IMG/VR virus record: IMGVR_UViG_3300028888_000002
Strand: one strand, 5' to 3'
Length of the DNA stretch: 64,000 bases
Origin: a virus
Taxonomy: Duplodnaviria; Caudoviricetes
Position numbers and translations under genes: made by a program. Positions 1 through 64,000 of this stretch are shown piece after piece. The notes under the pieces were generated by a model. It had not been told where the DNA came from and did no database searches. It worked only from the letters and a program-made list of their open reading frames with translations. Numbering within the stretch: position 1 is the first letter of the stretch; the number at the start of each line of letters is the position of its first letter.

Positions 1-2
1 TT

Positions 3-302
3 GAAGCTGACCAGGGAAACATACACCTTTCCCGTGAAGAGGTCCTGGAACTGCTCAAAAACGAAAGGGAGTGCGTAATCCGTGCCGACAAGTGCGACAG
101 GGATTGTGCGAAGTGTCCGCTTGTCCGTGACACTAAACGGTTGATTGCTATGTATGACGCTGTAATCAAGTATTACAGTTATCACGTAACGCAGAACCAA
201 AAGGGAAAGTATGTCCGTATGGCTGACGGGACACGCAAGTGGTTCACGAACGAAAAGGCTGCGGAACTTCTCAAATTGCCGTTGCAGCAGAGGGTCGTAT
301 GA
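3..302 (+). CDS. hypothetical protein, 5'-truncated by window edge (Cys-rich CDRDCAKC)
   Basis: Frame 3 is open from the window start to TGA at 300-302, overlapping the next ATG (ATGA). Confidence 0.75.
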   Translation, partial: EADQGNIHLSREEVLELLKNERECVIRADKCDRDCAKCPLVRDTKRLIAMYDAVIKYYSYHVTQNQKGKYVRMADGTRKWFTNEKAAELLKLPLQQRVV

Positions 303-862
303 TACGGAAGGTAGTTTTGCCGAACGTAGCCTGTATCTTGCTGTCCGTTGGCTACGTGGTATTTATGCTTACGGTGTTGGTTCCTCAAATGGACGTAAAG
401 CATAGCAACGGTGACGCTTTTGTTGTTTTACTCGGATTGCTCTTTAGTATCTATGGTGTGTGTATATCCGTAGAACGTATCGTGAACGCTTACAATGAGA
501 AATGGGAGCGGGAACGGAACCACTACCTAGCTGTCAAGAATACGTTTGCTTTATTCAATGAGCATTATTGGAACCCCGATTGGAACCTGCGGGATTTGCA
601 GTATAGCTTGAAAGAAGCGAAGCGTTTGGGCATTGACAAGGAACTGCCGACGGACCGTGACTGCCGTATCTATCTGTATGGGCACGACCCCGAAGAAAAC
701 CGACCGCCTAGACCGAAGTTCAATTCAAAGCATACTATGATTGAAGTGGACGGAAAGTGGCACGACATACCCGACAAGTTCTACGGCAGGTTGATGGACG
801 AAGCGACCGTGGACCAAATCGTAAGCGAAGTTCGTAGTAACGCAGGGGGCTGCTGTGGCTGA
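299..862 (+). CDS. hypothetical membrane protein (2 N-terminal TM segments)
   Basis: ATGA-coupled start; two hydrophobic stretches. Confidence 0.75.
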   Translation: MIRKVVLPNVACILLSVGYVVFMLTVLVPQMDVKHSNGDAFVVLLGLLFSIYGVCISVERIVNAYNEKWERERNHYLAVKNTFALFNEHYWNPDWNLRDLQYSLKEAKRLGIDKELPTDRDCRIYLYGHDPEENRPPRPKFNSKHTMIEVDGKWHDIPDKFYGRLMDEATVDQIVSEVRSNAGGCCG

Positions 863-1121
863 CAAGGGAATGACTTTCAGTGAAATGGAACAGCGTTTGT
901 TCGGAGCCGTCGCAGCGGGTGTCCCTGCAAGGGATTTCATTGACGATACGCTTGACAGCGACATTCTGTTCGGTGAACGCTACGGGGGTTCTTCAAAAAA
1001 ACTTGAAGACTGTGCAAAAGAGTTGGGCAAGTTGATTGGACCTAGCCCCGACAAGCAGGACGCTGTGGCTTCTACCTGCTTTGTCCTGGATTCACTTTCA
1101 GCTTTGGAGAAACACAAATGA
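855..1121 (+). CDS. hypothetical protein
   Basis: Tiled ORF in operon. Confidence 0.65.
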   Translation: MADKGMTFSEMEQRLFGAVAAGVPARDFIDDTLDSDILFGERYGGSSKKLEDCAKELGKLIGPSPDKQDAVASTCFVLDSLSALEKHK

Positions 1122-1366
1122 AACCCGAAATCATTAAACGTCAATTTGAAGATATTCTCATTGTTGAACTAGACGTTAGTCGCAGGGACATTGAAGAACA
1201 GGTTTCCCTGGCTTATTTGGGTGCCACCTCCCTGGATATTCTTGCTGTAATAACCAGGGTTGAAGACAAGTTCGGCATTGAAATCAGCGATTGCGAAAAG
1301 GCTTCGCTGCGGACCGTCAAGGACTACCTGGACTTCATTAACAAGAAAACCGCTGACAGGGTATAG
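1118..1366 (+). CDS. acpP: acyl carrier protein
   Basis: 82 aa, acidic; LGATSLD...VEDKFGIEISD...LRTVKDYLDFI matches the ACP consensus including the phosphopantetheine Ser. Confidence 0.85.
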   Translation: MKPEIIKRQFEDILIVELDVSRRDIEEQVSLAYLGATSLDILAVITRVEDKFGIEISDCEKASLRTVKDYLDFINKKTADRV

Positions 1367-1371
1367 CGACT

Positions 1372-1596
1372 ATGGCACGTAAGTTTACAGAGGGGTATCA
1401 CCTGGACCCTAAAAAGCGTTACAAGGATTCCTACGACGGTCGTGTGCAGACAGGTTCCGAATGGCTCAAAGAGTTCGCAGAAATCGTGGAATACGACCGC
1501 ACCGATTGGGGTATCTTCACGACTACTGTTGAAGAATACGAAGAACTCTATACTATGAACAATGGCGAATACGACCACGCATTGACAGAGGTGTAA
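1372..1596 (+). CDS. hypothetical protein
   Basis: Tiled ORF. Confidence 0.7.
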   Translation: MARKFTEGYHLDPKKRYKDSYDGRVQTGSEWLKEFAEIVEYDRTDWGIFTTTVEEYEELYTMNNGEYDHALTEV

Positions 1597-1597
1597 C

Positions 1598-2296
1598 GTG
1601 ACTCAACGGCAAAAAGAAATAAATGTGTTAAAGTCTATCGGTTTTTCCGAACAGACTGCTGCTGCCCTGCTGTTTATTGCAGAACGTTTCGGGGGCGGGG
1701 AACCTGCCGAACCGCAGAAACTTGTAGGCTATGTCACTACGATTTGCGATGGCAGAATGCCGTTGAACGAACGGACCGTGTTAGCACATATCGGACTTTA
1801 TGTCTTGCAGCCCGTGGCTATCCGTGAGCTGTTGGATATGTGCCCGACGTTCGCCCGTGAGTTCAAGCCGTCCCAGGAAAAGTTCAATCTGCCCGAAAGG
1901 GATTACGCCTATATCCTGGCTACGGGATATGACACCTGGATTAGCGAAGAAAAGGGTGCCGTGGTTTATTGCCCGTCGGACTATGATGGTTACAGGGGCG
2001 GTAGAGGTTGGCAGTTCCACGGGACCAGGGGAGTTATGTTTATCTTTATGGACCCCTATTACGGATTGGGTCCGAAAGACGACACGGGTAGGCAGGGGCT
2101 TTGCTTCTCTTGTTCCTACGACGCTATGCGTGAAGTAAACTCTTACGTGGGTATAAGCCACAGGTTCCAACCTGGGACGAACCTGGGAGAGTTCGCCAAT
2201 ATGCTTATGACCGAATTTGCCCCATACAACATAAACCACGCCAAACGTGGAAACTCTTATTTCCTTGAAAACGGGAGGACCCTTTATGGACGATAA
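1598..2296 (+). CDS. hypothetical protein
   Basis: GAGG RBS, GTG start, 232 aa. Confidence 0.75.
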   Translation: MTQRQKEINVLKSIGFSEQTAAALLFIAERFGGGEPAEPQKLVGYVTTICDGRMPLNERTVLAHIGLYVLQPVAIRELLDMCPTFAREFKPSQEKFNLPERDYAYILATGYDTWISEEKGAVVYCPSDYDGYRGGRGWQFHGTRGVMFIFMDPYYGLGPKDDTGRQGLCFSCSYDAMREVNSYVGISHRFQPGTNLGEFANMLMTEFAPYNINHAKRGNSYFLENGRTLYGR

Positions 2297-2834
2297 CGGA
2301 TTCAATCTTACCGACACCCTGCAATACACCCCTAACAGGGCGTGTCACGAAATCAAATTCCACAACAGGCTAGGGTGTCCAATCAATATCCGCTTTACGA
2401 AATATGACGTGACGGTTGTTGGCGATTACGGCTGTTGGGTGTTCAAGGGCACTATCGTGAACTGCTACAAGTTTTTCCGTGGCGACCATACGAATCCTGG
2501 CTATTGGGAAGAAAAGTTGGAGGCAGCTCCCCGACACCATTATGACCGCACCGTTGACGCAGACGAACTGCGTAAGACGCTGCTTGAAGAATACCCCGAA
2601 GTAATCAAGGAAGAAGACCTTGAATACCTTGAAAGCGACCGTGACACGCTTGAATCCTGGTATGATACCGTAATGGATTTGAACAGCGAAAAGGGTTGGG
2701 ACCTGGAAACCGAAGACCTTTACGGGGCAATTCAATCCTGTATCGTGGAAGACCAACTCTATCTGCGTGTGTGCGAACTTGTGCAGTTCGCAGCGAACTA
2801 TCTAGGAACCCAGGGGGTGAACGATGATTGTTAG
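2286..2834 (+). CDS. hypothetical phage protein (VVGDYGCWVF...NPGYWEEKL)
   Basis: GGAGG RBS before ATG 2286. Confidence 0.75.
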   Translation: MDDNGFNLTDTLQYTPNRACHEIKFHNRLGCPINIRFTKYDVTVVGDYGCWVFKGTIVNCYKFFRGDHTNPGYWEEKLEAAPRHHYDRTVDADELRKTLLEEYPEVIKEEDLEYLESDRDTLESWYDTVMDLNSEKGWDLETEDLYGAIQSCIVEDQLYLRVCELVQFAANYLGTQGVNDDC

Positions 2835-3123
2835 GGTGGTGACGTTCCTTGACGAAATGGGCTACCGCCTGGACGTGGCGGGCGTTCTTACCGAAGTCAA
2901 GCAGGAATACAATTCAAACAAGCACGGGCTTAAACCCGCAGGCAATCCGTTCAAGGACACGGTTACTGTCGGCAATACGGTTGTTAGGTTGGACGATATT
3001 GAAACCCTGCAAATCGCAGGCGACGAAAACGATTACACCTTTAGCGAAGACAACATAAACCGTGTGTCACGCATACAGGACATTTTACTTTCTAAACTAA
3101 TGGGGAAATCTTATGGTTGGTGA
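2824..3123 (+). CDS. hypothetical protein
   Basis: Tiled ORF. Confidence 0.7.
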   Translation: MIVRVVTFLDEMGYRLDVAGVLTEVKQEYNSNKHGLKPAGNPFKDTVTVGNTVVRLDDIETLQIAGDENDYTFSEDNINRVSRIQDILLSKLMGKSYGW

Positions 3124-3574
3124 CGAACTGAAAGAACCGCAAAATTCCTATGGAATGAACGTATATGACCTTATGAACTATCACGGGCTATCCACGTCCG
3201 CTAAATTGGTTGAACAGGTCGTGGAAGCGTTGCAGCGTGAAATCCGCAAGTTGAAAAAGGACAAAGCGGACCTGTGCAAGATGTGGGGGATTGTCCCTGG
3301 CACGAAACGCAGGAAGGCTATGCAGGTCCGTATTGTCAAGGAAGAACACCTGCTGCTTGACGGAAAGTTGAGTGTCCACTACGTCCCCGAATACAAGGGG
3401 TGGTTCTTTTGGAACAGGTTCGTGGAATACGATTGCGATTCCTGTTGCACCCAAGCGTCGTTTAAAACCCACGAAGAAGCCCAGGCGTTTCTTGACAATG
3501 CCGTGCGTATGCGTGGCAGGGATTTGACGACGGTAGTTGCCGTGGACGAAGCCGAACGAACGGGCAAGTCCTAG
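3113..3574 (+). CDS. hypothetical protein; N-terminus paralogous to 17669-18250
   Basis: DELKEPQNSYGMNVYDLMNYHGL vs DELYRPLNSQGMNVFDIMEFHGM. Confidence 0.75.
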   Translation: MVGDELKEPQNSYGMNVYDLMNYHGLSTSAKLVEQVVEALQREIRKLKKDKADLCKMWGIVPGTKRRKAMQVRIVKEEHLLLDGKLSVHYVPEYKGWFFWNRFVEYDCDSCCTQASFKTHEEAQAFLDNAVRMRGRDLTTVVAVDEAERTGKS

Positions 3575-3603
3575 CGGGACCTTGAAAAAAATTCAAAAAT
3601 TTT

Positions 3604-3643
3604 CAAATTACCTGTTGACAACACGCAGGTAATTTGTTATATT
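3604..3643 (+). promoter_or_regulatory. repeated phage early promoter (class 1) with perfect 11-bp inverted repeat
   Basis: TTGACA 3615-3620, 17 bp, TATATT 3638-3643; CAAATTACCTG/CAGGTAATTTG flank the -35. Confidence 0.9.
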
Positions 3644-3684
3644 CTATACAGAAACCACGACAACCATTTACCGAGGATAGCACC

Positions 3685-4797
3685 TTGTCAAAGCATAAGA
3701 ACAAGCCGAAGAAAATCAATAAGCCCGTTGAAGAGGCGGTGAACCCTATCGTGTTCAACTGCAACGCCCTTTCCGACAAGTTCCTGGAAGACTGCTATTC
3801 GTCGGCAGTGGCTAATATCGGTGACAGCACCGACGGTATGCGTGGATGGTGGGAAGACAATATGGTGCGTCCTATCCGTGACACGAAATCTGCCACACGC
3901 CTGCGTCGCCTTAAAGTCTTGCCGTTCACCGTCCACGCCTACGAAGAACGCCTGGGTGTCAAGGTGGATATGAACCCGCCTGTAAAGGGCTATCAGCGTT
4001 ACGTGAGTAACGGGGGCATTAACGAATTTCTGTGCAACGCCTACATTAAGACTAGCCCGACCTGCAAGGTCCGCAAGGTGTCCGAACGTGCTATGAAGTT
4101 CCTGCTTTCCCTGGGTGCCCCTGCCGACGAACTGCGTAAGGAATACCGTGAATATCTTTACAACACGGCAGCACAGCAGCCTACTGAATTTGTTTCGGAC
4201 TGCATAAACGGGAAGTTCTATGAGGAACTTTTGGAACTCCCGATTAACGGTCACACCGACTATATCTACCTGGTAGCTTCTACGGAAATGTGCCATATCC
4301 TGCACCGTCGTGACCCGAAGGTGGGCGAGAATGAATACTTCAACATTCCGCTGCACCCGTCCGTCCGTGACAGTGCCTTGCGTGGTGCCACGTTTGAATA
4401 TGACGAACAGTATGATAATTGGTCCACGGGTAACGTGTTTGACGTGGAAGCCCTGCTTACGAACCTGTGGATTGCTGAATCGCTCCGCACCTGCGAAATC
4501 TGTTCGGAACCCGACTACTCCCGCCACGCTTCGGACCGCCCTGTTATCCTGGCGGGCAAGAAGCCGTTGAAGCATTCCCAGGCTTACCGCTATATCCACA
4601 TTACAGACGAAACCTGGAAGAAGTATGAAAGTGCTTCGCAGTGCGTCCGTGAACAAAAGAACTTCAACGTGGCTAGTTGGTATGTTCGGGCACATTACGC
4701 CCGTATGCACGGCAAGACCGTTCTTGTCAAGGCACACTACGCATACCGTCGCAAGGGCGTAGTCACAGAAAATAACGCAGTGGACTATATCGTTTAG
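3685..4797 (+). CDS. hypothetical phage protein with basic C-terminal WYVRAHY motif
   Basis: CCGAGGATAG RBS then TTG at 3685; the track start at 3634 lies inside the promoter. Confidence 0.8.
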   Translation: MSKHKNKPKKINKPVEEAVNPIVFNCNALSDKFLEDCYSSAVANIGDSTDGMRGWWEDNMVRPIRDTKSATRLRRLKVLPFTVHAYEERLGVKVDMNPPVKGYQRYVSNGGINEFLCNAYIKTSPTCKVRKVSERAMKFLLSLGAPADELRKEYREYLYNTAAQQPTEFVSDCINGKFYEELLELPINGHTDYIYLVASTEMCHILHRRDPKVGENEYFNIPLHPSVRDSALRGATFEYDEQYDNWSTGNVFDVEALLTNLWIAESLRTCEICSEPDYSRHASDRPVILAGKKPLKHSQAYRYIHITDETWKKYESASQCVREQKNFNVASWYVRAHYARMHGKTVLVKAHYAYRRKGVVTENNAVDYIV

Positions 4798-4817
4798 GTT
4801 TTTAATCCGAGGTATCT

Positions 4818-5117
4818 ATGAAAGACAACCGCTTTATGGTAGCACACAGTATGCTGACCAATACTATTTACGCAGGGACCACGAACAAGGACGGGACCCT
4901 GTGGGTGTCAAAGTCCGAAGTTACACAGCAGGCGATTGAAGCCGTGCGTGACTATTGTGTGCAGGACCTAACCGATACTTATTACAGGGAAACAAAAGGT
5001 AATCCCGATTACCCGAAGCCTACAACGAAGTCCTACGAATGGAAGCGTAAGGACGGGGCTATCGTGACTTTGAGCGTATCGGTAAAGTTCCCTAACAAAG
5101 AAAACAAAGCCGAATAA
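4818..5117 (+). CDS. hypothetical phage protein
   Basis: GAGG RBS. Confidence 0.75.
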   Translation: MKDNRFMVAHSMLTNTIYAGTTNKDGTLWVSKSEVTQQAIEAVRDYCVQDLTDTYYRETKGNPDYPKPTTKSYEWKRKDGAIVTLSVSVKFPNKENKAE

Positions 5118-5131
5118 CCTGGAGGACCCCT

Positions 5132-5581
5132 ATGGACATTCAGCAACTTCAAGAAATCCAAAAGTCATACCGCAGCAAGAAAGTATTGGGTGAACAGGCA
5201 CAGAAGACCCTTGATGCTTGCAAGCGTGGAATGACCGACGATGCCTACGCATTCAGCGAGGGCTTGACGAAATACCTTAACGAAAACTTCAAGCGTAAGT
5301 GGATTAGGTGGAAAAACCCGCTTAACCCCGAAACGGAATTTTTCAAGTTCGCTATCTGCTTTGAGCAAAGAGGGCGTAACGTGTCCGTTCTGTGTTCGCA
5401 GGAATTGGACGTGTCCTACAAGGGCGACGTTCCCAGGGTAAAGCATTTCCGTTATTCGGAATGCTTCCCGATGACTATGGACTGCAAGGACTGTTCCCTT
5501 ACGGATTTCAGCACGGAACCCGTGGACGAAAAAAAGATTAACGCATTCATTAAACTTGCAAAGCAAGTTTCGGAGGAATAA
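5132..5581 (+). CDS. hypothetical protein
   Basis: GGAGG RBS. Confidence 0.75.
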   Translation: MDIQQLQEIQKSYRSKKVLGEQAQKTLDACKRGMTDDAYAFSEGLTKYLNENFKRKWIRWKNPLNPETEFFKFAICFEQRGRNVSVLCSQELDVSYKGDVPRVKHFRYSECFPMTMDCKDCSLTDFSTEPVDEKKINAFIKLAKQVSEE

Positions 5582-5583
5582 CT

Positions 5584-6015
5584 ATGAGCAAGTTCAACGA
5601 TATTGCAAACAAGCTCCCGAAGACCTACACGTTCGGTCGTGACAAGTGGTTTACTGTGACGGACGTTTTGAACCTTGTCACTGAATTGCAGAACGCCCAC
5701 GAAGAAGAAATCCAGGAAATCCAGGCAGCACACAAGCACACGCTTGACCGCATTAACTATGAACGCCTGGAGCAGTCAAAGACCCTGGTTACGATTGCGG
5801 AACGCTCCCGCTCCGTCCTGGATAGCTTGGTGAACTTCGTTGACCCCCGTCGGGAAATCCAGGAACTCTTGAAGAAGCATAGCGTCACGGAAGCCGAAAG
5901 CGTGAAGCGTCTTGCTGCGAGCGGTGCCCTTGACGGGGTGTTCACCCGTGACGAACTTCAACGTATCTATGCAGAATGCGACGGTATCGCCCAGGAAAAC
6001 AGGGGGATTGTATGA
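5584..6015 (+). CDS. hypothetical coiled-coil protein
   Basis: GGAGG RBS. Confidence 0.75.
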   Translation: MSKFNDIANKLPKTYTFGRDKWFTVTDVLNLVTELQNAHEEEIQEIQAAHKHTLDRINYERLEQSKTLVTIAERSRSVLDSLVNFVDPRREIQELLKKHSVTEAESVKRLAASGALDGVFTRDELQRIYAECDGIAQENRGIV

Positions 6016-6278
6016 GCGGGCAGCGGACCAAAGTTGACGACGTTCTTGACGTAGTTGCCCGTTACAATGAAATGTGCGTCACGTTGCAGAAAGTGATTTA
6101 CGACCGTGACGCTATGTCCGTTGACTGCCCCGCAATTTCCCAGGTAATCCCGAACGTGAACCCCTACGACCCGTCACAGAACACGTTGACCCTGGGTTAC
6201 TTCCCGCACCGTGGTTCACGCACGGAACGCTTTGTCACTATCCACCGTGACGAACTAGAAAAACTTTTCAACCACTAA
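6012..6278 (+). CDS. hypothetical protein
   Basis: ATGA overlap with upstream stop. Confidence 0.7.
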   Translation: MSGQRTKVDDVLDVVARYNEMCVTLQKVIYDRDAMSVDCPAISQVIPNVNPYDPSQNTLTLGYFPHRGSRTERFVTIHRDELEKLFNH

Positions 6279-6295
6279 CCAAAGAGGAATGCACA

Positions 6296-6631
6296 ATGAA
6301 ACCCGAAATCATTATTGTAGATGGCACCGATTTTACGTCGGGAACCAACCGCTTCTATGGAATCCAGGCTACCGTGAGGAAGTTCCTGTTCTTTAAGAAG
6401 AAAGTTATCGCCTTGAACCCGTTCTGCTACAACACCCCGAAGAAAGCACTTGCAGCAGTTATGGGGCGTTTGACCCACGAAGAACGCAATAAGGCTACAT
6501 ACCAGGCGTTCATACAGACCGTTGAAGTTTACGGGTGGTGCAACGGGAAGCCCCTCGCAAAGTATGGCGAGCCGTCCTGGTGGAAAAAGTGGGACTTCGC
6601 CACGCTTGCAGAAAAAGCAAAGAATTGGTAA
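6296..6631 (+). CDS. hypothetical protein
   Basis: GAGGA RBS. Confidence 0.7.
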   Translation: MKPEIIIVDGTDFTSGTNRFYGIQATVRKFLFFKKKVIALNPFCYNTPKKALAAVMGRLTHEERNKATYQAFIQTVEVYGWCNGKPLAKYGEPSWWKKWDFATLAEKAKNW

Positions 6632-6648
6632 AATTTTTAAGTTACCTA

Positions 6649-6677
6649 TTGACAGCTACCTGGTAATTTGTTATATT
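6649..6677 (+). promoter_or_regulatory. class 1 promoter
   Basis: TTGACA-17-TATATT, TTACC/GGTAA inverted repeat, CCGAGGATA RBS downstream. Confidence 0.9.
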
Positions 6678-6708
6678 CATAACGGAACAAACCACAACCG
6701 AGGATATT

Positions 6709-7191
6709 ATGAACGTAAAACTGTTCAAGAAAATCTGCGAAGAAGAAGGCTTTATTTTCCACGGTGCCATTGTCGGCATTGTGGAATACTCCGTAGCGAA
6801 CCCCGTGTTCCCACAGTTCCTTATGAAAGCTGTGGAACTTTCGTGTGAATATGACGACGACGGGGAGCCTACCGACGAACCCTGCATTGACATTTTCATT
6901 TCGGATGCGTTCTTCCCGTTCTGCAAGGGCTTCAATCGCCACGTCCACTTAAAGGGTCACTACTGCACCGAAGCAAACCTGCGGGACCATTTGAAGCGTG
7001 TCCAGGAAGCCTACAAGCAAATCAAGGAAAACCTCAAGGTGCAGACTACCTTGACCGTGGACCAATTCTGCGATATGCTCCGTGACACGGACGTTAGCAT
7101 TCACATTGACAGTCGCAAGGCTATGACGAAGACGAAGATTACGCTTGACAAGCCTGTTGCAGAATTTTTAAAGGGGTTTAAGAACAAATGA
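6709..7191 (+). CDS. hypothetical protein
   Basis: First gene after promoter and RBS. Confidence 0.8.
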   Translation: MNVKLFKKICEEEGFIFHGAIVGIVEYSVANPVFPQFLMKAVELSCEYDDDGEPTDEPCIDIFISDAFFPFCKGFNRHVHLKGHYCTEANLRDHLKRVQEAYKQIKENLKVQTTLTVDQFCDMLRDTDVSIHIDSRKAMTKTKITLDKPVAEFLKGFKNK

Positions 7192-7703
7192 CTTTCAGCA
7201 AAGACGAATTACAGGACTTGCGTGAATATGTGAGCGACGGGGGTATTGAAGACCTGGTGACTATCGCACCCGACCACATTACGGTCGTGTCCGAAGATTT
7301 TCCCGACCGCTTCGTTGCGACCGTTGGGCTTATGACCTGCACGAAGGGTTACGGCTTCGTCTTGATGGTTGAAGACTGTCGCCCCAGGGAAGACGACCTG
7401 GGATTTCCCTACGGCTTGCCCGTGCGTGTATCGCTTCCCGATGACAAGTGGTCCCTGCGTGAAGTTGTCCGACACGCCCTGGATTTGCTTACGGACGTGG
7501 CAGACACGGCTAAAAGCCTGCGTCTTGCCATCAAGGGCTTGCAGGAATTTGAGAAGCACTGCACCACGCTTAACGCCCAACTGAATAAGGTAAATGCAGC
7601 ACAACTGTTTATCCCGCACCAACTCGCCAGGGTTGCTGCGAGGGTGGCTGCGAAAGACCCCGCCCTGGTTGAACTTGCTCTAAAAGGAGGCTCCAATGCT
7701 TGA
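7188..7703 (+). CDS. hypothetical protein
   Basis: ATGA overlap. Confidence 0.75.
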   Translation: MTFSKDELQDLREYVSDGGIEDLVTIAPDHITVVSEDFPDRFVATVGLMTCTKGYGFVLMVEDCRPREDDLGFPYGLPVRVSLPDDKWSLREVVRHALDLLTDVADTAKSLRLAIKGLQEFEKHCTTLNAQLNKVNAAQLFIPHQLARVAARVAAKDPALVELALKGGSNA

Positions 7704-8130
7704 TACCGAATACGAAGACAAGCCGATTAAGACAGCCGAAGATTGGATAGAATACATTAAGCGTTACAAGCAGCGTAACGGCAGCAAGCTACCCGTAGCT
7801 ATTGCCGTCCCGACAAAAGATTTCCTGGCTCTTGTGAACGACTTCAAGCAGGTGTGCAACTCCAATAATAGCCGTCGTGCAAAAATCGCTTCCCTTGAAA
7901 GCAAGCTGTATCACGACGTATGGAACTTTGCCGTGTGCAAGGCGAAGCGTTGTGCGAAGTCCGAGGGCTGTCGCTGCTATTGCAGGCTCCGCTATTCCTG
8001 TAAGCACAGCGAATGGGCTTACCGCAGGGGTAACGTTCCGACGGAAGATTTCTTTGAAAAGTTTAAGGGACCGACAAACCACCACGGGGACTATTGGACC
8101 CGCAGACAGGAGGAACCCGCCAATGATTAA
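7696..8130 (+). CDS. hypothetical Cys-rich protein
   Basis: GGAGG RBS; Cys cluster similar to 15818-16438. Confidence 0.75.
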   Translation: MLDTEYEDKPIKTAEDWIEYIKRYKQRNGSKLPVAIAVPTKDFLALVNDFKQVCNSNNSRRAKIASLESKLYHDVWNFAVCKAKRCAKSEGCRCYCRLRYSCKHSEWAYRRGNVPTEDFFEKFKGPTNHHGDYWTRRQEEPAND

Positions 8131-8308
8131 AGACGAACCGTTAAAGTTTTTTAAGCCCGCCAACGGTGTTGCGACTATCCGCATTATCGGGGATTTGGTT
8201 AAGGATTGCCCGATGTATAACTTTTGGAAATCCGACGACCACGGGTGCCTTGACCGCAAGCAGAAACTTGCGAATGCCGAACCCGTTGAATGCGAAGTAT
8301 TGGAATAG
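8123..8308 (+). CDS. 61-aa protein resembling the N-terminal segment of gp32-type SSBs
   Basis: GGAGG RBS; FFKPANGVATIRIIG...CP (resemblance by eye). Confidence 0.55.
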   Translation: MIKDEPLKFFKPANGVATIRIIGDLVKDCPMYNFWKSDDHGCLDRKQKLANAEPVECEVLE

Positions 8309-8319
8309 GGAACTAATTT

Positions 8320-8940
8320 ATGAACAGACCGATTTACAAGAACGACGCTTCGGGTTCCTACGAAGTCACTAACATTCTGTTTTACTCGCCCGAAAAGTAT
8401 TCAGTTTGGAACCTCGCTAACCTGGCGAACTACATATACGACCTGCATTTTTCTCACGGGTGCGTTGGCGGGTATTGCCGTTTTACGTTCTACAACGCTA
8501 CCGACTTTATCCTGGACGAACTGTATCTAGGCAAGACGGCAGTTATGCAGGTTGTCTTGTCTAACGGTAAGGTTGACGAATACAACTTGTCGCTGCACCA
8601 TAATCGCACGTATAGGACGACCGACGGTAAGCTATCCTTTACTGCTTTGGAATGCAGCTATTCGCCAAAGGACCCGAAGACGAAATCCTCTATGCCGAAA
8701 GTCCCTACCGTCCTGCTTACCGCAGACGAATGTAGCAGGACGTATAAGGTCCTGGAAGACATTACCGTTCCTGTGGACGCAGAAAAGGCTATGCAGCCCG
8801 TTACAAAGAAGTTGTCAACGTTGGATTTCGCTATGGCGTATGCGAAGTCCGCACTGCAAGCCTATACGTGGGCAAAGGTTGAAGTCGCCCCGATTGACGA
8901 ACCGCTTTTCAAATACGCTGTAACGATTTCTAAAAAGTGA
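8320..8940 (+). CDS. hypothetical protein
   Basis: 206-aa tiled ORF. Confidence 0.75.
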   Translation: MNRPIYKNDASGSYEVTNILFYSPEKYSVWNLANLANYIYDLHFSHGCVGGYCRFTFYNATDFILDELYLGKTAVMQVVLSNGKVDEYNLSLHHNRTYRTTDGKLSFTALECSYSPKDPKTKSSMPKVPTVLLTADECSRTYKVLEDITVPVDAEKAMQPVTKKLSTLDFAMAYAKSALQAYTWAKVEVAPIDEPLFKYAVTISKK

Positions 8941-8947
8941 GGACTGT

Positions 8948-9211
8948 ATGGCATTCCCGAAAGGATATGGATTTTACGGCTCTTGTGCGTTTTGCCCCTG
9001 TAACAAGGATTGCGACCAGGGTAGGCACTGCAAGATTTTTACGAAAGTCAATCCCGACAAGTTAAACAAGCCCCGAACTCCGCATTATGTTGTAAGGACC
9101 GACAAGGAAAACTACACGGCAGGGGACCTGCTCTTGCGGGGCATCGTGTGGACTATGCGTTTTGCTGTCGGTGCCTTGATTGCTTACTTTATTTATGACA
9201 GAACAAAGTAG
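8948..9211 (+). CDS. hypothetical Cys-rich protein with C-terminal TM segment
   Basis: GAGGA RBS. Confidence 0.7.
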   Translation: MAFPKGYGFYGSCAFCPCNKDCDQGRHCKIFTKVNPDKLNKPRTPHYVVRTDKENYTAGDLLLRGIVWTMRFAVGALIAYFIYDRTK

Positions 9212-9219
9212 AGGATTTT

Positions 9220-9699
9220 ATGGACGAACTTGAAAAAGAAACCGAGGGTATGGGGGCGAAGAACGTCCCCGAAGTAGGGATAGTTTACCACGTATTTGAC
9301 GACGGCAAGATTACGCTTATGCGTCATTTCCTGGTGAAGTGCAAGGAAGTAATCCCGTTTAAGAAACTTTCAACGGACCCGAACTACAAGAAACTCTACG
9401 AAAGTTGGCAGGAAGCCGTAAAGGAAATTGATTGGGTATTCAGCCCCGAAACCGATTACGTCGCCTGGTGTGAACTGTTTGACGAAGACACGAACGAAGT
9501 TGTCCCGAACGAAGAACCGCTTTATTACGCACGGACAAAGTATTGGGAGTGGTTCGGCTTCGGGACTATGCTTGACGACGGTGTTCTTGACGTGGACCGT
9601 AAAGTGTGGGAGCAGTTCTACATTGATTCACACAACCCCGAACTCTTTGGATATTCCGAATACGAATTGCACGAAATTGACATTCTTAACAAATTCTAA
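9220..9699 (+). CDS. hypothetical acidic phage protein (YHVFDDGKI motif)
   Basis: GAGGA RBS. Confidence 0.75.
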   Translation: MDELEKETEGMGAKNVPEVGIVYHVFDDGKITLMRHFLVKCKEVIPFKKLSTDPNYKKLYESWQEAVKEIDWVFSPETDYVAWCELFDEDTNEVVPNEEPLYYARTKYWEWFGFGTMLDDGVLDVDRKVWEQFYIDSHNPELFGYSEYELHEIDILNKF

Positions 9700-10139
9700 T
9701 GGAGCCTGCTATGAAGATTGAACAGCTCAAAGACCTAGTAAATAAGAAGCCTACGTTTATACGCTCCCGTAAGGTTACGGAACTGCCCGACGGGGTGACG
9801 CAGCGTGACACCTACCTGTTGGCTACTGCCGTCAAGGACGGTGTTCACAGCGACGGCTATCACGATTGGAACTACGTTGAAGTCCAATACGCTGTTATGG
9901 TGGAACTGACCTATTTCAAGGCAAAGGATTGGGACTCTGCCGAAACTGTCGGACGGAAAGTTGACTTCAATTCCACGACGGATATTGTCAACACGCTTGC
10001 GGGCGTTGTTGTGGAAGCACCCCCGAAGAAAGAAGTGCAGGCGATTACGGCATTGGTAAAGAAGCGTGTCCTTGATGCGAAAGCTAAAGCCGATACCTGG
10101 TGCAAGATTATGGGTGAATCCCCGTTGGGCTTGATTTAA
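9699..10139 (+). CDS. hypothetical protein
   Basis: Tiled ORF; true start may be 9711. Confidence 0.7.
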   Translation: MEPAMKIEQLKDLVNKKPTFIRSRKVTELPDGVTQRDTYLLATAVKDGVHSDGYHDWNYVEVQYAVMVELTYFKAKDWDSAETVGRKVDFNSTTDIVNTLAGVVVEAPPKKEVQAITALVKKRVLDAKAKADTWCKIMGESPLGLI

Positions 10140-10148
10140 GGGGGCGTT

Positions 10149-10730
10149 ATGGTTCGTAAAGAAGATTGGAACAAGAGCGGGGATATTCCCAAAGAATCCA
10201 GGCTGCTCGCAATTATCAAGAGCGACAAGAACCCCGAAGGGTTCTATGCAGCCGTAATCCGAACGGGCAAGGGTGTATGGTCGGAGCCTGCTTTCGCACG
10301 TATTGAGGGCACCCAGGATTTCGTCCAGGGGATTGATATTCTTTGGTGGCAGACGGTTGAAATGCCGTTTGGTATGGAAGACGACCGAATGTCCTGGGAC
10401 TACGTTGTTCGTTATGCTCCGAACATAAAGGACTACCCGCACGAACGCTACACTGTCGCACAGGACGACGACCACAATGCTGCTATCTACGGCTGTATGT
10501 GGCGTGTAACGTCCCCGCACGATAAAGACAGGACTGCGGATATTTACGTCTGCACGACGAATAATCCGAAGTATCGTGAAACGCTGTTTCTTTATGAACG
10601 GTTCCGCAAGATGCGTGTGTTCACGGATATTTGGCAGCGTGTGTTAGTTGACAGGGTAGGCTATGCCAAATGTAGCGGGGATTGTATGGACCTGTCCCTG
10701 GTGGATTTCCTGGGGGCAAAGGACGTATAA
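10149..10730 (+). CDS. hypothetical protein
   Basis: 193-aa tiled ORF. Confidence 0.75.
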   Translation: MVRKEDWNKSGDIPKESRLLAIIKSDKNPEGFYAAVIRTGKGVWSEPAFARIEGTQDFVQGIDILWWQTVEMPFGMEDDRMSWDYVVRYAPNIKDYPHERYTVAQDDDHNAAIYGCMWRVTSPHDKDRTADIYVCTTNNPKYRETLFLYERFRKMRVFTDIWQRVLVDRVGYAKCSGDCMDLSLVDFLGAKDV

Positions 10731-10851
10731 TCCGAAATCTTACGGATATTGTCCCCGATTTTGCAGAAATCCTGCAAAATCCGCACTTATAATCGGGAAA
10801 CAGCCTGGTTTAGCGGACGCAGGGTTTCTGTAAATTTTTTCAAAATACCTA

Positions 10852-10880
10852 TTGACAATACGTTGGTATTTAGTTATATT
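10852..10880 (+). promoter_or_regulatory. class 1 promoter
   Basis: TTGACA-17-TATATT, AAATACC/GGTATTT inverted repeat. Confidence 0.9.
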
Positions 10881-10925
10881 TAGGGTGTAAAGAAAAGACA
10901 ACCACCTTAAACGAGGATAGCCAAA

Positions 10926-11171
10926 ATGAGAAACTTTGAACGCAACGTGACCTGGGAAGCAGCCGTTAATTTCGTGACGACTTTTCTTGGATTTTCTATC
11001 TACGACTTGAATTGGGTCCACAGACCCGAACGCTCCGACACCCTCTACGACGGTTGGTCCGTTGTCGTTTGGGGCAAGCGTGGCAAGGGCACGTCCGTTG
11101 TTATCAAGGACACCACCGTTGACACGGGAACTATCACGCTCAATATCACTAACGGCTATCTTGTTCTTTAA
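10926..11171 (+). CDS. hypothetical protein
   Basis: CGAGGATAG RBS. Confidence 0.75.
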   Translation: MRNFERNVTWEAAVNFVTTFLGFSIYDLNWVHRPERSDTLYDGWSVVVWGKRGKGTSVVIKDTTVDTGTITLNITNGYLVL

Positions 11172-11183
11172 GGGGGACGCTCT

Positions 11184-11756
11184 ATGATTAAGTTTGTAAA
11201 GACTGACAGGGGCAATCGCACCATTCTTTTGGAAATTACCAACCTTACCACAGCACAACGTTTTGAAGTGGACAACGCTCTTTGCAAGGGCGACAGCGAT
11301 TCTTATGACTGCGGTCCGTTCACTATGGTTTGCTGTGGGGAATTTGTGAAATTTGACGATATGGTGGTGGCTGTGGAAGCCTTGCAGAAGAAGTTTGCTT
11401 GCGTGGATATTACCTATTCCGTAAAGGACAACGAAGGGGTTTCTACTACCACTACATTTTCGGAAGTTGAAGTTCCGCTTTGCGAAGAAGCACAGATATG
11501 TTTCTATCAACGCCCGACAGCAAGGTTTAACGCTGACATTTGGACGGACCCGATTTATGGCGGGACGCAGTTCACTATGGATTCCATTGACGACTATGGT
11601 TGGTCTGCATCCACAGACAAGTTGCTAGACCCCGAAGTTGTCAAGCAGGCTATGATTGATTACATTAACCAGGTCCCCGCAGACGGAGCATCCGAAGAAA
11701 ATTGGAAGGCTTTCTTTTGCGACAAAATGGGGCTTGAATTTGACACGCTTTGCTAA
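11184..11756 (+). CDS. hypothetical protein
   Basis: Tiled ORF. Confidence 0.75.
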   Translation: MIKFVKTDRGNRTILLEITNLTTAQRFEVDNALCKGDSDSYDCGPFTMVCCGEFVKFDDMVVAVEALQKKFACVDITYSVKDNEGVSTTTTFSEVEVPLCEEAQICFYQRPTARFNADIWTDPIYGGTQFTMDSIDDYGWSASTDKLLDPEVVKQAMIDYINQVPADGASEENWKAFFCDKMGLEFDTLC

Positions 11757-11771
11757 CGGGGATAACGTTCT

Positions 11772-12122
11772 ATGCGGACTATGGGTAAGTTTGAAGCAAA
11801 GTCAATCGCCTGCGAAAACGGTTGGGAAGAAACTTTGGGGTTGTCCCTGTGCAACCCCGCCTACAGTGTAAAGGTGCCCACGGGTGAACTTGTCGTGTAT
11901 TTGAATATCGGGTATGAGCTGTCCTTTGATAATTCCGTGGACGACGATGCAACCCTGGAATTGCAGCATTGGAAGCCTAGCACGGCACACCCGCCTGTAT
12001 CTTGCCGTAAATGCAATTTTAGATATATGACCGAAACCCGTTTCAAGGAATGGCTTGAAGCCAACGCCAGGGAACTTATTGAAGTTGGTCTTGAACATAG
12101 TAAAAATGGAACACTACCTTAA
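11772..12122 (+). CDS. hypothetical protein
   Basis: Tiled ORF. Confidence 0.7.
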   Translation: MRTMGKFEAKSIACENGWEETLGLSLCNPAYSVKVPTGELVVYLNIGYELSFDNSVDDDATLELQHWKPSTAHPPVSCRKCNFRYMTETRFKEWLEANARELIEVGLEHSKNGTLP

Positions 12123-12134
12123 AGGAAAACAGCT

Positions 12135-12398
12135 ATGAAACATATCTGTGTAGGAATGAAGTTTCCCCTGGTCGGTCTTGTCCTTAAAGACAAGACCTCG
12201 TTTGCAGGGGTCCCCGTTGGTTTTAGAAGCGACGAGGGACACTTCTATTTGGTTTACCCGTTTGCTGAAGTGAACCTGGACGACGTTGTTGAAATTGTCA
12301 CCTATGACCATCGTGGGGAACCGCACAAGGTCCCCGTGAACTGCGGGGTCGGGGCACAAATTATGCTGTGGCGTTTGAACCAGGAATTTACCGAATGA
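12135..12398 (+). CDS. hypothetical protein
   Basis: AAGGA RBS. Confidence 0.7.
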   Translation: MKHICVGMKFPLVGLVLKDKTSFAGVPVGFRSDEGHFYLVYPFAEVNLDDVVEIVTYDHRGEPHKVPVNCGVGAQIMLWRLNQEFTE

Positions 12399-12733
12399 CC
12401 GAACAGTGGGAAAATCAAAACGACTACGACGTTTACGATTCGTATAGCGAAGCCCTGGCAGAAATGTCTAGCGGTAATTACGACGGCTACCGCATTCCCC
12501 GTGTCCTGCTGCTGAAAGACGGCAGGCAGGTTATGGGTAGCCCCCTGTGGGACGCTCCAAATCCCTGGGACGAATCCGAAGTGGAATTGGAAGGCTTTGA
12601 TTTGGCGGGTGACAAGTTCGCTGCGATTGAAGACATTGACAAGTGGCGACTTCCTACACGGACAGAACGTGAACTTTGGGTCCAACACAAGGACCCGTTT
12701 GAAGGAACAAAACAATGCGACAATTCAAAGTAA
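12395..12733 (+). CDS. hypothetical acidic protein
   Basis: ATGA overlap. Confidence 0.7.
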   Translation: MTEQWENQNDYDVYDSYSEALAEMSSGNYDGYRIPRVLLLKDGRQVMGSPLWDAPNPWDESEVELEGFDLAGDKFAAIEDIDKWRLPTRTERELWVQHKDPFEGTKQCDNSK

Positions 12734-13143
12734 GAAGTGCCCTGGTTTCTATTAGTGAAGCCTTCCCGTCCGACCGTAACGGTGAAACCGTTAGGGGTCA
12801 CGACATTTTCATTCCTGGGACGTTTAGTTCCTTGAATGAACTTTGGTATGCTTTGGCACAGGCTATCGGTTCCCGATACGTCCAGGGTGCCAATGCGTTC
12901 GCAGTGAGCCATATCACGGACGACGGGTTCCTTTTGGAATATCAGCGTCTTGTGGACCACAACGAAAAGGAACCGTCCGAAGAACGTAGGGCGAAGTGGG
13001 ACAACGGGGAAGCATTCCTGTTCAACGCCCGCTACCTCATAGAAATTTCTTGCCTGGAAGTTACAAGCCTGGGGGCTGCTACCATTGGCAAGCTGTTGGG
13101 GAAGTCCGTTCCCGAAAGCGAGGGTGACAGTGCTGAAGATTAG
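12715..13143 (+). CDS. hypothetical protein, paralog of 27104-27565
   Basis: AKWDNGEAFLFNARY vs EAWKRGEKTLWNAHY. Confidence 0.75.
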   Translation: MRQFKVRSALVSISEAFPSDRNGETVRGHDIFIPGTFSSLNELWYALAQAIGSRYVQGANAFAVSHITDDGFLLEYQRLVDHNEKEPSEERRAKWDNGEAFLFNARYLIEISCLEVTSLGAATIGKLLGKSVPESEGDSAED

Positions 13144-13348
13144 AAAAGCCTACGTGTGGCTGCTCTCTATCCTGCTGCTCCCCGTGGCTGCGGTCTATAT
13201 TGTCCTGCGGTGTATGTCCAGGGGGTTGGCGTTGCTTACTGCGTTCGTGTTTGAAAGGCTAGGACCGAAGCCCCGCCAGGGCGAGAAGTTGGCTAATCCT
13301 ATCGTAAAGTTCCTGGAAGACGTTTACGAAAATGAACCCTGTCAGTGA
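13130..13348 (+). CDS. small membrane protein
   Basis: GTG start, hydrophobic core. Confidence 0.6.
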   Translation: MLKIRKAYVWLLSILLLPVAAVYIVLRCMSRGLALLTAFVFERLGPKPRQGEKLANPIVKFLEDVYENEPCQ

Positions 13349-13704
13349 GGTGCCCTGTGCCTGGATTACAGTTGAAGACTACTTACAAGACGCTCCGTTT
13401 CAAGCTGCCGTTAATCCTTAAAGCGGACCTTGCCGACGGCTCCCGTATCGTCGGCAAGCTCATTTATATCGGCAAGGACGAACGTGACGAATTTATGCAG
13501 ACAATCCACGAACAGTGGATGTGCGAAAACCCGACGAGGGGTCTAGTGACAGTTGCCGTGCTTTCGGACGTGTTGGGCGAAATCCGCTTTGACGCTACGT
13601 TCATTTCGGGATTGTCCGTGAATGGCGAAGTCGTGGACGGTATCAAGGCGGGCAACCCGCTTGCGGTCCTGTGTGCGATTGTTGACAGGTCGGAGCAGGT
13701 TTGA
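13345..13704 (+). CDS. hypothetical protein
   Basis: Tiled ORF. Confidence 0.65.
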   Translation: MRCPVPGLQLKTTYKTLRFKLPLILKADLADGSRIVGKLIYIGKDERDEFMQTIHEQWMCENPTRGLVTVAVLSDVLGEIRFDATFISGLSVNGEVVDGIKAGNPLAVLCAIVDRSEQV

Positions 13705-14063
13705 AGACGGGCTACTTCGCAAAGCTGCGGACCTACACGAATGCGGGGCTAGTTCCCGTGTCAATAGCCCGTGTTACGCCTAAATGGTATAACGGGCTAG
13801 TCTATCAAAGATTGTCGCCTACGCCCGCTATTCTGCACGAATACAGGGCGGGTCCGTTGCGGGGCGACACGGATAGGTTCACGGCAGTGTTCCGCAGGTG
13901 TGTCCTTTCGCACCTTGACAGGGACGCAGTGCTTCGGGAGTTGGAACGGTTGACGGGTGTAAGCTGTGACGATATAATCCTGCTCTGCTATGAGAAGCCC
14001 ACGGATTTTTGCCACAGGCATTTAGTTGCCGAATGGCTAGGCGACTGCGAGGAATGTGTATGA
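13701..14063 (+). CDS. DUF488-family protein
   Basis: TGYFAK...SIARVTPKW...LLCYEKPTDFCHRHLVAEWL signature. Confidence 0.85.
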   Translation: MKTGYFAKLRTYTNAGLVPVSIARVTPKWYNGLVYQRLSPTPAILHEYRAGPLRGDTDRFTAVFRRCVLSHLDRDAVLRELERLTGVSCDDIILLCYEKPTDFCHRHLVAEWLGDCEECV

Positions 14064-14248
14064 TTGATAGACAGAAACGGGGCAGGCTTATGGCTACCGC
14101 CCGACAAAATTTACAGAATGCGTTTGAAGCGGTCAAGGAAGTTTCCGATATGTATGGGGGCGAGAATGCGGACCTGGTTGACCTGTATATGCGAATAGGT
14201 TGTCTGCATAACGAAATCGCAAACTTCGGGATTATCAAATTGCCATAG
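14060..14248 (+). CDS. hypothetical protein
   Basis: ATGA overlap. Confidence 0.6.
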   Translation: MIDRQKRGRLMATARQNLQNAFEAVKEVSDMYGGENADLVDLYMRIGCLHNEIANFGIIKLP

Positions 14249-14254
14249 ACTCCA

Positions 14255-14282
14255 AAGCCCCTGCCGATTGGCGGGGGCTTTT
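14255..14282. terminator. intrinsic terminator between convergent genes
   Basis: AAGCCCCTGCC-GATT-GGCGGGGCTT-TT hairpin. Confidence 0.8.
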
Positions 14283-14303
14283 ACGATACAATGTCGTGGA
14301 TTG

Positions 14304-14702
14304 TTAGTCTTCGGAATTAAGGTCGGCTTCGGTAACGTAGCCCTGCTTGACGCACCATTCAATGAAGTCGTCCTTGCTGTCAATGGCTTCTTCCAGGTAT
14401 TCGTGCAGGTCGCTTTCCTGGAGGGAAATCATATTGCCGTAGCCGTTCATATAGAAGTATTCGTCGTTGGGGTTGAACGAATCCTGTTCAAAGCGGTAGC
14501 GACCACCATAGAACGCACGTTGGACGATATTAAGTGCGTCGTCGCCACAGGCAATCTTGATGCCCTCGTCGTCCAGGGTAAGCACCTGGTCGTCGGGCTG
14601 TTCTTCCTGGAGGTATTCCTGCCCGTATTCGTCAATAAGGGATTGATAAACGTCGTCGTTTTCTTCGGATGCGACGGCTGCGATAAGTTCCTTGTTTTCC
14701 AT
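14304..14702 (-). CDS. highly acidic protein (FNPNDEYFYMNGYGN motif), candidate DNA mimic
   Basis: Own promoter and AAAGGA RBS; only - strand gene in the left arm; very D/E rich. Confidence 0.8.
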   Translation of the reverse strand: MENKELIAAVASEENDDVYQSLIDEYGQEYLQEEQPDDQVLTLDDEGIKIACGDDALNIVQRAFYGGRYRFEQDSFNPNDEYFYMNGYGNMISLQESDLHEYLEEAIDSKDDFIEWCVKQGYVTEADLNSED

Positions 14703-14753
14703 AATGGTTCCTTTTGTTGTGGTCGTGCGACCTGGGTTAAACGTTCTACCGTA

Positions 14754-14782
14754 AATATACAATTATCTTCCCCAGGTGTCAA
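14754..14782 (-). promoter_or_regulatory. divergent class 1-type promoter
   Basis: TTGACA (14782-14777)-17-TATATT (14759-14754). Confidence 0.85.
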
Positions 14783-14838
14783 CACCTATTATTAAAATAA
14801 TTGCAGAAAATAAATCAAACAAATTTTTAATCTACCTA

Positions 14839-14867
14839 TTGACAGCAACCTGGTAATTTGTTATATT
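14839..14867 (+). promoter_or_regulatory. class 1 promoter
   Basis: TTGACA-17-TATATT, CCGAGGAT RBS. Confidence 0.9.
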
Positions 14868-14895
14868 TCGGTATAGACCACAAGCCGAGGATTTA

Positions 14896-15168
14896 ATGAC
14901 CTACACCGAAATGTTTGACTGCTTGAAAGCCAGGGGCTTCACCCTGGACTTTGACCCGACGGCAGACCCCGTAGGTTTCAGCAACGTCCGTGTCTATTGG
15001 AAGGATATTTCGTTCGGGACTATGTATTTCCATAACGCTATGTTATACACTGAAAAGGACCATACGTGGGTTTCTCAATTCAGTTATGGTTGGACCACGA
15101 ACCCGAACGACTTTAAGGAATTTATGGAAGCGTTTATCAAGAGCTGCGAGGAAAAGAATGAAGCGTGA
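14896..15168 (+). CDS. hypothetical protein
   Basis: First gene after promoter. Confidence 0.75.
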   Translation: MTYTEMFDCLKARGFTLDFDPTADPVGFSNVRVYWKDISFGTMYFHNAMLYTEKDHTWVSQFSYGWTTNPNDFKEFMEAFIKSCEEKNEA

Positions 15169-15595
15169 CGAACAGTTTATGTCTTACGAAGAACTTTACG
15201 AAGCCTACCAAACCTGCTACGACTGTATGCGTGTTTGGGAAAACAACTTCAACGACCTTAAAAAGAAGTTCACCCGCCTGGAACAGTTCAATGCAGAACT
15301 CAAGCAGAACATATCCAATGGCGACGTGAATTGCCTGGTCTATTTGGACAAGTGCCAGGAACTTGAAAACGAAATCGCAGACTTGCGTGAAGCCTTGTCC
15401 GCTTACCAACGAAACGAAAAGTTGGATATTCGGGATAACCGCAGGCTCCGCAAGAATCTGTTGCTTACCCTGGCTAGTTACGCCAACTACAAGGGAAATG
15501 CTATGTTGGGGTCTGTCGTGTCCGACACGTTGAAACGTGCTGCCCGCAAGCACAGACAGGCTGCATTGTTCCGCAGAATGGCGGGGGAGGTCTAG
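15158..15595 (+). CDS. hypothetical coiled-coil protein
   Basis: GAGGA RBS before ATG 15158. Confidence 0.75.
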   Translation: MKRDEQFMSYEELYEAYQTCYDCMRVWENNFNDLKKKFTRLEQFNAELKQNISNGDVNCLVYLDKCQELENEIADLREALSAYQRNEKLDIRDNRRLRKNLLLTLASYANYKGNAMLGSVVSDTLKRAARKHRQAALFRRMAGEV

Positions 15596-15598
15596 GCT

Positions 15599-15814
15599 AT
15601 GGCATTGAAAGGACTTGAACACCCCGAAGAAGTGTTTGGGCGACGTAGTGGTGTCACGTTCCGCTGTGGGGCGTGTGGCTGCGGGTTCTTCCAGGAAATG
15701 CGGTATATCCGTTTCTACGACAAGGGTAGCGGTGTTTACCGCTACGTTATTCAAACCGAATGCCCCAACTGCAAGGGCGTAGTCGCTGCCACGTCCGATG
15801 GGTGCCTGGGGTAG
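15599..15814 (+). CDS. small zinc-ribbon protein
   Basis: CGACGC...CPNC. Confidence 0.7.
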   Translation: MALKGLEHPEEVFGRRSGVTFRCGACGCGFFQEMRYIRFYDKGSGVYRYVIQTECPNCKGVVAATSDGCLG

Positions 15815-15817
15815 ATT

Positions 15818-16438
15818 ATGGCTGCTACGTTAGATAAAATATCGCCCGAAGTTATGGACGAACTGCGGTCCACCCACGAACAGATTAAGGCGTATAAAGC
15901 GAAGATAAACGAACTTACGGAACGTATGGACGAACTTGTTCCGAAGCACGACCTTGCCTACTGCCGTGAGTTGGGCTGCAAGCATACCTATCAGTGCAAG
16001 GACTTCTGTCACTGCCACAGTTGGTGCATACGCTCAAAGTGGGCACACGGGGCGTGGCGTGACTGCTACGAAAAGAACACGCCCGTGTTCAAGCCCCGTG
16101 TTGAATATCCGACCCTGGGTTGGAAGCAGGTGACTACTTGCGGTATGAAGTGGGACGGGGTATGGCACAGCTTTACGAAAGTAATCAAGGAAACCGAAAA
16201 GACGCTTGTCCTTGAAAGAAACGAACAGCTATTGAAAAGCACCATTTTCACCATTGAGGACGTGACCTATATTAAGAGCCGTAGCGGGACGACCTATATG
16301 TGTGCGGACGACCCCGATACCCTGGATATGCAGGTGATTCTGTTAAAGGTCGCTAACTCCGAACGTAACGAACGCACGAAGCATTTAATCACCCCCGAAA
16401 CCCCGTTGCCCACAGAAGTGGACGGAATAGAACTTTAA
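15818..16438 (+). CDS. hypothetical Cys-rich protein
   Basis: 206-aa tiled ORF. Confidence 0.75.
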   Translation: MAATLDKISPEVMDELRSTHEQIKAYKAKINELTERMDELVPKHDLAYCRELGCKHTYQCKDFCHCHSWCIRSKWAHGAWRDCYEKNTPVFKPRVEYPTLGWKQVTTCGMKWDGVWHSFTKVIKETEKTLVLERNEQLLKSTIFTIEDVTYIKSRSGTTYMCADDPDTLDMQVILLKVANSERNERTKHLITPETPLPTEVDGIEL

Positions 16439-16456
16439 CCATAAGGAACACGACCA

Positions 16457-16816
16457 ATGAAAACCTGTGAAGACTCTCTCTATGTGAAGTCAAAGACCCC
16501 ACGCCACAAGGACCGCTATTGGGTATTTGACCTGGCAACTATCAATACCCTGCACCACGGCTTTGAAACGGGCAAGGACGGCAAGCCTATCCCGTTCGTG
16601 GATTTGCCCGACGCACAGTCCAGGGCACGTTTCTACGATACGGAATGTGTCTTTGCTATCTATCGCAAGAACACGAACAAGTTCTACGTCTTGACGCACA
16701 GACAGGTGGTCCAGGCGATTATGGCTCCCGACGAAGTGTCCGATATGCTGAAAAGGATAACTAACACCGTGGACGGGGATAAGTGGTGTCCGTGTCCCGA
16801 CGGTTACGACGATTAA
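16457..16816 (+). CDS. hypothetical protein
   Basis: AAGGA RBS. Confidence 0.7.
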   Translation: MKTCEDSLYVKSKTPRHKDRYWVFDLATINTLHHGFETGKDGKPIPFVDLPDAQSRARFYDTECVFAIYRKNTNKFYVLTHRQVVQAIMAPDEVSDMLKRITNTVDGDKWCPCPDGYDD

Positions 16817-16834
16817 CCACAAAGGAACAGGACT

Positions 16835-17047
16835 ATGGCAATATGCGAATTTTGCGGGAAAGAAGTCCCCGAAGAAGATACCTACCTTTACGAAATGACC
16901 TGCCCGAACGGTGCGGTGTATTCCCACGACATTTGTCCCGACTGTGCGTCTGCGATTGTCGGGACTGTAAACAAGGTCCGCAGCGAACGCAGCCGTAAAG
17001 TGAGCCAGGAACACTTGTATGATGATATTCCTGGCGAGGTTCTTTAA
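16835..17047 (+). CDS. small zinc-finger protein
   Basis: CEFCG...CPDC. Confidence 0.7.
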   Translation: MAICEFCGKEVPEEDTYLYEMTCPNGAVYSHDICPDCASAIVGTVNKVRSERSRKVSQEHLYDDIPGEVL

Positions 17048-17062
17048 GCAAAGGAAAACCCT

Positions 17063-17341
17063 ATGAATACAGCAATCTGCATTACAGCAATTATCGTCGC
17101 AGGCATTGTGGCTATTGTCGCATTGTCGCAGTATCACCTTCGTAAGACCACCTGCAAGCACAAGTGGAAAATCATTGATTCGGACGTTAAGGAATTTTAT
17201 AGGGAACGTCCATCATTGAATTACAGCAGTCGCTACAACTTGAAAATCTACACGCTCCAATGTGACCACTGCGGGGAAGTCCGTATGGTTACGGACGAGG
17301 AACTTACGGAGCGTTTCCGCAATAAACTGTCTAACGGCTAG
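17063..17341 (+). CDS. membrane-anchored zinc-finger protein
   Basis: N-terminal TM, CKHKW...CDHCG. Confidence 0.7.
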   Translation: MNTAICITAIIVAGIVAIVALSQYHLRKTTCKHKWKIIDSDVKEFYRERPSLNYSSRYNLKIYTLQCDHCGEVRMVTDEELTERFRNKLSNG

Positions 17342-17344
17342 GAT

Positions 17345-17665
17345 ATGGATATGGCTACACAGATACCCGATATTGCTTTGGAAATTACTTTGTCGTGGTT
17401 GGCACGGTTCAACCGCCACGAATTTTTTACGAAGGAACTTTACAAGAAACTGCCTGCTTACAAGAAAAGCGGTATTAGGCGGGACAAGACCGAAATCCAG
17501 GTGGCGTTTATCTGCAAGGCGTTGCAGGACAGGGGCATTTACACGACACCCTGCGGTATAGCCTGGTGCCACGTATGGGACGACTCCGAAACCGTGACTG
17601 AATACCTGGAACGCTATCAGCCTATCTTTGACGGCTACGTGGCGTGGTGTGCGAAGCAGAGGTAG
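17345..17665 (+). CDS. hypothetical protein
   Basis: Tiled ORF. Confidence 0.65.
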   Translation: MDMATQIPDIALEITLSWLARFNRHEFFTKELYKKLPAYKKSGIRRDKTEIQVAFICKALQDRGIYTTPCGIAWCHVWDDSETVTEYLERYQPIFDGYVAWCAKQR

Positions 17666-17668
17666 CGT

Positions 17669-18250
17669 ATGTCCGAAGACGAACTTTACAGACCGCTCAA
17701 CAGCCAGGGAATGAATGTCTTTGACATTATGGAGTTCCACGGAATGACAGGTCCCGTGAAAATTGTCAAGGACGTGTTGGCTGCGAAGAATGCCGAAATC
17801 GCACGGTTGCAGGAACGCAACGGGCATATTGACGACGGCAGGGTGAAACTGTTGGAAGCCCACGCCAGGACCTTGCAGGACACCGTGAACAGCCTGCAAG
17901 CCGACCTGGAACAAGCCCGCATTTTTATCAAGGCTTTGGACGTTACGAAGTTGGTTGCGGAACGTGACAGCCTATCCAGGCAGAATGAAGAACTAATCGC
18001 AGAAGTTGAAGACTACAAAGAGAAGTATTGCAAGTGGCACAATTTTACGCAGGACATTTGCACAGTGTTCGGGGACTCAACCTACACCTACGTGGCTATG
18101 GAGGGTTGGTTGAAGAAAATGTGCGATGCCGACGTTTTGGACCGCTACCTGGCTTTGGCTGACGACGTATGCAAACGCCTGTTGAAAGTCAAGCCCCACG
18201 AATGGGAAGACCCTGTTTGCAAAAAGAGCAAGAGCCTGTGTAGCTTTTGA
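17669..18250 (+). CDS. hypothetical coiled-coil protein, paralog of 3113-3574
   Basis: GAGG RBS; shared N-terminus. Confidence 0.75.
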   Translation: MSEDELYRPLNSQGMNVFDIMEFHGMTGPVKIVKDVLAAKNAEIARLQERNGHIDDGRVKLLEAHARTLQDTVNSLQADLEQARIFIKALDVTKLVAERDSLSRQNEELIAEVEDYKEKYCKWHNFTQDICTVFGDSTYTYVAMEGWLKKMCDADVLDRYLALADDVCKRLLKVKPHEWEDPVCKKSKSLCSF

Positions 18251-18271
18251 CGAAAAATAAACTATATTTGT

Positions 18272-18402
18272 AGTTAAGTGTTTAAGCCTGCGGGTGACTT
18301 CGTTATGTAGGCACCCTTGTCCACCTGCCTAGCGGACATACCCCGTATAGCACACTACCTTACGCAACGCCCCTGCGGACTAACACACCGCAGGGGTATT
18401 TT
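18272..18402 (+). ncRNA. candidate small structured RNA
   Basis: ORF-free interval between an AAAATAAACTATATTT motif and the terminator CCCCTGCGG/CCGCAGGGG-TATTTT; two internal hairpins. Confidence 0.4.
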
Positions 18403-18422
18403 AATTATTTTACAATTTGCTA

Positions 18423-18451
18423 TTGACAGCTATCGGGTAATTTGTTATATT
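18423..18451 (+). promoter_or_regulatory. class 1 promoter
   Basis: TTGACA-17-TATATT, CCGAGGATAG RBS. Confidence 0.9.
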
Positions 18452-18485
18452 TGGGGTAGAAACCACTTAAACCGAGGATAGCTGA

Positions 18486-18680
18486 ATGAACCCACACGAA
18501 CACGCCTTTGAATTTTGCCTGTATATCCAACAGTGCGGACGTGCTGTCGCTGCCCGAAACTTCACCGTCAAGGGCGACGACATTGAAGACGCTGCCGACA
18601 ATGCCGTGGCAAAGGGTATGCGTATCTGTAAGCGTGAGAAATGGAACTACGGGGGCGTGGAATGTTGGGGTATGGTGTGA
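18486..18680 (+). CDS. hypothetical protein
   Basis: First gene after promoter. Confidence 0.7.
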   Translation: MNPHEHAFEFCLYIQQCGRAVAARNFTVKGDDIEDAADNAVAKGMRICKREKWNYGGVECWGMV

Positions 18681-18701
18681 CCGCCCCTATCCGCACTTAC
18701 G

Positions 18702-18718
18702 GAAAATAATCTATATTT
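18702..18718 (+). promoter_or_regulatory. class 2 motif GAAAATAATCTATATTT (candidate middle/late promoter)
   Basis: Near-identical copies at 18253, 26629, 28894 and (- strand) 62737-62750. Confidence 0.5.
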
Positions 18719-18765
18719 CCTGTTGAATAATTTAACCCACGTTGCCGTGGTATTAGGAGTTTAAT

Positions 18766-19623
18766 ATGAAACTAGGCGATGTTTACAAATCGTATGACCT
18801 TGTGCGTGAACGTGCTGCACGGGTGAAGAAAGCCACGGGGCTTGATTGGGAAATCGGTGGTGGCTCCCAGGTAAACCTTTGGGTTACGCTTAATGGCGGG
18901 GACACCCTGTCCGAACAGGCACAGGATGGTATCTGTGCGTCCCTGGTAAAAGTATTTGACAAGGCTGCTCCGAAAGGACTGACGGCTGCGTTGGCAAAAC
19001 AGGGCACTTGGGATAAGGCAAAGATTGGGGCAAGCAACAATCAAGTGTGGTGTGACTTCCCGAATAAGGTTATGAGCCAAATATCCGTGGAAGACTTTGT
19101 TGAACTTTGCGATGCTCTTATGCAGCAGGGTAGTGCTGAAATACAGAAAGTGGCGGGTAAGCCGTCCGAATCCCGTAAGCCTAATTGCTCTATGCAGAAG
19201 AAGAAAGAAAGCCTGCTCAAAAAGACCGAAACGGTTTGGGACGGGGAAGTGCTGACCTTTTCGTTTGACGGTGTGAACGTTATGGTTCACGAATGGTCCG
19301 AAGAAGGCGAGGGTCGCTACGTCCAGGAATACACTATGGACGTTCGTGGTTCGTTCAATGACCTTACGGGTGTTATCAATTTGATTGCTGACAAGGCTAT
19401 CTATGACGACGCTTACAAGAACCCCGATAATTGGACCGTCCTTGACGTTAGCAATGGTTCTGTGACGCTCTCTGCTGCAACTACGCAGGACGAAAACGGT
19501 GACAGCGACCCCGACGGAAACTTTATTGCGGACTTTACCGTAGTTGTGAACTGCACTCTTACGAAGCCTGCACACCAAACTGAAATACACAATGCGTTGT
19601 CCGACGCTAAAATTCAGCTTTAA
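18766..19623 (+). CDS. two-domain protein with ES/CSMQK linker; candidate virion-internal protein
   Basis: AGGAG RBS; linker KPSESRKPNCSMQKKKES. Confidence 0.75.
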   Translation: MKLGDVYKSYDLVRERAARVKKATGLDWEIGGGSQVNLWVTLNGGDTLSEQAQDGICASLVKVFDKAAPKGLTAALAKQGTWDKAKIGASNNQVWCDFPNKVMSQISVEDFVELCDALMQQGSAEIQKVAGKPSESRKPNCSMQKKKESLLKKTETVWDGEVLTFSFDGVNVMVHEWSEEGEGRYVQEYTMDVRGSFNDLTGVINLIADKAIYDDAYKNPDNWTVLDVSNGSVTLSAATTQDENGDSDPDGNFIADFTVVVNCTLTKPAHQTEIHNALSDAKIQL

Positions 19624-19643
19624 CGTTTAACCCAGGAATGCGT

Positions 19644-21038
19644 ATGTCTAAATTGACTATCAAGAACAACCCCGTCCAGGAAGCAACTGAACCCGCTGCC
19701 TTTGGCAAGGCTTACCAAGATTTCGTCAATCGTTGTTGGACGGACCATAAGCCTAACTATTCCGTAAACGCAATCAACTTCCTCCTGGACTGTGCCCACA
19801 TTGCCAACGGCACTAGCGTAAAGGGCTTGCCACAGCAGGGCTTCAAACTGACCAAAGCGGGCAACGTGGATATTGTTGGGGACTGCCTGCACTTGTGCTA
19901 TAACGAAGTCAATGGCAAGAAAGCTGTTGATATTTGGCTTAATCCCCATACGCAGAAAGCCCTCGTTGACCTTTACGGCTTCAACCCCGAAGACCCGTAT
20001 AATTCCACGCATAAAGAATTTTCTGCCCGTGACTACACGTCCGATGACTTCTGCGAATTTATTGAGAATTTGCCGAACTACAAGGGCGAATCCAAAACGG
20101 CTGAATCCCGTAAGTTGACTATCCGTGTTCACGAAGCCAAAGAAACCCTCCAGGACCGCTTCGGTTCGTTCCAGGATTTCCAGGATTACTGCAACGGTAA
20201 GGTCCACGATAAACTTGTGGAGCTTCTAGGCGAAGAACAGGGCGACACCTGCTTCCGTGAAATTACTCAACCCGAACTGACCTACAAGGACAAGCGGGGT
20301 CATAAACTCGTCCATAAGAACGACAACCCTACCCATCTTAATGTTCTGCAAGAATGGTGGAAGCAGAATTTTGCTGCCGACGACCTGGACGGCTGCTGCG
20401 ATTCTCTTGCCGATGGCTATGCACAGGACCCGAAACCTATTCGTATCGTTACTCCCCGCAGGGGCAAGGACGTTACGGACAAATGGAAACTCCAACGTGA
20501 ATCCAAAAAGTCCGAAGCTGCCGACGAACAGGTGGAACACGGTGAGGAATGCCACTTGTTCATTGAAGACGACCCGAACTACCAGGTATCGTTCCGCAGC
20601 GATAACGGTCACGTTTACACGTTCTACGTGCGAGCCGACGACCCGCAGGACGCTCTTGACAGGGCATATCACGAATTTGGCGTGAACTACAATATGTCTA
20701 TCAAGGGCGAAGCCCACAGTGAAAGTGACATTCCGCAGGGCGAGGAAGCAGTTGAAGTGGGAACAAAGTATGCCCCGAAGGTGAACGTCGCTGTTGACCC
20801 GTGGGACGGCAAGGGCGTTCGTGTCCTTTATATCCCCGAAATCTATTTGTCCTATATCGTAAACGGGGACCCTAGCGGTATGGAAGAAGAAGACATAGCC
20901 GACTGCGACAAGTTCGTGGACCGCTATGTTAAGAAGGGATATGATATGGCTTCTGTGTTCCCCGTATGCGGACCGCAGGGCGAATGGTGGGACCAAAACG
21001 TTCAAGGCGACGTGCTTTGTTCCACTACGGTTGACTAA
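19644..21038 (+). CDS. multi-domain acidic protein with KLTI..(H)E / ES linkers; candidate virion-internal protein
   Basis: MSKLTIKNNPVQEA, ESRKLTIRVHEA, RESKKSEA. Confidence 0.8.
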   Translation: MSKLTIKNNPVQEATEPAAFGKAYQDFVNRCWTDHKPNYSVNAINFLLDCAHIANGTSVKGLPQQGFKLTKAGNVDIVGDCLHLCYNEVNGKKAVDIWLNPHTQKALVDLYGFNPEDPYNSTHKEFSARDYTSDDFCEFIENLPNYKGESKTAESRKLTIRVHEAKETLQDRFGSFQDFQDYCNGKVHDKLVELLGEEQGDTCFREITQPELTYKDKRGHKLVHKNDNPTHLNVLQEWWKQNFAADDLDGCCDSLADGYAQDPKPIRIVTPRRGKDVTDKWKLQRESKKSEAADEQVEHGEECHLFIEDDPNYQVSFRSDNGHVYTFYVRADDPQDALDRAYHEFGVNYNMSIKGEAHSESDIPQGEEAVEVGTKYAPKVNVAVDPWDGKGVRVLYIPEIYLSYIVNGDPSGMEEEDIADCDKFVDRYVKKGYDMASVFPVCGPQGEWWDQNVQGDVLCSTTVD

Positions 21039-21061
21039 TAATCCTTGTAACCTATATCCTC

Positions 21062-21087
21062 AAGCCCCGACCACCCGTCGGGGCTTT
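21062..21087 (+). terminator. intrinsic terminator
   Basis: AAGCCCCGAC-CACCC-GTCGGGGCTTT. Confidence 0.8.
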
Positions 21088-21118
21088 GTCATACATACAA
21101 AAATTTTCAAAATACCTA

Positions 21119-21147
21119 TTGACAAGAGCCAGGTAATTTGTTATATT
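21119..21147 (+). promoter_or_regulatory. class 1 promoter
   Basis: TTGACA-17-TATATT, CGAGGATA RBS. Confidence 0.9.
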
Positions 21148-21182
21148 TGTCATAGACAACCACAACAGGCGAGGATAACTCA

Positions 21183-21728
21183 ATGAAATTTACGAAGACC
21201 GCATTCCGTTCCGCTTTCAAGGCGAACAACCAAACCCTTATTTGGAAACTTGCCTTTCTCAAATTGGGTCACACCCCCACGAAGTCCGAAGTGTATGAAC
21301 TCATTATGGACGTGGTGAACCCGATACTGAAAAAGGGTATCGCCTGGGCTATCGCCTATACGTCCTACCGCAAGACCCGCATTAACGGGTTCAACACTAT
21401 CGCCTGGAACAACCGTGGTGCCTACCGTCAGTATGACGTTCACTACTACCGTGCAAAAGCCCTGGAAATGCTCCGCAGGCTCCACACCGAACCGCTCACC
21501 TCCCATACGAAGATTGCCAACTTCGGGCATACGCAGCTTTATTTCTGCTCCCCGACATACGGTCACGCAGATTACAATAAGGTATGCACCTGCCCGCTCA
21601 ACGGTCCCCTGGCTACCGACAAGGACGGGAATCGCTACGACCCGCAGGCTGCGTGGTGCGGTAAGGTCCTTGACCTGTCTAACCGTATCTACAACAAGAA
21701 AAGGGCTGCTTGCAGCAGTGCCGTCTAG
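21183..21728 (+). CDS. hypothetical basic protein
   Basis: First gene after promoter. Confidence 0.8.
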   Translation: MKFTKTAFRSAFKANNQTLIWKLAFLKLGHTPTKSEVYELIMDVVNPILKKGIAWAIAYTSYRKTRINGFNTIAWNNRGAYRQYDVHYYRAKALEMLRRLHTEPLTSHTKIANFGHTQLYFCSPTYGHADYNKVCTCPLNGPLATDKDGNRYDPQAAWCGKVLDLSNRIYNKKRAACSSAV

Positions 21729-21742
21729 TAAAGGAATACCCT

Positions 21743-22090
21743 ATGTGCAAATTCTGTGAAAACACGTCCGTCTTCATTGTGGACCCGTCCTACTTTGACG
21801 ACCTGGAAGACAACCCGAACCAACGCCCCGACGAAAAGCAGCAGATTACGGGATGCTACCCGCTCATAAAGGACGGGGACCCTGGACCGCTGTTCAATCC
21901 CCCGCTAGGGACAATGCTCCGTCGTATGGGCAGCAGCGACGAAGACGGCAGACCCCTGGAAGAAGAGGACCGTGTTGTTTGGTTGGACGGCAACAAACTC
22001 TATGCAGAAACTAGCCGTCGTGAGTATGGCGAACGCTGCGTTGAAATCAAGTTTTGCCCTATGTGTGGCAAGGAACTCAAGAAGGTATGA
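21743..22090 (+). CDS. MCKxC...FCPMCG zinc-ribbon family protein
   Basis: AAGGA RBS; one of six family members in the window. Confidence 0.8.
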   Translation: MCKFCENTSVFIVDPSYFDDLEDNPNQRPDEKQQITGCYPLIKDGDPGPLFNPPLGTMLRRMGSSDEDGRPLEEEDRVVWLDGNKLYAETSRREYGERCVEIKFCPMCGKELKKV

Positions 22091-22093
22091 CCT

Positions 22094-22354
22094 ATGACCG
22101 ATAAATTTCAAAGAGTATCTACACTTAAAGAAGCGAAAGCCCTGGGTTGCTTAATTCAAAGATTCTACCTGGACCGCAAGCCCGACAAGAAGGGTCGTCT
22201 GCGTTACGTGTATCACTTCTGCACTGAAAAAGGAACACTCCTGGGAATATCAAAAATCGTCACGCAGAAAGCCTCGTCACTTATTTGGCGTAACGACCGT
22301 GCATACTATCTAGGGACCGACGGGAAGCTGCACGGGATTGTCCGTAGCCGTTAA
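22094..22354 (+). CDS. hypothetical protein
   Basis: Tiled ORF. Confidence 0.65.
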   Translation: MTDKFQRVSTLKEAKALGCLIQRFYLDRKPDKKGRLRYVYHFCTEKGTLLGISKIVTQKASSLIWRNDRAYYLGTDGKLHGIVRSR

Positions 22355-22406
22355 AACCAGGTTCTTTTCGCAGCCCCTTATATTCACACTTATTCACAAG
22401 GTTACT

Positions 22407-22841
22407 ATGAAACTCACTACAAAGAAATTCTCAAAGGAAACGATTAAGAAATACACCGTCCAAAGCAAGTTACCGCTGTCAAGCCTACAGACTTTGGAAT
22501 GGAACCCGAACCTTAACAAGACGCAGCGTAAGGCTGTCGTGAAAGAAGTCAAGCGTTTGTTGGCAGGCTCCGTCGTGTATTTTAGCGAAGCCCTGCTCCC
22601 CGACAAGACCACAGGCGTTGCCTACCTTACGCCCTTTAACGTATTTTGGCAGGGTAACAGCCTGTGCGTTTCGGGTGAGTTTATCTTTATCCATAAGGAC
22701 AAAGCTGTGCTGTCCATATTCAAGACCTGCGAAACTAACTATGTCATTCCCGAAATCGTGGTCCACACGGTTACTTACCAGGACTTCACCGATATGCTAG
22801 GGAAGCGTTACAAGCAACTCACACCGAAGGCAAAGTTCTAA
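22407..22841 (+). CDS. hypothetical protein
   Basis: AAGG RBS before ATG 22407. Confidence 0.7.
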   Translation: MKLTTKKFSKETIKKYTVQSKLPLSSLQTLEWNPNLNKTQRKAVVKEVKRLLAGSVVYFSEALLPDKTTGVAYLTPFNVFWQGNSLCVSGEFIFIHKDKAVLSIFKTCETNYVIPEIVVHTVTYQDFTDMLGKRYKQLTPKAKF

Positions 22842-23584
22842 TGGCTAAACGCACCTGGACCGACGAAGAAATTGCCCTGCTCGCACAGCACAAGGTCCCG
22901 CAGGGACGTTCCCTTAAAGCTGCCCGCATTAAGGCGTGGGAGCTGCATATACCGTTCCGTCCGAACGACCCCAACGCAGAACCTACGGTCCCGCCACGGA
23001 ACCCGATACAGGTCCCGACCTGGACCGACGACGACCTGGCTATGCTTCAAGAAAAGGTGCTGCCCCCGAACAGAACCTTGAGTGCTGCATACAGCAAGGC
23101 TAACCGTATGCACGTCCCGTTCAACCGAATCCGAAAGCAGAAGACCCCGCAGAAAGAACGTCTGCTTCTAAAAGGAAAACCCCCTATGCCGAAAGACCCA
23201 ACACGCACTTTTGTAATCAAGTATTACGACGTAACCCGACACGCATTTTGTTACCTGTCCCGAATGTGGTCGCCCGAATGCCCCGACGACCACGCTTCCG
23301 AATATGACCGCAGACCCGAACAGGCTTGCAGGTTCACGTCCGAAGAAGCCCAACACGCTCACGATATACTGCGACAGGAACTTTGCGACAGGAACAGGGC
23401 AACGGACGAAGAACACTTCAATTCCCGTCGCCAATTCTTCTGCAAACTCTATATTGAAGACATTGGTCCAATGGAAGTCCTGGAAGGCGAATCCCAGGCA
23501 TTCTTGGAATGGGTCAAGCGACACCACTCCGAAACGCTCAATAGCCTGCTAACAGATTACCTGCGGTGGAAACAATCCAACTGA
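22841..23584 (+). CDS. protein with two Myb/SANT-like WTxEE repeats fused to a second domain
   Basis: WTDEEIALL...GRSLKAARIKA and WTDDDLAML...NRTLSAAYSKA. Confidence 0.7.
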   Translation: MAKRTWTDEEIALLAQHKVPQGRSLKAARIKAWELHIPFRPNDPNAEPTVPPRNPIQVPTWTDDDLAMLQEKVLPPNRTLSAAYSKANRMHVPFNRIRKQKTPQKERLLLKGKPPMPKDPTRTFVIKYYDVTRHAFCYLSRMWSPECPDDHASEYDRRPEQACRFTSEEAQHAHDILRQELCDRNRATDEEHFNSRRQFFCKLYIEDIGPMEVLEGESQAFLEWVKRHHSETLNSLLTDYLRWKQSN

Positions 23585-23606
23585 CACCCACAAAAGGAAA
23601 CTACCT

Positions 23607-23813
23607 ATGTGCGAATTTTGCAAGCCGACTGAAAAGATAAACCAAAAGCCCATAATCACAATAGCGGATGCAGCCGAACAGGAACCGTGTTGCAGTCGCT
23701 ACGGGTATATCGTCACGAACGAAGGTCTGCTGTTCGTTCTTCACGGGGAACACGTAATGTCGGTATTACCCGCCAAGTTCTGCCCAATGTGCGGGGAAAA
23801 ACTAGGGGTGTGA
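23607..23813 (+). CDS. MCxxC...FCPMCG zinc-ribbon family protein
   Basis: AAAGGA RBS; motif. Confidence 0.8.
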   Translation: MCEFCKPTEKINQKPIITIADAAEQEPCCSRYGYIVTNEGLLFVLHGEHVMSVLPAKFCPMCGEKLGV

Positions 23814-23838
23814 TAAAATCCAAAGAAGGAAACAAACT

Positions 23839-24210
23839 ATGAGCGAAAACCATTGGAAATCCTTTAATCAATCCCTGCCCGAAGACGGAATACCTATTCG
23901 GGTAAAGGAATCTCCCGCCAAAACGCCTATCCTTATGATACGGCACGGGAAAACCCTAAAATACCAAGTCCAACCCAACGACCCCTGGCAGGGCGTGGGC
24001 GTGTTCACGGAATATGTCTTCTCGCACTGTGTATGGTGCTACGACTCCCAATACACGCCCGAACCCCTACGGGACAACAACCCGCCCATATTCCCGCAGG
24101 AACACTTCCTAAAATGGGTCACAATCCACCGTCCGCAGACGTATAACGAACTGCTCCGTGAATACCACGACTTCTGCAAGGACAACCCCAAAAAGGCTGA
24201 CACGTTATAA
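23839..24210 (+). CDS. hypothetical protein
   Basis: RBS; N-terminus similar to 36608-36847, C-terminus similar to the end of 22841-23584. Confidence 0.75.
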   Translation: MSENHWKSFNQSLPEDGIPIRVKESPAKTPILMIRHGKTLKYQVQPNDPWQGVGVFTEYVFSHCVWCYDSQYTPEPLRDNNPPIFPQEHFLKWVTIHRPQTYNELLREYHDFCKDNPKKADTL

Positions 24211-24226
24211 AAGGAAACACACACTT

Positions 24227-24643
24227 ATGATTTGTGAAAGTATCTGCACCCCGTCAAACATTAACAAGGTCCTTGTCTGTGGCTCCCGCTCAATCACGGA
24301 CACGCCCTGGGTCTATTCCCAAATTGAGAAATATACCCAGGAACTAATCCGCTCAAACCCGACGAACCTTAACAACCCTGTCCTTATAGAAGGCGAAGCC
24401 CGTGGGGTGGACTCCATAGCGAAGGATTATGCCCTGGAGCATAATTGGTCCGTTGAACCCTATCCCGCAGAATGGGACAAATACGGGAAATCCGCAGGAT
24501 ATATCCGAAACGACACTATGGTGAAAGAAGCCGACTTCGTGCTTGTCCTGTGGGACGGTCAGTCCCGTGGGACCAAACACGACATTGACCTGTGCCGTCG
24601 CTACAACAAACCTTACGTCCTGGTAATCTACAAACGCAAGTAA
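24227..24643 (+). CDS. SLOG-superfamily (DUF2493/YspA-like) protein
   Basis: VLVCGSR, EGEARGVD, AEWDKYGKSAGYIRN, WDGQSRGT motifs. Confidence 0.85.
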   Translation: MICESICTPSNINKVLVCGSRSITDTPWVYSQIEKYTQELIRSNPTNLNNPVLIEGEARGVDSIAKDYALEHNWSVEPYPAEWDKYGKSAGYIRNDTMVKEADFVLVLWDGQSRGTKHDIDLCRRYNKPYVLVIYKRK

Positions 24644-24658
24644 AGGAACAACACACCT

Positions 24659-24883
24659 ATGAAATGCAATCCAAGTAAAATCCCGTTTCTTCAACCTGTT
24701 TACAGGTCGCATCATTGTCCTAATGGAAATCACAACTACTATGTTATACACTTTTACTACGCCCCCGTAAAACATCTAATCAAGTATGTCAAATGCCTAG
24801 ACTGTGGGTTCCATATGCCATATTCTAGCTTTGAAAGAACGCTTGGAAAGAATATGCCCTACCGTCTGTCCACAGCCTTATAA
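24659..24883 (+). CDS. small Cys/His protein (AT-richer than neighbours)
   Basis: AAAGGA RBS; CPNGNH...CLDC. Confidence 0.65.
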   Translation: MKCNPSKIPFLQPVYRSHHCPNGNHNYYVIHFYYAPVKHLIKYVKCLDCGFHMPYSSFERTLGKNMPYRLSTAL

Positions 24884-24913
24884 CTTGCACTCCAAAAGGA
24901 AACACACACACCT

Positions 24914-25300
24914 ATGAACGAAAAGACCAAACAATCCCTGGACACAGCCAAAGCCGAAAACGGCTCTCTCATTTCCAAAAAGGACTTCGTGGAAGTAATC
25001 AAGGACGTGTTCTCGCCCAAAGACCCGCTCCCGAAATCCGAACCCGCCCCCGAAGAATTTGACAACCCTTACCTCGGCTACGAAATCCGACAGGATGCCC
25101 GAAAGCGTTTTGACGCTAACCCGTTTAGGGTCCTGCTCCAATGGTTCGGTGCCGACGAAGAAAACGGCTACGTCGTCCTGTTCAACCACCTGTTCGGGAA
25201 CGGTGGCACCGCAAAGGACTTGAAAGACATTCTCAAGAAAGTCCACAAGGAACAGGAATACTTCCTGGTGGGCTTACCCGACGGCACCCCGCAATTCTAA
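24914..25300 (+). CDS. hypothetical protein
   Basis: AAAGGA RBS. Confidence 0.75.
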   Translation: MNEKTKQSLDTAKAENGSLISKKDFVEVIKDVFSPKDPLPKSEPAPEEFDNPYLGYEIRQDARKRFDANPFRVLLQWFGADEENGYVVLFNHLFGNGGTAKDLKDILKKVHKEQEYFLVGLPDGTPQF

Positions 25301-25318
25301 AAAGGACAACCCCCGCCT

Positions 25319-25609
25319 ATGCCCCTGTTTATTTCCAAGCAAGCCGAACGGGACTACTACACGCTCTGTCGCACGATGGACCTGGCACAGTTCAAGAACG
25401 ACCGCCCCCTTATTGATTGGTGCGAGCGGTTCCTCGCACTGTTCCGTCCCGTCCGTGAAATCCGAACATCCCTGCTGCTCCCGCACCACCGCAAATTGGA
25501 CTTTGAAGACCTAATCCCGAAACAGCCCCCGCTAATCACGAACGCTGCGTGGCTGCTCCCCGAAGACTTCAAGAAAAAGTATTGGAAGACCTACCCAACC
25601 AAACGCTAG
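25319..25609 (+). CDS. hypothetical protein
   Basis: AAAGGA RBS. Confidence 0.7.
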   Translation: MPLFISKQAERDYYTLCRTMDLAQFKNDRPLIDWCERFLALFRPVREIRTSLLLPHHRKLDFEDLIPKQPPLITNAAWLLPEDFKKKYWKTYPTKR

Positions 25610-25639
25610 TAATTGCCCAATAAAGGAAACAAATTACCT

Positions 25640-25975
25640 ATGAAACTATTTTACAGTATGACTAGAGGTCCCTTTCTTATGGTATCTTCTTTTGTTGCAA
25701 AAAGTAATAACGAAGACGTTGCTCTTAAAGAGTTATTAGACGCAGTTCCCAAGATGCCCAAAGTGGAATGCACAGATAACTGTATTCACCGTGTCGTTGC
25801 ACATAGCAACAACAATGACGAAAAACCTAGCGATGCCGAATTAAAATGGCTTATGGTCGTTTCTCCACGTTGGGATGTTGAATGGGTTGATACCGCAATT
25901 TATTATCACTTATACGGGCGTGTCCGTAGGATTAAAACTAGCGAGGGTCTGTATGAATGGAAATTAGGCGACTAG
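25640..25975 (+). CDS. hypothetical protein in a repeat-flanked, AT-richer cassette
   Basis: AAAGGA RBS; flanking direct repeats. Confidence 0.7.
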   Translation: MKLFYSMTRGPFLMVSSFVAKSNNEDVALKELLDAVPKMPKVECTDNCIHRVVAHSNNNDEKPSDAELKWLMVVSPRWDVEWVDTAIYYHLYGRVRRIKTSEGLYEWKLGD

Positions 25976-26063
25976 AGCCTATGCTTTAACAATCACAGAA
26001 TCTACTAAATCAAGGAAACAAATTACCTATGACCGACACAGCCAAACGCTAGAGGAACCCCCT

Positions 26064-26309
26064 ATGTCACCCGAAACCGCAATCCCCTTAATCGCTATCG
26101 TCTGCGTAATCCTGGCGTTCGCCCTATACAGCCGTGAGCTGCACAGGCAAATCGCCCGCCAAAAATACATACGCTGCATTTACAGGTTCAAGGTCTATGC
26201 ACTGCTCACGTCCCTGCGTGACGACGTGTATTCAAAGACCTACTCCCGCTATTGCAGGCGTATGGAAAAATGGCTCTCGCTCGCCAAACAATACCGCTCC
26301 AAAATGTAA
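26064..26309 (+). CDS. small membrane-anchored protein
   Basis: GAGGA RBS; N-terminal TM. Confidence 0.7.
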   Translation: MSPETAIPLIAIVCVILAFALYSRELHRQIARQKYIRCIYRFKVYALLTSLRDDVYSKTYSRYCRRMEKWLSLAKQYRSKM

Positions 26310-26368
26310 CCGAAAGGGCGTTTCCGTCCCGCAACCCCTAACACCCGTAAAAATTTTATGAATACCTG

Positions 26369-26397
26369 TTGACAATACGCAGGTATTTTCTTATATT
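26369..26397 (+). promoter_or_regulatory. class 1 promoter
   Basis: TTGACA-17-TATATT; AATACCTG/CAGGTATT inverted repeat. Confidence 0.9.
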
Positions 26398-26434
26398 ATG
26401 CCCAGGAACACAGCCACAGCCGAGGAAACACCCT

Positions 26435-26635
26435 ATGAAAACACCGTATTGGCAAATTACCGTTGACACCCCACGCTACGGACACTCTAACAGCGTCCTT
26501 GAACACGACCCCGACAAGGCGAAGGCTGCTTTCTTTGAGCAGGCGAAGTCCCTAATCGCAGGACAGACCGCCTACCTATACAGTGTGGACGAATGCGGTT
26601 TCGTCCGTCCCGAATACACCGTCACCCGAAAATAA
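26435..26635 (+). CDS. hypothetical protein
   Basis: CCGAGGA RBS before ATG 26435. Confidence 0.7.
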   Translation: MKTPYWQITVDTPRYGHSNSVLEHDPDKAKAAFFEQAKSLIAGQTAYLYSVDECGFVRPEYTVTRK

Positions 26636-26687
26636 CCTATATTTACTACCGTATATTCCCCAACTATTTCCAAAGAGGAAACACCCT

Positions 26688-27074
26688 ATGCCCTACAAAT
26701 TCAAAATCAAGACCCACGAAGCCCGATACAACAGCGATGCCGACCTGTTTGACCAACTCTACGCCCAAAGCCAGGAACTCCGCAAATGGCGTAAAGGCGA
26801 ACTCCCGTTCAAGAAAGCCACGGGTGCCATTATCAAGGCTCTCTCACGTCGCATCGGTCCCCGAACCGCACACACCGCTTTCAAGAGCCGTGGCGTGAAA
26901 GACAGCTACGACTACCTTATGGCTAACTGTATGGCTGAATACGCTGCCGTCGCCTGCCTGGACAAAGGCGAAGACTTCATCAAGTCTTTCCTGGACGACA
27001 AGTCCCAAACACTCCCGAACGACGTGTGGGACAAGGCTGCAAAGCAGTGGATTGACGACGCAAAGGACCTGTAA
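26688..27074 (+). CDS. protein with N-terminal KFKIKTHE motif; candidate virion-internal protein
   Basis: GAGGA RBS; class 2 motif upstream. Confidence 0.75.
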   Translation: MPYKFKIKTHEARYNSDADLFDQLYAQSQELRKWRKGELPFKKATGAIIKALSRRIGPRTAHTAFKSRGVKDSYDYLMANCMAEYAAVACLDKGEDFIKSFLDDKSQTLPNDVWDKAAKQWIDDAKDL

Positions 27075-27103
27075 TACATTCAACACAAAAGGAACCCAAA
27101 CCT

Positions 27104-27565
27104 ATGTCTAGCAAACTCAAAATCAAACTCCACGAAGATAACGGGTCCTACACGCATAACGTCTTCACCATCTTTTCCGTGAGCGTGGACGTTCACCAGG
27201 CTTACCCCGACAAGGGCGAAAGTCCGAAGGCTTCCAACGGTCGCCACTTCAAGGAACTCGTTGACAAGCAATACGACAGCATTTCACAAGCCATTACTGC
27301 CGTGGATTCTACGCATATCTTCGCCCGCCCCGATTGGACCGCCACAGAATACCGCTTCGGCATTCTTCGCCTGGAAGCCGTAGTCCTCGTCGGGAAGCGT
27401 AACGAACCCGTCTATGGCGAAGACGTGGAAGCCTGGAAGCGTGGCGAAAAAACCCTGTGGAACGCCCATTACAAAGTGGGTATTCGCTGCGAACAGTCCA
27501 CGACGCTGCCCGATGCCGAACTCACGTCCGAACTTGACGATATGGCTATTGAACACAGCTTCTAA
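27104..27565 (+). CDS. protein with N-terminal KLKIKLHE motif; paralog of 12715-13143
   Basis: AAAGGA RBS; motif. Confidence 0.75.
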   Translation: MSSKLKIKLHEDNGSYTHNVFTIFSVSVDVHQAYPDKGESPKASNGRHFKELVDKQYDSISQAITAVDSTHIFARPDWTATEYRFGILRLEAVVLVGKRNEPVYGEDVEAWKRGEKTLWNAHYKVGIRCEQSTTLPDAELTSELDDMAIEHSF

Positions 27566-27591
27566 TCCCCCATATACAGCAGTCATTACCC

Positions 27592-27624
27592 GAAGCCCCC
27601 GCCACAAGTCCAGGCAGGGGCTTC
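27592..27624 (+). terminator. terminator-like hairpin (AAGCCCC family)
   Basis: GAAGCCCC...GGGGCTTC; similar copy at 28360-28390. Confidence 0.65.
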
Positions 27625-27664
27625 TGTCATACAACCCCCGAACAAAAAACTTTGCAGGCTGCTA

Positions 27665-27693
27665 TTGACAATTACTAGATAATTTGTTATATT
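27665..27693 (+). promoter_or_regulatory. class 1 promoter
   Basis: TTGACA-17-TATATT, CCGAGGATA RBS. Confidence 0.9.
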
Positions 27694-27731
27694 ACAGGTA
27701 TCAACCACCCCATAAACCGAGGATATACCCT

Positions 27732-28031
27732 ATGAAACAAAACCCCGTTGACACCCGCATTCTGCACGAAAAGGCACTGAAAACCGCTAGTGCCCTCAAA
27801 TACGTCGTAGTCCCCCTGGCGGGCAACACCCCACGCCCCGCCACTTTCATTCAACCCACCGACGACGCTGCCGACATAGCATTCGGACCCACACCCTGCG
27901 TCTATACCCTGCCGACCGCCTGCGAACTCGTCCGAAACTTGAAAGCGTCTAGGGGGTTGAACTGCTCTTACATTACGGAAGTGCAGTTCCACGAACTCGC
28001 CTTGAAATCCCTCGCCACATACACGGAGTAA
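27732..28031 (+). CDS. hypothetical protein
   Basis: First gene after promoter. Confidence 0.7.
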   Translation: MKQNPVDTRILHEKALKTASALKYVVVPLAGNTPRPATFIQPTDDAADIAFGPTPCVYTLPTACELVRNLKASRGLNCSYITEVQFHELALKSLATYTE

Positions 28032-28038
28032 ACCTAAA

Positions 28039-28269
28039 ATGACACAATCCACGCTCCCCGCCACTTTCCGAACACAGACAATCACCCTTATCCCCATAGA
28101 ATACTTCCACGTCCGCTGCGACGGGCGTTACCTCGTCCTGTTCAACGGCTACATACACGAAGCCCGTTACACCCATTCCGAAACAGCGTTCCGTCTGCTC
28201 AAGGACCCCGACAGCCCTATACCGCCCTACAAGATTACAGCCTACGCTTTCCTGGGAACAGACACCTAA
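28039..28269 (+). CDS. hypothetical protein
   Basis: GGAG RBS. Confidence 0.65.
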   Translation: MTQSTLPATFRTQTITLIPIEYFHVRCDGRYLVLFNGYIHEARYTHSETAFRLLKDPDSPIPPYKITAYAFLGTDT

Positions 28270-28960
28270 TCGCCCCGCCACGCCCCCAGGAACAGGCTCA
28301 CAGGCTCACAACAGCCCCCTAGCCTATCAATCCTACCAGGTAACAGATTACCTGCCCACAAGCCCCGCCACGAACACAGGCAGGGGCTTCGTCATACAAA
28401 CACACCGCAGGCACAAAACGCACGGACACAAAAACGCCACACAAACAAAAATCCCCAAAATCCCATAAACCTACAACAACACCAATACAGGCAACACACG
28501 TATAGCCGATACCAATACACACCTATACGCTCTATACCATATACGTGCCACTCACGCATTAGCCCGCACATTCCCCCTATATCACCTATACACACCTGCG
28601 TAACTCCCTATATGTCCCTGGCTCACTGTTCCCTGGCTCCACATTCTACCCTAGCTGCTCGCCTGTGCCCCTACACGGAAGCCCGTCCGCTACCCCTGGT
28701 CCGTCACCTTTCTATGACAACTGTCACCCTTTTACGACACGCCCCCTGGCTCTTATACGGCTCTTACGGACCCGCTTACAGTCACGATACACGCCCGCAG
28801 GAAGGCTCATAGCCCCCGCTTACAGAGGGGCGGGTGGGGCAATTATGTCAATTAGTAGAACTATATCAATTATATCAATTAGCATAATCCAAAAGAATAA
28901 TCTATATTGTTGGCGTAAGGTAAAGTGTTATATAGACCTAAAAACCCCCGCCCCCGAAGC
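28270..28960. other. non-coding G-poor tract ending in a GC-bounded AT-rich segment (origin- or terminus-like)
   Basis: No credible ORF; extreme C/A bias; short tandem duplications; TATATCAAT repeats at 28862-28879. Confidence 0.55.
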
Positions 28961-29062
28961 CCTGCTGTCGGAGCGGACAAGTTAAGCACCCCTGTTCGGG
29001 TGAGTCCATACAACTTAACGTGTATGGCATAGGACCCGTGCATACAAATGAACTGACAAGAT

Positions 29063-29371
29063 ATGACAAATCAAATTAGCACCACTGACCTGCTCGCACT
29101 CGCACTTGTGCGTAGCGGGCTGCACACGCTCCCGCTAGAAAGCATACACCGCTACGGCTTACGGCTTGTCACGAAGTTGGGACAGGACACGGGCGAACGT
29201 TGGACGCTTCTGTGGGGACGAAGATACCTGGAAGCCGTGACCGCCCTGTTCGTGCAGGTGGACGACGAAGTAGCCGAACTGCAAGTGGACACGGATTCCC
29301 TGGGCAAAGCGTTGGACGGGATAGACGGAAAGGTGATTAGTGCAGCGGAGGAATTGGAATGGGTGGAATGA
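29063..29371 (+). CDS. hypothetical protein
   Basis: 102-aa ORF, ATGA-coupled to the next gene. Confidence 0.6.
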   Translation: MTNQISTTDLLALALVRSGLHTLPLESIHRYGLRLVTKLGQDTGERWTLLWGRRYLEAVTALFVQVDDEVAELQVDTDSLGKALDGIDGKVISAAEELEWVE

Positions 29372-29544
29372 TTACGATAGCGTTCGTGGCTGCTTTCCTA
29401 TATGCGGGGAAGCGACTTTTCAGCGTCAAGGATTGGGGCGAGCAGCCCAGGACCCGCACACGCATAAACGGTGTGGACGTTGGGGCGTATAGGCGTTTCC
29501 ACGAACGCCACTGCGGACCTGCGACGAACGTCCCGATGGATTAG
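29368..29544 (+). CDS. small membrane protein
   Basis: Hydrophobic N-terminus. Confidence 0.5.
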   Translation: MITIAFVAAFLYAGKRLFSVKDWGEQPRTRTRINGVDVGAYRRFHERHCGPATNVPMD

Positions 29545-29733
29545 CCTATCTGCGAGAGTAGAAAAGGTTCCTGGTGCCGTCTGTAATCGCAGGCGACACT
29601 TGCATCGCCCGCATTTCTTTGCGGGACTGACTTGCTACGGCAAGCCTGGGCACCCCTGCTAGTGGGGGTGCCCGAATTGTATGCGTGGAGCCAGGGGACG
29701 AAAAAACCGACCGAGGGTTCGGTCGGGAAGCGT

Positions 29734-29778
29734 GGTGAAATAGCTATCTTTTACGAAGTAAAAGATAGCTATTTCACC
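29734..29778. repeat. perfect 21-bp inverted repeat with GAA loop
   Basis: GGTGAAATAGCTATCTTTTAC-GAA-GTAAAAGATAGCTATTTCACC. Confidence 0.95.
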
Positions 29779-29847
29779 CTCCCCTGGCAAGGGGTCCCTT
29801 TGTTACTTTTTTCTTACATTTCTTATCGTAGCTTCGCAGCTACAATA

Positions 29848-30072
29848 AGAAAGGCACCCCAGGACTTATGGCGAATCCTGGGGTGCCCCTGGGCGAACGT
29901 GATTAGCTACTCACGACCGCCCGTGTGTTTGAACGCATCGCTGCGTCCCTGCTCTACACCGCCACTTGTGTGACAGCGGACCCGCCCTACGCTGCGGAAG
30001 GCTATTTCAGCGTCACCGCATTCCTGCGGGAGTGGCTCGCCTAGTTTACGTTTATGCCGTCGCATACCGTCA
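29848..30072 (-). ncRNA. candidate ~225-nt structured RNA (or leaderless 52-aa ORF)
   Basis: Promoter TTGACG-17-TACTAT at 30107-30079; terminator GGCACCCCAGGA/TCCTGGGGTGCC-TTTCTT; several hairpins, no RBS. Confidence 0.5.
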
Positions 30073-30390
30073 GCACCAATAGTAACAAATTACCTGGCTC
30101 CCGTCAAGGCGAAAGCGGGTCCGTGTTCTCAAATTCTAACTTGTATGCACTAATCACGCTTTGTCGGTAATTTCTTACTTTGTATAGGTATCTTGTTATA
30201 TAGAACCAAAAGGGTCGTTTTTCGCCTATAGCGGGAAACGCAAATTCGCAATCGCTCCCCGATTTGTTAGCTTGTCCGTGTTCTCAAAAAATACGCCCCG
30301 CATACGGAAAGCCCCGCAGGACCAATCCCACGGGGCTTGTAAGAAGGAGAAAATAGGGCGGGGCAAACGACCGCCCGCTATCCAATATAG

Positions 30391-30594
30391 CTAAAATCCC
30401 CACGCCCAACGGGTCCACACTATACCGAACCAACCCGTATAGAGTATCACTCCGAGCATAGAGAAGAACCACAGCAGCTTTACCAGGCACCCGCATTCCA
30501 GGGTCCTGTCGCCCACGCTGTCTAGCCAAAAGCCGAACACTATCACGGCAGCAGCCAATATACGGTATTCCAGGGCGGGGCAACCGTCCCACAT
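30391..30594 (-). CDS. small 2-TM membrane protein
   Basis: GGAGG RBS; hydrophobic. Confidence 0.6.
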   Translation of the reverse strand: MWDGCPALEYRILAAAVIVFGFWLDSVGDRTLECGCLVKLLWFFSMLGVILYTGWFGIVWTRWAWGF

Positions 30595-30595
30595 A

Positions 30596-30784
30596 CTAGC
30601 ACCCTCCCCCACACCACTGCGACAGGAACCATACGAAATACCCTGCACCTGCGAGCATCACGCAGGCATACAGGGCGAACCACCACCCGCCCTTGTCCAT
30701 AACCTTTTGGTCGTAGCCCGTCCTGGACAGCCAAAAGAGCATAGGAACGTCCATACAGAACAACACAAGCTGCCATTCTTCCAT
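30596..30784 (-). CDS. small 2-TM membrane protein
   Basis: GGAGG RBS; hydrophobic. Confidence 0.6.
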   Translation of the reverse strand: MEEWQLVLFCMDVPMLFWLSRTGYDQKVMDKGGWWFALYACVMLAGAGYFVWFLSQWCGGGC

Positions 30785-30785
30785 A

Positions 30786-30938
30786 TCAAGCCTCCTTTCG
30801 CTTGTCGTTCTCACGCTTCCCAGGGAATGCGTCTAGCCCGTAGTGGAACTTGTAATAAAGGTCCATTCCGCACTTCGGGCACACGCAGTCGTAGCTGTGC
30901 AGGTCTTTGTAGTCGCACTTCTCATTTAGACACTTCAT
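30786..30938 (-). CDS. small zinc-ribbon protein
   Basis: MKCLNEKC...CPKCG. Confidence 0.6.
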   Translation of the reverse strand: MKCLNEKCDYKDLHSYDCVCPKCGMDLYYKFHYGLDAFPGKRENDKRKEA

Positions 30939-31128
30939 TGTCGCCCCCACGCTTACGCAGTATTCGGCAAAGCATTTCGTTGTCGCCCCGCAGTCTGTCG
31001 TTCTCACGTTCCAGGTCCCGCAGCTTCCAACGGTAGTTCCTGTAGGCATACAGGTAGCCCAGGGCGAACAGCAGGATTACGGAGCAGCCATATTGCCAAT
31101 TATCAAAAAGCAGGTCCCACAGCGTCAT
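30922..31128 (-). CDS. small TM plus coiled-coil protein
   Basis: GGAGG RBS; ATGA overlap. Confidence 0.65.
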   Translation of the reverse strand: MTLWDLLFDNWQYGCSVILLFALGYLYAYRNYRWKLRDLERENDRLRGDNEMLCRILRKRGGDNEVSK

Positions 31129-31373
31129 TCGGCAGCTACCTCCTTGACTAGCTCAAAACGGTATTCCTGGTCCGCATTCGGGTATTTCGCCCTGTCAACT
31201 TTGGAAGCGAACATATCGTAGGGACGCACGTAAAATTCGTGGTCCCCGTAGCACTGCTTATACACCACCAGGCGTTCCCCCGTTTCGGAGTGCGTGGCGA
31301 TGCACAGGACGAAGTATAGCTTCCCCTTGAAGTGTCGGTAGTATCGGTTTGTCAGTATCGTTCTTTCGGGCAT
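31125..31373 (-). CDS. DUF1653-family protein
   Basis: YRHFKG...ATHSETGERLVVY...VRPYDMF...YRFE. Confidence 0.9.
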   Translation of the reverse strand: MPERTILTNRYYRHFKGKLYFVLCIATHSETGERLVVYKQCYGDHEFYVRPYDMFASKVDRAKYPNADQEYRFELVKEVAAE

Positions 31374-31549
31374 AGTTCCTCCAGGCTTACAGGTTCAAAT
31401 TTCATTACGGGTTTCTCTAATCCGAACGCACGGGCGAGCAGGTCAGCCATCACCAGGCTTGTCTTACCCACTAGCGGATAGCCACTTTCGGGCGGGGGCG
31501 TGTTCGGAGCGTAGCGAACAGGCGTTTTTCGGGTGTCAATCTTTGTCAT
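31352..31549 (-). CDS. hypothetical protein
   Basis: AGGA RBS. Confidence 0.55.
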   Translation of the reverse strand: MTKIDTRKTPVRYAPNTPPPESGYPLVGKTSLVMADLLARAFGLEKPVMKFEPVSLEELCPKERY

Positions 31550-31750
31550 ATTCCTGGTAATTCCTTATATTCATAGTTTGTGTGTAAAATCGGTAGGTAG
31601 AGTTTTTAATTTGTATGCAAGGGCAGGCGGGGCGGGGGGCGTTGTTCGCCTGCCATAAATATAACAAAATATCTAATACAATACCACGCCCCCCGTTAGA
31701 AAAATCCGCAGCGTATCGGAAGTGGATATAACACTTTACCTGGTGCAGTG

Positions 31751-32017
31751 CTACTTGAACCCGCAGATACGTTTTATAAGGGACTTGCAGTCGTCTGTGC
31801 AGGCGTAGTAGCAGCAACCCCCTACCAGGTTGGGATTAGAGCCGTGGTTTTCCATAAGCCCCTTTGTGACAAGCCCCTCGCATACCACGCCATCGTTTGA
31901 CGTGGGTTGGGTGCAGAAGTGGTTACGGAAGGCGACCTTTCCGTAATCGTAGCCTAGCGTATGTTTGATAATGTCAATTTCGGCTAGGGATAGTTGAATG
32001 TGGTCCAGGTCTAGCAT
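31751..32017 (-). CDS. hypothetical phage protein (HTLG...FRNHFC...LVTKGLM)
   Basis: ORF downstream of an extended -10 site at ~32045. Confidence 0.7.
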   Translation of the reverse strand: MLDLDHIQLSLAEIDIIKHTLGYDYGKVAFRNHFCTQPTSNDGVVCEGLVTKGLMENHGSNPNLVGGCCYYACTDDCKSLIKRICGFK

Positions 32018-32201
32018 AGGCGGTTGAGCGGGGGTTGCAGGTGGAATATAACAGGTTATCCAATACACGGGTTACACGGGCACGGGTTACGCCAAAGCAG
32101 CAGGCTGCACAGCAGAAAGCTACACGGCAGCAGGCTACCCGCCACGGCTCGCAAGAACGGCAGGGACCTGGGGTGGATATAACAGTTTACCTGTGGCATA
32201 G

Positions 32202-32462
32202 TCATAGATACCAACTTACCTTGAACGCCTGGGCGTTAAAGAACAGGAAAGAACCGTAGGCGACCTTCCAAAAGTCGGCAGGGATTTCCTTGACGAACGC
32301 ACCCTTGCCGTCGTAGGCGTGTATAGCGTATTCGTCGGGTTGTTTCTTGACTACTTCGTAAAGGTAGTGGTCCACGTCTTCCCGTGCGAAGAAACGGCTA
32401 CGCCATACATCGGAGTAGTAGGCGTGGCTGATTAGGTCGGTTCCATAGCAACAGTCTATCAT
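32202..32462 (-). CDS. hypothetical protein
   Basis: Tiled ORF; start uncertain. Confidence 0.55.
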   Translation of the reverse strand: MIDCCYGTDLISHAYYSDVWRSRFFAREDVDHYLYEVVKKQPDEYAIHAYDGKGAFVKEIPADFWKVAYGSFLFFNAQAFKVSWYL

Positions 32463-32494
32463 AGCGATACGGGGTCCTGGGGTGAACAGGTTAT

Positions 32495-32701
32495 CTAGTA
32501 AAGGGCACAGTCCACGGGCGACGTGTCGTCCTGGGTCCAGGGGACAAGCCACCCGTCGGGACCTGTGACATACTTGACAGCGGGTGTGAGTTTCGGGAAG
32601 TAGTCCCACCTGCCGTTGTAGAACCGCCATTCGGTCTGTGGCGGGTCGGGGGTTTCAAAGTTTGGGTCCTGGTGGACGGACCCTGGGTCCCAATCGCCCA
32701 T
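32495..32701 (-). CDS. hypothetical protein
   Basis: AAGGA RBS. Confidence 0.65.
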   Translation of the reverse strand: MGDWDPGSVHQDPNFETPDPPQTEWRFYNGRWDYFPKLTPAVKYVTGPDGWLVPWTQDDTSPVDCALY

Positions 32702-32751
32702 AGTGTAGTTTCCTTGTAATGGTGACAGTGTGTCGGGGTGAATATAACAGT

Positions 32752-33141
32752 TTACCTGCGGTATTGGGCAAGGTAGGTTGAGTTGATGGCTTGTTCCAGG
32801 GTTTGCCAACGTGAGTATTTGGCTTCGGGAATGGTTACGGCAAATGCGTTGGCAAGGACGGTGGCGAGTTCGCCAGGTGTAATGGGAAATTCGGACAGGC
32901 GAGAGTTTGGACCTATTCCCTCGGTTGAGCGTAGGAAGCGGTCGGCAAGGTAGTCTGTGACGTAGTGCGTGATTTCGCAGCCGTCGGCTACGATTAGCTT
33001 GTCCTGTATATGGTCCTTGCAGCAGTGGAACGATGCAGGGGACCAGGTAGCCTGGAAGCCCGTATGCTTGCAGACGACGAGTGGCGTGTAGCCGTCGTGG
33101 TTGTAGTCAAGTTTGGCGTATATGCAGTCAAGGCAGTTCAT
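32752..33141 (-). CDS. Cys-rich N-terminus fused to a degenerate ACP-like domain
   Basis: IGPNSRLSEF...LANAFAVTIPEAKYSRWQTLEQAIN resembles ACP helices but lacks the DSL Ser. Confidence 0.55.
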   Translation of the reverse strand: MNCLDCIYAKLDYNHDGYTPLVVCKHTGFQATWSPASFHCCKDHIQDKLIVADGCEITHYVTDYLADRFLRSTEGIGPNSRLSEFPITPGELATVLANAFAVTIPEAKYSRWQTLEQAINSTYLAQYRR

Positions 33142-33277
33142 AGGTTTAGCAGTCGGTATGCGAAGTAGATTGAAGCGGACAGGAACAGAAGCAGGAACAG
33201 GGCTGCGGGAGTTACGCAGCAGGCGTAGAAGCGACGCAGGTGTTTCCGCTCCCATCCGTCCAGGTTGTTGTCGGTGG

Positions 33278-33544
33278 TCATTTGAGCCATTCGGGTTTGG
33301 GGAAGTGCGACGAATAGGTGATTTCGTCTGTTTCGGTGGTTTCAACTTCGTGTGCGTCGTCCCAATAGGTCCGCAGGTCGGTTCCCGTGGGCAGGTAGCA
33401 GACGATAATCGCAGCGGTGAAATTGTGGTCTTCGTCCTGGGTGTAGCCCGTAATCCAATAGGGGCATTGGATAGGCTTGAGCGATTGGAGCGGGCGGGGG
33501 TCGTCCACGGATTTGGTCTTGAAGCGGTAGCGTGTGTAGGACAT
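33278..33544 (-). CDS. hypothetical phage protein (CPYWITG...YWDDA...FPKPEW)
   Basis: CCGAGG RBS after promoter-like site. Confidence 0.75.
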   Translation of the reverse strand: MSYTRYRFKTKSVDDPRPLQSLKPIQCPYWITGYTQDEDHNFTAAIIVCYLPTGTDLRTYWDDAHEVETTETDEITYSSHFPKPEWLK

Positions 33545-33583
33545 AATACCTCGGTATGGTTGAAAGTGAATATAACAAATTAT

Positions 33584-33772
33584 CTACATAGCGTAGGGGA
33601 CGCTTACGATATAGTTTACGCCCTTTTTTGAACGGCAGGTCATAGTGGTGCCGATTGTGATTTGGGTATGTGGGTCGGACCGCATAGCCGTGAGTTCGGT
33701 CCCGTCCGCAAGGCGTATAAGGTAGATATTGTTTTCTTCTTTTACTATGGTTGCTTTAAATGTGGTCCACAT
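33584..33772 (-). CDS. small beta-rich protein, paralog of 34779-34970
   Basis: FKATI...EL.A.RS...TCR...GVNYIV shared. Confidence 0.7.
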   Translation of the reverse strand: MWTTFKATIVKEENNIYLIRLADGTELTAMRSDPHTQITIGTTMTCRSKKGVNYIVSVPYAM

Positions 33773-33792
33773 AAGTAGGTGTTCCTAGATTT

Positions 33793-34161
33793 TTAATGGT
33801 TTATGCAGCAGGGGGCGTTGTCAAGTTGGGGGAACCCACCGCAGTAGAACGGTCGGTGCAGCCCTGCCTGTTCTTCCACCCACCGTTCAAAGAACAGGGT
33901 GTTGTTCGGGAAGCGGTATGGTTGCCAATCGGGATAGTCGCCCGTTTCGTTCGGGTGGACGTATGGGTTCTTGTCGGACTTGCTCAACAGTGCATACTTG
34001 CTGTGCGGTCCGAGGTTGTAGAACGACACCTTTTTAAGCCCCCAGGTTTCTTCGGGCGTGTTCCAGGGATATACCCAGGTTTCGGTCCCGTCTTCGGACT
34101 TGAAGAACTTTATGCCTGGGTAGTGCTTCGCCAGGATAAACTTGAACACTTCTTCGGTCAT
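33793..34161 (-). CDS. hypothetical protein
   Basis: ATGA overlap. Confidence 0.7.
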   Translation of the reverse strand: MTEEVFKFILAKHYPGIKFFKSEDGTETWVYPWNTPEETWGLKKVSFYNLGPHSKYALLSKSDKNPYVHPNETGDYPDWQPYRFPNNTLFFERWVEEQAGLHRPFYCGGFPQLDNAPCCINH

Positions 34162-34508
34162 TCGTCGGCTCCCTGGAAGCAGGACGGTATCGGGTCGTCA
34201 ATGTAGTTGGCTGAAAAGTCGGGCTGCGGTGGTCCGAACTGTTCCACGATACGGGACACTTCGGCTTTGGCGATTTCGTCGGACATTTCCGTGCTTTCGT
34301 CGTAGCGGGCTACGATTAACCCGTTGTAGCGGATAAAGGCGAGCATACCGTAGTCTTCAACCAACGTCCCACGGGGACGGCAGAACTTCGCTTGATGCAG
34401 GGTCGTATAGGATTCAATGAACGTCCCCAGGGGGCACGTTTCTTTGGTGAGGTTGAATTTGGCTAGAAGCAGGTCCAGGACCTTGAGGGCTTTTTCGTTC
34501 GGGGTCAT
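34158..34508 (-). CDS. hypothetical protein
   Basis: AAAGGA RBS. Confidence 0.7.
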   Translation of the reverse strand: MTPNEKALKVLDLLLAKFNLTKETCPLGTFIESYTTLHQAKFCRPRGTLVEDYGMLAFIRYNGLIVARYDESTEMSDEIAKAEVSRIVEQFGPPQPDFSANYIDDPIPSCFQGADE

Positions 34509-34777
34509 ACGTTTTCCTTTTGTTCGGGTTCGTCGTCATACGGTGGGTTCGGGTGTTCTTCGCACCATTTGGCGAAGTCGCCCATTTGCTGCACGATAAC
34601 CTTTTCGGCTTCTTCACGTTCCCGTATGAACCTTTGAAGACCACGTTGGTTAAACCTGCACCCAAGTTCGCCTTTGGCGTTTTCGTAGATATAGTCTTCG
34701 TCATCCCCGAACAGCTTGCAGGTCGGGTAGTGTTCCTGGTAATCGTAATCTTCGTAGGGGCAGTTCTTACAACGCAT
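34505..34777 (-). CDS. Cys-rich hypothetical protein
   Basis: Tiled ORF. Confidence 0.7.
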   Translation of the reverse strand: MRCKNCPYEDYDYQEHYPTCKLFGDDEDYIYENAKGELGCRFNQRGLQRFIREREEAEKVIVQQMGDFAKWCEEHPNPPYDDEPEQKENV

Positions 34778-34778
34778 A

Positions 34779-34970
34779 TTACGGCTTCGTTACAATGTAG
34801 TTTATGCCGTTGTCGCAACGGCAGGTGACGTAATCCCCCGTGTTGAGTTCCATATTGGCTGCGGGGTCGTATTTGGAGCGTCGGGCGATTAGCTCTATGG
34901 AGCCTGCTTCTACCAGGAACAGGTCCCCGTCCGAATAGCGGATTAGTGCTTTGAATGAAGTTGAAGTCAT
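34779..34970 (-). CDS. small protein, probably leaderless, paralog of 33584-33772
   Basis: ATG lies about 5 nt downstream of the TATATT -10. Confidence 0.7.
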   Translation of the reverse strand: MTSTSFKALIRYSDGDLFLVEAGSIELIARRSKYDPAANMELNTGDYVTCRCDNGINYIVTKP

Positions 34971-35026
34971 AGACGAATATAACAGTTTACCTTGTTAGGG
35001 GCTAAAAAATTTTTTTGGGCTACCTG

Positions 35027-35311
35027 TTACGGTAGGTTCTTTTCAATGTAGTAGTTCCCGTTATGCTGCACGAACCCGTCGGGGCAGGTCAGTTTCCAGG
35101 ATTTGTCGCTGCCGAACAAGTCGGTGAAACGGTCCAACTTGCAGCCGTGGTGCTTGCCGTCCTCTGTCGTATAGGTCGTCGGCTGTTCGGGTCCGTCACC
35201 CTGGGTTTGTTTGCGGAGCATAATCATCGGGACTACGCAGATGCTCCAAAACAGGACCACGGCAACCGTAATCGCTGTGGTGATTATAATTCGTTTCCAA
35301 TCTAGTTTCAT
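35027..35311 (-). CDS. membrane-anchored protein
   Basis: N-terminal TM. Confidence 0.7.
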   Translation of the reverse strand: MKLDWKRIIITTAITVAVVLFWSICVVPMIMLRKQTQGDGPEQPTTYTTEDGKHHGCKLDRFTDLFGSDKSWKLTCPDGFVQHNGNYYIEKNLP

Positions 35312-35333
35312 AGGTGTGTTCCACGGTTATGGG

Positions 35334-35870
35334 TTAATAGCCTTTGCCACCGTGCTTGTCGGCTTCGGGGTTGGAAGTCACCCACCCCGTATGGTTGCAG
35401 TGCAGAAGTTCACGGCAGTCAAAGCAGATTTTGTGGTTCGGGTCCACGGGCGTGGCGTATGCCCCAGGCTTCCCGCAGACTTCGCAGATTGTCTTATTTT
35501 CTTCGGGTTCGGGTAGTTCCGCTATCGCAAGGTTTATACTTCCTTGCGTAAGGTCCACGGTTTTTGAACCATACACGTCGTTGCGGGAAATCGTGATTTT
35601 GTCCGTTTCGCTAGTCTGCTCATACAGCTTTGCGACGTAATTGTAGCGTATGGGGCTGTCGCACATTTGGACGTAGCCCGTGATTTCCCAATTATGGTCG
35701 GGGGTCATAGTGAACGTCGGGGGGCTAGACATAACGCTTTGTTTTACCAATATACCCCTCGCCACCATATCACGGATTTTGTTTCCTAGATACGTGACGG
35801 CAAAATCCGCACGTTCCATAAGTTCTTGCAGGTCGTAGGCTTCGGGGCACTTGTCGTAGTCTATTGTCAT
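35334..35870 (-). CDS. hypothetical protein with C-terminal CxxC...CxxC
   Basis: 178-aa ORF. Confidence 0.75.
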   Translation of the reverse strand: MTIDYDKCPEAYDLQELMERADFAVTYLGNKIRDMVARGILVKQSVMSSPPTFTMTPDHNWEITGYVQMCDSPIRYNYVAKLYEQTSETDKITISRNDVYGSKTVDLTQGSINLAIAELPEPEENKTICEVCGKPGAYATPVDPNHKICFDCRELLHCNHTGWVTSNPEADKHGGKGY

Positions 35871-36103
35871 ATAAAAACCAACGGGGTTAAAGGTGAATAT
35901 AACAGTTTACCTAGTATTCGGTGGAAACATAGAAGTCTTGACCGCATTCGGAGCAGTGGACCTCGTATTCTGCGGGCGTGTCGTCGGTAGCGGGGCGTGT
36001 GCAGTCGCTTTTCCAAACGGTGCAGGTCTTACCGCAGCACGGACACCACGCTTCCATATCTTCCTCGTTAAGGTGTGATACCATACTCATAGAAAGCAGC
36101 CTC

Positions 36104-36604
36104 CTAGTGCAGCATCTTGTCCAATTTGAGCAGGAACGCTATGCCCTGCGTGAGTTCCATTTCGCAGAAGAAATTCAGCAGATATTCCTTGTTGTATTCA
36201 AGGAACCCTGCTATGGGCTTTGCGTGGGCGAACACTTTGGGACAGAACGACGGGAATGCCATTTGTTCGTAGTCTAGCTTCTTTGACCGTTCGCTGCCTG
36301 CAACTATCGTTTCTGCGGGCAGGTATCGGTTGAGCCAGGTAAAGGCGTAGCGGATAGCCTGTTGGACGTGTTCTTCCTTGACGTATTTCCAGGTTATGTA
36401 TTGTCCTAGACCTAGCGTAAGGGTCACGTCGTCGGCTATGGTGCATTCTATATGCTGATGGTCGGGGCTGTATTCTTCCTTGACTATAAGACGGGCTACC
36501 GTCCCGCCATCTTCGGAACGTTCGTCCGCTTTCAGCACGACGCAGTTGGGGTATTCAGCCTGGATTTTGTGGAAAAATGTGAATAGGTCAATGGTATCGC
36601 CCAT
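36104..36604 (-). CDS. hypothetical protein
   Basis: GAGGA RBS. Confidence 0.75.
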   Translation of the reverse strand: MGDTIDLFTFFHKIQAEYPNCVVLKADERSEDGGTVARLIVKEEYSPDHQHIECTIADDVTLTLGLGQYITWKYVKEEHVQQAIRYAFTWLNRYLPAETIVAGSERSKKLDYEQMAFPSFCPKVFAHAKPIAGFLEYNKEYLLNFFCEMELTQGIAFLLKLDKMLH

Positions 36605-36607
36605 AGG

Positions 36608-36847
36608 TTATTCCTCGGTTTTAATGTCTTCGTCGGGATAGCACCAAAGGTGCGTTGTAAGTAGTTGCCTGTAATGGGACACGGGCAGTTCCCCGTCGCT
36701 TGAATAGATAACACGGTCGTGGAACTTGTGTCGGCTTGCGTGTTTCAGCGGTAGGTCCTTTCGTTTGAGCAGGATAGTTGAATTGTCCTGCGGGACTTCC
36801 TCTTCAAAGCTACGCCAGGTTATTGTGCAGTGTTCGGTCTGTCGCAT
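36608..36847 (-). CDS. hypothetical protein
   Basis: AGGA RBS. Confidence 0.7.
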   Translation of the reverse strand: MRQTEHCTITWRSFEEEVPQDNSTILLKRKDLPLKHASRHKFHDRVIYSSDGELPVSHYRQLLTTHLWCYPDEDIKTEE

Positions 36848-36856
36848 ACGGTGTTC

Positions 36857-37051
36857 CTATGTCAGCAGGACGTGGAATGAACGGATTACGAAATACACCA
36901 GGTAGATTATCGCAGCCAACAGAATGACTACGGCAAGACAGCAGCCACAGCCCTTGTCGTCCACGCACTCCGTATCGGAGCAGCATAAGATAAATACAAG
37001 GATAGCCACAAACGCTGCCGTGGCTAGACCGTATTCAAGGGGCGTAATCAT
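36857..37051 (-). CDS. small 2-TM protein
   Basis: Hydrophobic, Cys-rich loop. Confidence 0.65.
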   Translation of the reverse strand: MITPLEYGLATAAFVAILVFILCCSDTECVDDKGCGCCLAVVILLAAIIYLVYFVIRSFHVLLT

Positions 37052-37186
37052 TTGCGGGTCCTGCGTGGAGCCTTACCAGGGTTAAGGCTGTGTTCAAGCG
37101 GGACCAGGGCGAAGCCCTGGTGGTCTGTCAAGATATGTCCCTTTGAGCGGGCTATGTCTATTGCACTGATTTGTGTCATAGGTGCG

Positions 37187-37492
37187 TTACCATTTCATAA
37201 TGTTGCGAATGAACTCACGCTGTTCGGGGACGTATTCGTTCAAGATTCTTTCCCTGCGAATGCCCTCAATTACCCCCAGGGTAAACTGTGCCAGGACGAT
37301 TAGGAACCCTGCGATTAGGTGGACGTAAAGCGGGCACAGGAGGGACCAATGCCACGGCAGGGCGGTTACGGACCATACCTGGAACTTGCCCACTTCGGCA
37401 AAGTGCAGGATTACCGCCAGGATAGTGTAAATGACCGTGAGCGGGAAAAGTTTGGTTGAGAGTTTGGACAGGATTACTAGGAACAGTGTCAT
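37187..37492 (-). CDS. membrane protein
   Basis: AAAGGA RBS; hydrophobic. Confidence 0.7.
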   Translation of the reverse strand: MTLFLVILSKLSTKLFPLTVIYTILAVILHFAEVGKFQVWSVTALPWHWSLLCPLYVHLIAGFLIVLAQFTLGVIEGIRRERILNEYVPEQREFIRNIMKW

Positions 37493-37517
37493 TTTGGTTT
37501 TCCTTTTTGGTTATGGG

Positions 37518-38168
37518 TTAAACAGGGGCGTTTCCAAACGGTCCCCCATATATTAAGGTTTTAGGTGTCTTCGGTTTGGTTTTAAACAGTATGTCAAACA
37601 GGTAGTCCCGCCTTACGCCTGCGTGTTTCTCGCACATTCCGTAATGTTCCACGGAGTAAAGGGCGGGCAGGCTGCAATTACAGACAAAGCAGGTGGCACC
37701 CCCGAAATCTTTGCGGTGGCGGTCTTTGTATTCTTCGTAAGTTGGTAATGTCGGTATAATCTTGCGGGCATCGTCCTGGACCCTTCTCACGTTGTCGTCG
37801 GGCAGTTCGTCCAGGTATTGTTGAATTTTGGCGAACGGCATACCCTCAGTAATGAGCCGTAAGTCGGCAACCGTTCTAGGCAGCAGGCAGTTCATTTTTA
37901 TAAACAGGGTCATATCTTCCACGGACTTGAAGTCTTCACGGTCTTCCACCAACTTGCAGTGGTCGCCCAGGGTCCTGTGGACCATATAGCATTTGCCTGT
38001 TTTTAAGCCGATATACCATTGACGCTTTAAGAAATTTAACAGTATTTCGTCGGTATCTTCGTAGGCGTAGGTGTGGTCTATTTCCACGCAGATACCGCAG
38101 CAGAACAACAGGTTAATGATGTTGAATACTGCGTCCCTGGTCTTTTCATCCCAATGAGTGATAGTCAT
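37518..38168 (-). CDS. hypothetical protein
   Basis: First gene after promoter; CCGAGG RBS. Confidence 0.8.
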   Translation of the reverse strand: MTITHWDEKTRDAVFNIINLLFCCGICVEIDHTYAYEDTDEILLNFLKRQWYIGLKTGKCYMVHRTLGDHCKLVEDREDFKSVEDMTLFIKMNCLLPRTVADLRLITEGMPFAKIQQYLDELPDDNVRRVQDDARKIIPTLPTYEEYKDRHRKDFGGATCFVCNCSLPALYSVEHYGMCEKHAGVRRDYLFDILFKTKPKTPKTLIYGGPFGNAPV

Positions 38169-38200
38169 TTGCCCTCGGTGGTTGTGGTTGTTACATACTG

Positions 38201-38229
38201 AATATAACTAATTATCCAGGCGGTGTCAA
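38201..38229 (-). promoter_or_regulatory. class 1 promoter
   Basis: TTGACA-17-TATATT. Confidence 0.9.
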
Positions 38230-38249
38230 TAGGTAATCTAACAAAATAC

Positions 38250-38456
38250 CTAGAATTTTAGTTGTATCGGGAACATAGGGTTTTCGGGGACGGGGCTATC
38301 GCCCAGGACGATATAGGCAGCGACAAAGAATGCCGTGAGCAGCAACACGATTGTAGCTAGTCGGGCTTTCAATGCCGTAAGCGGGTCAAAGAAAATCGCT
38401 AGGCAAGTCAAGCCGATTACACCGCCCAATAGATACATAATGTCGTAAGTAGTCAT
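38250..38456 (-). CDS. small 2-TM protein
   Basis: GAGGA RBS. Confidence 0.65.
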   Translation of the reverse strand: MTTYDIMYLLGGVIGLTCLAIFFDPLTALKARLATIVLLLTAFFVAAYIVLGDSPVPENPMFPIQLKF

Positions 38457-38460
38457 TGGG

Positions 38461-38661
38461 CTAGTCCTCGGTTATACGAAGTGTGAACGATTCGTCCCAA
38501 CGGGAAGCACCCACGGCACGGACGTAGCAGCCGTCCCGTTCCTGGGAGGGCTTTTTGAAGCGGGCGTGTTCACAGATATACTGCGTCTTCGTTTCACGGA
38601 TTACGGGGTATCGGGCTATCCCGCCTGCGACAAACGGATTGTTCTGTTCAAGGATTTTCAT
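38461..38661 (-). CDS. hypothetical protein
   Basis: ATGA overlap. Confidence 0.65.
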   Translation of the reverse strand: MKILEQNNPFVAGGIARYPVIRETKTQYICEHARFKKPSQERDGCYVRAVGASRWDESFTLRITED

Positions 38662-38846
38662 AGTCTTTTATCCAGGTCTGTTTCGGCAGGGACTTCAAGA
38701 ATGTAGTAGTTGGTCTGCTTGAAGTCACCGCACGGGGGCTGTTGTTGGTCTATGGATATTTCTATCCTGTCGTTATAGGACCCGCTGACCGTTACGGTCA
38801 TAACCAGGTCTTTTCGGGCTTCGGGGTTGGTTATATGGACTATCAT
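38658..38846 (-). CDS. hypothetical protein
   Basis: AAGGA RBS. Confidence 0.65.
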   Translation of the reverse strand: MIVHITNPEARKDLVMTVTVSGSYNDRIEISIDQQQPPCGDFKQTNYYILEVPAETDLDKRL

Positions 38847-38859
38847 TGTAAAGTTCCTT

Positions 38860-39225
38860 TTACGTTAGCATCGGCAGAATGTTCGGGTTTTCCCTAACGA
38901 TTTCGTCGTGGATTTCCTGGAACGTTTCCATTAGGGTTTCTTTGGCGGGTAGTCGGGAATAGACTAAATCGTGGAAATTGATTAGGCGGTCCCTGGTTAT
39001 GAACCTGTGGTCCATAGACTGCGTGTCTGCGTGGACGTGGACGTTCGGGTAATCAAACCACCAGGTAAACATCACACTGCCGATTTCAACGAAATTCCAG
39101 GTTCCACGCCTGCAATCGGAGCAGGCATAGTAGAACCCGTTGCGTCGTTGCTTTCCGCAAATCGGGCAACACGGGAACGGCTTCAGCTTTCGGGTTTTCG
39201 GAATGGACCTGCGACGCTTTTTCAT
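38860..39225 (-). CDS. zinc-finger hypothetical protein
   Basis: CPICG...CSDC. Confidence 0.7.
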   Translation of the reverse strand: MKKRRRSIPKTRKLKPFPCCPICGKQRRNGFYYACSDCRRGTWNFVEIGSVMFTWWFDYPNVHVHADTQSMDHRFITRDRLINFHDLVYSRLPAKETLMETFQEIHDEIVRENPNILPMLT

Positions 39226-40130
39226 TAGGCTTCCTTCCTGCCGTAAACCTTTGCGACGTATTCACGAACGGTCTTCATATTCGTGGTGAACGCCTTTTCC
39301 ATTTTGTCAAGTTCGGCTGTGACGGTGGTTTCCGATACGGGCTTCGCATAGATTCCAACGGGGTCGCCACCCGCAGCCACTTTTTTAGCTAGTTCGCAAA
39401 CGGACATAGTGAAGCACATTTCTGTGTTTTCGCAGCACGGGTAAGCCGAAGCATTGCCGAACGCCTGGTAGGTTAGACGCTTGCACTTGAGGTAGATACT
39501 TGCGTCGCCATCGCTTGCAACTAGCCATTTCCCGAACACGTCCATAACGTGCAGGTATTTGCCCATTTCAAGGCAATAGATATTCCCCACAAGAATATCC
39601 TTGTAAGCGTTCAAAATGTCGTTGAACAGCTTGTTTGCGTCGCCTGTGTAGGTCTTCAAGGTTTCACCGTTGTTACACAGCGATTCGTAAAGGGCTTCTT
39701 CTGCTTCGGTCCTGTGTTCAATCTTGTTCAACGCTGCGAGCAGGTCCGAACGGCTTGAACGGTGCTTGTATGCGTGGAAAGCGGTAAGTGCGTCTGTAAG
39801 CGTCCCAATAAGGTTTATAGAGTTCGCTTTGATAAACTGTTCGCACCACTTGTAGAACTCATTGAGTTCGTAGCCGTGAATGACTACCGTGGACGGGGAC
39901 CACGCCTTGATAATCGGGTGTCGCTGCGGGAACGGAGCCTGGAAGCTGTCGCCTTCCCAAAGGACCCCTGTATGGAGCGTGTCGGTTTCGTCAAGCACGT
40001 CATAGCGGGTGCCCTTGTATTTCGGGAACAGGTCGGGGTGGAACATAAGCCGTGTGCCCCAATCCGTATGGTGACGGACGGGCTTTATGGCTTCGGGCTT
40101 GATTCGGGGATATTTTTCAGTAAGGTTCAT
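39225..40130 (-). CDS. hypothetical protein; C-terminal half paralogous to 45043-45648
   Basis: AAAGGA RBS before ATG 40130; RTEAEEALY...DANKLFNDIL vs RTAAEDALL...DAEKLCLDIL. Confidence 0.8.
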   Translation of the reverse strand: MNLTEKYPRIKPEAIKPVRHHTDWGTRLMFHPDLFPKYKGTRYDVLDETDTLHTGVLWEGDSFQAPFPQRHPIIKAWSPSTVVIHGYELNEFYKWCEQFIKANSINLIGTLTDALTAFHAYKHRSSRSDLLAALNKIEHRTEAEEALYESLCNNGETLKTYTGDANKLFNDILNAYKDILVGNIYCLEMGKYLHVMDVFGKWLVASDGDASIYLKCKRLTYQAFGNASAYPCCENTEMCFTMSVCELAKKVAAGGDPVGIYAKPVSETTVTAELDKMEKAFTTNMKTVREYVAKVYGRKEA

Positions 40131-40159
40131 ACGTGGTTGTCCTTTTCGGTGAATGAAAC

Positions 40160-40822
40160 TTATATCGGAACAGTCTTGCAGAGTTCCCTGTTTTCGTTGG
40201 TCCATACGAACCAGGCGTGGCACATAGTTGTCGCCCAACGGCTCCCGTGTTCGTCGGTAGGTTGCCCGTTGTTCCAGGTAGCCATACGCTTTGCGAACGG
40301 GAAGCAGAACTTGGGCGGGTGGTCTATAAGGAACTGCTGTCGCTTGTCGCCTTCCCAAAATTGGATTTTTAGAAAGAACGCCAGGTAGCCTTTCGGTGCC
40401 AGGTGCTTCAAGCATTTTTCTGTAAATTCCTGGGCGAGCGAATACGGGGGGTTTGAAACAATTAGGTCGTATTTCGTCTTCGCCATAATCGCCAACGGTT
40501 CATAGAGCAAGAAATCCTGGACCCTGGTGTTCGGGTAGCCACGGTCCACAAGGTCAATAAATACGTTCCTGGCATCCAGGGAATTTTTGAGCGAATGCGT
40601 GAAATAGTCTAGCGTGGCGGTTGCTATGTTCCCGTTGCCTACGCAGGGTTCCAGGAATGACCTGGGGGTGAAATCTTGGAAATCGGGGTCATACGTGCAA
40701 AGTGCGTTAAACAGAGCTGCTACGGCTTTCGGGTCAGTAGCGTAGAAATCATTTTCGGTTCGGTAGCCTGCCGACGGGTTGCCACCTGCAAGTTGGGCAC
40801 CCGATAGGGTTGGAAATGCCAT
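40160..40822 (-). CDS. DNA amino-methyltransferase (N6-adenine/N4-cytosine)
   Basis: FYAT, FLEPCVGNG (motif I), IVSNPPY (motif IV). Confidence 0.85.
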   Translation of the reverse strand: MAFPTLSGAQLAGGNPSAGYRTENDFYATDPKAVAALFNALCTYDPDFQDFTPRSFLEPCVGNGNIATATLDYFTHSLKNSLDARNVFIDLVDRGYPNTRVQDFLLYEPLAIMAKTKYDLIVSNPPYSLAQEFTEKCLKHLAPKGYLAFFLKIQFWEGDKRQQFLIDHPPKFCFPFAKRMATWNNGQPTDEHGSRWATTMCHAWFVWTNENRELCKTVPI

Positions 40823-40854
40823 AAGGGTTCCTTGATTAGATTTTGTCCTGTATG

Positions 40855-40883
40855 AATATAACTAATTACCTGGTCCTTGTCAA
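40855..40883 (-). promoter_or_regulatory. class 1 promoter
   Basis: TTGACA-17-TATATT. Confidence 0.9.
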
Positions 40884-40922
40884 TACCAAATATAACAAAA
40901 TACCTAAATAGGGTGCTGAAAT

Positions 40923-40943
40923 AAGCCCCGTGGTCGGGGCTTT
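40923..40943 (-). terminator. intrinsic terminator
   Basis: AAGCCCCG-ACCA-CGGGGCTT-ATTT on the - strand. Confidence 0.75.
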
Positions 40944-40951
40944 GTTATACG

Positions 40952-41329
40952 TTACTTCAAGACTTCGGATTCAAGCCACGGCTTCAGTTCTACGTCCCAC
41001 CTGTCCCCGAAAGTCGTATATTCAATATCTACTTTTTTCGGGTCCATTTTTAGAATGTGTGACGGAACGTTCTGTCCCCAAAAAGTCAGCGGGTATTCCG
41101 TGTTGTTACAGATACATTTAGTAGAAACAATCGGCTTGCCCGCTTCTTTCTTTCCACCCAAATGAACGTCCCAATGTTCGGTCTTCGTCCCGTCGGTAAC
41201 GTCTTCTATAAGGTGACAGCCACCCCCGTGCGGGAGTTGCAGGCAACTGCGAATAGCGGACATAACCTTTCGGATAAATTCCTGCTTCGTTAGGGCGTTG
41301 GATTCGTGTATGCGGATTTTTAGGGACAT
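40952..41329 (-). CDS. protein with N-terminal SLKIRIHES motif; candidate virion-internal protein
   Basis: Motif shared with 19644, 26688, 27104. Confidence 0.75.
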   Translation of the reverse strand: MSLKIRIHESNALTKQEFIRKVMSAIRSCLQLPHGGGCHLIEDVTDGTKTEHWDVHLGGKKEAGKPIVSTKCICNNTEYPLTFWGQNVPSHILKMDPKKVDIEYTTFGDRWDVELKPWLESEVLK

Positions 41330-41338
41330 AGTGACCTG

Positions 41339-42247
41339 TTAGTTGGAGCGGTAGCAGTAGTAACCGCACGGGAGTTCAATTTCCTTGCCGTCGTAGCGGG
41401 CAAGTTCATTGGCGGGACCGTCGGCTTCTGTGCAGGCTGCTGCAAGAGCATCCAGGTCCACAAGGTTATGTTCTTTTACGGCTGTATTAAATTCTTCGTC
41501 GCCAAAGTTATCCTTGAACCACTGAATGTAGTCATCGCCCCAATCTTCAAGGCACTTTTCAACTGCGTCTTCTTCGTCAATGTCGCCAAATTCTTCCTTG
41601 TAGCGTTCGGGTTCGCTTTCCTTAATGTCGGAAACATAGGATTCGGCATCTTCACGTTGAGCGTCTTTGAACCAATCCACGTCAATGAACTGTTCAATGC
41701 CACCGATGTTTTCAAAGTGGATAAAGTCCACACCTTCCATTTCAAGGAGGTCCTTGACGCTTTCAGTGGAGGCTTCTTCTGCGTCGCTGTAATCTTCATA
41801 GCAGTAGTATTCTTCGTCACCGAAGGTCACGCAAATTCCCTTACCAGGTGCATAGCTTTCAAGGGCTGCGTCTTCGTAGTTATTACCTGTTTCTTCGGCA
41901 AGTTCCTTGACCATAGCCTTTACTTCGTCGGATTCGTCTTCAAGGGCTTCGTGCTTGCGGGACTTGTAGGCTTCCATAGCCTTCTGCATAGAGCATTCCT
42001 TCTTTTGCAGGCTTTCGTCCGTAGAGCGGGAGTAAACCACCTTGCCGTCGTCCACGGAACGCAACTGCATAGCAACAAAAGCCTTGCCCTTGTTGTCTTC
42101 AATCGTGCCGTCAATGAGGTCCTTACGGATAGTCGGGCTGTCGTCAACGACGGCTGCTCTTGTGAGAACGCTTGTAGGTTCATAGTTCGGGTTAAGGGGC
42201 TTGAACTCCTTCATATCCCCGCCTTTGTAGTAAACGTAGCATTTCAT
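41339..42247 (-). CDS. extremely acidic protein with ES/CSMQK/KHE linker; candidate injected DNA mimic
   Basis: AAGGAG RBS; D/E-rich C-terminal 200 aa ending ARYDGKEIEL...YRSN. Confidence 0.8.
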   Translation of the reverse strand: MKCYVYYKGGDMKEFKPLNPNYEPTSVLTRAAVVDDSPTIRKDLIDGTIEDNKGKAFVAMQLRSVDDGKVVYSRSTDESLQKKECSMQKAMEAYKSRKHEALEDESDEVKAMVKELAEETGNNYEDAALESYAPGKGICVTFGDEEYYCYEDYSDAEEASTESVKDLLEMEGVDFIHFENIGGIEQFIDVDWFKDAQREDAESYVSDIKESEPERYKEEFGDIDEEDAVEKCLEDWGDDYIQWFKDNFGDEEFNTAVKEHNLVDLDALAAACTEADGPANELARYDGKEIELPCGYYCYRSN

Positions 42248-42362
42248 AATTACGAAACTCCTTTAAGTTGTTTGTCCGTAAAAATAATAAAAATTCGGTA
42301 GGTAGATAAATTCGGTAGGTGCTTTCCTGCTGTTATGCGGGCTTCGCTGCCGTCCTGGTAAT

Positions 42363-42391
42363 AATATAACAAATTACCGTGTAGCTGTCAA
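42363..42391 (-). promoter_or_regulatory. class 1 promoter
   Basis: TTGACA-17-TATATT. Confidence 0.85.
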
Positions 42392-42594
42392 TAGTAAATC
42401 TTAAAATTTTTCAAAAATTATTCGTTGCGGTAATAGTGCAGGGCTAACCTCGCTTGCAGCATTCGTCGGGAAAGTTTAAGGCACATTCAAACACGCTGTT
42501 CGTCACGGGCTGAAAGTGCTTGCAATTACGGCACTTGTCTTTCGGGATATACTTGACGGTAGCCTGGGCTTTGATTTCACGGGGTTCAAACATA

Positions 42595-42816
42595 TTACAC
42601 CTCTTGAAGTCTAGGACCAATGCGGGTGTCAGCACCCTCGGTGACACGGTAAGGGATTTCCAGGGCTGCTGCAACCTTGTTCACGATTTCAGCGTCATAT
42701 CGCCAGGTTGTCCCGAACGTGCTGTGGTCCGCAATCGTTTGAAGTTTGTAGATACACTTTTCTGCCAACAGCTTTACTTCGGCACCCTTGATTTCACGAC
42801 GTTGGCTTTTAGACAT
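42595..42816 (-). CDS. hypothetical protein
   Basis: Tiled ORF. Confidence 0.65.
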   Translation of the reverse strand: MSKSQRREIKGAEVKLLAEKCIYKLQTIADHSTFGTTWRYDAEIVNKVAAALEIPYRVTEGADTRIGPRLQEV

Positions 42817-42990
42817 AATACCCCCTGGGTTAAAGCGTAAAATCTAACTTGTTCTTTTCGTAGCATTCGTCGCATACACGGTAGGTGTAGGCACGACCAG
42901 GAAGCCTGCGGACCGATTCGGTTTTCAGTCGGCAATACATACAGGGCTTGCCCTTGCGGAAAAGGTTCTTGAAAAAGATTTTGATTTTGT

Positions 42991-43371
42991 TCATAGCGGT
43001 TTTTCCTTTTGTTGGTTAAGGTTGTATTTTTTGCAAATTGCTTTATACAGGCGAACGCCACAGTGGATAGTGAGCGTCCCCAGGTTGTCTTCAACGTAAA
43101 TCGCCCTGTTCCACCTGTGGAGTATTCCACGCTTGAAAATAACGGGGTTCGGGTCAGCCGTTATCTTCTTTGCCGTGTCCAGGTAGGGTTCCAGGTAATG
43201 CAATTCGTAATGTGTGCTAGACTGCGACACGGTAATAAATCCCTTGCCTACATAGCGGACCACTCCGCATATCGGGGCATACGTGTGGTCCGTGATATGG
43301 GCTTTATGGGCATACGTCATAATGTCGCTCATTTCGGGGATTCCTATATGTATAATCGTTTCTCGCAACAT
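42991..43371 (-). CDS. hypothetical protein
   Basis: Tiled ORF. Confidence 0.7.
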   Translation of the reverse strand: MLRETIIHIGIPEMSDIMTYAHKAHITDHTYAPICGVVRYVGKGFITVSQSSTHYELHYLEPYLDTAKKITADPNPVIFKRGILHRWNRAIYVEDNLGTLTIHCGVRLYKAICKKYNLNQQKEKPL

Positions 43372-43372
43372 A

Positions 43373-43933
43373 TTACTTTAACGGTCTAAAAAATATCCCG
43401 CCTTCTTCGTTAGCAGAATCTATCAATTCCACGGGATAAATCCTGGGCTTTTCATTCGGGTCCGTAACCAGGCTCATAGCCAGGAATGCTTTTTCCCTTG
43501 CTTCAAGCAACGAACAGGTGAACACCGTGCAGTCTTCAATCTTTTGGAACGGGGACGGCTTCCATTTCTTGTCAGCGTCCAGGTAGCTGCTTTTCCCGTC
43601 GCATTCCTTTACAAGAATGAAACGACGATTCGGGGGTTCAATGTTCAACGGGGCGTTGATTACAACCGCAGGCAGGTCGTCCATAGGACCGTCGGCAAAC
43701 AAGATGGCTTGCTGCTTGTAGGTGCCGTCCGTAAAGTCCGCAGTAATCAAGTAGGTGTGCCAACCGATACGGCTGTCATCGCAGTAGAAACGGCATTTGA
43801 GCGTGTCAAGGTTGAACGTGTCTTCATACACGTTCTTGATATGGTCTTTGAGTTCTTGAAGCGACTTGACTTCTACCATACGCTCCATAGATTCGTGGAG
43901 CGTGAAAAAACTTCCCGCAGGGCGAATACGCAT
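43373..43933 (-). CDS. hypothetical phage protein (YCDDSRIGWHTYLI)
   Basis: GAGG RBS. Confidence 0.75.
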   Translation of the reverse strand: MRIRPAGSFFTLHESMERMVEVKSLQELKDHIKNVYEDTFNLDTLKCRFYCDDSRIGWHTYLITADFTDGTYKQQAILFADGPMDDLPAVVINAPLNIEPPNRRFILVKECDGKSSYLDADKKWKPSPFQKIEDCTVFTCSLLEAREKAFLAMSLVTDPNEKPRIYPVELIDSANEEGGIFFRPLK

Positions 43934-44205
43934 TATTTCACCTCTTCTTTTAGATACATAATTGTCAACCCGCCAAATCGGGATTTGTCCGTAAGGTTTG
44001 CCCCAACTTGCCAGGGGATTTCAATACGGACAGCCTTAATGTCGTTGCCCTTATATTCCTTGCAATAGCTGTCAATGTCATTATTGATAAACGTATTGGC
44101 TGCTTCTTCGGTGGAATGCTCCGTGACCGTCCGTATGCAGGGATTTTCTACAAGAGCCTTGTATAAGGGTTTGTCAACCCTTTCGCAGCGTGTAACTCTA
44201 AACAT
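43933..44205 (-). CDS. hypothetical protein
   Basis: Tiled ORF. Confidence 0.7.
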   Translation of the reverse strand: MFRVTRCERVDKPLYKALVENPCIRTVTEHSTEEAANTFINNDIDSYCKEYKGNDIKAVRIEIPWQVGANLTDKSRFGGLTIMYLKEEVK

Positions 44206-44214
44206 ATTGGACCC

Positions 44215-44550
44215 CTAGAAGTTGCGGACATACAGGTGGAACTTTTCGTCCTTGCCTTCAAACGTAAGCGTGAACTGCTTGTCGTCGTCACGCAGAAGCC
44301 TAATACGGATAGAATAGAACAGGTCTGTGACCTGTTCCCAGGTGTCACATACAAGAATTTCGTGGGGGTTGGCATAGTAGCCGTCAATGCTTACCTTGTT
44401 CGGTTCAAGGTTTCTAATCGCACTGCGGAGCTGTTCAAGAACAACATCTTTCCAGGGGCGTGTCGGGTCCGCAACGAATTGGAATTGAAGCGGGTTGTTG
44501 TTTTTGGTATTTTCCCAAACACCTGTGAACATTTTTACGGGAACGTGCAT
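44215..44550 (-). CDS. hypothetical protein
   Basis: CCGAGGATA RBS after promoter. Confidence 0.8.
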   Translation of the reverse strand: MHVPVKMFTGVWENTKNNNPLQFQFVADPTRPWKDVVLEQLRSAIRNLEPNKVSIDGYYANPHEILVCDTWEQVTDLFYSIRIRLLRDDDKQFTLTFEGKDEKFHLYVRNF

Positions 44551-44585
44551 TTGATTATCCTCGGTTGTGGTTTAACTTCACCCTA

Positions 44586-44614
44586 AATATAATAAAATAC
44601 CCGTGTGCTGTCAA
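44586..44614 (-). promoter_or_regulatory. class 1 promoter
   Basis: TTGACA-17-TATATT. Confidence 0.9.
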
Positions 44615-44645
44615 CAGGTATTTCAAAAATTTTTAATTTTTTATT

Positions 44646-44858
44646 TTAGGGTTCTGCGTCGTCAAAATGCCCGCAGCCTTTGATACGCTCCCCGCACATA
44701 GGGCAGAACTTGATAGCCACGCCTACCCAATCCCCGTTTTTGGTATAGACTGACAGGTAGTTGTCTTCGTCAATGAACGCTTCGTCCTTGCCGTTATCAT
44801 TAAACAGCGGGAACCGCTTTGCCTCTTCATTGGTTTCGTGGTCGCAATACTTACACAT
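44646..44858 (-). CDS. MCKYC...IKFCPMCG zinc-ribbon family protein
   Basis: Motif. Confidence 0.8.
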   Translation of the reverse strand: MCKYCDHETNEEAKRFPLFNDNGKDEAFIDEDNYLSVYTKNGDWVGVAIKFCPMCGERIKGCGHFDDAEP

Positions 44859-44861
44859 AGG

Positions 44862-45050
44862 CTAGAACTCCAACTTTTGTCCGCACATAGGGCAGAACTT
44901 GATTTTGATAGAGTGCAGGGCAAAATCCCAACCGTCCCTACGGACGGCAAGCCTGCCCGTGTTCATTAACCGAAACAGGTCGCTGCCATCACCGAAATCG
45001 GCTCCCGCCTGTAATCCGTCTTTATGGGTGGTCTTGCAATACTTACACAT
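44862..45050 (-). CDS. MCKYC...IKFCPMCG zinc-ribbon family protein
   Basis: Motif; tandem with neighbour. Confidence 0.8.
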   Translation of the reverse strand: MCKYCKTTHKDGLQAGADFGDGSDLFRLMNTGRLAVRRDGWDFALHSIKIKFCPMCGQKLEF

Positions 45051-45648
45051 TGGTAGCCCCCAGGATTTCACGGAACTTCGCCACGGCTGCGTCGTTCAAG
45101 GTTTTGTATTTCATACACATAGCTTGCATTTTGGCGATAACGTCTTCTGCGGATATTTCGGTAAGTTCTGCAAAGAATGGGATTTCGGTAATCTTTTCGT
45201 TGGCGACACGCTTTGAAAGTTCTATGAACCCGCCCTTGATTTCCACGGACCACGGAGTTATTTCGGGAACCGTGTATGCACTGTCAGTTCCTACAAGTTT
45301 TCCCGACAATCCGAGAGAGTCGCCTTCCTTGCCTACTTCCTGGATTAGAACGTAATTGTCCCAGGGGTTGTCTTTTAGAACGAACGTCTTACCCACTAGG
45401 CATTTCTTGTAATGACCCAAAATGTCAAGGCACAGTTTTTCGGCATCCAGGTTCAAGGCTGTGCTTTCACCCAGGAACACTTCTAACTCTTTTAGCAGTG
45501 CGTCTTCGGCAGCGGTCCGCTTCTTAATCTGTTGGAGCCTGTTTAGAATGTTGGCACGTTGCACACGGTCGGGTTCGTAGATTCGTGTTTTAAGGTAATC
45601 GTGATAAACCTGGTAAGCCGTGATTAGCTCTTTTGGTGTTTCAATCAT
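45043..45648 (-). CDS. hypothetical protein
   Basis: AGGA RBS; paralogous to the 39225-40130 C-terminal half. Confidence 0.8.
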   Translation of the reverse strand: MIETPKELITAYQVYHDYLKTRIYEPDRVQRANILNRLQQIKKRTAAEDALLKELEVFLGESTALNLDAEKLCLDILGHYKKCLVGKTFVLKDNPWDNYVLIQEVGKEGDSLGLSGKLVGTDSAYTVPEITPWSVEIKGGFIELSKRVANEKITEIPFFAELTEISAEDVIAKMQAMCMKYKTLNDAAVAKFREILGATNV

Positions 45649-45652
45649 AATC

Positions 45653-46117
45653 CTATCCTTGACTTTCTAATTGTAATATAGCACCAGGGCTTTTATTTTC
45701 AATTCGGGAGTTCGGGCAGTTCAAAAGAACTTCCAGGACGACAGCGAGCATTTCCTTTAAGTTTTCAAACGAATAGGTATGCTCCCACAGTGAGAACCCG
45801 ATACGGTATTTTTCCAGGCGTTCTTTCAGCGGTTCCGTGATAGGCTTCACTAGGGATAGGTCTTCTTTCCAATCGGGACCGTAGGAAAGTATTCGGCTAC
45901 CGTGGATTCCTTCTTTCGTTGCGGTGTTGATTGTCACCTTGCCGTTGTGTTCCACCAGGTCTTTTGCAAAGCAGGCTACCGTCCGCAGGTCACACAGGAA
46001 CCTGCCCGTGAACGGGTCCCCGTGCTGTAACAGACCGTCCAAACGTTGCTTCCGTTTATGCAGGGCAACTTCAACGTCGGTCATTACTCTTGTGGTTTCT
46101 TCGGTTATTTGCTGCAT
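45653..46117 (-). CDS. hypothetical protein
   Basis: Tiled ORF. Confidence 0.7.
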   Translation of the reverse strand: MQQITEETTRVMTDVEVALHKRKQRLDGLLQHGDPFTGRFLCDLRTVACFAKDLVEHNGKVTINTATKEGIHGSRILSYGPDWKEDLSLVKPITEPLKERLEKYRIGFSLWEHTYSFENLKEMLAVVLEVLLNCPNSRIENKSPGAILQLESQG

Positions 46118-46120
46118 ACG

Positions 46121-46435
46121 CTATTCCAGGTCAATTTTCTTGCAGGTGTATTCGTCGCCCGTCTTTTCGGGGTTCCAGGTGTAGCACAGAATAGAGAAGT
46201 GCGGACCGTCGTCAAGGACAAACGTAATGAACGCCACGAACTGTTCAAGTGCTTTCTGTTCATACAGCGAAATGCGTGTAGGGACTTCGGGGAACTGCTT
46301 TGCGATTTCGGCTTTGCAGTTTTTGGTCGTGGTGGACATCCATTCCTTGATAGTGTCGTAATTGAACTCTTTGGGGAGTTCCATTTCATAGGCAATCTTG
46401 ACGATTTCGGTAATAGCTTCAAATTTATTTTTCAT
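46121..46435 (-). CDS. hypothetical protein
   Basis: AAGGA RBS. Confidence 0.7.
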   Translation of the reverse strand: MKNKFEAITEIVKIAYEMELPKEFNYDTIKEWMSTTTKNCKAEIAKQFPEVPTRISLYEQKALEQFVAFITFVLDDGPHFSILCYTWNPEKTGDEYTCKKIDLE

Positions 46436-46748
46436 TTTTCTGTTCCTTTGTTTCGGATTGTTTCTTTTGTAAAACGTAGTTTATGCACCTGCAAAGAATA
46501 GCCCCGCAGGTTTGGAAGGATTCAATGCTCTTGTCGTAATCCTGGACTTGATAGGCTGCGAACGCTTCTGCCATTTCACGCATAAGCATATTGTCGGCAC
46601 ATTCCAGGTCGGAGCGGGAAATCGCCCGTAAGGACATAAGCCACGACCCCGCCTTTTCGTTTGTGAAGTGCCTACACAGAACAGGCTTTTCTAGCAAATG
46701 CTGTTCTAGTTTTTTCTGTATTCCGTCCAAGCTACTTGTGTAATCCAT
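46425..46748 (-). CDS. hypothetical protein
   Basis: Tiled ORF. Confidence 0.7.
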   Translation of the reverse strand: MDYTSSLDGIQKKLEQHLLEKPVLCRHFTNEKAGSWLMSLRAISRSDLECADNMLMREMAEAFAAYQVQDYDKSIESFQTCGAILCRCINYVLQKKQSETKEQKNEK

Positions 46749-46944
46749 TTTGAGCCTTCTTTTTCAGCAGAGTTTCTTCACGCTTGATATGCTTGCTAAT
46801 ATAGCTTAAAATATACTTGTTACATTCAAGTGCCCCGTCAAGCTGCGGGGCTTCCCAGGAACAGCAGCAACGTCGGTAGTTGTATAAATTCTGCCGTTGG
46901 TTATCCAGGGCTTTCTTGACAGTCTTCAAAGTTTTCAAGTCCAT
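46732..46944 (-). CDS. hypothetical protein
   Basis: Tiled ORF. Confidence 0.65.
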   Translation of the reverse strand: MDLKTLKTVKKALDNQRQNLYNYRRCCCSWEAPQLDGALECNKYILSYISKHIKREETLLKKKAQNGLHK

Positions 46945-46956
46945 AGGTTGTCCCCG

Positions 46957-47544
46957 TTAGAAAAGTGGTTCGGTCCGTTCTTCAATGTATTCAACAGCCT
47001 GGATAATCAAGTCAAGCCAAACACGGATTCGCTTCAACCCCTTAATCTTTGCGTTAGGGTCTTTGATAGCCTTGTCCTTTGCGTAATAGGTGTCAACGGG
47101 TTCCTGGAACGGCTTGCCGATTTCGTTGGCGATAGCCTTGCAAGTGTCGTGCCACAGGCTGCTAGAATATACAGCTATGGTCCCAAGCGGACCCGCAGCG
47201 TCGCCCAGGACCTTTACTTCCGCTAGACCCCTTTGGGCAGGGTCGGAAATGTTAGTTTCAAAATATATAAACGCAGCGATTACAGCGTCCATCCAAACAC
47301 GGACCCGCTTCAATGAACGGACCTTAATGTTTTCGTCGTTAATGGCTGCGTCTTCCCTGTAATACTTGTCGGCAGCGGTGAGCAGCTTTTCGTTGTCGTA
47401 GTTGTTTACGCCATCGGAGTAGGCTTCCCACAGTTTAGGCGTAAGGACCATAAGGACCCCAAGCGGGTCCGCAACATTCTTGCCCGCAATCTTGTTCTCA
47501 ACGTCACCGCCCTCGTAAAAGCTATACTTTTTCTTCTGTTCCAT
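46957..47544 (-). CDS. protein with internal two-fold repeat
   Basis: PLG...LW...D.YY..D.AI.D.N.K...LKR.RVW.D..I.A..Y.E occurs twice. Confidence 0.8.
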   Translation of the reverse strand: MEQKKKYSFYEGGDVENKIAGKNVADPLGVLMVLTPKLWEAYSDGVNNYDNEKLLTAADKYYREDAAINDENIKVRSLKRVRVWMDAVIAAFIYFETNISDPAQRGLAEVKVLGDAAGPLGTIAVYSSSLWHDTCKAIANEIGKPFQEPVDTYYAKDKAIKDPNAKIKGLKRIRVWLDLIIQAVEYIEERTEPLF

Positions 47545-48010
47545 TTTCTTGTTCCTTTGGTTTATCCAGGCTATCAAGATACCAGGCATACCTCGCAGCG
47601 TAGTGCAGGATAATATCAAAATGCAGGGCGTAGTTCCTTGTCTTCTTTGCGAACCGCACACCCACGTATTGCCCGTTAATAAAGCTGTCGTATTCGTTAG
47701 GGGGCATACCCTTTGGTGCCAGGTCGTTACGGATTCCGTCCTTGCCAACGTAAATCTTGAACAGCGGATAGCCGTTTTCCACCTTGATTTCAAACAGCGG
47801 GTGCGACAACCAATAGACGACCGTGAAGCCGTCGTCACCGTCTTTTTCTGTAATGAACCGCAAGGCGTGACAGAAGCGGGCATAGTTTTCAAGGCACCAC
47901 TTTACAGACGACGCTTGCTTTACACCGTCGTAGCCTGCGAACTCATATCGCACACCGCAGTCGTGCGGGTTAATTTCGGGGAGGCTCTTTAAAATTTCAA
48001 TAACGCTCAT
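47522..48010 (-). CDS. hypothetical protein
   Basis: AAGGA RBS. Confidence 0.75.
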   Translation of the reverse strand: MSVIEILKSLPEINPHDCGVRYEFAGYDGVKQASSVKWCLENYARFCHALRFITEKDGDDGFTVVYWLSHPLFEIKVENGYPLFKIYVGKDGIRNDLAPKGMPPNEYDSFINGQYVGVRFAKKTRNYALHFDIILHYAARYAWYLDSLDKPKEQENGTEEKV

Positions 48011-48020
48011 AGTTTGTTCC

Positions 48021-48338
48021 TTAATTATACCACGCCAATTTTCTTAAAAAGGCACGGGCTTCTTCGGACGAATTAAAACAAAGTTTTCCGTGGCGTTTAG
48101 AATGCCACTCACCCGAACCGTCCTTGCTAATGCGGGTGTCCTTATAATGATGCCAAAACCTTTCCCACGTATGCTTATGCTGCGGATAGAATTTTCCACG
48201 CTTGTAGGCGATACGGTGAGAGTCGTTTACAGCCAGGAACCATTCGCCCATAATGAACTTGTAAAGCGACGAGCCAATACCCCAACAAATGATTCCGAAT
48301 AAAGTGACTAGGCAGCAAATGATTACAATTTCAATCAT
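48021..48338 (-). CDS. membrane-anchored protein; C-terminus similar to that of 3113-3574
   Basis: N-terminal TM; FNSSEEARAFL vs FKTHEEAQAFL. Confidence 0.7.
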   Translation of the reverse strand: MIEIVIICCLVTLFGIICWGIGSSLYKFIMGEWFLAVNDSHRIAYKRGKFYPQHKHTWERFWHHYKDTRISKDGSGEWHSKRHGKLCFNSSEEARAFLRKLAWYN

Positions 48339-48501
48339 AGAATACCTTTATTTGATTTTGTGTTTCACGTAACATTCGGGGCACACGGTAACTTTGCGAA
48401 CGCATACCGTCCCCAATTCATAAATCCTGGCAACCGCCTTAATGGGGTGCTGCGTAGGCTTACGGCAGTTCACGCAGATATTTGACGAAAACAGACCCAT
48501 A

Positions 48502-48921
48502 TTACCCCTGGTTGTCCGTATAGGCTTTCAAGATTTGTTCCAGGTAGTCCATATTTTCAAGGCACAGGTCTTCGGCACGTTTCAGTTTATCGCAAAATTC
48601 CTTTATGCTCCAATGGCTATTAGGGTGTTTAGCCAAATAGAACAGAACATTGAAATAGCGACAAATGTTCCGACGTGCGGACCATAACGCCCGCTTACGA
48701 ATAAGTGCGTTAATGTCAGCTATTCCCTTACTTTCGGACAACAGGTTATAGCGGTTCTTCCACTGTGCAAGTTCCTTTTTAGTCCCGTCCTGCTGTTGTT
48801 CCATTTGCGAAATGAGCAGGTCCACATCGTCCTTGTAATAGAACACCGTAGGTTCTTCCCAGGTCTTTTCTTTTTCATTCACGACGCAAATTCGTCTTGT
48901 CCGTAAGTCAGCCTTATTCAT
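48502..48921 (-). CDS. hypothetical protein (KRALWSAR family)
   Basis: ATGA overlap. Confidence 0.7.
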   Translation of the reverse strand: MNKADLRTRRICVVNEKEKTWEEPTVFYYKDDVDLLISQMEQQQDGTKKELAQWKNRYNLLSESKGIADINALIRKRALWSARRNICRYFNVLFYLAKHPNSHWSIKEFCDKLKRAEDLCLENMDYLEQILKAYTDNQG

Positions 48922-49160
48922 TGGTTGCCCCGCTTTGCACTATTAAGGTCATATTCCATTTTGGATATGATAGCTTTGAGTTTATTGTTTTCGTTACGCA
49001 GCTTTATATTTGCCCGTAACTCTTTGTTGAATTTGACCCGATACTTTTCAAGGTTCCCAAGCAGCGACTTGCTTTGCTGTTCGGAAAATTCCAGGGCTGC
49101 TGCCCATTCCTTTTCGGTCATAGGTCTATTCAGCTTCAGTGTCTTTATCTTTCTTTTCAT
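48918..49160 (-). CDS. hypothetical coiled-coil protein
   Basis: Tiled ORF. Confidence 0.65.
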   Translation of the reverse strand: MKRKIKTLKLNRPMTEKEWAAALEFSEQQSKSLLGNLEKYRVKFNKELRANIKLRNENNKLKAIISKMEYDLNSAKRGNQ

Positions 49161-49602
49161 CTTCTACCGTGTCTTCGGGGAATGCGTCAAACAGTTCGTT
49201 GGCGAGCCTGTCGGCTATCGTGATATTTTCAATGACCGTCGCAGTTTGCATAGGGTCGTCACAAATACAATTCTTGCACAGTCTAGCAGCACTTCTCAAA
49301 TCCCACAGCTTGTTAAACAAGTCCTTCGGACGCATATCCATTTGTGCGTCGTAGGTGGGCTTGCTGACAGTGCAGACGGGGGTTTCTTGCCGTGCGTATG
49401 CGTCGTCAATTTCGTAAATCGTGTAATGTGTAGAATAGGGTCTTTCCGTATGGCAATCCCCATACTGCAACCATTCGGGATGGAACGGCTTTTCCCAATC
49501 TTTTGCAAAGGCTTCAACGGCTTCCTTTGTCTTGAACCCTTCAACCTTTTGGGTCGTAATACCGCAAGACTTATAAATAACAGTGAGAATTACTCCGAAC
49601 AT
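49126..49602 (-). CDS. hypothetical protein
   Basis: CCGAGGA RBS. Confidence 0.75.
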   Translation of the reverse strand: MFGVILTVIYKSCGITTQKVEGFKTKEAVEAFAKDWEKPFHPEWLQYGDCHTERPYSTHYTIYEIDDAYARQETPVCTVSKPTYDAQMDMRPKDLFNKLWDLRSAARLCKNCICDDPMQTATVIENITIADRLANELFDAFPEDTVEDEKKDKDTEAE

Positions 49603-49764
49603 ATTAAATCCTCGGCATACGCTTCACACGCTTTACTTTGAGAAGTCCCAAACGCTTCTTTGCTTCGCAGCGTTCACACAGCGGGTGATATTCGTTTGCA
49701 TAGAACGACTCCCCGCAGTTCATACAGTCATACCAATTATCTTCGCCATTGAGCCAAGCCATAG

Positions 49765-49962
49765 CTATTTACCTCTTGAAAGTTTATCGCCACACAACGG
49801 GCAGAATTTGAATTTGAAAACCGCCATACGGTCCACGAACTGCGGGTCGCCCTCGTTGTTAATTACATTAAAATAACCCTGGTCGTCAAGGATAGCATCA
49901 ATATCCTTGTCCTGGGACTTAATGGACGATTGCGTTTTGCACGGACAAAGTTTTTTAGTCAT
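49765..49962 (-). CDS. CxC...FKFCPLCG zinc-ribbon family protein
   Basis: Motif. Confidence 0.7.
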   Translation of the reverse strand: MTKKLCPCKTQSSIKSQDKDIDAILDDQGYFNVINNEGDPQFVDRMAVFKFKFCPLCGDKLSRGK

Positions 49963-49965
49963 ACG

Positions 49966-50280
49966 TTACTTACCCCAATTTTCGCCAATATACTTCTTTA
50001 CCATATTCTTGTCGTAGTGGTCGGAACCCGTGCAGATACATTCAAATTTGCAACGGCAGCAATAGTGCCAATCGCCACGGTAGGGACAATTTTTCATAGT
50101 TTCGTAGTCGTCGGCAAGTTTGTGCGGGTGCGAGTCCCTTTGCTGCTTTTTAGACAGCAGGTCTTTCAATTTAGCCGTCACGCTCAAAGCAGCCCAATTC
50201 TGTTCGGGCAGGGACTTTATAATTTCCTGGGCTTCGTCCACGGTCAGTTCCACGCAGATAATGTCTTGACGTTGCTGCAT
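49966..50280 (-). CDS. hypothetical Cys-rich protein
   Basis: AAGGA RBS. Confidence 0.7.
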   Translation of the reverse strand: MQQRQDIICVELTVDEAQEIIKSLPEQNWAALSVTAKLKDLLSKKQQRDSHPHKLADDYETMKNCPYRGDWHYCCRCKFECICTGSDHYDKNMVKKYIGENWGK

Positions 50281-50283
50281 AGG

Positions 50284-50592
50284 CTATTCCTTTCCGTCCA
50301 AAATCTTGCTTACCTTAAAGTCAATAGCAAGGATTAAATTCAAGCCTACACCCGATTGCAGGGGGCTGAGGTGGCAAATGCCGTAGAACAGGTCGGAATG
50401 GTTCCACCCAAGCGATTCCCGTTTGGTCTTGATGGCTTCTACCAAGTGTTTGGCGATGTCGTCCACGTCCTGTTCGGTAGGTTCATTGTCAATGCTATAT
50501 GGCAAGGTGTAGGCTACGTCGCAGGTCTTTTCGTTCCGCAATTCAAAAAAGAAAATATGGGGATTGTTGAGGGGGTGGTTGTATCGGTTCAT
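50284..50592 (-). CDS. hypothetical protein
   Basis: AAGGA RBS. Confidence 0.7.
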   Translation of the reverse strand: MNRYNHPLNNPHIFFFELRNEKTCDVAYTLPYSIDNEPTEQDVDDIAKHLVEAIKTKRESLGWNHSDLFYGICHLSPLQSGVGLNLILAIDFKVSKILDGKE

Positions 50593-50616
50593 AAGGGTGT
50601 TCCTTATAGTTCGTGG

Positions 50617-50841
50617 TTACTTGCCGATTTCTACACAGTGAAATCTATGTGACAAATCTACCTGCCACACGTTGCCTTCAGCCCTAAAATCCTTGACACG
50701 GTTTTGAGCGACGAAAGAATGACCTGCTTCAATACAAGCCTTTTCGGTCTTGAAATAGTGAATGACCGTAGAGGTCACAGGGGAGTTAGGCGTAATCTTG
50801 CCGTTGGCTCCCAATAAAGTAAACAATACTAAAACCCACAT
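50617..50841 (-). CDS. small exported phage protein (MWVLV...F.TEKAC...C)
   Basis: Signal-like N-terminus, Cys pair. Confidence 0.7.
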   Translation of the reverse strand: MWVLVLFTLLGANGKITPNSPVTSTVIHYFKTEKACIEAGHSFVAQNRVKDFRAEGNVWQVDLSHRFHCVEIGK

Positions 50842-50843
50842 AA

Positions 50844-51182
50844 TTATTTCCTGTTAAAAAGTATGATTAAACTAATGACTACCGCAAGAAGGGCACAGGC
50901 TAGGTTATGCGACACAATCCCGACGGTTAGGGCTGTCGCCATAGCCACAAGCGTAGCTGCAACTTGCACACGCCTTGCGGTCCACCAGGATTCCTTGACT
51001 TCCCGTTTCGGTGCTTCGTGGAACAATCCGTTCTTCATAGCACAACCCAGGCAAACGCTACGGGGCTTACCGCTTGCGAACGTTTCACCGCAAATAACGC
51101 ATTTACGGGTTTTGTTGTAGTTTGGGAACTTGCGGTCAAATTCCGCTTTAAGTTTCTTTTCGTCTAAATTCCAACCGTCCAT
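50844..51182 (-). CDS. zinc-finger plus 2-TM protein
   Basis: CVICG...CLGC then hydrophobic tail. Confidence 0.7.
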   Translation of the reverse strand: MDGWNLDEKKLKAEFDRKFPNYNKTRKCVICGETFASGKPRSVCLGCAMKNGLFHEAPKREVKESWWTARRVQVAATLVAMATALTVGIVSHNLACALLAVVISLIILFNRK

Positions 51183-51412
51183 TATTTCTTACGCTCCCAA
51201 TGGTTTGGGGACACTTCTTCATATCCCCAAGATTCAAAAAGTTTTCTAGCATCTTCTGTGACGGCAACAGAAATAAATCCTGTTACGGGTCTTTTGCGTT
51301 GTATCATCTTGGAAGCCTCTATAATGGTTTCTTTGATACTTTTCTTGCTAGGTTCGGCAATACCTTTGCCGTTGTTAAGTTTTTCTTCTGCGAAACTCAT
51401 TGTTTTTCCCAT
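51182..51412 (-). CDS. hypothetical protein, tandem paralog of the upstream gene
   Basis: GYEEVSPNHWE vs GYVEVAKDRWE. Confidence 0.65.
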   Translation of the reverse strand: MGKTMSFAEEKLNNGKGIAEPSKKSIKETIIEASKMIQRKRPVTGFISVAVTEDARKLFESWGYEEVSPNHWERKK

Positions 51413-51589
51413 CGGTCCTTTGCTACTTCAACGTAGCCATTTTCACGGAGCATTTCTTCGGCACGTTCCTTGTCCTGCTCACTGTGACAAAAGATAGTTC
51501 CACGGTTAATATCTACGGGACCCTGGTTCACTTTTACAAGCGTATCGTGCATATCCCGCATAGCCCCGATAATCTGTTCAACGGTGGGT

Positions 51590-52066
51590 TCAGTCCAACT
51601 TGTCGGGGTAGCGGGCTTCACCAATTTCTTTTTTGAGTTTGAGGTATTCATTCCACTTCTTTTCCATTTCGGGACTGCACCATTCGTTATACGGGACAAT
51701 CCTGTAAGTCACCTTGCGTTCCACAACCGTAAACGGGCACTTGTCAGTGGTTTCAGTCTGCGAGCGGGTCTGCGTGAACACGTCCTGCAAAGTAAGGCAG
51801 GTCCACATAGTCGGGGCATTGGGGTCGCTCCCGAACTTTACACGGTAGTCAATATCGGGTTTCTTGTATTCAACCTTTTCCGAAGCGGGGCGGTCAATGG
51901 TAAACGATTCAAGCAACTTTACAAGGTCTTTCTTGAAGACGTTTACGCAGCTTCCCGTGAAGTAGGTTCCCCCGTCTTCACGCTTATAGGAAAGTTTCTT
52001 TGTCTTCGGGCTGTGCGTAAGCTGTTTAAGCAGTTTAAGGATTTGTTCCTTTTCGGTCGTTCTCAT
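51590..52066 (-). CDS. hypothetical protein
   Basis: GAGGA RBS. Confidence 0.7.
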   Translation of the reverse strand: MRTTEKEQILKLLKQLTHSPKTKKLSYKREDGGTYFTGSCVNVFKKDLVKLLESFTIDRPASEKVEYKKPDIDYRVKFGSDPNAPTMWTCLTLQDVFTQTRSQTETTDKCPFTVVERKVTYRIVPYNEWCSPEMEKKWNEYLKLKKEIGEARYPDKLD

Positions 52067-52748
52067 TTGAGTTTTCCTCACGGGCTTTTATAGTTACGTG
52101 GCTGTTTACGATTTCTTCCAAAACAAACTTCAAGTATTTATAGTTTTCGTTCGTTACGTCTTCCCAGGCTACGGGCGTAGTGAAGCACACGACACCAGGC
52201 TTTACGCTAGTAGGCAAGAACAGGTAATCCACCGTTGCAATATAGTAGCGGGCATCCCCGATTTCCGACCATTTACCGATAGAAAGGACTTCTTTCTTGC
52301 TGTCATAGATAACGTTAATCCCCTTGACCTGTTGGTTAAGAAGTCGCCATACACGGGTAATGCTCCACGTTCTGTCATTGAGTTCGTCATAGACACCCGT
52401 AGCAATTTTCTTGATTTGGCTACAAAACAGTGCGTAGTTACTGCACGGGTTCGGTATCGCCAAAATGGTCCCGTCGTCAAGCGGGACAGAATAGGTCCCA
52501 ACGTCTTCGGGGTGGAATGTCATATCCTCAATCGGGAGCTGTTCATACCAGGACGAAAGACGCTTACCGCACATAGGGCAGAAGTGAATCCCTAGTTGGA
52601 GCGGTTCGCTTTCGTCGTAATTCACACGCATAACGGGTTTGCCCGTGTTTTCGTTCACACCGATTTCCACAAGCGACGCACCGCCCAGGGAATTTCTAGC
52701 CAACGGCTTGAACAATCCGTTATCGTTCTTTTCACAATACTTGCACAT
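52035..52748 (-). CDS. MCKYC...FCPMCG module fused to a ~170-aa domain
   Basis: AAGGA RBS; motif. Confidence 0.8.
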   Translation of the reverse strand: MCKYCEKNDNGLFKPLARNSLGGASLVEIGVNENTGKPVMRVNYDESEPLQLGIHFCPMCGKRLSSWYEQLPIEDMTFHPEDVGTYSVPLDDGTILAIPNPCSNYALFCSQIKKIATGVYDELNDRTWSITRVWRLLNQQVKGINVIYDSKKEVLSIGKWSEIGDARYYIATVDYLFLPTSVKPGVVCFTTPVAWEDVTNENYKYLKFVLEEIVNSHVTIKAREENSNENDRKGTNP

Positions 52749-52798
52749 CGTAAAATCCTTTAATGGGTCCTATGTTAGATATAGCACAACAACGACAA

Positions 52799-53053
52799 TT
52801 AGATAGAATGCGAACACCACCAATCCTGGGTGATTTCGCCCTTTTCGGGAATGTCCGACAGTTTCACAACGTAGTCGTCCAGGGGTGCCGTGCCGTCCGA
52901 ATTGTTTACAGTTACGACGGCACACAGCCCGTCGGCAGGGTAATACCCCACTGACACTTCCCCGAAGCTAATGCGTGGTTGTAGCTTCTGTTCTACCTGC
53001 CCGCATTCGCCCTGGAATTTCAGCAGTGCTTTATTTAGCTTCGGGTGCTTCAT
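52799..53053 (-). CDS. hypothetical protein
   Basis: ATGA overlap. Confidence 0.65.
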   Translation of the reverse strand: MKHPKLNKALLKFQGECGQVEQKLQPRISFGEVSVGYYPADGLCAVVTVNNSDGTAPLDDYVVKLSDIPEKGEITQDWWCSHSI

Positions 53054-53466
53054 AGCTTATTCACGGATTCCACCCACTTTTCGTAGGCTTGAACCGCCTT
53101 GTCCTTTTGGCGTTTAAGGTGGTCTGTGGCTTCGTCTATCACGTCGGCAGGCATTCTATTGCCTGGGACAAAAGAAAGCCCCTGGTAACGCCTGGTGGCA
53201 CAGAAAGACGAGAAATACTCAACCGTGGGCGGGTTCTTTTTGACCTTGCCCATATATTCGTGAAATTCCAGGCACTTGATTGCCACGTCGTAATCCAACA
53301 TAATGTTGTCGTTCTGTTGGTAAGCCTTGAACACACGCATATAAATGGTTTCACAGGACGTTCCGTCGTAACCGTAGCCGTGGCTAGTGGACTCCGTGAA
53401 TTTAAGGACCACGGGGTTATGCTCCGAAACGGTCCGCATAAGGTCTGCAAGTTCAAGCAATTCCAT
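53050..53466 (-). CDS. hypothetical protein
   Basis: Tiled ORF. Confidence 0.7.
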   Translation of the reverse strand: MELLELADLMRTVSEHNPVVLKFTESTSHGYGYDGTSCETIYMRVFKAYQQNDNIMLDYDVAIKCLEFHEYMGKVKKNPPTVEYFSSFCATRRYQGLSFVPGNRMPADVIDEATDHLKRQKDKAVQAYEKWVESVNKL

Positions 53467-53478
53467 AGGTAGCCCCCA

Positions 53479-53946
53479 TTAGCACTTGAAGCCGTGGCTT
53501 CTCAAAATACCGTAATAGTGTTCGGCAAGTTCCAACCATTTCTTGTGGTGCCTTACATAGTTGGTATGTTCCTTGAAAAGTTCGGCTTTCTTTTCATTGT
53601 TGGATTCCATAAGGTATTTGCCGAAAGCGTCGTCGCTGATACGCTTCGCTTCCTTTGCTTTGAGCAAGCAGCGTTTGGCGTTGGAGCGGTGCGAAACGTC
53701 CTGGGCATAATACATTTCGTATTTGTAGTGCTTGACGGTTTCTTCCACGCAGTCTGCATAGGCGTTCATACCAACTTCAAAAGCGGAACGCATACCATCA
53801 AGCATAATGCCCGTGAGTTTCTTCCAGGCACTTTCGGTTACAGAAATCCCCAAGCTAGTCAAAGCACCATACAGCCTCCCGCAAACTTTCGTGTAGGGGG
53901 CTTCCATCCTATTTACGGCATTCTTTACAATTTCGTTGCGGTCCAT
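53479..53946 (-). CDS. hypothetical protein (KRCL...KWLELA family)
   Basis: Tiled ORF; C-terminus similar to 26064-26309. Confidence 0.7.
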   Translation of the reverse strand: MDRNEIVKNAVNRMEAPYTKVCGRLYGALTSLGISVTESAWKKLTGIMLDGMRSAFEVGMNAYADCVEETVKHYKYEMYYAQDVSHRSNAKRCLLKAKEAKRISDDAFGKYLMESNNEKKAELFKEHTNYVRHHKKWLELAEHYYGILRSHGFKC

Positions 53947-53949
53947 AGT

Positions 53950-54495
53950 CTATACCTTGTTGTAATGTTCCCAAATATCACGGGCGAAATCCACCCACTT
54001 GTTGTAGGTCATTGACTTCGGGGCATACGGTTTATACAGGGTTTCAAAAAACGGTTCCCAACCCTTTTTAGCTATTACACGGACTGCCGACGAAGACAGG
54101 TCACGCAGGGGTGCAGGACTAGGGATAAAGATTGTCGGGTATTCACCGTGGGAAATGTTATAGTTGTAGCCCGCCATAGGCATTTCCACGTCCAGGTCTA
54201 TTGCGGAGCGAACGCCTCGGATTAGAACGATACGGTCCGCAACGTCGGTCATAGCCATAAGTTCGTCGCAGTAGTCACAGATAAACCCGCCCGTGTGTTC
54301 GGGCTTAATCCAGGTTGCGTCCTGGACCCATTGGGCACGTTTTTCTTTGGGGACGCTGTATTCCTTCTGCGGGTTGTCCGCTAAAACGATTTGAACCATA
54401 TCGTCGCCAAAGATATGCTTTGCCGTTTCAATGACTGCGATATGCCCTGCGTGAATAGGGTTGAAACTTCCTGCATAGATAGCTAGTGTGTTCAC
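53950..54495 (-). CDS. coaD: phosphopantetheine adenylyltransferase
   Basis: AIYAGSFNPIHAGH (HxGH), IRGVRSAIDLDVEMPMAGYN, LSSSAVR match PPAT motifs. Confidence 0.85.
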   Translation of the reverse strand: MNTLAIYAGSFNPIHAGHIAVIETAKHIFGDDMVQIVLADNPQKEYSVPKEKRAQWVQDATWIKPEHTGGFICDYCDELMAMTDVADRIVLIRGVRSAIDLDVEMPMAGYNYNISHGEYPTIFIPSPAPLRDLSSSAVRVIAKKGWEPFFETLYKPYAPKSMTYNKWVDFARDIWEHYNKV

Positions 54496-55859
54496 TTATT
54501 TGCTCCTAAAATAAGATTGATAACCTGTTCCAAACGCATAACGTCCTGGTCCGTGAGTTTGTCCCACGGGACTGCGGGTTCCACTTGAACAATCTTGTCG
54601 CCCTGCTTCTCAATGGACGGGTAAGCTGCGAAGTCCGAAGCGATACGAACGTCCTGGAAATAAATTGAACTGATAATGAAATCCTGGACCTTGAAAGTTC
54701 CCGCAGGGAATTTCGCAGTAAGGTATCGGTAGAACTTCAACAGGTTCCAACGTGGAATGCCCATATAGTCAATGTTGGCGTTATGCCATTCCGTATCGCC
54801 ACGCAAGCGGACCTTATACTGCCCGATTTCCAACGGGTGCAGGGGTTCGTTTTCCTTGTCAAGACTGTAATCAAACGTGTGCATAACAGTGTTGAAGTTG
54901 TTAGTGTCAAGCAATTCGCCCTTACCGTCCGCAAGCCACATAGCGACTTCCCAATGCGTAGGAACATCGGATTGCGGAAGCGTAAACGGTGCTTTCGGGT
55001 GCGGACCGTGGTGCATTTTTTCAGTGCTGTTAGCGATAAAGTCTTGCGTTCTTTTGGCTGACATTCGTTCTAATTCCTTTTCTGTGAATAATCCCTTTAT
55101 ATGGTTTGCAGCGTCGTCAATTTGTTTGGACGTAATGCCCCGCCACGGACAATACGTTCCCTTTGCAAGCAGCACCAGGTTTTCGTCTGCTGCGACTAAT
55201 CCCTTGTGGCTTTCGCACATAACAAGAATGCGGTCGTGGACCTGGTTGCCATAGTCGGGGACGGTTGTTTCCGTTTTGTCACGGACAATGTATTCGTCCC
55301 CTAAAATGGAAACCAACCTCGCATAATACTTGTCAAGATTCCAGGTGTTAGCTGTGGCGGTGTCAAGCCAACGCATAGCACACCTAACAGCGTAATAAAC
55401 GTCCCTGTCAATGACACGCTCCCAGTGAATGAAGTTGTCCCCGTATTCGTTACGCAAGCACAAGATATGCTCCGTAGCCAGGATTATGCAGTTTTGCCCG
55501 CTTGTCAGTTTTTCGTTAGACTGCTTGTCAACACAGATAACCAGGAGGGTCGTGGGAAGTTCTTCAATGCTTTCAGCCTTGATAGCTGTTTTTACATAGT
55601 CCTTGAACTTCTTAAAATTCCACGGTGGTTCCGCTAATCCGTTTGCAACTGCGATAACGTCGTGACCGAACATTTCCTTTGAAATGTTGGGCGTAAAGGC
55701 GATACCTTCGGGAACGTCGCTGCCGTGAATGCAGCGGAGCGAATTGGTCTGCGGAATGCTTGCATAGATTTTTCCGTAAGTGGCTTTGTCGTTGCACTCA
55801 ACGAAGAAATCGTCTTCGTCCGTTTGAATAATGCAGTATTTGTAATTGTAAGAAGGCAC
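54492..55859 (-). CDS. large hypothetical protein
   Basis: 455-aa ORF, GTG start. Confidence 0.8.
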   Translation of the reverse strand: MPSYNYKYCIIQTDEDDFFVECNDKATYGKIYASIPQTNSLRCIHGSDVPEGIAFTPNISKEMFGHDVIAVANGLAEPPWNFKKFKDYVKTAIKAESIEELPTTLLVICVDKQSNEKLTSGQNCIILATEHILCLRNEYGDNFIHWERVIDRDVYYAVRCAMRWLDTATANTWNLDKYYARLVSILGDEYIVRDKTETTVPDYGNQVHDRILVMCESHKGLVAADENLVLLAKGTYCPWRGITSKQIDDAANHIKGLFTEKELERMSAKRTQDFIANSTEKMHHGPHPKAPFTLPQSDVPTHWEVAMWLADGKGELLDTNNFNTVMHTFDYSLDKENEPLHPLEIGQYKVRLRGDTEWHNANIDYMGIPRWNLLKFYRYLTAKFPAGTFKVQDFIISSIYFQDVRIASDFAAYPSIEKQGDKIVQVEPAVPWDKLTDQDVMRLEQVINLILGANK

Positions 55860-56041
55860 GGTTTACCCCCCGCAGACAGTTGTGGCGTTAGTTCTTACAC
55901 AAAGTTCGCCTGGGTTGTTCGGGTTCGGCATAAGCATAGGTGCGGAAAATTTAGGTTCCTGTTGAGTTTCAGCGGGCATACCCTTGTCGCTGAATCCGTG
56001 ATTGAAGAAACAGAAATGCTGCGGAAAACTTTCGTTCATAA

Positions 56042-56338
56042 TTACCCCCTGTTGTTGTTTTCCTGGATTCTCTTAATGTAGTCCTGGTAGCTGTCAAGGA
56101 TTTTCTTTTCAATACTGTTCTTGACACGCTTGTTGTTGATATTGACGATTTCGGGTTCCCAATCGCCTCTAGGATAACCCACGGCAATCTTGCCGTCGTC
56201 CACGTCCAAAATTCGGAAATCCTTTAAGGTAAGGACCCCGTTAAACGTGACGATTACATTGACAAGCGTGTTGTTAATATGCCAATCGGGTTCAAACTTA
56301 ATGTTGGTGATTTTGAGTGCGGGATTTCTTTTAGCCAT
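56042..56338 (-). CDS. SpoVG-like nucleic-acid-binding protein
   Basis: LKITNIK...VTFNGVLTLKDFRIL...VGYP...EIVNIN...IEKKILDSY pattern. Confidence 0.7.
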   Translation of the reverse strand: MAKRNPALKITNIKFEPDWHINNTLVNVIVTFNGVLTLKDFRILDVDDGKIAVGYPRGDWEPEIVNINNKRVKNSIEKKILDSYQDYIKRIQENNNRG

Positions 56339-56377
56339 TGGACTATCCTCGGTTAAAGCGGTTGGTTGTCTAGTCCA

Positions 56378-56417
56378 AATATAACAAATTACCTGTCGGC
56401 TGTCAACAGGTAATTTG
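56378..56417 (-). promoter_or_regulatory. class 1 promoter with perfect 11-bp inverted repeat
   Basis: TTGACA 56406-56401, TATATT 56383-56378; CAAATTACCTG/CAGGTAATTTG. Confidence 0.9.
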
Positions 56418-56427
56418 ATAATTTTTA

Positions 56428-56703
56428 TTATTTTTGTTCCTGGATAATTTTTGAAATTTCCGAAAGGCTTCTAGGTTTCGGGAGTTCGCAAATCTGCTGC
56501 ACCGTCTTCGGGGACAACGCCTTTGCGAAGCCCTTGATATGGAACGTGAAGTCGGGGGACATATAGATTGTGCCTTCTTTTGTGTTTCCACGGATTACGG
56601 ACAGCCCTAGAATGCCGTTACTGTCCGTGACGTAATCAAAGGCGTGTTCGTCAACGTCTAGTTCGTAGATTACTGTGCCGTGGCTCTTGATTTGCAGAAA
56701 CAT
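56428..56703 (-). CDS. hypothetical protein
   Basis: GAGG RBS. Confidence 0.65.
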   Translation of the reverse strand: MFLQIKSHGTVIYELDVDEHAFDYVTDSNGILGLSVIRGNTKEGTIYMSPDFTFHIKGFAKALSPKTVQQICELPKPRSLSEISKIIQEQK

Positions 56704-56704
56704 A

Positions 56705-57178
56705 CTAGAAATCCCCCTCGGCAACTTGCAGGCACTTGAAGCCCAATTCCCTCCATCTATTAACCATAGAATTTCTGTCTTCCAGGATAAACGCCACCTT
56801 GTAATCGGGGTTGCGTTGCAGGTATTCGTTAAGCAGTTCGGGCTTAACTTCGGTGTCGTGACGCTTGTCACCGTCGTCACGGTAAAGGATAGGCAGACCC
56901 ATAACACCGCCACGGTTGTAGCGGAAATTCGGCATATTGTCACGGAGCCATTGACGAGTAGCGTCATTGGTGCTTCTGCGACGACCCGTGCAGAAAATGA
57001 TACCGTAAGAGTCCGAGAGTGCTTCTACAAGCCTTACCATTTCGGTAATGGGCTTGTCCTGCCCGCAGGCTGCGTAGAAGCCGTCCCAATCTTTCGGCTC
57101 TTTGGAAAGATACTTCGCTGCACGTTCCGAAGCGTCGGTAATCGTGCCGTCAATGTCAACTACTACAATACTTCTCAT
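56705..57178 (-). CDS. HAD-family phosphatase (PseT/polynucleotide 3'-phosphatase-like)
   Basis: VVDIDGT, FCTGR, RDDGDKRHDTEVK, LEDRNSMVNRWRELG...QVAEGDF. Confidence 0.85.
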   Translation of the reverse strand: MRSIVVVDIDGTITDASERAAKYLSKEPKDWDGFYAACGQDKPITEMVRLVEALSDSYGIIFCTGRRRSTNDATRQWLRDNMPNFRYNRGGVMGLPILYRDDGDKRHDTEVKPELLNEYLQRNPDYKVAFILEDRNSMVNRWRELGFKCLQVAEGDF

Positions 57179-57180
57179 AG

Positions 57181-57492
57181 TTATTCCTTTTTGGATTGAT
57201 TGGTTAATTGTTCCATAGCTTCTTCAAGGGACAGGAACGGTCCGAACTCAAGGTTCAAATCCTTGCAGTGCTGCTCCGTTGCGTCGTGAAGCGATTTTAC
57301 CAGGTTGTTGCATTGGTCCCTGTTGTGAGCCTGCACAATGAACCTGTCAACGCATATAGACGATACAACGCTGATTTTTGGAGCCAGGGCGTTCTTTATG
57401 AACGTCCACATCCATTTGAGCAGCGGACGGTTCGCAGCCATAACCATAAAGGTCAATTCGGATTCGTCCGTAATAATGTTGAAGCCCCGCAT
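57181..57492 (-). CDS. hypothetical protein
   Basis: Tiled ORF. Confidence 0.65.
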   Translation of the reverse strand: MRGFNIITDESELTFMVMAANRPLLKWMWTFIKNALAPKISVVSSICVDRFIVQAHNRDQCNNLVKSLHDATEQHCKDLNLEFGPFLSLEEAMEQLTNQSKKE

Positions 57493-57493
57493 A

Positions 57494-57805
57494 CTATCCC
57501 CGCTTCCAATAGTTCTTCTTGAATTTGGAAAGTTTGGCTTTGGCGTTCTTGTGGGCGACGGCTGCTTCCTGGTCCAAACCCTGCAAGGCAAGTTCAAAGG
57601 CTTCACGGGTGGTTTCATACAGGTTGCAGGTGCCTTCAAGCCAAACAAGTTCCTGGTTGAACTTGATACGGTAATTTCGTATGCAGTAGTGTTCGGGGTT
57701 GCGACGGTGCAACTTAATAAGGATTTTCACAACACGGTCGTGGAAGACGGTCACGGCTTCTTCTACTTCTGCGTAGCGGTCAAGGGTAAGAATGGGTTTA
57801 ATCAT
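57494..57805 (-). CDS. hypothetical protein
   Basis: AAGGA RBS. Confidence 0.7.
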   Translation of the reverse strand: MIKPILTLDRYAEVEEAVTVFHDRVVKILIKLHRRNPEHYCIRNYRIKFNQELVWLEGTCNLYETTREAFELALQGLDQEAAVAHKNAKAKLSKFKKNYWKRG

Positions 57806-57984
57806 AGGTCAAGTTCCTTTACTTGTTTACCCGCTTGTGCGGGTGGTGTTTTGGTGCGGACAGGTGCTTGTGGGTGCGTTCCATATCTTCAACGAAAGCC
57901 CGTGCCTGCTGCGGAGTAGCAGCCGTAGTGTCTTCCAGGTCAATATGGCTCAATCGCATTTCCAGGCGGTTGTAGAAGCGTCTT

Positions 57985-58527
57985 TCACTCTTTGTGTGCG
58001 ACATTACCCTTCCCCTTGAAAATGTCCCCAAAGGGGCACTTCTGTGGCTTGCCGATAAGCAGGCGTAGGTCCTGCTTCCACGAATCGTCAATATCGGGGT
58101 TCCTGGCACCCGCCAGGGACGGTGGGACCTGCATATCCACCGACGCAGTGTATCTAGCCCGTTCGTAGGTTAGATATTCGTCCGTGGCTGCAAACAGTTC
58201 GTTCGCTTTCGTGAGCAGGTCCTTTTCATTAAAGAACGTCGCTATGAAAGAAGTCCCGCAGACCCCCGAAATAGACTGACAGCCGAACGGGTGGTCGTCC
58301 ATATACTTACGCATCCAGGCGAGCGTTACGGAGTTCCTGCATACGGCATTGAAAGACAGATGCGGTGTGTCCAGGATAATTGCAAATTCAACGGGGTCTT
58401 CCCCCATAGTTGCGTAATGCGTGATTACCGCAGCCAACGTCAATTCTTCGGGCGAAAGCGAACCCTTGCAGGCGTTGTTAATCTTGTCTTTGACTTCCTG
58501 CGGTAAATTCGGAGTGCGTTCGGGCAT
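57985..58527 (-). CDS. hypothetical protein
   Basis: GAGG RBS. Confidence 0.7.
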   Translation of the reverse strand: MPERTPNLPQEVKDKINNACKGSLSPEELTLAAVITHYATMGEDPVEFAIILDTPHLSFNAVCRNSVTLAWMRKYMDDHPFGCQSISGVCGTSFIATFFNEKDLLTKANELFAATDEYLTYERARYTASVDMQVPPSLAGARNPDIDDSWKQDLRLLIGKPQKCPFGDIFKGKGNVAHKE

Positions 58528-58749
58528 ACAACCTCACTTCGGGCTTGTAGGTCTTTTTAAGGACCTGGTTCTTTGCGTATTTCTTGTCAAAATCAATAAT
58601 TGCGGTTTCCACTTCGGTCGTGACATAAACACGTCCGTCGGGCAGACGGAAATAGTAAGGCTTCGGACGCATTACCAAATCCCGTAATGCCCCTGGGGGC
58701 AGCATTTCCAGGAAATGTCGGCAGATAGGGCAACCCATACGGAACCCCC

Positions 58750-59121
58750 TTACTGCCAATCTTCACAGTAACGCTTGCGGAGCGTTCCCAGGGTTTCTTT
58801 AAGGGGCTTCACGGAAATGTCACGTTCGGCACGAAGACCAAACTGCCCACGGGCTGCGAAAACGTCCTTGAGCGAAATGGAGCCTAGTTCAAGCCCATAG
58901 CCCAGGGTTGCTGCCCCGAATACGGTCATATCTTCGGAAGTCTGCGTCTTCGCTTCGTCGGCAAAGAAGCCGTCGTCTTCAAGCACATACCAGGTGCAGG
59001 CTGTTCCAGGGAGGAAGTAGCGGGCGATAACCTTCTTTTCGTCCCTGGGGGTGCCGTCCGTGGAAGCATACGGAGTCTTCTTGAGAGCAGCGATAATCGG
59101 ATTGGTAAGCATTTTTTGCAT
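58750..59121 (-). CDS. DUF2958-family protein
   Basis: VIARYFLPGTACTWYVLE...FG...LGYGLELGSISL...ERD. Confidence 0.8.
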   Translation of the reverse strand: MQKMLTNPIIAALKKTPYASTDGTPRDEKKVIARYFLPGTACTWYVLEDDGFFADEAKTQTSEDMTVFGAATLGYGLELGSISLKDVFAARGQFGLRAERDISVKPLKETLGTLRKRYCEDWQ

Positions 59122-59157
59122 AGGATATATCCTCGGTTTGTGGTTTCTTATGCCATA

Positions 59158-59186
59158 AATATAACTAATTACCCAACGTCTGTCAA
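59158..59186 (-). promoter_or_regulatory. class 1 promoter
   Basis: TTGACA-17-TATATT; TAATTACC/GGTAATTA inverted repeat. Confidence 0.9.
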
Positions 59187-59207
59187 TAGGTAATTACAAA
59201 ATTTTTA

Positions 59208-59414
59208 TTAAAAGTTGAAACCGTATTTCGCAACGTCTTCAAGGTATCTGTTCCAACCGTCTGTGAAACGCCAATTACGGTGCTGTTCCTTTGCCAACTG
59301 TGCGAAGTAGCAACTAGCCCAGGATATTTTCAGCCCTAGCGATTCGGCTACGTTCCTCAAGCGGATTTCCCACCAAATGTGGGTGCTGAATGTCTTGTCA
59401 AACCAGGTCTTCAT
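59208..59414 (-). CDS. hypothetical protein
   Basis: ATGA overlap. Confidence 0.65.
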   Translation of the reverse strand: MKTWFDKTFSTHIWWEIRLRNVAESLGLKISWASCYFAQLAKEQHRNWRFTDGWNRYLEDVAKYGFNF

Positions 59415-59599
59415 ACAATGCCCTTTTGGTTCATAACCCCGATATAGTCAACAATGATAGGTTCGTCGCCCGTCGGAACATACGCAGGACCGCCACAATC
59501 GGGTCTAGTCGGTTGCGTAGCCGTATAGACCGTTATGTTCTGTTCCTTTACAATCTTTCGCAGTGCTTCCCAGGTTTCGTTCAATTTTTCTTTTGCCAT
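59411..59599 (-). CDS. ~62-aa protein with SF4 (DnaB/gp41) helicase-like motifs in permuted order
   Basis: LRKIVKEQNITVYTATQPTR followed by IIVDYIG. Confidence 0.55.
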   Translation of the reverse strand: MAKEKLNETWEALRKIVKEQNITVYTATQPTRPDCGGPAYVPTGDEPIIVDYIGVMNQKGIV

Positions 59600-59604
59600 A
59601 AAAA

Positions 59605-59880
59605 TCATTCTACAAATCCTTCTATTATGTGCAATTCGCCATATTGTCGGGCTGCTTTTAAGCACTTGAGCCGTGCCCGTTGCATCCGAAGGCACATATC
59701 ATACAGTTCCATCCTGGATGCAGGATGTTTGAACAAGTATCGCTTAAAGTCAAAATACTTGCATAACGTGGCACGGGAAATCCATAGGGCAAATACAATC
59801 TTTTCAACGTCCTTTATTCCGCAGACGTGCGTCTTGCCCATAAATTCGTCCGAACGGTAAGTAGGTATAGGCAGCTTCAT
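59605..59880 (-). CDS. hypothetical protein (ALWISRA family)
   Basis: TAATG overlap. Confidence 0.65.
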   Translation of the reverse strand: MKLPIPTYRSDEFMGKTHVCGIKDVEKIVFALWISRATLCKYFDFKRYLFKHPASRMELYDMCLRMQRARLKCLKAARQYGELHIIEGFVE

Positions 59881-60335
59881 TAGAGAACCCCCTTGTCTTT
59901 GAGTTTGTCTTCGGTATTTCGGGCATTCCAATAGTTCGCAAGAGAGAGCAGAATGACTAATACCCCGAACGCTCCCGAAAGCATAGCGTCGCTGCGTTCG
60001 CCTTCCAGGATATGCCCCAATTCCTGCAAGAAATAGATACCGCCCCATATGATTGCCCACGCAACCCAAAACCGCTTTCTAAACTGAAAAAAGCTGTGTG
60101 CCTTGCTGCGGACTGCCACTTCGGGCGTAGCGTCAAGAATGTCGTTAATGCGGGCAGACATTTCTTCCTTGTTTTCAACAGTGAACACAAAACGTTTACG
60201 CTTTATGGCTGTAATTTCCTTGACATTCTTTTCCTGCATTAACTTGTGGAACTGCTCCGTGATATACTTGCGGTTGCTAGATACCTCGCAGCTATTCGTG
60301 TCTTCATAGACTTTCGTAAAGATTTTAATTCCCAT
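59880..60335 (-). CDS. membrane protein (2 C-terminal TM)
   Basis: Hydrophobic segments. Confidence 0.7.
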   Translation of the reverse strand: MGIKIFTKVYEDTNSCEVSSNRKYITEQFHKLMQEKNVKEITAIKRKRFVFTVENKEEMSARINDILDATPEVAVRSKAHSFFQFRKRFWVAWAIIWGGIYFLQELGHILEGERSDAMLSGAFGVLVILLSLANYWNARNTEDKLKDKGVL

Positions 60336-60346
60336 TGTAGCCCCTT

Positions 60347-60811
60347 TTAGATTTGGCAAGCGTTTACGATTTCCTTGACAATCGCTTCTTTGAGTTTGTC
60401 AGCCCCCCATACGGACTTCACGTTGAAAATGGCATCGTGGATTTGGGTCATAGCCTTTTCCACAGCGTCGGCTTCGGACTGCACGTAAATGTGGAGAAAT
60501 TCTTCGCCAATCATACCCAACCCAGGCGTGAGCGTCACAAGGTATTCGGAACCGCTCAACCACGAACCGTGATAAATACCACAGGGCGTTCCGTGGTGCT
60601 TTACCAGGTAGTTTGCGTTTAACATTTGAGCGTTGCTAAAGCAGTCCAGGTGTCGGAAATGCTTACGGATAATATGCACCAGGAACTTGTAGAATGCTTC
60701 CAGGTGCCCGTTATAGAACGTAAGGAAAAACTTGTCCTTACTCACTTCCCTGTATTTGAAAAGTTTTGCGTAGGTGGCGATTTCTTCGTCGTTCAAGGTT
60801 ATTTCTTCCAT
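60347..60811 (-). CDS. hypothetical protein
   Basis: GGAGG RBS. Confidence 0.7.
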   Translation of the reverse strand: MEEITLNDEEIATYAKLFKYREVSKDKFFLTFYNGHLEAFYKFLVHIIRKHFRHLDCFSNAQMLNANYLVKHHGTPCGIYHGSWLSGSEYLVTLTPGLGMIGEEFLHIYVQSEADAVEKAMTQIHDAIFNVKSVWGADKLKEAIVKEIVNACQI

Positions 60812-60813
60812 AC

Positions 60814-61158
60814 CTATGCCTCCCATTCTTCGTCACAGTCGTCGTAGGTGTATTCGTTTTCAACCATACACAGGCGGTTGTCTTCCTTTGGTTTAAGGCT
60901 GTTCATAATCATTTGGGCTGAAACGTCCGTGGAAGACTTTTTAGCGGGATGCTCTTGCGAAACTAATTCAGCACGGACAGAGCAATAGTCGCCCCCCATA
61001 CAAACGTCCAGGAACATTTCACAGTCAGTTTTTTCCCAACAGACAAAGTTGGGGAAAGCATCAGCTACAACTTCCTGGAACGTCTTGTTCGTCACGAACG
61101 TATCTGTGTAGTCTTGTTCAACTACGTGGTTCCGTTCTACCGTGAAATGAACCTGCAT
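60814..61158 (-). CDS. hypothetical acidic protein
   Basis: CCGAGGATA RBS after promoter. Confidence 0.75.
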   Translation of the reverse strand: MQVHFTVERNHVVEQDYTDTFVTNKTFQEVVADAFPNFVCWEKTDCEMFLDVCMGGDYCSVRAELVSQEHPAKKSSTDVSAQMIMNSLKPKEDNRLCMVENEYTYDDCDEEWEA

Positions 61159-61198
61159 TCCTATATCCTCGGTTACAGTGGTTGGTTGTTCTACCGTA

Positions 61199-61227
61199 AA
61201 TATAATAAATTACCTAATTACCGTCAA
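61199..61227 (-). promoter_or_regulatory. class 1 promoter
   Basis: TTGACG-17-TATATT; AAATTACCTA/TAGGTAATTT inverted repeat. Confidence 0.9.
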
Positions 61228-61460
61228 TAGGTAATTTTAAATTTTTTTGAAATAATTTTTCAAGCCTACTTTACAGACTTGCGGGGTGTTTCCGATAATC
61301 TGTATGTGTGGGGGCAATCCCGACCGCCCACAAGAGTCGGGGTCACTTTTTAAAGAATTTTATATGAAAAAGAACATTGATGCACTTGCAGCCGAATACG
61401 TCCTCCGCTTGATTTTCAAGGGCGAAAGAAACGCAGAACAGTTTAGAAAGAAAACCCAGG

Positions 61461-61742
61461 CTACGAAAGTGCGAGAGTAGGCGTTTCCTGCGGGAGCGTC
61501 GGGGTTTCAGCAGGAACCGTCGTCGCTTCCGTGTTTTCCTGGCTGTGCTTCTTCTTATAGAGCCAGGTGCTATACGACATACCGTGAATGCGTTTGAACT
61601 TGTCAAGCCATTTGCGTTGCCGTGTAATGGGCTTTTCTGTGGGAGGGTTAAGGACTATGCCATACCTGGCTAGGTCCTTTTCTGCGTGTTCGGCTATCCG
61701 CTGTTGGAGTAGCTTGTAGAAATTTACGGGTTCGTCTGCCAT
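61461..61742 (-). CDS. hypothetical protein
   Basis: AAGGA RBS; promoter-like site at 61775-61803. Confidence 0.65.
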   Translation of the reverse strand: MADEPVNFYKLLQQRIAEHAEKDLARYGIVLNPPTEKPITRQRKWLDKFKRIHGMSYSTWLYKKKHSQENTEATTVPAETPTLPQETPTLALS

Positions 61743-61836
61743 ATCGTGTTTTCCTTGTCGGGAGTTTATAATAAATATATAACAATTTACTATAATCTGC
61801 CAACAGGTAATCCACAAAATGCTGTCAAAAATGTAG

Positions 61837-61923
61837 CGGAGCGGGCAGGATTCGGACCTGCGGTGAGCAAGACCCACGGTTCTTTAGCAAAGAACTGCCA
61901 TAGACCAACTAGACGACCGCTCC
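61837..61923 (-). tRNA. tRNA-Ser(GCT)
   Basis: GGAGCGG/CCGCTCC acceptor, GTTCT-TTGCTAA-AGAAC anticodon arm, long variable arm. Confidence 0.9.
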
Positions 61924-61934
61924 AAAAATGTTAG

Positions 61935-62017
61935 TGCCGATTGCAGGATTCGGACCTACGAAGACTTGCGTCGGGTGATTTACAGTCACCTGCCTTTGAC
62001 CGCTAGGCTAAATCGGC
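61935..62017 (-). tRNA. tRNA-Tyr(GTA)
   Basis: GGTGA-CTGTAAA-TCACC anticodon arm, long variable arm. Confidence 0.9.
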
Positions 62018-62025
62018 ATTGTTAG

Positions 62026-62099
62026 CTCTACCGCCACGATTCGGACGTGGAACTTCCCGATTAACAGTCGGGCGTTCTACCAGGTTGAACTACGGCAGA
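62026..62099 (-). tRNA. tRNA-Asn(GTT)
   Basis: CCCGA-CTGTTAA-TCGGG anticodon arm. Confidence 0.9.
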
Positions 62100-62105
62100 A
62101 TAATT

Positions 62106-62180
62106 CGGGGAAAGTGTGGGAGTCGGACCCACCTCACACATACCGTGATATGTGCAGTTCACCACGACGCTAAAGTTCCC
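62106..62180 (-). pseudogene. degenerate tRNA-like element
   Basis: T-arm GTGGG-TCCGACT-CCCAC intact; acceptor and D stems weak; anticodon loop 6 or 8 nt. Confidence 0.6.
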
Positions 62181-62193
62181 AAAAATGTTTTCG

Positions 62194-62302
62194 TGGACAC
62201 CCTCCGATTTGAACGGAGCGTTCCGTAATACTTTCGCAGCGTCCTATCCTTTCTTTTGGCGTTTTGCGATACCTTACGGCAGGTCCCGTAGCCACGGTGC
62301 CC
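62194..62302 (-). ncRNA. 109-nt tRNA-like RNA with Ala identity (G3.U70, A73) and an extended stem in place of the anticodon arm
   Basis: GGGCACC/GGTGTCC-A acceptor; CTCCG-TTCAAAT-CGGAG T-arm; CCGTAA/TTACGG and TCGCA/TGCGA stems. Confidence 0.7.
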
Positions 62303-62313
62303 AAAATGTTTCG

Positions 62314-62386
62314 TGGAGCGTATCGGACTTGAACCGATGACCTCCCGCTTGCAGGGCGGGCGTTCTACCAACTGAACTAACGTCCC
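62314..62386 (-). tRNA. tRNA-Ala(TGC)
   Basis: CCCGC-CCTGCAA-GCGGG anticodon arm, G3.U70. Confidence 0.85.
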
Positions 62387-62390
62387 ATAG

Positions 62391-62463
62391 TAGTTCCATA
62401 GGGCTTTGAACCCTAGTCTTTAGGTTGAAAACCTAATGTCCTAGACCGCTAGACGATGGAACC
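62391..62463 (-). tRNA. tRNA-Glu(TTC)
   Basis: TTAGG-TTTTCAA-CCTAA anticodon arm. Confidence 0.9.
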
Positions 62464-62475
62464 ATAATTTGTTCG

Positions 62476-62550
62476 TGTGACGGGGTGGATTTGAACCACC
62501 GACACGAGGATTTTCAGTCCCCTGCTCTACCAGGCTGAAGCTACCGCCAC
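62476..62550 (-). tRNA. tRNA-Phe(GAA)
   Basis: GGGGA-CTGAAAA-TCCTC anticodon arm. Confidence 0.9.
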
Positions 62551-62559
62551 ATAAAGGCT

Positions 62560-62593
62560 AAACAAAAAACCACGTTGCTTGTCGCAGCGTGGC
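62560..62593 (-). terminator. attenuator terminator upstream of the tRNA operon
   Basis: GCCACGCTGC-GACAA-GCAACGTGGT followed by TTTTTGTTT. Confidence 0.85.
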
Positions 62594-62626
62594 TTCCTGT
62601 TTAACCCTTGAAAAACACTTGGAATA

Positions 62627-62713
62627 TCACCACGACTGCGAATACGCAAAATAGGCTTCGGCAAAACTAGCCTCGGCTTCAAAATAAAAGTTATTTGCGT
62701 AATTCTTGTTCAT
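62627..62713 (-). CDS. 28-aa leader peptide MNKNYANNFYFEAEASFAEAYFAYSQSW (putative tRNA-operon attenuator peptide)
   Basis: AGGA RBS; lies between promoter and terminator; composition matches downstream tRNAs; below the ORF track cut-off. Confidence 0.85.
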   Translation of the reverse strand: MNKNYANNFYFEAEASFAEAYFAYSQSW

Positions 62714-62736
62714 AGTGATTTTCCTATACGTCGCCT

Positions 62737-62765
62737 AATATAGATTATTCGGGAACCCGTGTCAA
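62737..62765 (-). promoter_or_regulatory. tRNA-operon promoter
   Basis: TTGACA (62765-62760)-17-TATATT (62742-62737), with class 2 AATAATCTATATT context. Confidence 0.9.
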
Positions 62766-62785
62766 GGGGTCGGTCAAAATTATTT

Positions 62786-63172
62786 TCAGCCGTCCGTCTT
62801 GTCGTCTAGCTTCGCCTTGATAGCCTGCAACGCTTGACCTTTCGTGTAGTTCAACAAAGTATCTGTCTTTTTAAGATAACCGCCAAACTTGTTCAACATA
62901 CAGTCCGTGCATTCTTTCGCAAACTTTGACAGGCACCGCATTGGTATCGTCCCGTCGTCGTCCAACCAATCTATGAGTGCGACGGCACATTCTTCAAAGA
63001 GCCTGTGCTTATACGTTGTTGCAAGCATATTCGGGTCAATGTAGTTGTATCGGGACCACACGGCACCGATTATCATACGGACCGTGCGGACCTTTACTAT
63101 GCGTGTATAAATCGGACCGTATCGCCAATCCGCTCCCGTAAGCACCCATTCGTTTTCTGTCGTGAAATCCAT
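62786..63172 (-). CDS. hypothetical protein
   Basis: GAGGA RBS. Confidence 0.7.
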   Translation of the reverse strand: MDFTTENEWVLTGADWRYGPIYTRIVKVRTVRMIIGAVWSRYNYIDPNMLATTYKHRLFEECAVALIDWLDDDGTIPMRCLSKFAKECTDCMLNKFGGYLKKTDTLLNYTKGQALQAIKAKLDDKTDG

Positions 63173-63173
63173 A

Positions 63174-63539
63174 TTAGTCCTCTACAACTTCCACGTCCGT
63201 AAAGCGACATAAATCCTTTCTCACTTTTTGGACTTCCATATACAACATATCCTTGACCCACTTCGGCAATTCCTGGGGAACCCCCACAGTCAGTCGCAGC
63301 AGGGTTTCTTTACGCTGTTCGGAATCCATAGTCCCTGCAACTTTAACGATTTCGTCAAGTAGCTTGTCCGCAATCCTGTTCACGGTAGGTTCAAGGGCTT
63401 TCTGCACTAGACGCTTTGCTTGTTCCTTGACATAGTATTCGTCTTTAAATGCCTGCGGGTCCACACCGTAGCTTACCTGGTCATACGGTATGTGCTTCCA
63501 CAATTCTTCCAACGGATATTCTACGTTTGGTCCTTCCAT
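63174..63539 (-). CDS. hypothetical protein
   Basis: Tiled ORF. Confidence 0.7.
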   Translation of the reverse strand: MEGPNVEYPLEELWKHIPYDQVSYGVDPQAFKDEYYVKEQAKRLVQKALEPTVNRIADKLLDEIVKVAGTMDSEQRKETLLRLTVGVPQELPKWVKDMLYMEVQKVRKDLCRFTDVEVVED

Positions 63540-63542
63540 AGA

Positions 63543-63971
63543 TTACTTGTCCCAATCGGGGTCGTGTTCGGGTTTATGCAGCAGCCCCATTTCTACTGCC
63601 AAATCATTGTAAACGTCGTCAACCGTGCTGCGAACGGTATCGCACAGCCTGTCAGCGATTTTATTGAAGTAAGTCTTCATTTCCTTTGCGGACGATTCAC
63701 GGACGGCATTCACGGGGCTATCTGTCATTCCCCAACAGCCCGTGAACAAAGTTATATCCTTTACTTCCAGGACTTCTTTAACCAGGTCGCCCAACTTGTA
63801 GCCAAATTCGGGGTCATATACTTTGCCCGTATTCAATACGGTAAGGATAGGATTTCCGTTGTTCGCATTCAAGCGGAAAAACTTTCGGTTACTCTTGGAA
63901 CGATACAGAATGCTAGGCTTAATCTTTGCCATAATGCTTTCTTTTAGAGCGACGGCAAGTTCCCGCTTCAA
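63543..63971 (-). CDS. hypothetical protein, probably 5'-truncated by window edge
   Basis: Frame remains open toward the window end. Confidence 0.7.
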   Translation of the reverse strand: MKRELAVALKESIMAKIKPSILYRSKSNRKFFRLNANNGNPILTVLNTGKVYDPEFGYKLGDLVKEVLEVKDITLFTGCWGMTDSPVNAVRESSAKEMKTYFNKIADRLCDTVRSTVDDVYNDLAVEMGLLHKPEHDPDWDK

Positions 63972-64000
63972 CTGTTCTTCTCTTGTAAGGTCATTAACAC

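Follow-up and report, generated by a model that had tools for sequence, protein, structure and literature searches.

The window analyzed here, a stretch of 64,000 nucleotides from a large phage infecting bacteria of the ruminant gut (IMG/VR record IMGVR_UViG_3300028888_000002), carries on its minus strand a promoter, a ribosome binding site, a 28-codon leader open reading frame (ORF), an intrinsic terminator, and a set of tRNA genes, in the order and at the coordinates claimed in an earlier note on this DNA. The promoter (62737 to 62765) has a -35 hexamer TTGACA and a -10 hexamer TATATT separated by 17 nt, matching the consensus at 11 of 12 positions. The window contains 16 exact TTGACA-N16-18-TATATT sites, this one included, against an expectation of 0.02. 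The SD sequence AGGA (62725 to 62722) lies 8 nt ahead of the ATG of the leader ORF, which runs through 28 codons to a UGA (62627 to 62713). The terminator (62560 to 62592) has a 9-bp stem (62592 to 62584 paired with 62578 to 62570), a GACAA loop, and a tract of six U residues (62569 to 62564) followed by GUUU, and this tail stops 10 nt short of the first tRNA gene. No promoter-like site was found in that 10-nt gap, and the tRNAs would therefore be made only by read-through of the terminator.

The tRNA genes, all on the minus strand, begin with tRNA-Phe (GAA; 62475 to 62550), tRNA-Glu (UUC; 62390 to 62463), and tRNA-Ala (UGC; 62313 to 62386) and end with tRNA-Asn (GUU; 62025 to 62099), tRNA-Tyr (GUA; 61934 to 62017), and tRNA-Ser (GCU; 61836 to 61923). 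Each of these six, as named in the earlier note, was called by both ARAGORN and Rfam. Between Ala and Asn lie two putative tRNA-like RNAs of ∼113 nt (62190 to 62302) and ∼78 nt (62104 to 62181). Folding gives each an acceptor stem and a T-arm, with a long irregular middle in the first, but they were called by neither program. The first is present with almost the same sequence in relatives L001 and L010 and is missing from L011 and L013; the second is present in L001 and missing from L010. The operon closes with tRNA-Ser, beyond which come the next promoter (61803 to 61774) and then the next gene.

The leader was recovered in seven distinct versions from ruminant-gut metagenomes (sheep, goat, cattle, and buffalo samples), based on an alignment of nine relatives. 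The relatives bearing it include two complete phage genomes of ∼215 kb each. The informative relatives were reached via a downstream 93-amino-acid protein and a DNA pattern made from the leader; a second, degenerate pattern yielded no further relatives. The upstream 128-amino-acid protein gave no locus in IMG/VR and, in the protein collection, nothing beyond near-identical relatives, and the leaders reached through it (L001 to L003) are identical to that of the window and carry no covariation signal. Among INPHARED phages no relative was found, the matches being confined to tRNA genes, and PHROGs and Pfam searches with ten neighboring proteins returned nothing useful. One contig (L025) is labeled "Clostridia bacterium," a label that may be a binning artifact. 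The two promoter hexamers are unchanged across the nine aligned relatives, and the promoter, SD sequence, AUG, reading frame, and UGA are kept in all of them. In the complete relatives there are also lone tRNA-Met and tRNA-Leu (CAA) genes, one of which sits directly after a consensus promoter, that have neither a leader ORF nor a terminator ahead of them. The leader is therefore specific to the six-tRNA operon.

Composition and conservation of the leader ORF

The codons of the leader ORF correspond closely to the tRNA genes behind it. The regulatory stretch, codons 5 to 24, encodes Asn, Tyr, Phe, Ala, Glu, and Ser (AGU) exclusively, and 22 of the 27 sense codons of the ORF (0.81) are cognate to operon tRNAs. 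For codons 2 to 24 the count of 22 cognate codons out of 23, given previously, was confirmed. The background cognate fraction in the window is 0.25 to 0.29, and with a background of 0.29 the binomial chance of at least 22 matches in 23 codons is ∼2e-11. Among the 1,281 ORFs of at least 15 codons in the six frames of the window, the leader is the single outlier, at 0.81 versus 0.52 for the next, and any other 23-codon stretch in the 64 kb reaches at most 15 of 23.

The same restriction is seen in the relatives. In all seven versions, codons 5 to 24 are confined to N, Y, F, A, E, and S, and the nonsynonymous changes in the core remain inside the six-amino-acid set (Y/F/N and F/Y). The variable codon sites of the core fall at the third position in eight cases, at the second in four, and at the first in one. 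Two independent insertions, at different places in the ORF, each consist of a whole Phe codon and keep the frame, while indels in the 5' untranslated region and the spacer are of 1, 2, or 4 nt and are not multiples of three. This pattern suggests that the leader ORF is translated. The peptide that it would encode matched no family in NCBIfam or Pfam. The caveat raised earlier about alanine stands: three Ala codons are GCC, they are conserved in all versions, and they are a poor match to the UGC anticodon of the phage tRNA. They would be read mainly by host tRNA-Ala (GGC).

Could the locus encode instead an untranslated structured RNA, such as a processing signal, a small RNA, or a protective 5' structure of the tRNA precursor, with the ORF incidental? 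The leader region does fold far better than its shuffles (z = -6.7), within the ORF two long stretches without variation, UACGCAAAU and UUUUGCGUAU, pair together, and the extended terminator helix reaches into the 5' leader of tRNA-Phe. However, such an RNA would not account for an SD sequence at gene-like spacing, an AUG, and an in-frame UGA that are all conserved, nor for the third-position bias and for whole-codon indels inside the ORF alone, and it has no match among Rfam families. We regard an untranslated RNA as very improbable indeed.

Alternative pairings of the leader RNA

The leader transcript contains segments that can pair in mutually exclusive ways. Segment 1 (62710 to 62725) comprises the SD sequence AGGA, the spacer, and the AUG, and it pairs with segment 2 in the MFE fold. 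Segment 2 (62621 to 62641), the switch strand, comprises the last four codons, the stop codon (62629 to 62627), and UAUUCC, and can pair with either segment 1 or segment 3. Segment 3 (62582 to 62597) consists of GGAA and the 5' arm of the terminator and is the partner of segment 2 in the antiterminator or of segment 4 in the terminator. Between segments 2 and 3, alignment and folding place a conserved spacer, CCAAGUG..UUU..GGGUUAAAC (62601 to 62620), that forms the antiterminator loop and whose 3' part pairs with the U-tract region to give an extended terminator helix.

Both competing helices are conserved as structures. For the terminator, 97.6% of the alignment cells pair, five pairs carry changes in both partners, and none of 500 shuffles attains its score, a statistic that overstates independence because the relatives are few and akin to one another. 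The antiterminator between the ORF tail and the terminator 5' arm, proposed as a 12-bp helix with one bulge, was borne out as two 6-bp halves separated by a one-base bulge and extended by UUCC:GGAA, with a predicted energy of -24 kcal/mol. On the alignment, 85.5% of antiterminator cells pair, compared with 29 to 58% in slid controls, and four pairs are changed on both sides. In the MAFFT alignment, tails of the window type are shifted relative to the rest, and these pair counts thus understate the antiterminator; per-sequence duplexes were therefore also relied upon. In these, cognate 2:3 duplexes range from -18 to -25 kcal/mol across all variants, and the cognate assignment of tails to 5' arms gives the best energy sum, tied by 2 of 720 permutations. 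The segment 1:2 duplex is likewise found in all variants (-13 to -19 kcal/mol). In L015, an insertion and a change in the tail compensate each other, but across the variants as a whole its covariation is weak (64 of 720 permutations). The 1:2 pairing can form an anti-antiterminator and also sequester the ribosome binding site. It would probably limit reinitiation, and it may favor termination if the leader is left untranslated.

Segment 2 differs among relatives, giving the peptide tails SQSW, ALQW, SVRC, VSQW, and SPQW, and it does so together with segment 3. The stop codon lies inside the switch segment in every version, at 57 to 66 nt from the U-tract across variants. These observations bear on another explanation, in which the ORF, served by a promoter and a terminator of its own, would encode a functional peptide of 27 to 28 residues. 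The tRNAs would then arise from constitutive, leaky read-through, and the likeness to the tRNA set would be coincidental. The sequence of the leader peptide is well conserved, and in Sinorhizobium the terminated trpL leader RNA and the leader peptide are known to act in trans (PMC7298713 and PMC6614838). However, the four C-terminal residues vary freely while RNA pairing to the terminator arm is kept, a Phe codon has been inserted at two different places, and the peptide has no family match. A stop codon inside the terminator-complementary strand would go unexplained, and the composition match would be a coincidence of the size calculated above, unique in the window. We therefore judge a peptide function of this kind to be highly unlikely.

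Folded at full length and at equilibrium, the RNA always adopts the extended terminator (-35 versus -24.6 kcal/mol), also when a ribosome mask is included. A switch would therefore have to be kinetic, as in trp, and since equilibrium folding is uninformative for a kinetic switch, nascent RNA lacking the 3' arm of the terminator was folded instead. The masking simulation covered five variants and used a ribosome footprint size taken from general knowledge. With the ribosomal A site at codon 2 to codon ∼21 to 23, the antiterminator was the MFE structure in four of the five variants; in the masked L018 RNA, the 1:2 pairing is its rival for many of these A-site positions. With the A site from codon ∼22 to 25, depending on the variant, to the stop, the antiterminator cannot form. 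Nascent RNA without a ribosome favors the antiterminator over the 1:2 pairing in four of five variants.

Weak hints come from RNA libraries. A contig arriving from upstream ends with the final U of the tract, at 62564, and another runs from the leader through the terminator and tRNA-Phe into tRNA-Glu, part of which it covers. These libraries are assembled contigs, which carry no true ends, strand, or level and may include DNA carry-over, and parts that they leave uncovered mean nothing.

A proposed ribosome-mediated gate and the tRNA sets of relatives

The locus has the anatomy of an attenuator, conserved among the relatives and with covarying strands, and we consider it likely that the leader is a ribosome-mediated (leader-peptide) transcription attenuator gating the phage tRNA operon. 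In the mechanism that we propose, host RNA polymerase would start at the consensus promoter and a ribosome would load onto the 28-codon leader. When decoding is fast, the ribosome would reach the UGA and cover segment 2, the terminator (3:4) would form, and termination would fall in the U-tract, 10 nt ahead of tRNA-Phe. When decoding is slow, a ribosome lingering anywhere in codons 2 to ∼22 would leave segment 2 free to pair with the terminator 5' arm once that arm has emerged (2:3), and the polymerase would read into the six tRNAs. The phage would thus probably make these tRNAs only when ribosomes decode the matching codons slowly. The tRNA output would relieve the same decoding shortage that opened the gate, and the arrangement would therefore amount to a negative-feedback, demand-driven supply of tRNAs for Phe, Glu, Ala, Asn, Tyr, and Ser (AGY). 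Translation of the ORF, the coupling of ribosome and polymerase, and the response to a shortage of tRNA or amino acid are what we infer from this architecture. In Firmicutes, the polymerase often outruns the ribosomes, and ribosome-coupled attenuation would therefore be less usual if the host were a Firmicute.

The tRNA sets of the relatives provide a further comparison. L012 and L015 are without tRNA-Ala and tRNA-Asn, and their leaders keep the Ala and Asn codons. L018 is without tRNA-Asn, has an extra tRNA-Ser (UGA), and retains the Asn codons in its leader. An HNH-like gene is inserted where these tRNAs were lost. In the L004/L005 relative, only the Tyr and Ser tRNAs are present, behind an endonuclease-like gene, and the leader is wholly absent. 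The earlier note had counted homologous leaders that fail to track their tRNA sets against its reading, and this is seen in part: for the losses in L012/L015 and L018 the composition does not follow. These losses look like recent events, and they therefore weaken one-to-one tracking rather than the attenuator.

An attenuator might also be real and yet report general translation capacity, be it ribosome availability, coupling, or a global slowdown, with its codon make-up secondary. Any slowing of the leader ribosome would free segment 2, the leader is unchanged where relatives have lost tRNA-Ala and tRNA-Asn, and the GCC codons fit phage tRNA-Ala (UGC) poorly. We nevertheless find this improbable, since it leaves unexplained that in all seven versions codons 5 to 24 are limited to precisely those amino acids that the operon's six tRNAs carry and that both substitutions and codon insertions stay within that set. 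A uniform choice would give this particular six of twenty amino acids once in 38,760. The attenuator reading put forward in the earlier note, in which the operon's own codons are sensed, accordingly retains comparative support from the ORF, its frame, its make-up, the position of its stop, and compensatory changes in the 2:3 and 3:4 helices, but it does not find support in the tracking of recent losses.

Relation to known attenuators and phage tRNA clusters

Leader-peptide attenuation is a textbook mechanism that is known from amino acid biosynthesis and a few synthetase operons. In enterobacteria, the thr leader contains Thr and Ile codons and the ilvGMEDA leader contains Ile, Leu, and Val codons, and further examples are trpL, hisL, pheL, and leuL. 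Attenuators of amino acid operons have also been modeled (PMC1183508). Like the enterobacterial elements, the phage leader has a promoter, a short ORF with an SD sequence and many regulatory codons, 2:3 and 3:4 helices that exclude each other, with a putative 1:2 helix besides, an intrinsic terminator ahead of the controlled genes, and a stop codon placed such that a terminating ribosome would mask the antiterminator strand. As in the multivalent thr and ilv attenuators, more than one amino acid would be sensed. There are also differences. The phage element is viral and would control tRNAs rather than biosynthetic enzymes, its six amino acids are interleaved rather than arranged in runs, its segment 1 is made up of the ribosome binding site and not of the regulatory codons, and there is no sequence similarity to the enterobacterial leaders. 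Its output would act directly on decoding, making the feedback loop one step shorter.

Two other systems act on translation-related genes. The E. coli pheST operon, encoding phenylalanyl-tRNA synthetase, has an attenuator with a Phe-rich leader, pheM. Here too, leader-peptide attenuation acts on the translation apparatus, and the codon whose decoding it senses is the one served by the product; however, pheST is cellular, responds to a single amino acid, and makes a synthetase, whereas the product of the phage operon is the tRNA itself. T-box elements bind uncharged tRNA directly and need no translation. They share with the phage leader a choice between terminator and antiterminator upstream of translation-related genes that is set by the state of specific tRNAs, but in the phage the sensing would go through a translating ribosome. 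Switching between T-box and leader-peptide control has been discussed (PMC2965389). A T-box identity for the phage leader was considered and rejected, as there was no Rfam T-box match, and an Rfam scan of 61000 to 64000 at E values up to 1 returned neither a T-box nor any other cis-regulatory family.

Phage tRNA clusters have been interpreted as a supplement for codon usage, as argued for phiCbK (PMC3556154), or as substitutes for host tRNAs that are lost or cleaved in the course of infection, with tRNA arrays regarded as putative antidefense (PMC12803027). The operon described here resembles other such clusters in belonging to a large genome and in its likely purpose, which is to sustain the translation of phage genes. 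In the accounts of those clusters in the literature searched, however, the tRNAs are simply expressed, without a gate that senses demand, and the phage leader would be such a gate. The phiCbK genome has gp083 (45 amino acids), an annotated terminator, and a tRNA array in the same layout. The P/K/L/A/S fraction of gp083 (0.705) is, however, hardly higher than that of other frames in this genome of 66% GC (0.699), and gp083 is thus a candidate only. In the literature searched, which covered few subscription journals, tRNA genes were nowhere described as being under leader-peptide control.

The same attenuation logic thus appears to be wired to tRNA genes in a virus, with a product that directly relieves the signal. 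A broader proposal, which takes up the counterdefense idea of the earlier note, is that codon-matched leader attenuators are a general and hitherto undescribed means of tRNA control in large phages and act in infection as an inducible, six-channel countermeasure: the cleavage (by anticodon nuclease), degradation, or uncharging of a host tRNA of the Asn, Tyr, Phe, Glu, Ala, or Ser type would stall the leader ribosome and thereby turn on the replacement tRNAs. We offer this as a tentative and rather doubtful extension. The element is compact (∼200 nt) and could be put to use as a sensor that reads tRNA charging through several inputs. If the attenuator reading is true, no feedback loop on decoding capacity could be shorter, and phage tRNA genes would be dosed on demand, not merely carried and expressed. 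The grouping of tRNAs into one phage operon would be explained, and a leader composed of its operon's amino acids would be a genomic signature that predicts the decoding shortages that the phage expects.

Leader and operon anatomy

The tRNA operon on the minus strand begins with a promoter pattern (TTGACA-17-TATATT, 62765-62737) and an AGGA Shine-Dalgarno (SD) sequence (62725-62722) located 8 nt before the ATG of a 28-codon leader ORF (62713-62627). A terminator hairpin follows, with stem arms at 62592-62584 and 62578-62570 and a T6 tract at 62569-62564. Ten bases past the T6 region lies tRNA-Phe(GAA), then Glu(UUC), Ala(UGC), two tRNA-like stretches, Asn(GUU), Tyr(GUA), and Ser(GCU). Every element of this layout was found where the earlier note had placed it. 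The exact pattern TTGACA-N16-18-TATATT occurs at 16 sites in the 64 kb, against 0.02 expected, so the promoter class is real and the tRNA-operon promoter is a member of it. The next protein gene has a similar SD and spacing (AAGGAAAACACGATATG at 61742). No promoter-like site was found between the terminator and tRNA-Phe, so expression of the tRNAs hinges on terminator read-through.

The 16 promoters (e.g., at 3615, 6649, 14839, 18423, 21119, 42391, 56406, and 59186) appear to make up the phage's promoter set for the host polymerase. Most share an extended GGTAATTTGTTATATT -10 region, and the tRNA-operon promoter differs in its spacer. The two tRNA-like RNAs (∼113 nt, 62190-62302, and 62104-62181, both minus strand) separate tRNA-Ala from tRNA-Asn. 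An acceptor stem and a T-arm are present in both, but neither ARAGORN nor Rfam called either one a tRNA. The ∼113-nt RNA is nearly identical in the relative L010 and has no counterpart in relatives L011 and L013; the other is missing from all three.

For every six-frame ORF with 15 or more codons, the codons readable by the six anticodons were counted. In the leader, 22 of 27 codons are cognate to the six tRNAs; the next best of 1281 ORFs reached a fraction of 0.52, and the background was 0.25 to 0.29. When 23-codon windows were scanned across the 64 kb, the leader locus alone exceeded 15 cognate codons, and by binomial arithmetic the chance of at least 22 of 23 at p = 0.29 is about 2e-11. The proposed codon match to the operon's tRNAs is thus sound, the leader being the sole outlier. 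The caveat attached to it also stands: each leader version has three GCC codons for Ala, and the phage tRNA-Ala(UGC) would decode these inefficiently.

No relatives were found among public phage records. The upstream 128-aa protein led to near-identical contigs only, with the same leader as the window. More distant homologues were found for the downstream 93-aa protein; these and a DNA pattern from the leader yielded the relatives L010, L011, L012, L013/L019, L015/L020, L018, L024, and L025. Two relatives are phage genomes of ∼215 kb rated 99 to 100% complete. The window stretch was found in gut runs of sheep, goat, and cattle from 14 studies, and the phage group is widespread in the ruminant gut. 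In one near-identical relative (L003, 383-1681), a TnpB/IS605 OrfB-type gene (Pfam OrfB_IS605, Cas12f1-like_TNB) is inserted beside a truncated copy of the leader-upstream gene.

All relatives with a Phe-first cluster have the promoter, an invariant CGTATAGGAA, AUG, a frame of 27 to 28 codons, and UGA, and they encode seven distinct leader peptides. Codons 5 to 24 follow the pattern N-Y/A/N/N/F..E-A-E-A-S..A-E-A-Y-F-A-Y in all versions, with no residues other than Asn, Tyr, Phe, Ala, Glu, and Ser(AGU). Within codons 2 to 24, eight variable sites are at the third codon position, four at the second, and one at the first; the codon changes include AAU/AAC, UUU/UUC, GAG/GAA, and GCU/GCA/GCC. Amino acid changes in the core are limited to Y/F/N and F/Y, within the six-amino-acid set; residues outside it (K, R, I) occur at codons 2 and 4 only. 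An inserted Phe codon lies after Ser in the window version and ahead of Ser in L018, and indels in the 5' UTR and spacer are of 1, 2, and 4 nt. The leader ORF that had been claimed in front of the tRNAs is therefore kept in frame, AUG, UGA, and six-amino-acid make-up across seven versions. Selection on a specific peptide or on an untranslated RNA fits this pattern less well than in-frame selection on the tRNAs called for.

Terminator, antiterminator, and ribosome position

The last four codons are variable (tails SQSW, ALQW, SVRC, VSQW, and SPQW) and change jointly with the terminator 5' arm. In all variants a duplex of -18 to -25 kcal/mol joins the tail and UGA-UUCC to GGAA and the 5' arm. 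Noncognate tail/arm combinations were clearly poorer; with six representatives, the cognate assignment had the top sum, which 2 of 720 permutations equalled. On the alignment, in a count made although the window-type tails are out of register, the antiterminator has four pairs in which both sides changed, and 85.5% of its cells pair, compared with 29 to 58% in slid controls. The terminator has five doubly changed pairs and 97.6% of cells paired, a score reached by none of 500 shuffles. Covariation thus upholds the antiterminator previously proposed. The tail can alternatively pair with the SD-AUG segment; covariation there is weak (64 of 720 permutations), and L015 has a compensating insertion. 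The stop codon lies inside the switch strand in every variant, at a distance from the U-tract held at 57 to 66 nt.

At equilibrium the full RNA folds into the terminator, which in the window is an extended helix (26 bp, -35 kcal/mol; 62551-62609, minus strand). Since the terminator always wins, the decision must be kinetic, as in trp. We folded the nascent RNA without the 3' arm, with a ribosome footprint at each codon, for five variants. With the A site from codon 2 to about codon 21 to 23, the antiterminator was the minimum free energy structure in four variants; in L018, pairing of the tail with the SD-AUG segment competes with it at many codons of this range. Once the A site reaches about codon 22 to 25 (the exact codon differs among variants), and from there on to the stop, the antiterminator cannot form. 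The stall range that opens the gate therefore coincides with the six-amino-acid stretch. A ribosome stalled within this stretch would open the gate to the tRNA genes. In ribosome-free nascent RNA the antiterminator was still preferred in four of five variants, so the fate of an untranslated leader would depend on whether the tail:SD-AUG helix, made first, persists.

In the extended window helix, the partner of the U-tract and of the 10 nt before tRNA-Phe is an A-rich segment, GGGUUAAACAGGAAG. This helix, which may stabilize the terminated leader RNA or shape an RNase P substrate, is kept only in part in relatives, as judged by eye on the alignment.

Two assembled RNA contigs agree, weakly, with both termination and read-through, DNA carry-over being possible. 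A sheep metatranscriptome contig covers 63796 to 62564, its lower end coinciding with the final U of the tract, and a cattle RNA-library contig (62715-62438) covers the leader, terminator, tRNA-Phe, and part of tRNA-Glu.

tRNA losses and inserted genes

Mobile endonuclease-like genes target the tRNA cluster, and the operon is an insertion hot spot. An HNH-like ORF, with a Pfam HNH match just below the cutoff, takes the place of tRNA-Ala and tRNA-Asn in L012 and L015 (L015 4923-5720), and one replaces tRNA-Asn in L018 (4179-4817). Another ORF lies inside the cluster of L025 (6435-7232, minus strand) and L003 (from about 2350). Contigs L004 and L005 have only the Tyr and Ser tRNAs, behind an endonuclease-like gene (L004 1194-1859) and without a leader. 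These genes form two families, HNH-like and zinc-finger-rich. The earlier note had named in advance, as a test, that leader composition should track the tRNA set. This expectation failed for L012, L015, and L018, whose leaders retain Asn and Ala codons and so do not follow these presumably recent tRNA losses.

The tRNA-Asn genes of L001 (1500-1574) and the window (62025-62099), from otherwise near-identical phages, have many differences in the D-arm and anticodon stem and the same acceptor and T-arm, which suggests allele replacement inside the operon. The complete 215-kb relatives (loci L026 to L030, from the records of L019 and L020) carry lone tRNA-Met (one or two) as well as tRNA-Leu(CAA) genes between protein genes. 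No leader ORF or terminator was found before these, one of which lies directly behind a consensus promoter; the gate is thus specific to the six-tRNA operon.

Relation to known attenuators

In its defining features the anatomy matches ribosome-mediated attenuators; the multivalent thr and ilv leaders and the pheST leader come nearest to it. It bears no sequence relation to any of these, and no Rfam family matched the leader region. Our literature search found no paper on leader-peptide control of tRNA genes, and the genome paper of the Caulobacter phage phiCbK treats the tRNAs of that phage only as a codon-usage supplement (PMC3556154). In phiCbK (L032, JX100813; 2541-2770 and 2950-3140), a tRNA array (Pro, Pro, Lys, Lys, three Leu, a questionable Ala, and two Ser) comes immediately after gp083 and an annotated terminator. 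The 45-aa gp083 is rich in S, L, P, K, A, and T, a composition not clearly above the GC-driven background, high GC content alone yielding similar compositions. A 190-nt gap past tRNA-Pro holds two tRNA-like sequences, one with a CGU (Thr) anticodon loop by eye that was not called by tRNA programs.

An inducible counter-defense role for the leader and its tRNA operon is conceivable but unlikely. Conservation and covariation in a few, related sequences make it probable that the leader is a ribosome-mediated attenuator gating the tRNA operon. New here are tRNAs as the controlled genes, six interleaved inputs, the viral setting, and a ribosome binding site that would serve as the first segment of the switch. 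Such an attenuator would be a variation on a known mechanism, and one that is readily testable.

Follow-up and report, generated by a model that had tools for sequence, protein, structure and literature searches.

Described RNAs of similar architecture

YrlA-type Y RNAs (Rfam RF02553) combine a tRNA-like module with a long protein-binding helix; in this family the two termini of the molecule pair into the Ro-binding stem, and a loop caps the acceptor-like helix. The tRNA region of phage T4 yields two non-tRNA small RNAs, RNAC (species 1, 139 nt) and RNAD (species 2, 119 nt), whose roles are unknown (PMC3014915, PMC9697503). Mycobacteriophage DS6A encodes a CDS-less tmRNA that consists of the tRNA-like domain alone (TLD-only; tmRNA Website tmID 11587) (PMC4131195; PMC11915505). 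The Lak megaphages, which are gut phages, have intron-containing tRNAs; the inserts lie in the anticodon region, are highly conserved, and have no explanation so far (Devoto et al. 2019, PMC6784885).

We describe here element A, a 109-nt tRNA-like RNA gene lacking an anticodon, within a tRNA cluster of an uncultured phage of ruminant guts; the whole stretch of phage DNA that was analyzed, 64,000 nt long, is referred to as the window. Like T4 RNAC and RNAD, element A is a non-tRNA small RNA whose gene stands in a row of phage tRNA genes. The T4 rnaC 3′ domain has a similar tRNA-like build, made up of an acceptor-type stem, a long arm, and a T arm whose loop reads UUCGAAU. The T4 cluster also has a homing endonuclease gene inside it, and the variable slot that holds element A may hold one in a relative (L007). 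T4 rnaC differs in an extra 46-nt 5′ domain and in the absence of a G3.U70-type acceptor from the aligned stem, element A is shorter and has a single rod, and there is no sequence homology between the two. On position and tRNA-like termini, element A fits a group of the RNAC/RNAD type, which is defined by position and shape and not by homology.

Like element A, the DS6A RNA is phage-encoded and carries no message; both combine an alanine-type acceptor and a T arm with a closed helix where the anticodon arm would be, and neither has a true D stem. The DS6A RNA, however, is recognizably a tmRNA (RF00023), which element A is not; element A has a 4-nt connector, a longer D region, a 57-nt rod, and conserved internal loops. 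The likeness to the Lak genes lies in the conserved insert of a gut-phage tRNA gene, but removal of the insert leaves an assignable anticodon in the Lak genes and leaves none in element A. The topology of the YrlA RNAs is opposite to that of element A, whose ends form the acceptor stem. Distinctive in element A are an alanine-type, TLD-like chassis with a conserved rod, clean presence/absence variants, and an unusual operon leader.

The tRNA operon and its neighborhood

Near-identical copies of positions 61700-62800 of the window occur in sequencing runs of 13 studies, from sheep, cattle, goat, and pig gut. The minus-strand cluster contains six called tRNAs and runs in the order tRNA-Phe, Glu, Ala, elements A and B, then Asn, Tyr, and Ser. 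The principal features of the operon and its surroundings are:

62560..62765, minus strand: operon control region, consisting of promoter, leader ORF, and intrinsic terminator
62765-62737, minus strand: sigma-70-type promoter, TTGACA-17-TATATT
62713-62627, minus strand: 28-codon leader ORF, peptide MNKNYANNFYFEAEASFAEAYFAYSQSW
about 62593-62560, minus strand: intrinsic terminator, ahead of the tRNA cluster
62313..62386, minus strand: tRNA-Ala(UGC), directly upstream of element A in every copy
62194..62302, minus strand: element A, 109-nt anticodon-less tRNA-like RNA gene, from sequence, folds, and covariance model R1
62108..62180, minus strand: element B, a second non-canonical tRNA-like unit, 73 nt, directly after element A
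62025..62099, minus strand: tRNA-Asn(GUU), downstream border of the variable slot
56705..57178, minus strand: stand-alone polynucleotide kinase-phosphatase (PNKP) phosphatase-domain gene, an RNA-end healing enzyme (Pfam HAD_PNKP, E = 4e-29)

Because promoter, leader, and terminator all lie upstream, and neither a promoter nor a terminator was found within the tRNA cluster, element A and the six true tRNAs form one transcription unit; this layout bears out the grouping of element A with the tRNAs in the original prediction, which had been made from the sequence of this DNA. Of the 28 residues of the leader peptide, 24 are amino acids for which the operon provides a tRNA, six kinds in all, a composition in keeping with induction under a shortage of those tRNAs. 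The anticodon loop of the window tRNA-Ala has C32-C33, whereas relatives have U33.

The PNKP phosphatase-domain gene lies 5 kb downstream of element A and is conserved in relatives, one of which also carries an HD_4 hydrolase gene. The region is packed with small ORFs lacking assigned function, uses the standard genetic code, and gives few Pfam matches across the window ORFs. An alternative code, considered because long ORFs are few, was rejected: the standard code gives 83% small-ORF coverage, and no reassigned stop stands out. A PHROG search with 10 window proteins returned no matches, PDB sequence searches with the 455-aa and 155-aa neighbors returned nothing, and the 455-aa protein likewise found no related loci. 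Among the 105 window ORFs scanned there was no match to the SmpB family, to the Ro60/TROVE family, or to a transferase of the Fem/MurM or lipid-aminoacylation type.

Anatomy of element A

Position p of element A corresponds to window coordinate 62303 - p, and its parts are, from the 5′ end:

62296..62302, minus strand: acceptor stem, 5′ strand, positions 1-7, GGGCACC, pairing with 62195-62201
62280..62295, minus strand: reduced D region, positions 8-23, 16 nt, from folds
62223..62279, minus strand: rod in place of the anticodon arm, positions 24-80, 57 nt, from folds and pair analysis
62202..62218, minus strand: T arm, positions 85-101, CUCCG-UUCAAAU-CGGAG, 5 bp and a 7-nt loop
62194..62201, minus strand: acceptor stem, 3′ strand, positions 102-108, GGUGUCC, including U70, followed by the discriminator A (62194)

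The original prediction had read from 62194-62302 a 7-bp acceptor with G3.U70 and a discriminator A, a canonical T arm, no clear D stem, and an interrupted stem of ∼55 nt with a purine-rich loop replacing the anticodon arm, and all of these are found there on the minus strand. The acceptor GGGCACC/GGUGUCC has 7 bp, G3.U70 among them, and is followed by A73; CCA is not encoded, as is also the case for the true tRNAs of the cluster (6/6). The D region lacks a 4-bp stem and forms at most two G-C pairs, G10-C21 and G11-C20, with a loop containing GGG. What had been described as a ∼55-nt stem is a 57-nt rod of three helices, two internal loops, and a 13-nt apical loop. From base to tip it runs CCGUAA/UUACGG, internal loop GGUA/AAGUA, UCGCA/UGCGA, internal loop AAA/C, and CGCC/GG(A)CG, and its apical loop, AAAAGAAAGGAUA, has purines at 12 of 13 positions. 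Compared by eye, none of the known motifs considered (kink-turn, sarcin-ricin/loop E, 11-nt receptor, bulge-helix-bulge) fits the internal loop GGUA/RAGUA. The T loop is UUCAAAU in the window and UCCGAAU in the relative L008. The junctions comprise 16 nt from acceptor to rod and a 4-nt connector before the T arm.

The spacers of element A are CGAAACATTTT on the 5′ side and CGAAAACATTTTT on the 3′ side. The claim that they match those of the true tRNAs stands in part: spacers of this sort also come after tRNA-Tyr and tRNA-Ser, and tRNA-Ala has the same kind on its flanks, but they are not found behind every tRNA of the cluster. A single-sequence fold of element A gives the same structure as RNAalifold on four distinct copies. 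Its fold energy alone is unexceptional (z = -1.38); the case for element A beyond chance is made by comparative evidence.

Identity tests

ARAGORN and Rfam call the six flanking tRNAs and do not call element A. The tRNA features that it has are the 7-bp acceptor and the T arm with its 7-nt loop; missing are a 5-bp/7-nt anticodon arm (U33, anticodon, purine 37) and a 3-4-bp D stem. ARAGORN gives no tRNA call even with introns of up to 120 nt and thresholds lowered (80%), and Rfam RF00005 gives no match to the isolated element at E<=10 (gathering threshold 29 bits). We therefore reject a decoding tRNA, for which no anticodon loop can be drawn, ARAGORN has no intron solution, and RF00005 has no match. 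The RNA had been proposed to be non-decoding, and splicing to an ordinary tRNA had been named as the finding that would speak against the proposal; neither ARAGORN nor inspection yields such a splicing solution.

Applied to the isolated element, the Rfam tmRNA model RF00023 likewise finds no match at E<=10, and ARAGORN in tmRNA mode finds nothing in it, whereas RF00023 detects the DS6A TLD-only RNA, used as a positive control, at 43.2 bits (E = 3.8e-14). Features of element A that are tmRNA-like concern architecture only, namely alanine identity, the T arm, a D loop without a stem, and a long helix for the anticodon arm. Its only GCA-started frame opens at position 36 and reaches a stop after 7 sense codons in the window and after 3 in L008, as counted by eye; a frame of this kind, enclosed within helices, is to be expected by chance and is no sign of a tag ORF. 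With RF00023 silent, the control detected, and junctions closer to tRNA than to the tmRNA model, element A is not recognizable as a tmRNA. Of the proposed layout of a tmRNA tRNA-like domain, the general architecture is retained, and to that extent only does the mini-tmRNA reading hold; family membership and a tmRNA-type junction are not supported.

A YrlA-type Y RNA is rejected as well, since the ends of element A form an acceptor stem, RF02553 does not match it, and no TROVE-family match occurs among the 105 ORFs. The Rfam and ARAGORN comparison suggested with the original prediction (tRNA, tmRNA, Y RNA) came out negative throughout. Conversely, the best match of R1, our covariance model of element A, in 35.6 kb of DS6A is the TLD-only gene (15.6 bits), and its best match in the T4 tRNA region is the rnaC 3′ domain (18.3 bits). 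These weak scores indicate shared architecture and not homology, and as T4 rnaC scores as well, the likeness is generic.

Relatives and the variable slot

A blastn search of elements A and B against 50,697 phage records found no homologue, and an IMG/VR search for element A produced no exact or degenerate pattern match. Searching GTDB genomes for element A gave three chance matches only, JGI metagenomes gave one true relative (L005) and two chance matches, and a tRNA-Ala anticodon-arm pattern retrieved only an unrelated low-GC phage. The route to relatives was a 93-aa gene just downstream of the cluster (61461-61742), with homologues of 55-98% identity in rumen and gut assemblies. The contigs of these homologues and the one JGI contig, L005, make up about 35 related loci.

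Most related loci with enough upstream sequence have the cluster order Phe-Glu-Ala-[slot]-Asn-Tyr-Ser; in the lineage L019-L022 the cluster consists of Phe-Glu-Ala-Ser alone, and tRNA-Phe is the sole tRNA seen on contig L031. Occupancy of the slot that follows tRNA-Ala is as listed here:

Element A and element B: window, L001, L042, L043
Element A alone, with B cleanly absent: L005, L008 (L010 starts inside the slot and carries the same A as L008)
265-aa Cys-rich ORF: L007, L009
Empty (7-14 nt): L013-L016, L018, L025, L026, L028, L030, L034-L036, L038
tRNA-Ser directly after tRNA-Ala: L019-L022

The spacer CGAAACAT(T) links tRNA-Ala to tRNA-Asn in empty sites and borders element A on both sides. 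In L007 and L009, the 3′ half of the slot-adjacent tRNA-Ala differs as well, while a 91-aa downstream protein is identical in L007, L009, and L008. As L007, which lacks element A, and L008, which has it, share their downstream genes, element A has no linked partner gene within about 3.8 kb. In 226 kb of related DNA, R1 finds only element A copies. Between tRNA-Ala and tRNA-Asn there is thus a slot prone to recombination, in which element A is accessory cargo: sister phages have the slot empty or filled by the Cys-rich ORF.

Conservation and covariation

Element A of the window is 99.1% identical to that of L005, compared to 59-81% (DNA) for the flanking protein genes, 89% for tRNA-Ala, and 85% for tRNA-Asn; tRNA-Tyr is replaced. 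In L008 the corresponding values are 89% for element A, 51-76% for the flanks, and 70-94% for the true tRNAs. Element A is as conserved as the true tRNAs, while the neighboring protein genes have diverged strongly. The cluster is a mosaic, with its replaced tRNA-Tyr and a tRNA-Asn shared with L001, and for this reason the near-identity to L005 could in part reflect recent cassette exchange instead of long purifying selection.

All 27 pairs of element A are kept in four distinct sequences, with none broken in those copies; the basis for covariation is one diverged lineage (L008/L010) together with single-nucleotide variants. The L008 copy is the most diverged, with 12 changes. C7>U occurs there with G102>A, converting acceptor pair 7-102 (7-66 in tRNA numbering) from C-G to U-A, and C45>U occurs with G59>A, which compensates pair 45-59 of the distal helix. 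The other 8 changes are all unpaired: one in the D loop (C15>U, the sole change in the D region), three in the apical loop, A70>G in an internal loop, one in the connector, and two in the T loop. The L001 copy has C35>U, by which a C-G pair becomes U.G, and the L005 copy has A70>G. When 12 random, mostly transition, substitutions were drawn in 200,000 Monte Carlo trials, an outcome with no broken and at least two compensated pairs had p = 0.002. Covariation had been suggested as a check from the start, and in this one diverged lineage it takes the form of two compensated pairs, with every pair intact. Each of the five sequence types of element A, and so both diverged lineages, retains G3.U70 and A73, which upholds the alanine-type acceptor end.

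Constraint is strongest in the proximal rod (24-44, 60-80), where 1 of 42 nt is changed as compared to 11 of 67 elsewhere (Fisher p = 0.019). The rod tip (45-59) is changed at 5 of 15 nt, and the apical loop varies at 3 of 13 positions. On this comparative evidence we regard element A as a selected RNA gene where it is present, and not debris, because its helices are kept by compensatory change and it is conserved above the diverged flanking protein genes.

RNA-library data

Four metatranscriptome runs were considered over 61700-62800, as assembled contigs only. Contig X15 (151 nt, 62163-62313, depth 2.8) comes from an RNA library, is colinear with the DNA across element A, and shows no joint, an observation that is evidence neither for transcription nor against splicing, since such libraries can contain DNA and rare forms are lost from contigs. 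Element A was not usefully covered by the remaining three runs, and very high depth at 62477-62550 comes from tRNA-Phe of other organisms. One low-depth RNA-library contig has G105>U, which would break pair 4-105.

Proposed role and alternatives

We propose, with a probability of roughly 0.55, that element A is a stable tRNA look-alike that titrates a tRNA-directed protein in the conflict between phage and host over tRNAs. Its transcript would be cut out by host tRNA-processing enzymes, RNase P at the 5′ end and RNase Z or exonucleases at the 3′ end, and the excised RNA would receive CCA. The acceptor/T-arm half should present a tRNA-Ala-type minihelix (G3.U70, A73) as a likely substrate of AlaRS, an enzyme for which G3.U70 within an acceptor helix of 7 bp is reported to suffice (Francklyn and Schimmel 1989), and element A is probably alanine-chargeable. 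The rod would be too long to enter the ribosomal decoding site. Element A may instead act through a putative protein that recognizes the internal loops of the rod along with the tRNA-like elbow and the acceptor end. Co-expressed with the replacement tRNAs, it would bind and titrate this candidate partner, which might be a toxin or nuclease of the host directed at tRNAs, or a factor that handles tRNA or tmRNA.

The proximal rod with its two internal loops is probably a protein-binding site, placed there because it is the most conserved part of element A. No antisense target of the rod or apical loop stands out in the window, which holds two complementary 12-mers against ∼0.75 expected (a back-of-envelope value); together with the variable apical loop (3/13), this points to protein binding and not to base-pairing. 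The PNKP gene, the HD_4 gene in a relative, C33 of tRNA-Ala, and the cognate-rich leader make up a neighborhood that fits conflict over tRNAs. Weighing against a decoy, element A is dispensable, as close relatives have an empty slot or the Cys-rich ORF.

That same accessory distribution would suit a neutral remnant, a decaying duplicate of a tRNA gene (tRNA-Ala) hitch-hiking without function in a recently exchanged cassette, as would the spacer duplicated on either side of element A, the mosaic and recently exchanged cassette, and the unexceptional fold energy. We consider such a remnant quite improbable in view of 12 changes that include two compensatory pairs and break none (p = 0.002), of conservation higher than that of several true tRNAs in the same cluster, and of the retention of G3.U70 where a single U>C would strengthen the pair. 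The compensatory changes also preserve RNA helices in a way that a DNA target would not need, and the tRNA-like ends point to an excised RNA, making it extremely unlikely that element A is a DNA-level or cis element, be it a spacer for RNA processing or a target within the slot for recombination or a homing endonuclease, even though the slot is a hotspot in which L007 and L009 have the Cys-rich ORF beside an altered tRNA-Ala 3′ half, and the T4 tRNA cluster contains a homing endonuclease gene. An intron-bearing or otherwise matured tRNA, from which the insert is removed to give an ordinary decoding tRNA as in Lak megaphages, has precedent in phage tRNAs with enigmatic inserts (PMC6784885) and agrees with the tRNA-like acceptor and T arms. 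It is nonetheless most improbable: ARAGORN has no solution in element A when thresholds are lowered and introns of as much as 120 nt are permitted, helix CCGUAA/UUACGG leaves no way to rebuild a U33-NNN-purine loop around it, a group I intron would need a longer insert, the insert lacks the bulge-helix-bulge of archaeal tRNA introns, and the D arm is defective too.

There are two further alternatives. As a non-ribosomal alanine carrier, element A would be charged by AlaRS and either donate alanine to a transferase of the Fem/MurM or lipid-aminoacylation type or soak up AlaRS; the full alanine identity set is conserved, the gene adjoins tRNA-Ala in every copy, and its shape is non-decoding, but no such transferase was found among the 105 ORFs scanned and the strongest constraint falls on the rod and not on the acceptor end, so that we judge this very unlikely. 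As a convergent mini-tmRNA, it would mimic the TLD, bind SmpB with or without alanine, and block or re-route trans-translation, leaving ribosomes stalled by tRNA shortage unrescued and phage proteins untagged before the phage tRNAs arrive. The TLD-like architecture (G3.U70, A73, T arm, almost no D stem, long closed helix) speaks for it, as do the choice of the TLD-only gene as best DS6A match of R1 (15.6 bits) and an operon leader in which the six cognate amino acids abound, as would suit expression when tRNAs are scarce. Inhibition of tmRNA by a TLD-only molecule, perhaps through titration of SmpB, is reported by Mao et al. 2009, as PMC4131195 relates (compare PMC11915505). Yet RF00023 finds no match on element A (E<=10) compared to 43.2 bits for the DS6A RNA, ARAGORN's tmRNA mode is negative, the junctions are nearer to tRNA (4-nt connector, 16 nt after the acceptor), R1 scores T4 rnaC equally well (18.3 bits), and no SmpB-family protein was matched among the 105 window ORFs. 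The mini-tmRNA is accordingly an unlikely explanation. SmpB titration would be the most specific and most interesting sub-case of a decoy, and is unsupported by homology.

Implications

Of the RNAs to which we compare element A, T4 RNAC and RNAD have been without known function for decades, and the DS6A TLD-only RNA is known from a single report. It is possible, if doubtful, that element A is an independently evolved tmRNA-TLD mimic, induced through a leader attenuator together with the replacement tRNAs when tRNAs are depleted, and holding off SmpB-tmRNA rescue or a tRNA-directed toxin. If this is true, the operon would be a complete phage-encoded 'tRNA emergency' module, by which stalled phage translation survives attack on the host tRNAs. 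For a role of the decoy proposed above in phage versus tRNA-targeting defense, the natural variants (empty, A, A and B, ORF) differ mainly in the slot and offer a ready comparison. Annotation of phage tRNA clusters usually stops at what the tRNA finders report, and element A adds a well-founded case of a selected RNA that uses the tRNA shape beyond decoding.

Modularity of the tRNA operon

Across the related rumen and gut phages, the composition of the tRNA operon is modular. The forms seen so far are Phe only (L031:875-950), Phe-Glu-Ala-Ser (L019-L022), the six-tRNA set, and these six with A (the anticodon-less tRNA-like RNA gene), with A and element B, or with an ORF in the variable slot between tRNA-Ala and tRNA-Asn. 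Alleles of tRNA-Tyr and tRNA-Asn are also swapped among otherwise close phages. The slot ORF takes the place of A in two contigs:

L007:3070-3867 and L009:1440-2237, Cys-rich ORF, 265 aa

This ORF is zinc-ribbon-like and has an AT-rich upstream region of its own; the downstream 91-aa protein in L007 and L009 is identical to that of L008. The adjoining tRNA-Ala differs too, in its 3' half; co-conversion by a mobile gene of the homing type would be expected to leave this pattern. The arrangement is comparable to that of T4, where segB lies within the tRNA cluster.

Element B

Immediately 3' of A lies a second small element:

62108-62180, minus strand, element B, 73 nt

Canonical tRNA numbering accommodates element B, three exceptions aside. 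Its anticodon arm can be drawn with 6 bp and a 6-nt loop, or alternatively with 5 bp and an 8-nt loop (AUCACGGU). Pairing in the D stem is weak, and C6 and C67 are mismatched. When the register is taken from the 3' trailer, the acceptor has G1-C72, G2-C71 and G3.U70, with C as discriminator. In Rfam, only tRNA-Sec gives a hint, scoring 17.8 bits versus a gathering threshold of 47. Copies in L001, L042 and L043 are identical to that of the window, and the element is cleanly missing from L005 and L008. Element B could represent a pseudo-tRNA or a tRNA with an expanded anticodon loop.

Anticodon loop of tRNA-Ala

62313-62386, minus strand, tRNA-Ala(UGC); homologues at L005:9377-9450 and L008:133-206

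The anticodon loop of the window gene is CCUGCAA, with C32 and C33; the latter replaces U33, which is near-universal. The loop is UUUGCAA in L005, where two anticodon-stem pairs are compensated, and CUUGCAA in L008. An identical C33 anticodon arm occurs in a tRNA-like gene of an unrelated low-GC IMG/VR phage (L003:565-640), on which ARAGORN makes no call.

Leader ORF and neighboring genes

62627-62713, minus strand, leader ORF 5' of the tRNA cluster, encoding MNKNYANNFYFEAEASFAEAYFAYSQSW

Residues N, Y, A, F, E and S, the six amino acids of the operon's tRNAs, make up 24 of the 28 in this peptide, and a terminator lies downstream; the pair looks like an attenuator that would sense these tRNAs.

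A few genes downstream of the cluster, related phages carry IS605 OrfB/TnpB-type genes (Cas12f1-like_TNB; L019:6044-7264, L025:5972-7243, L026:4586-5890 and L038:5330-6312), unlike the window lineage. Near its cluster, one relative encodes an HD_4-family (RelA/SpoT-hydrolase-like) protein (L032:1215-1745). It is possibly a small alarmone hydrolase, or one that acts on tRNA ends, with a bearing on tRNA-targeting toxins.

The window also encodes a block kept in relatives, beside a cytidylyltransferase-like gene:

56705-57178, minus strand, protein with a stand-alone PNKP phosphatase domain (HAD_PNKP, E = 4e-29) and no kinase domain that can be recognized
57181-57648, minus strand, upstream 155-aa ORF, P-loop absent
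54492-55859, minus strand, nearby 455-aa protein with no family match

The PNKP-domain block may be a divergent RNA-repair module.
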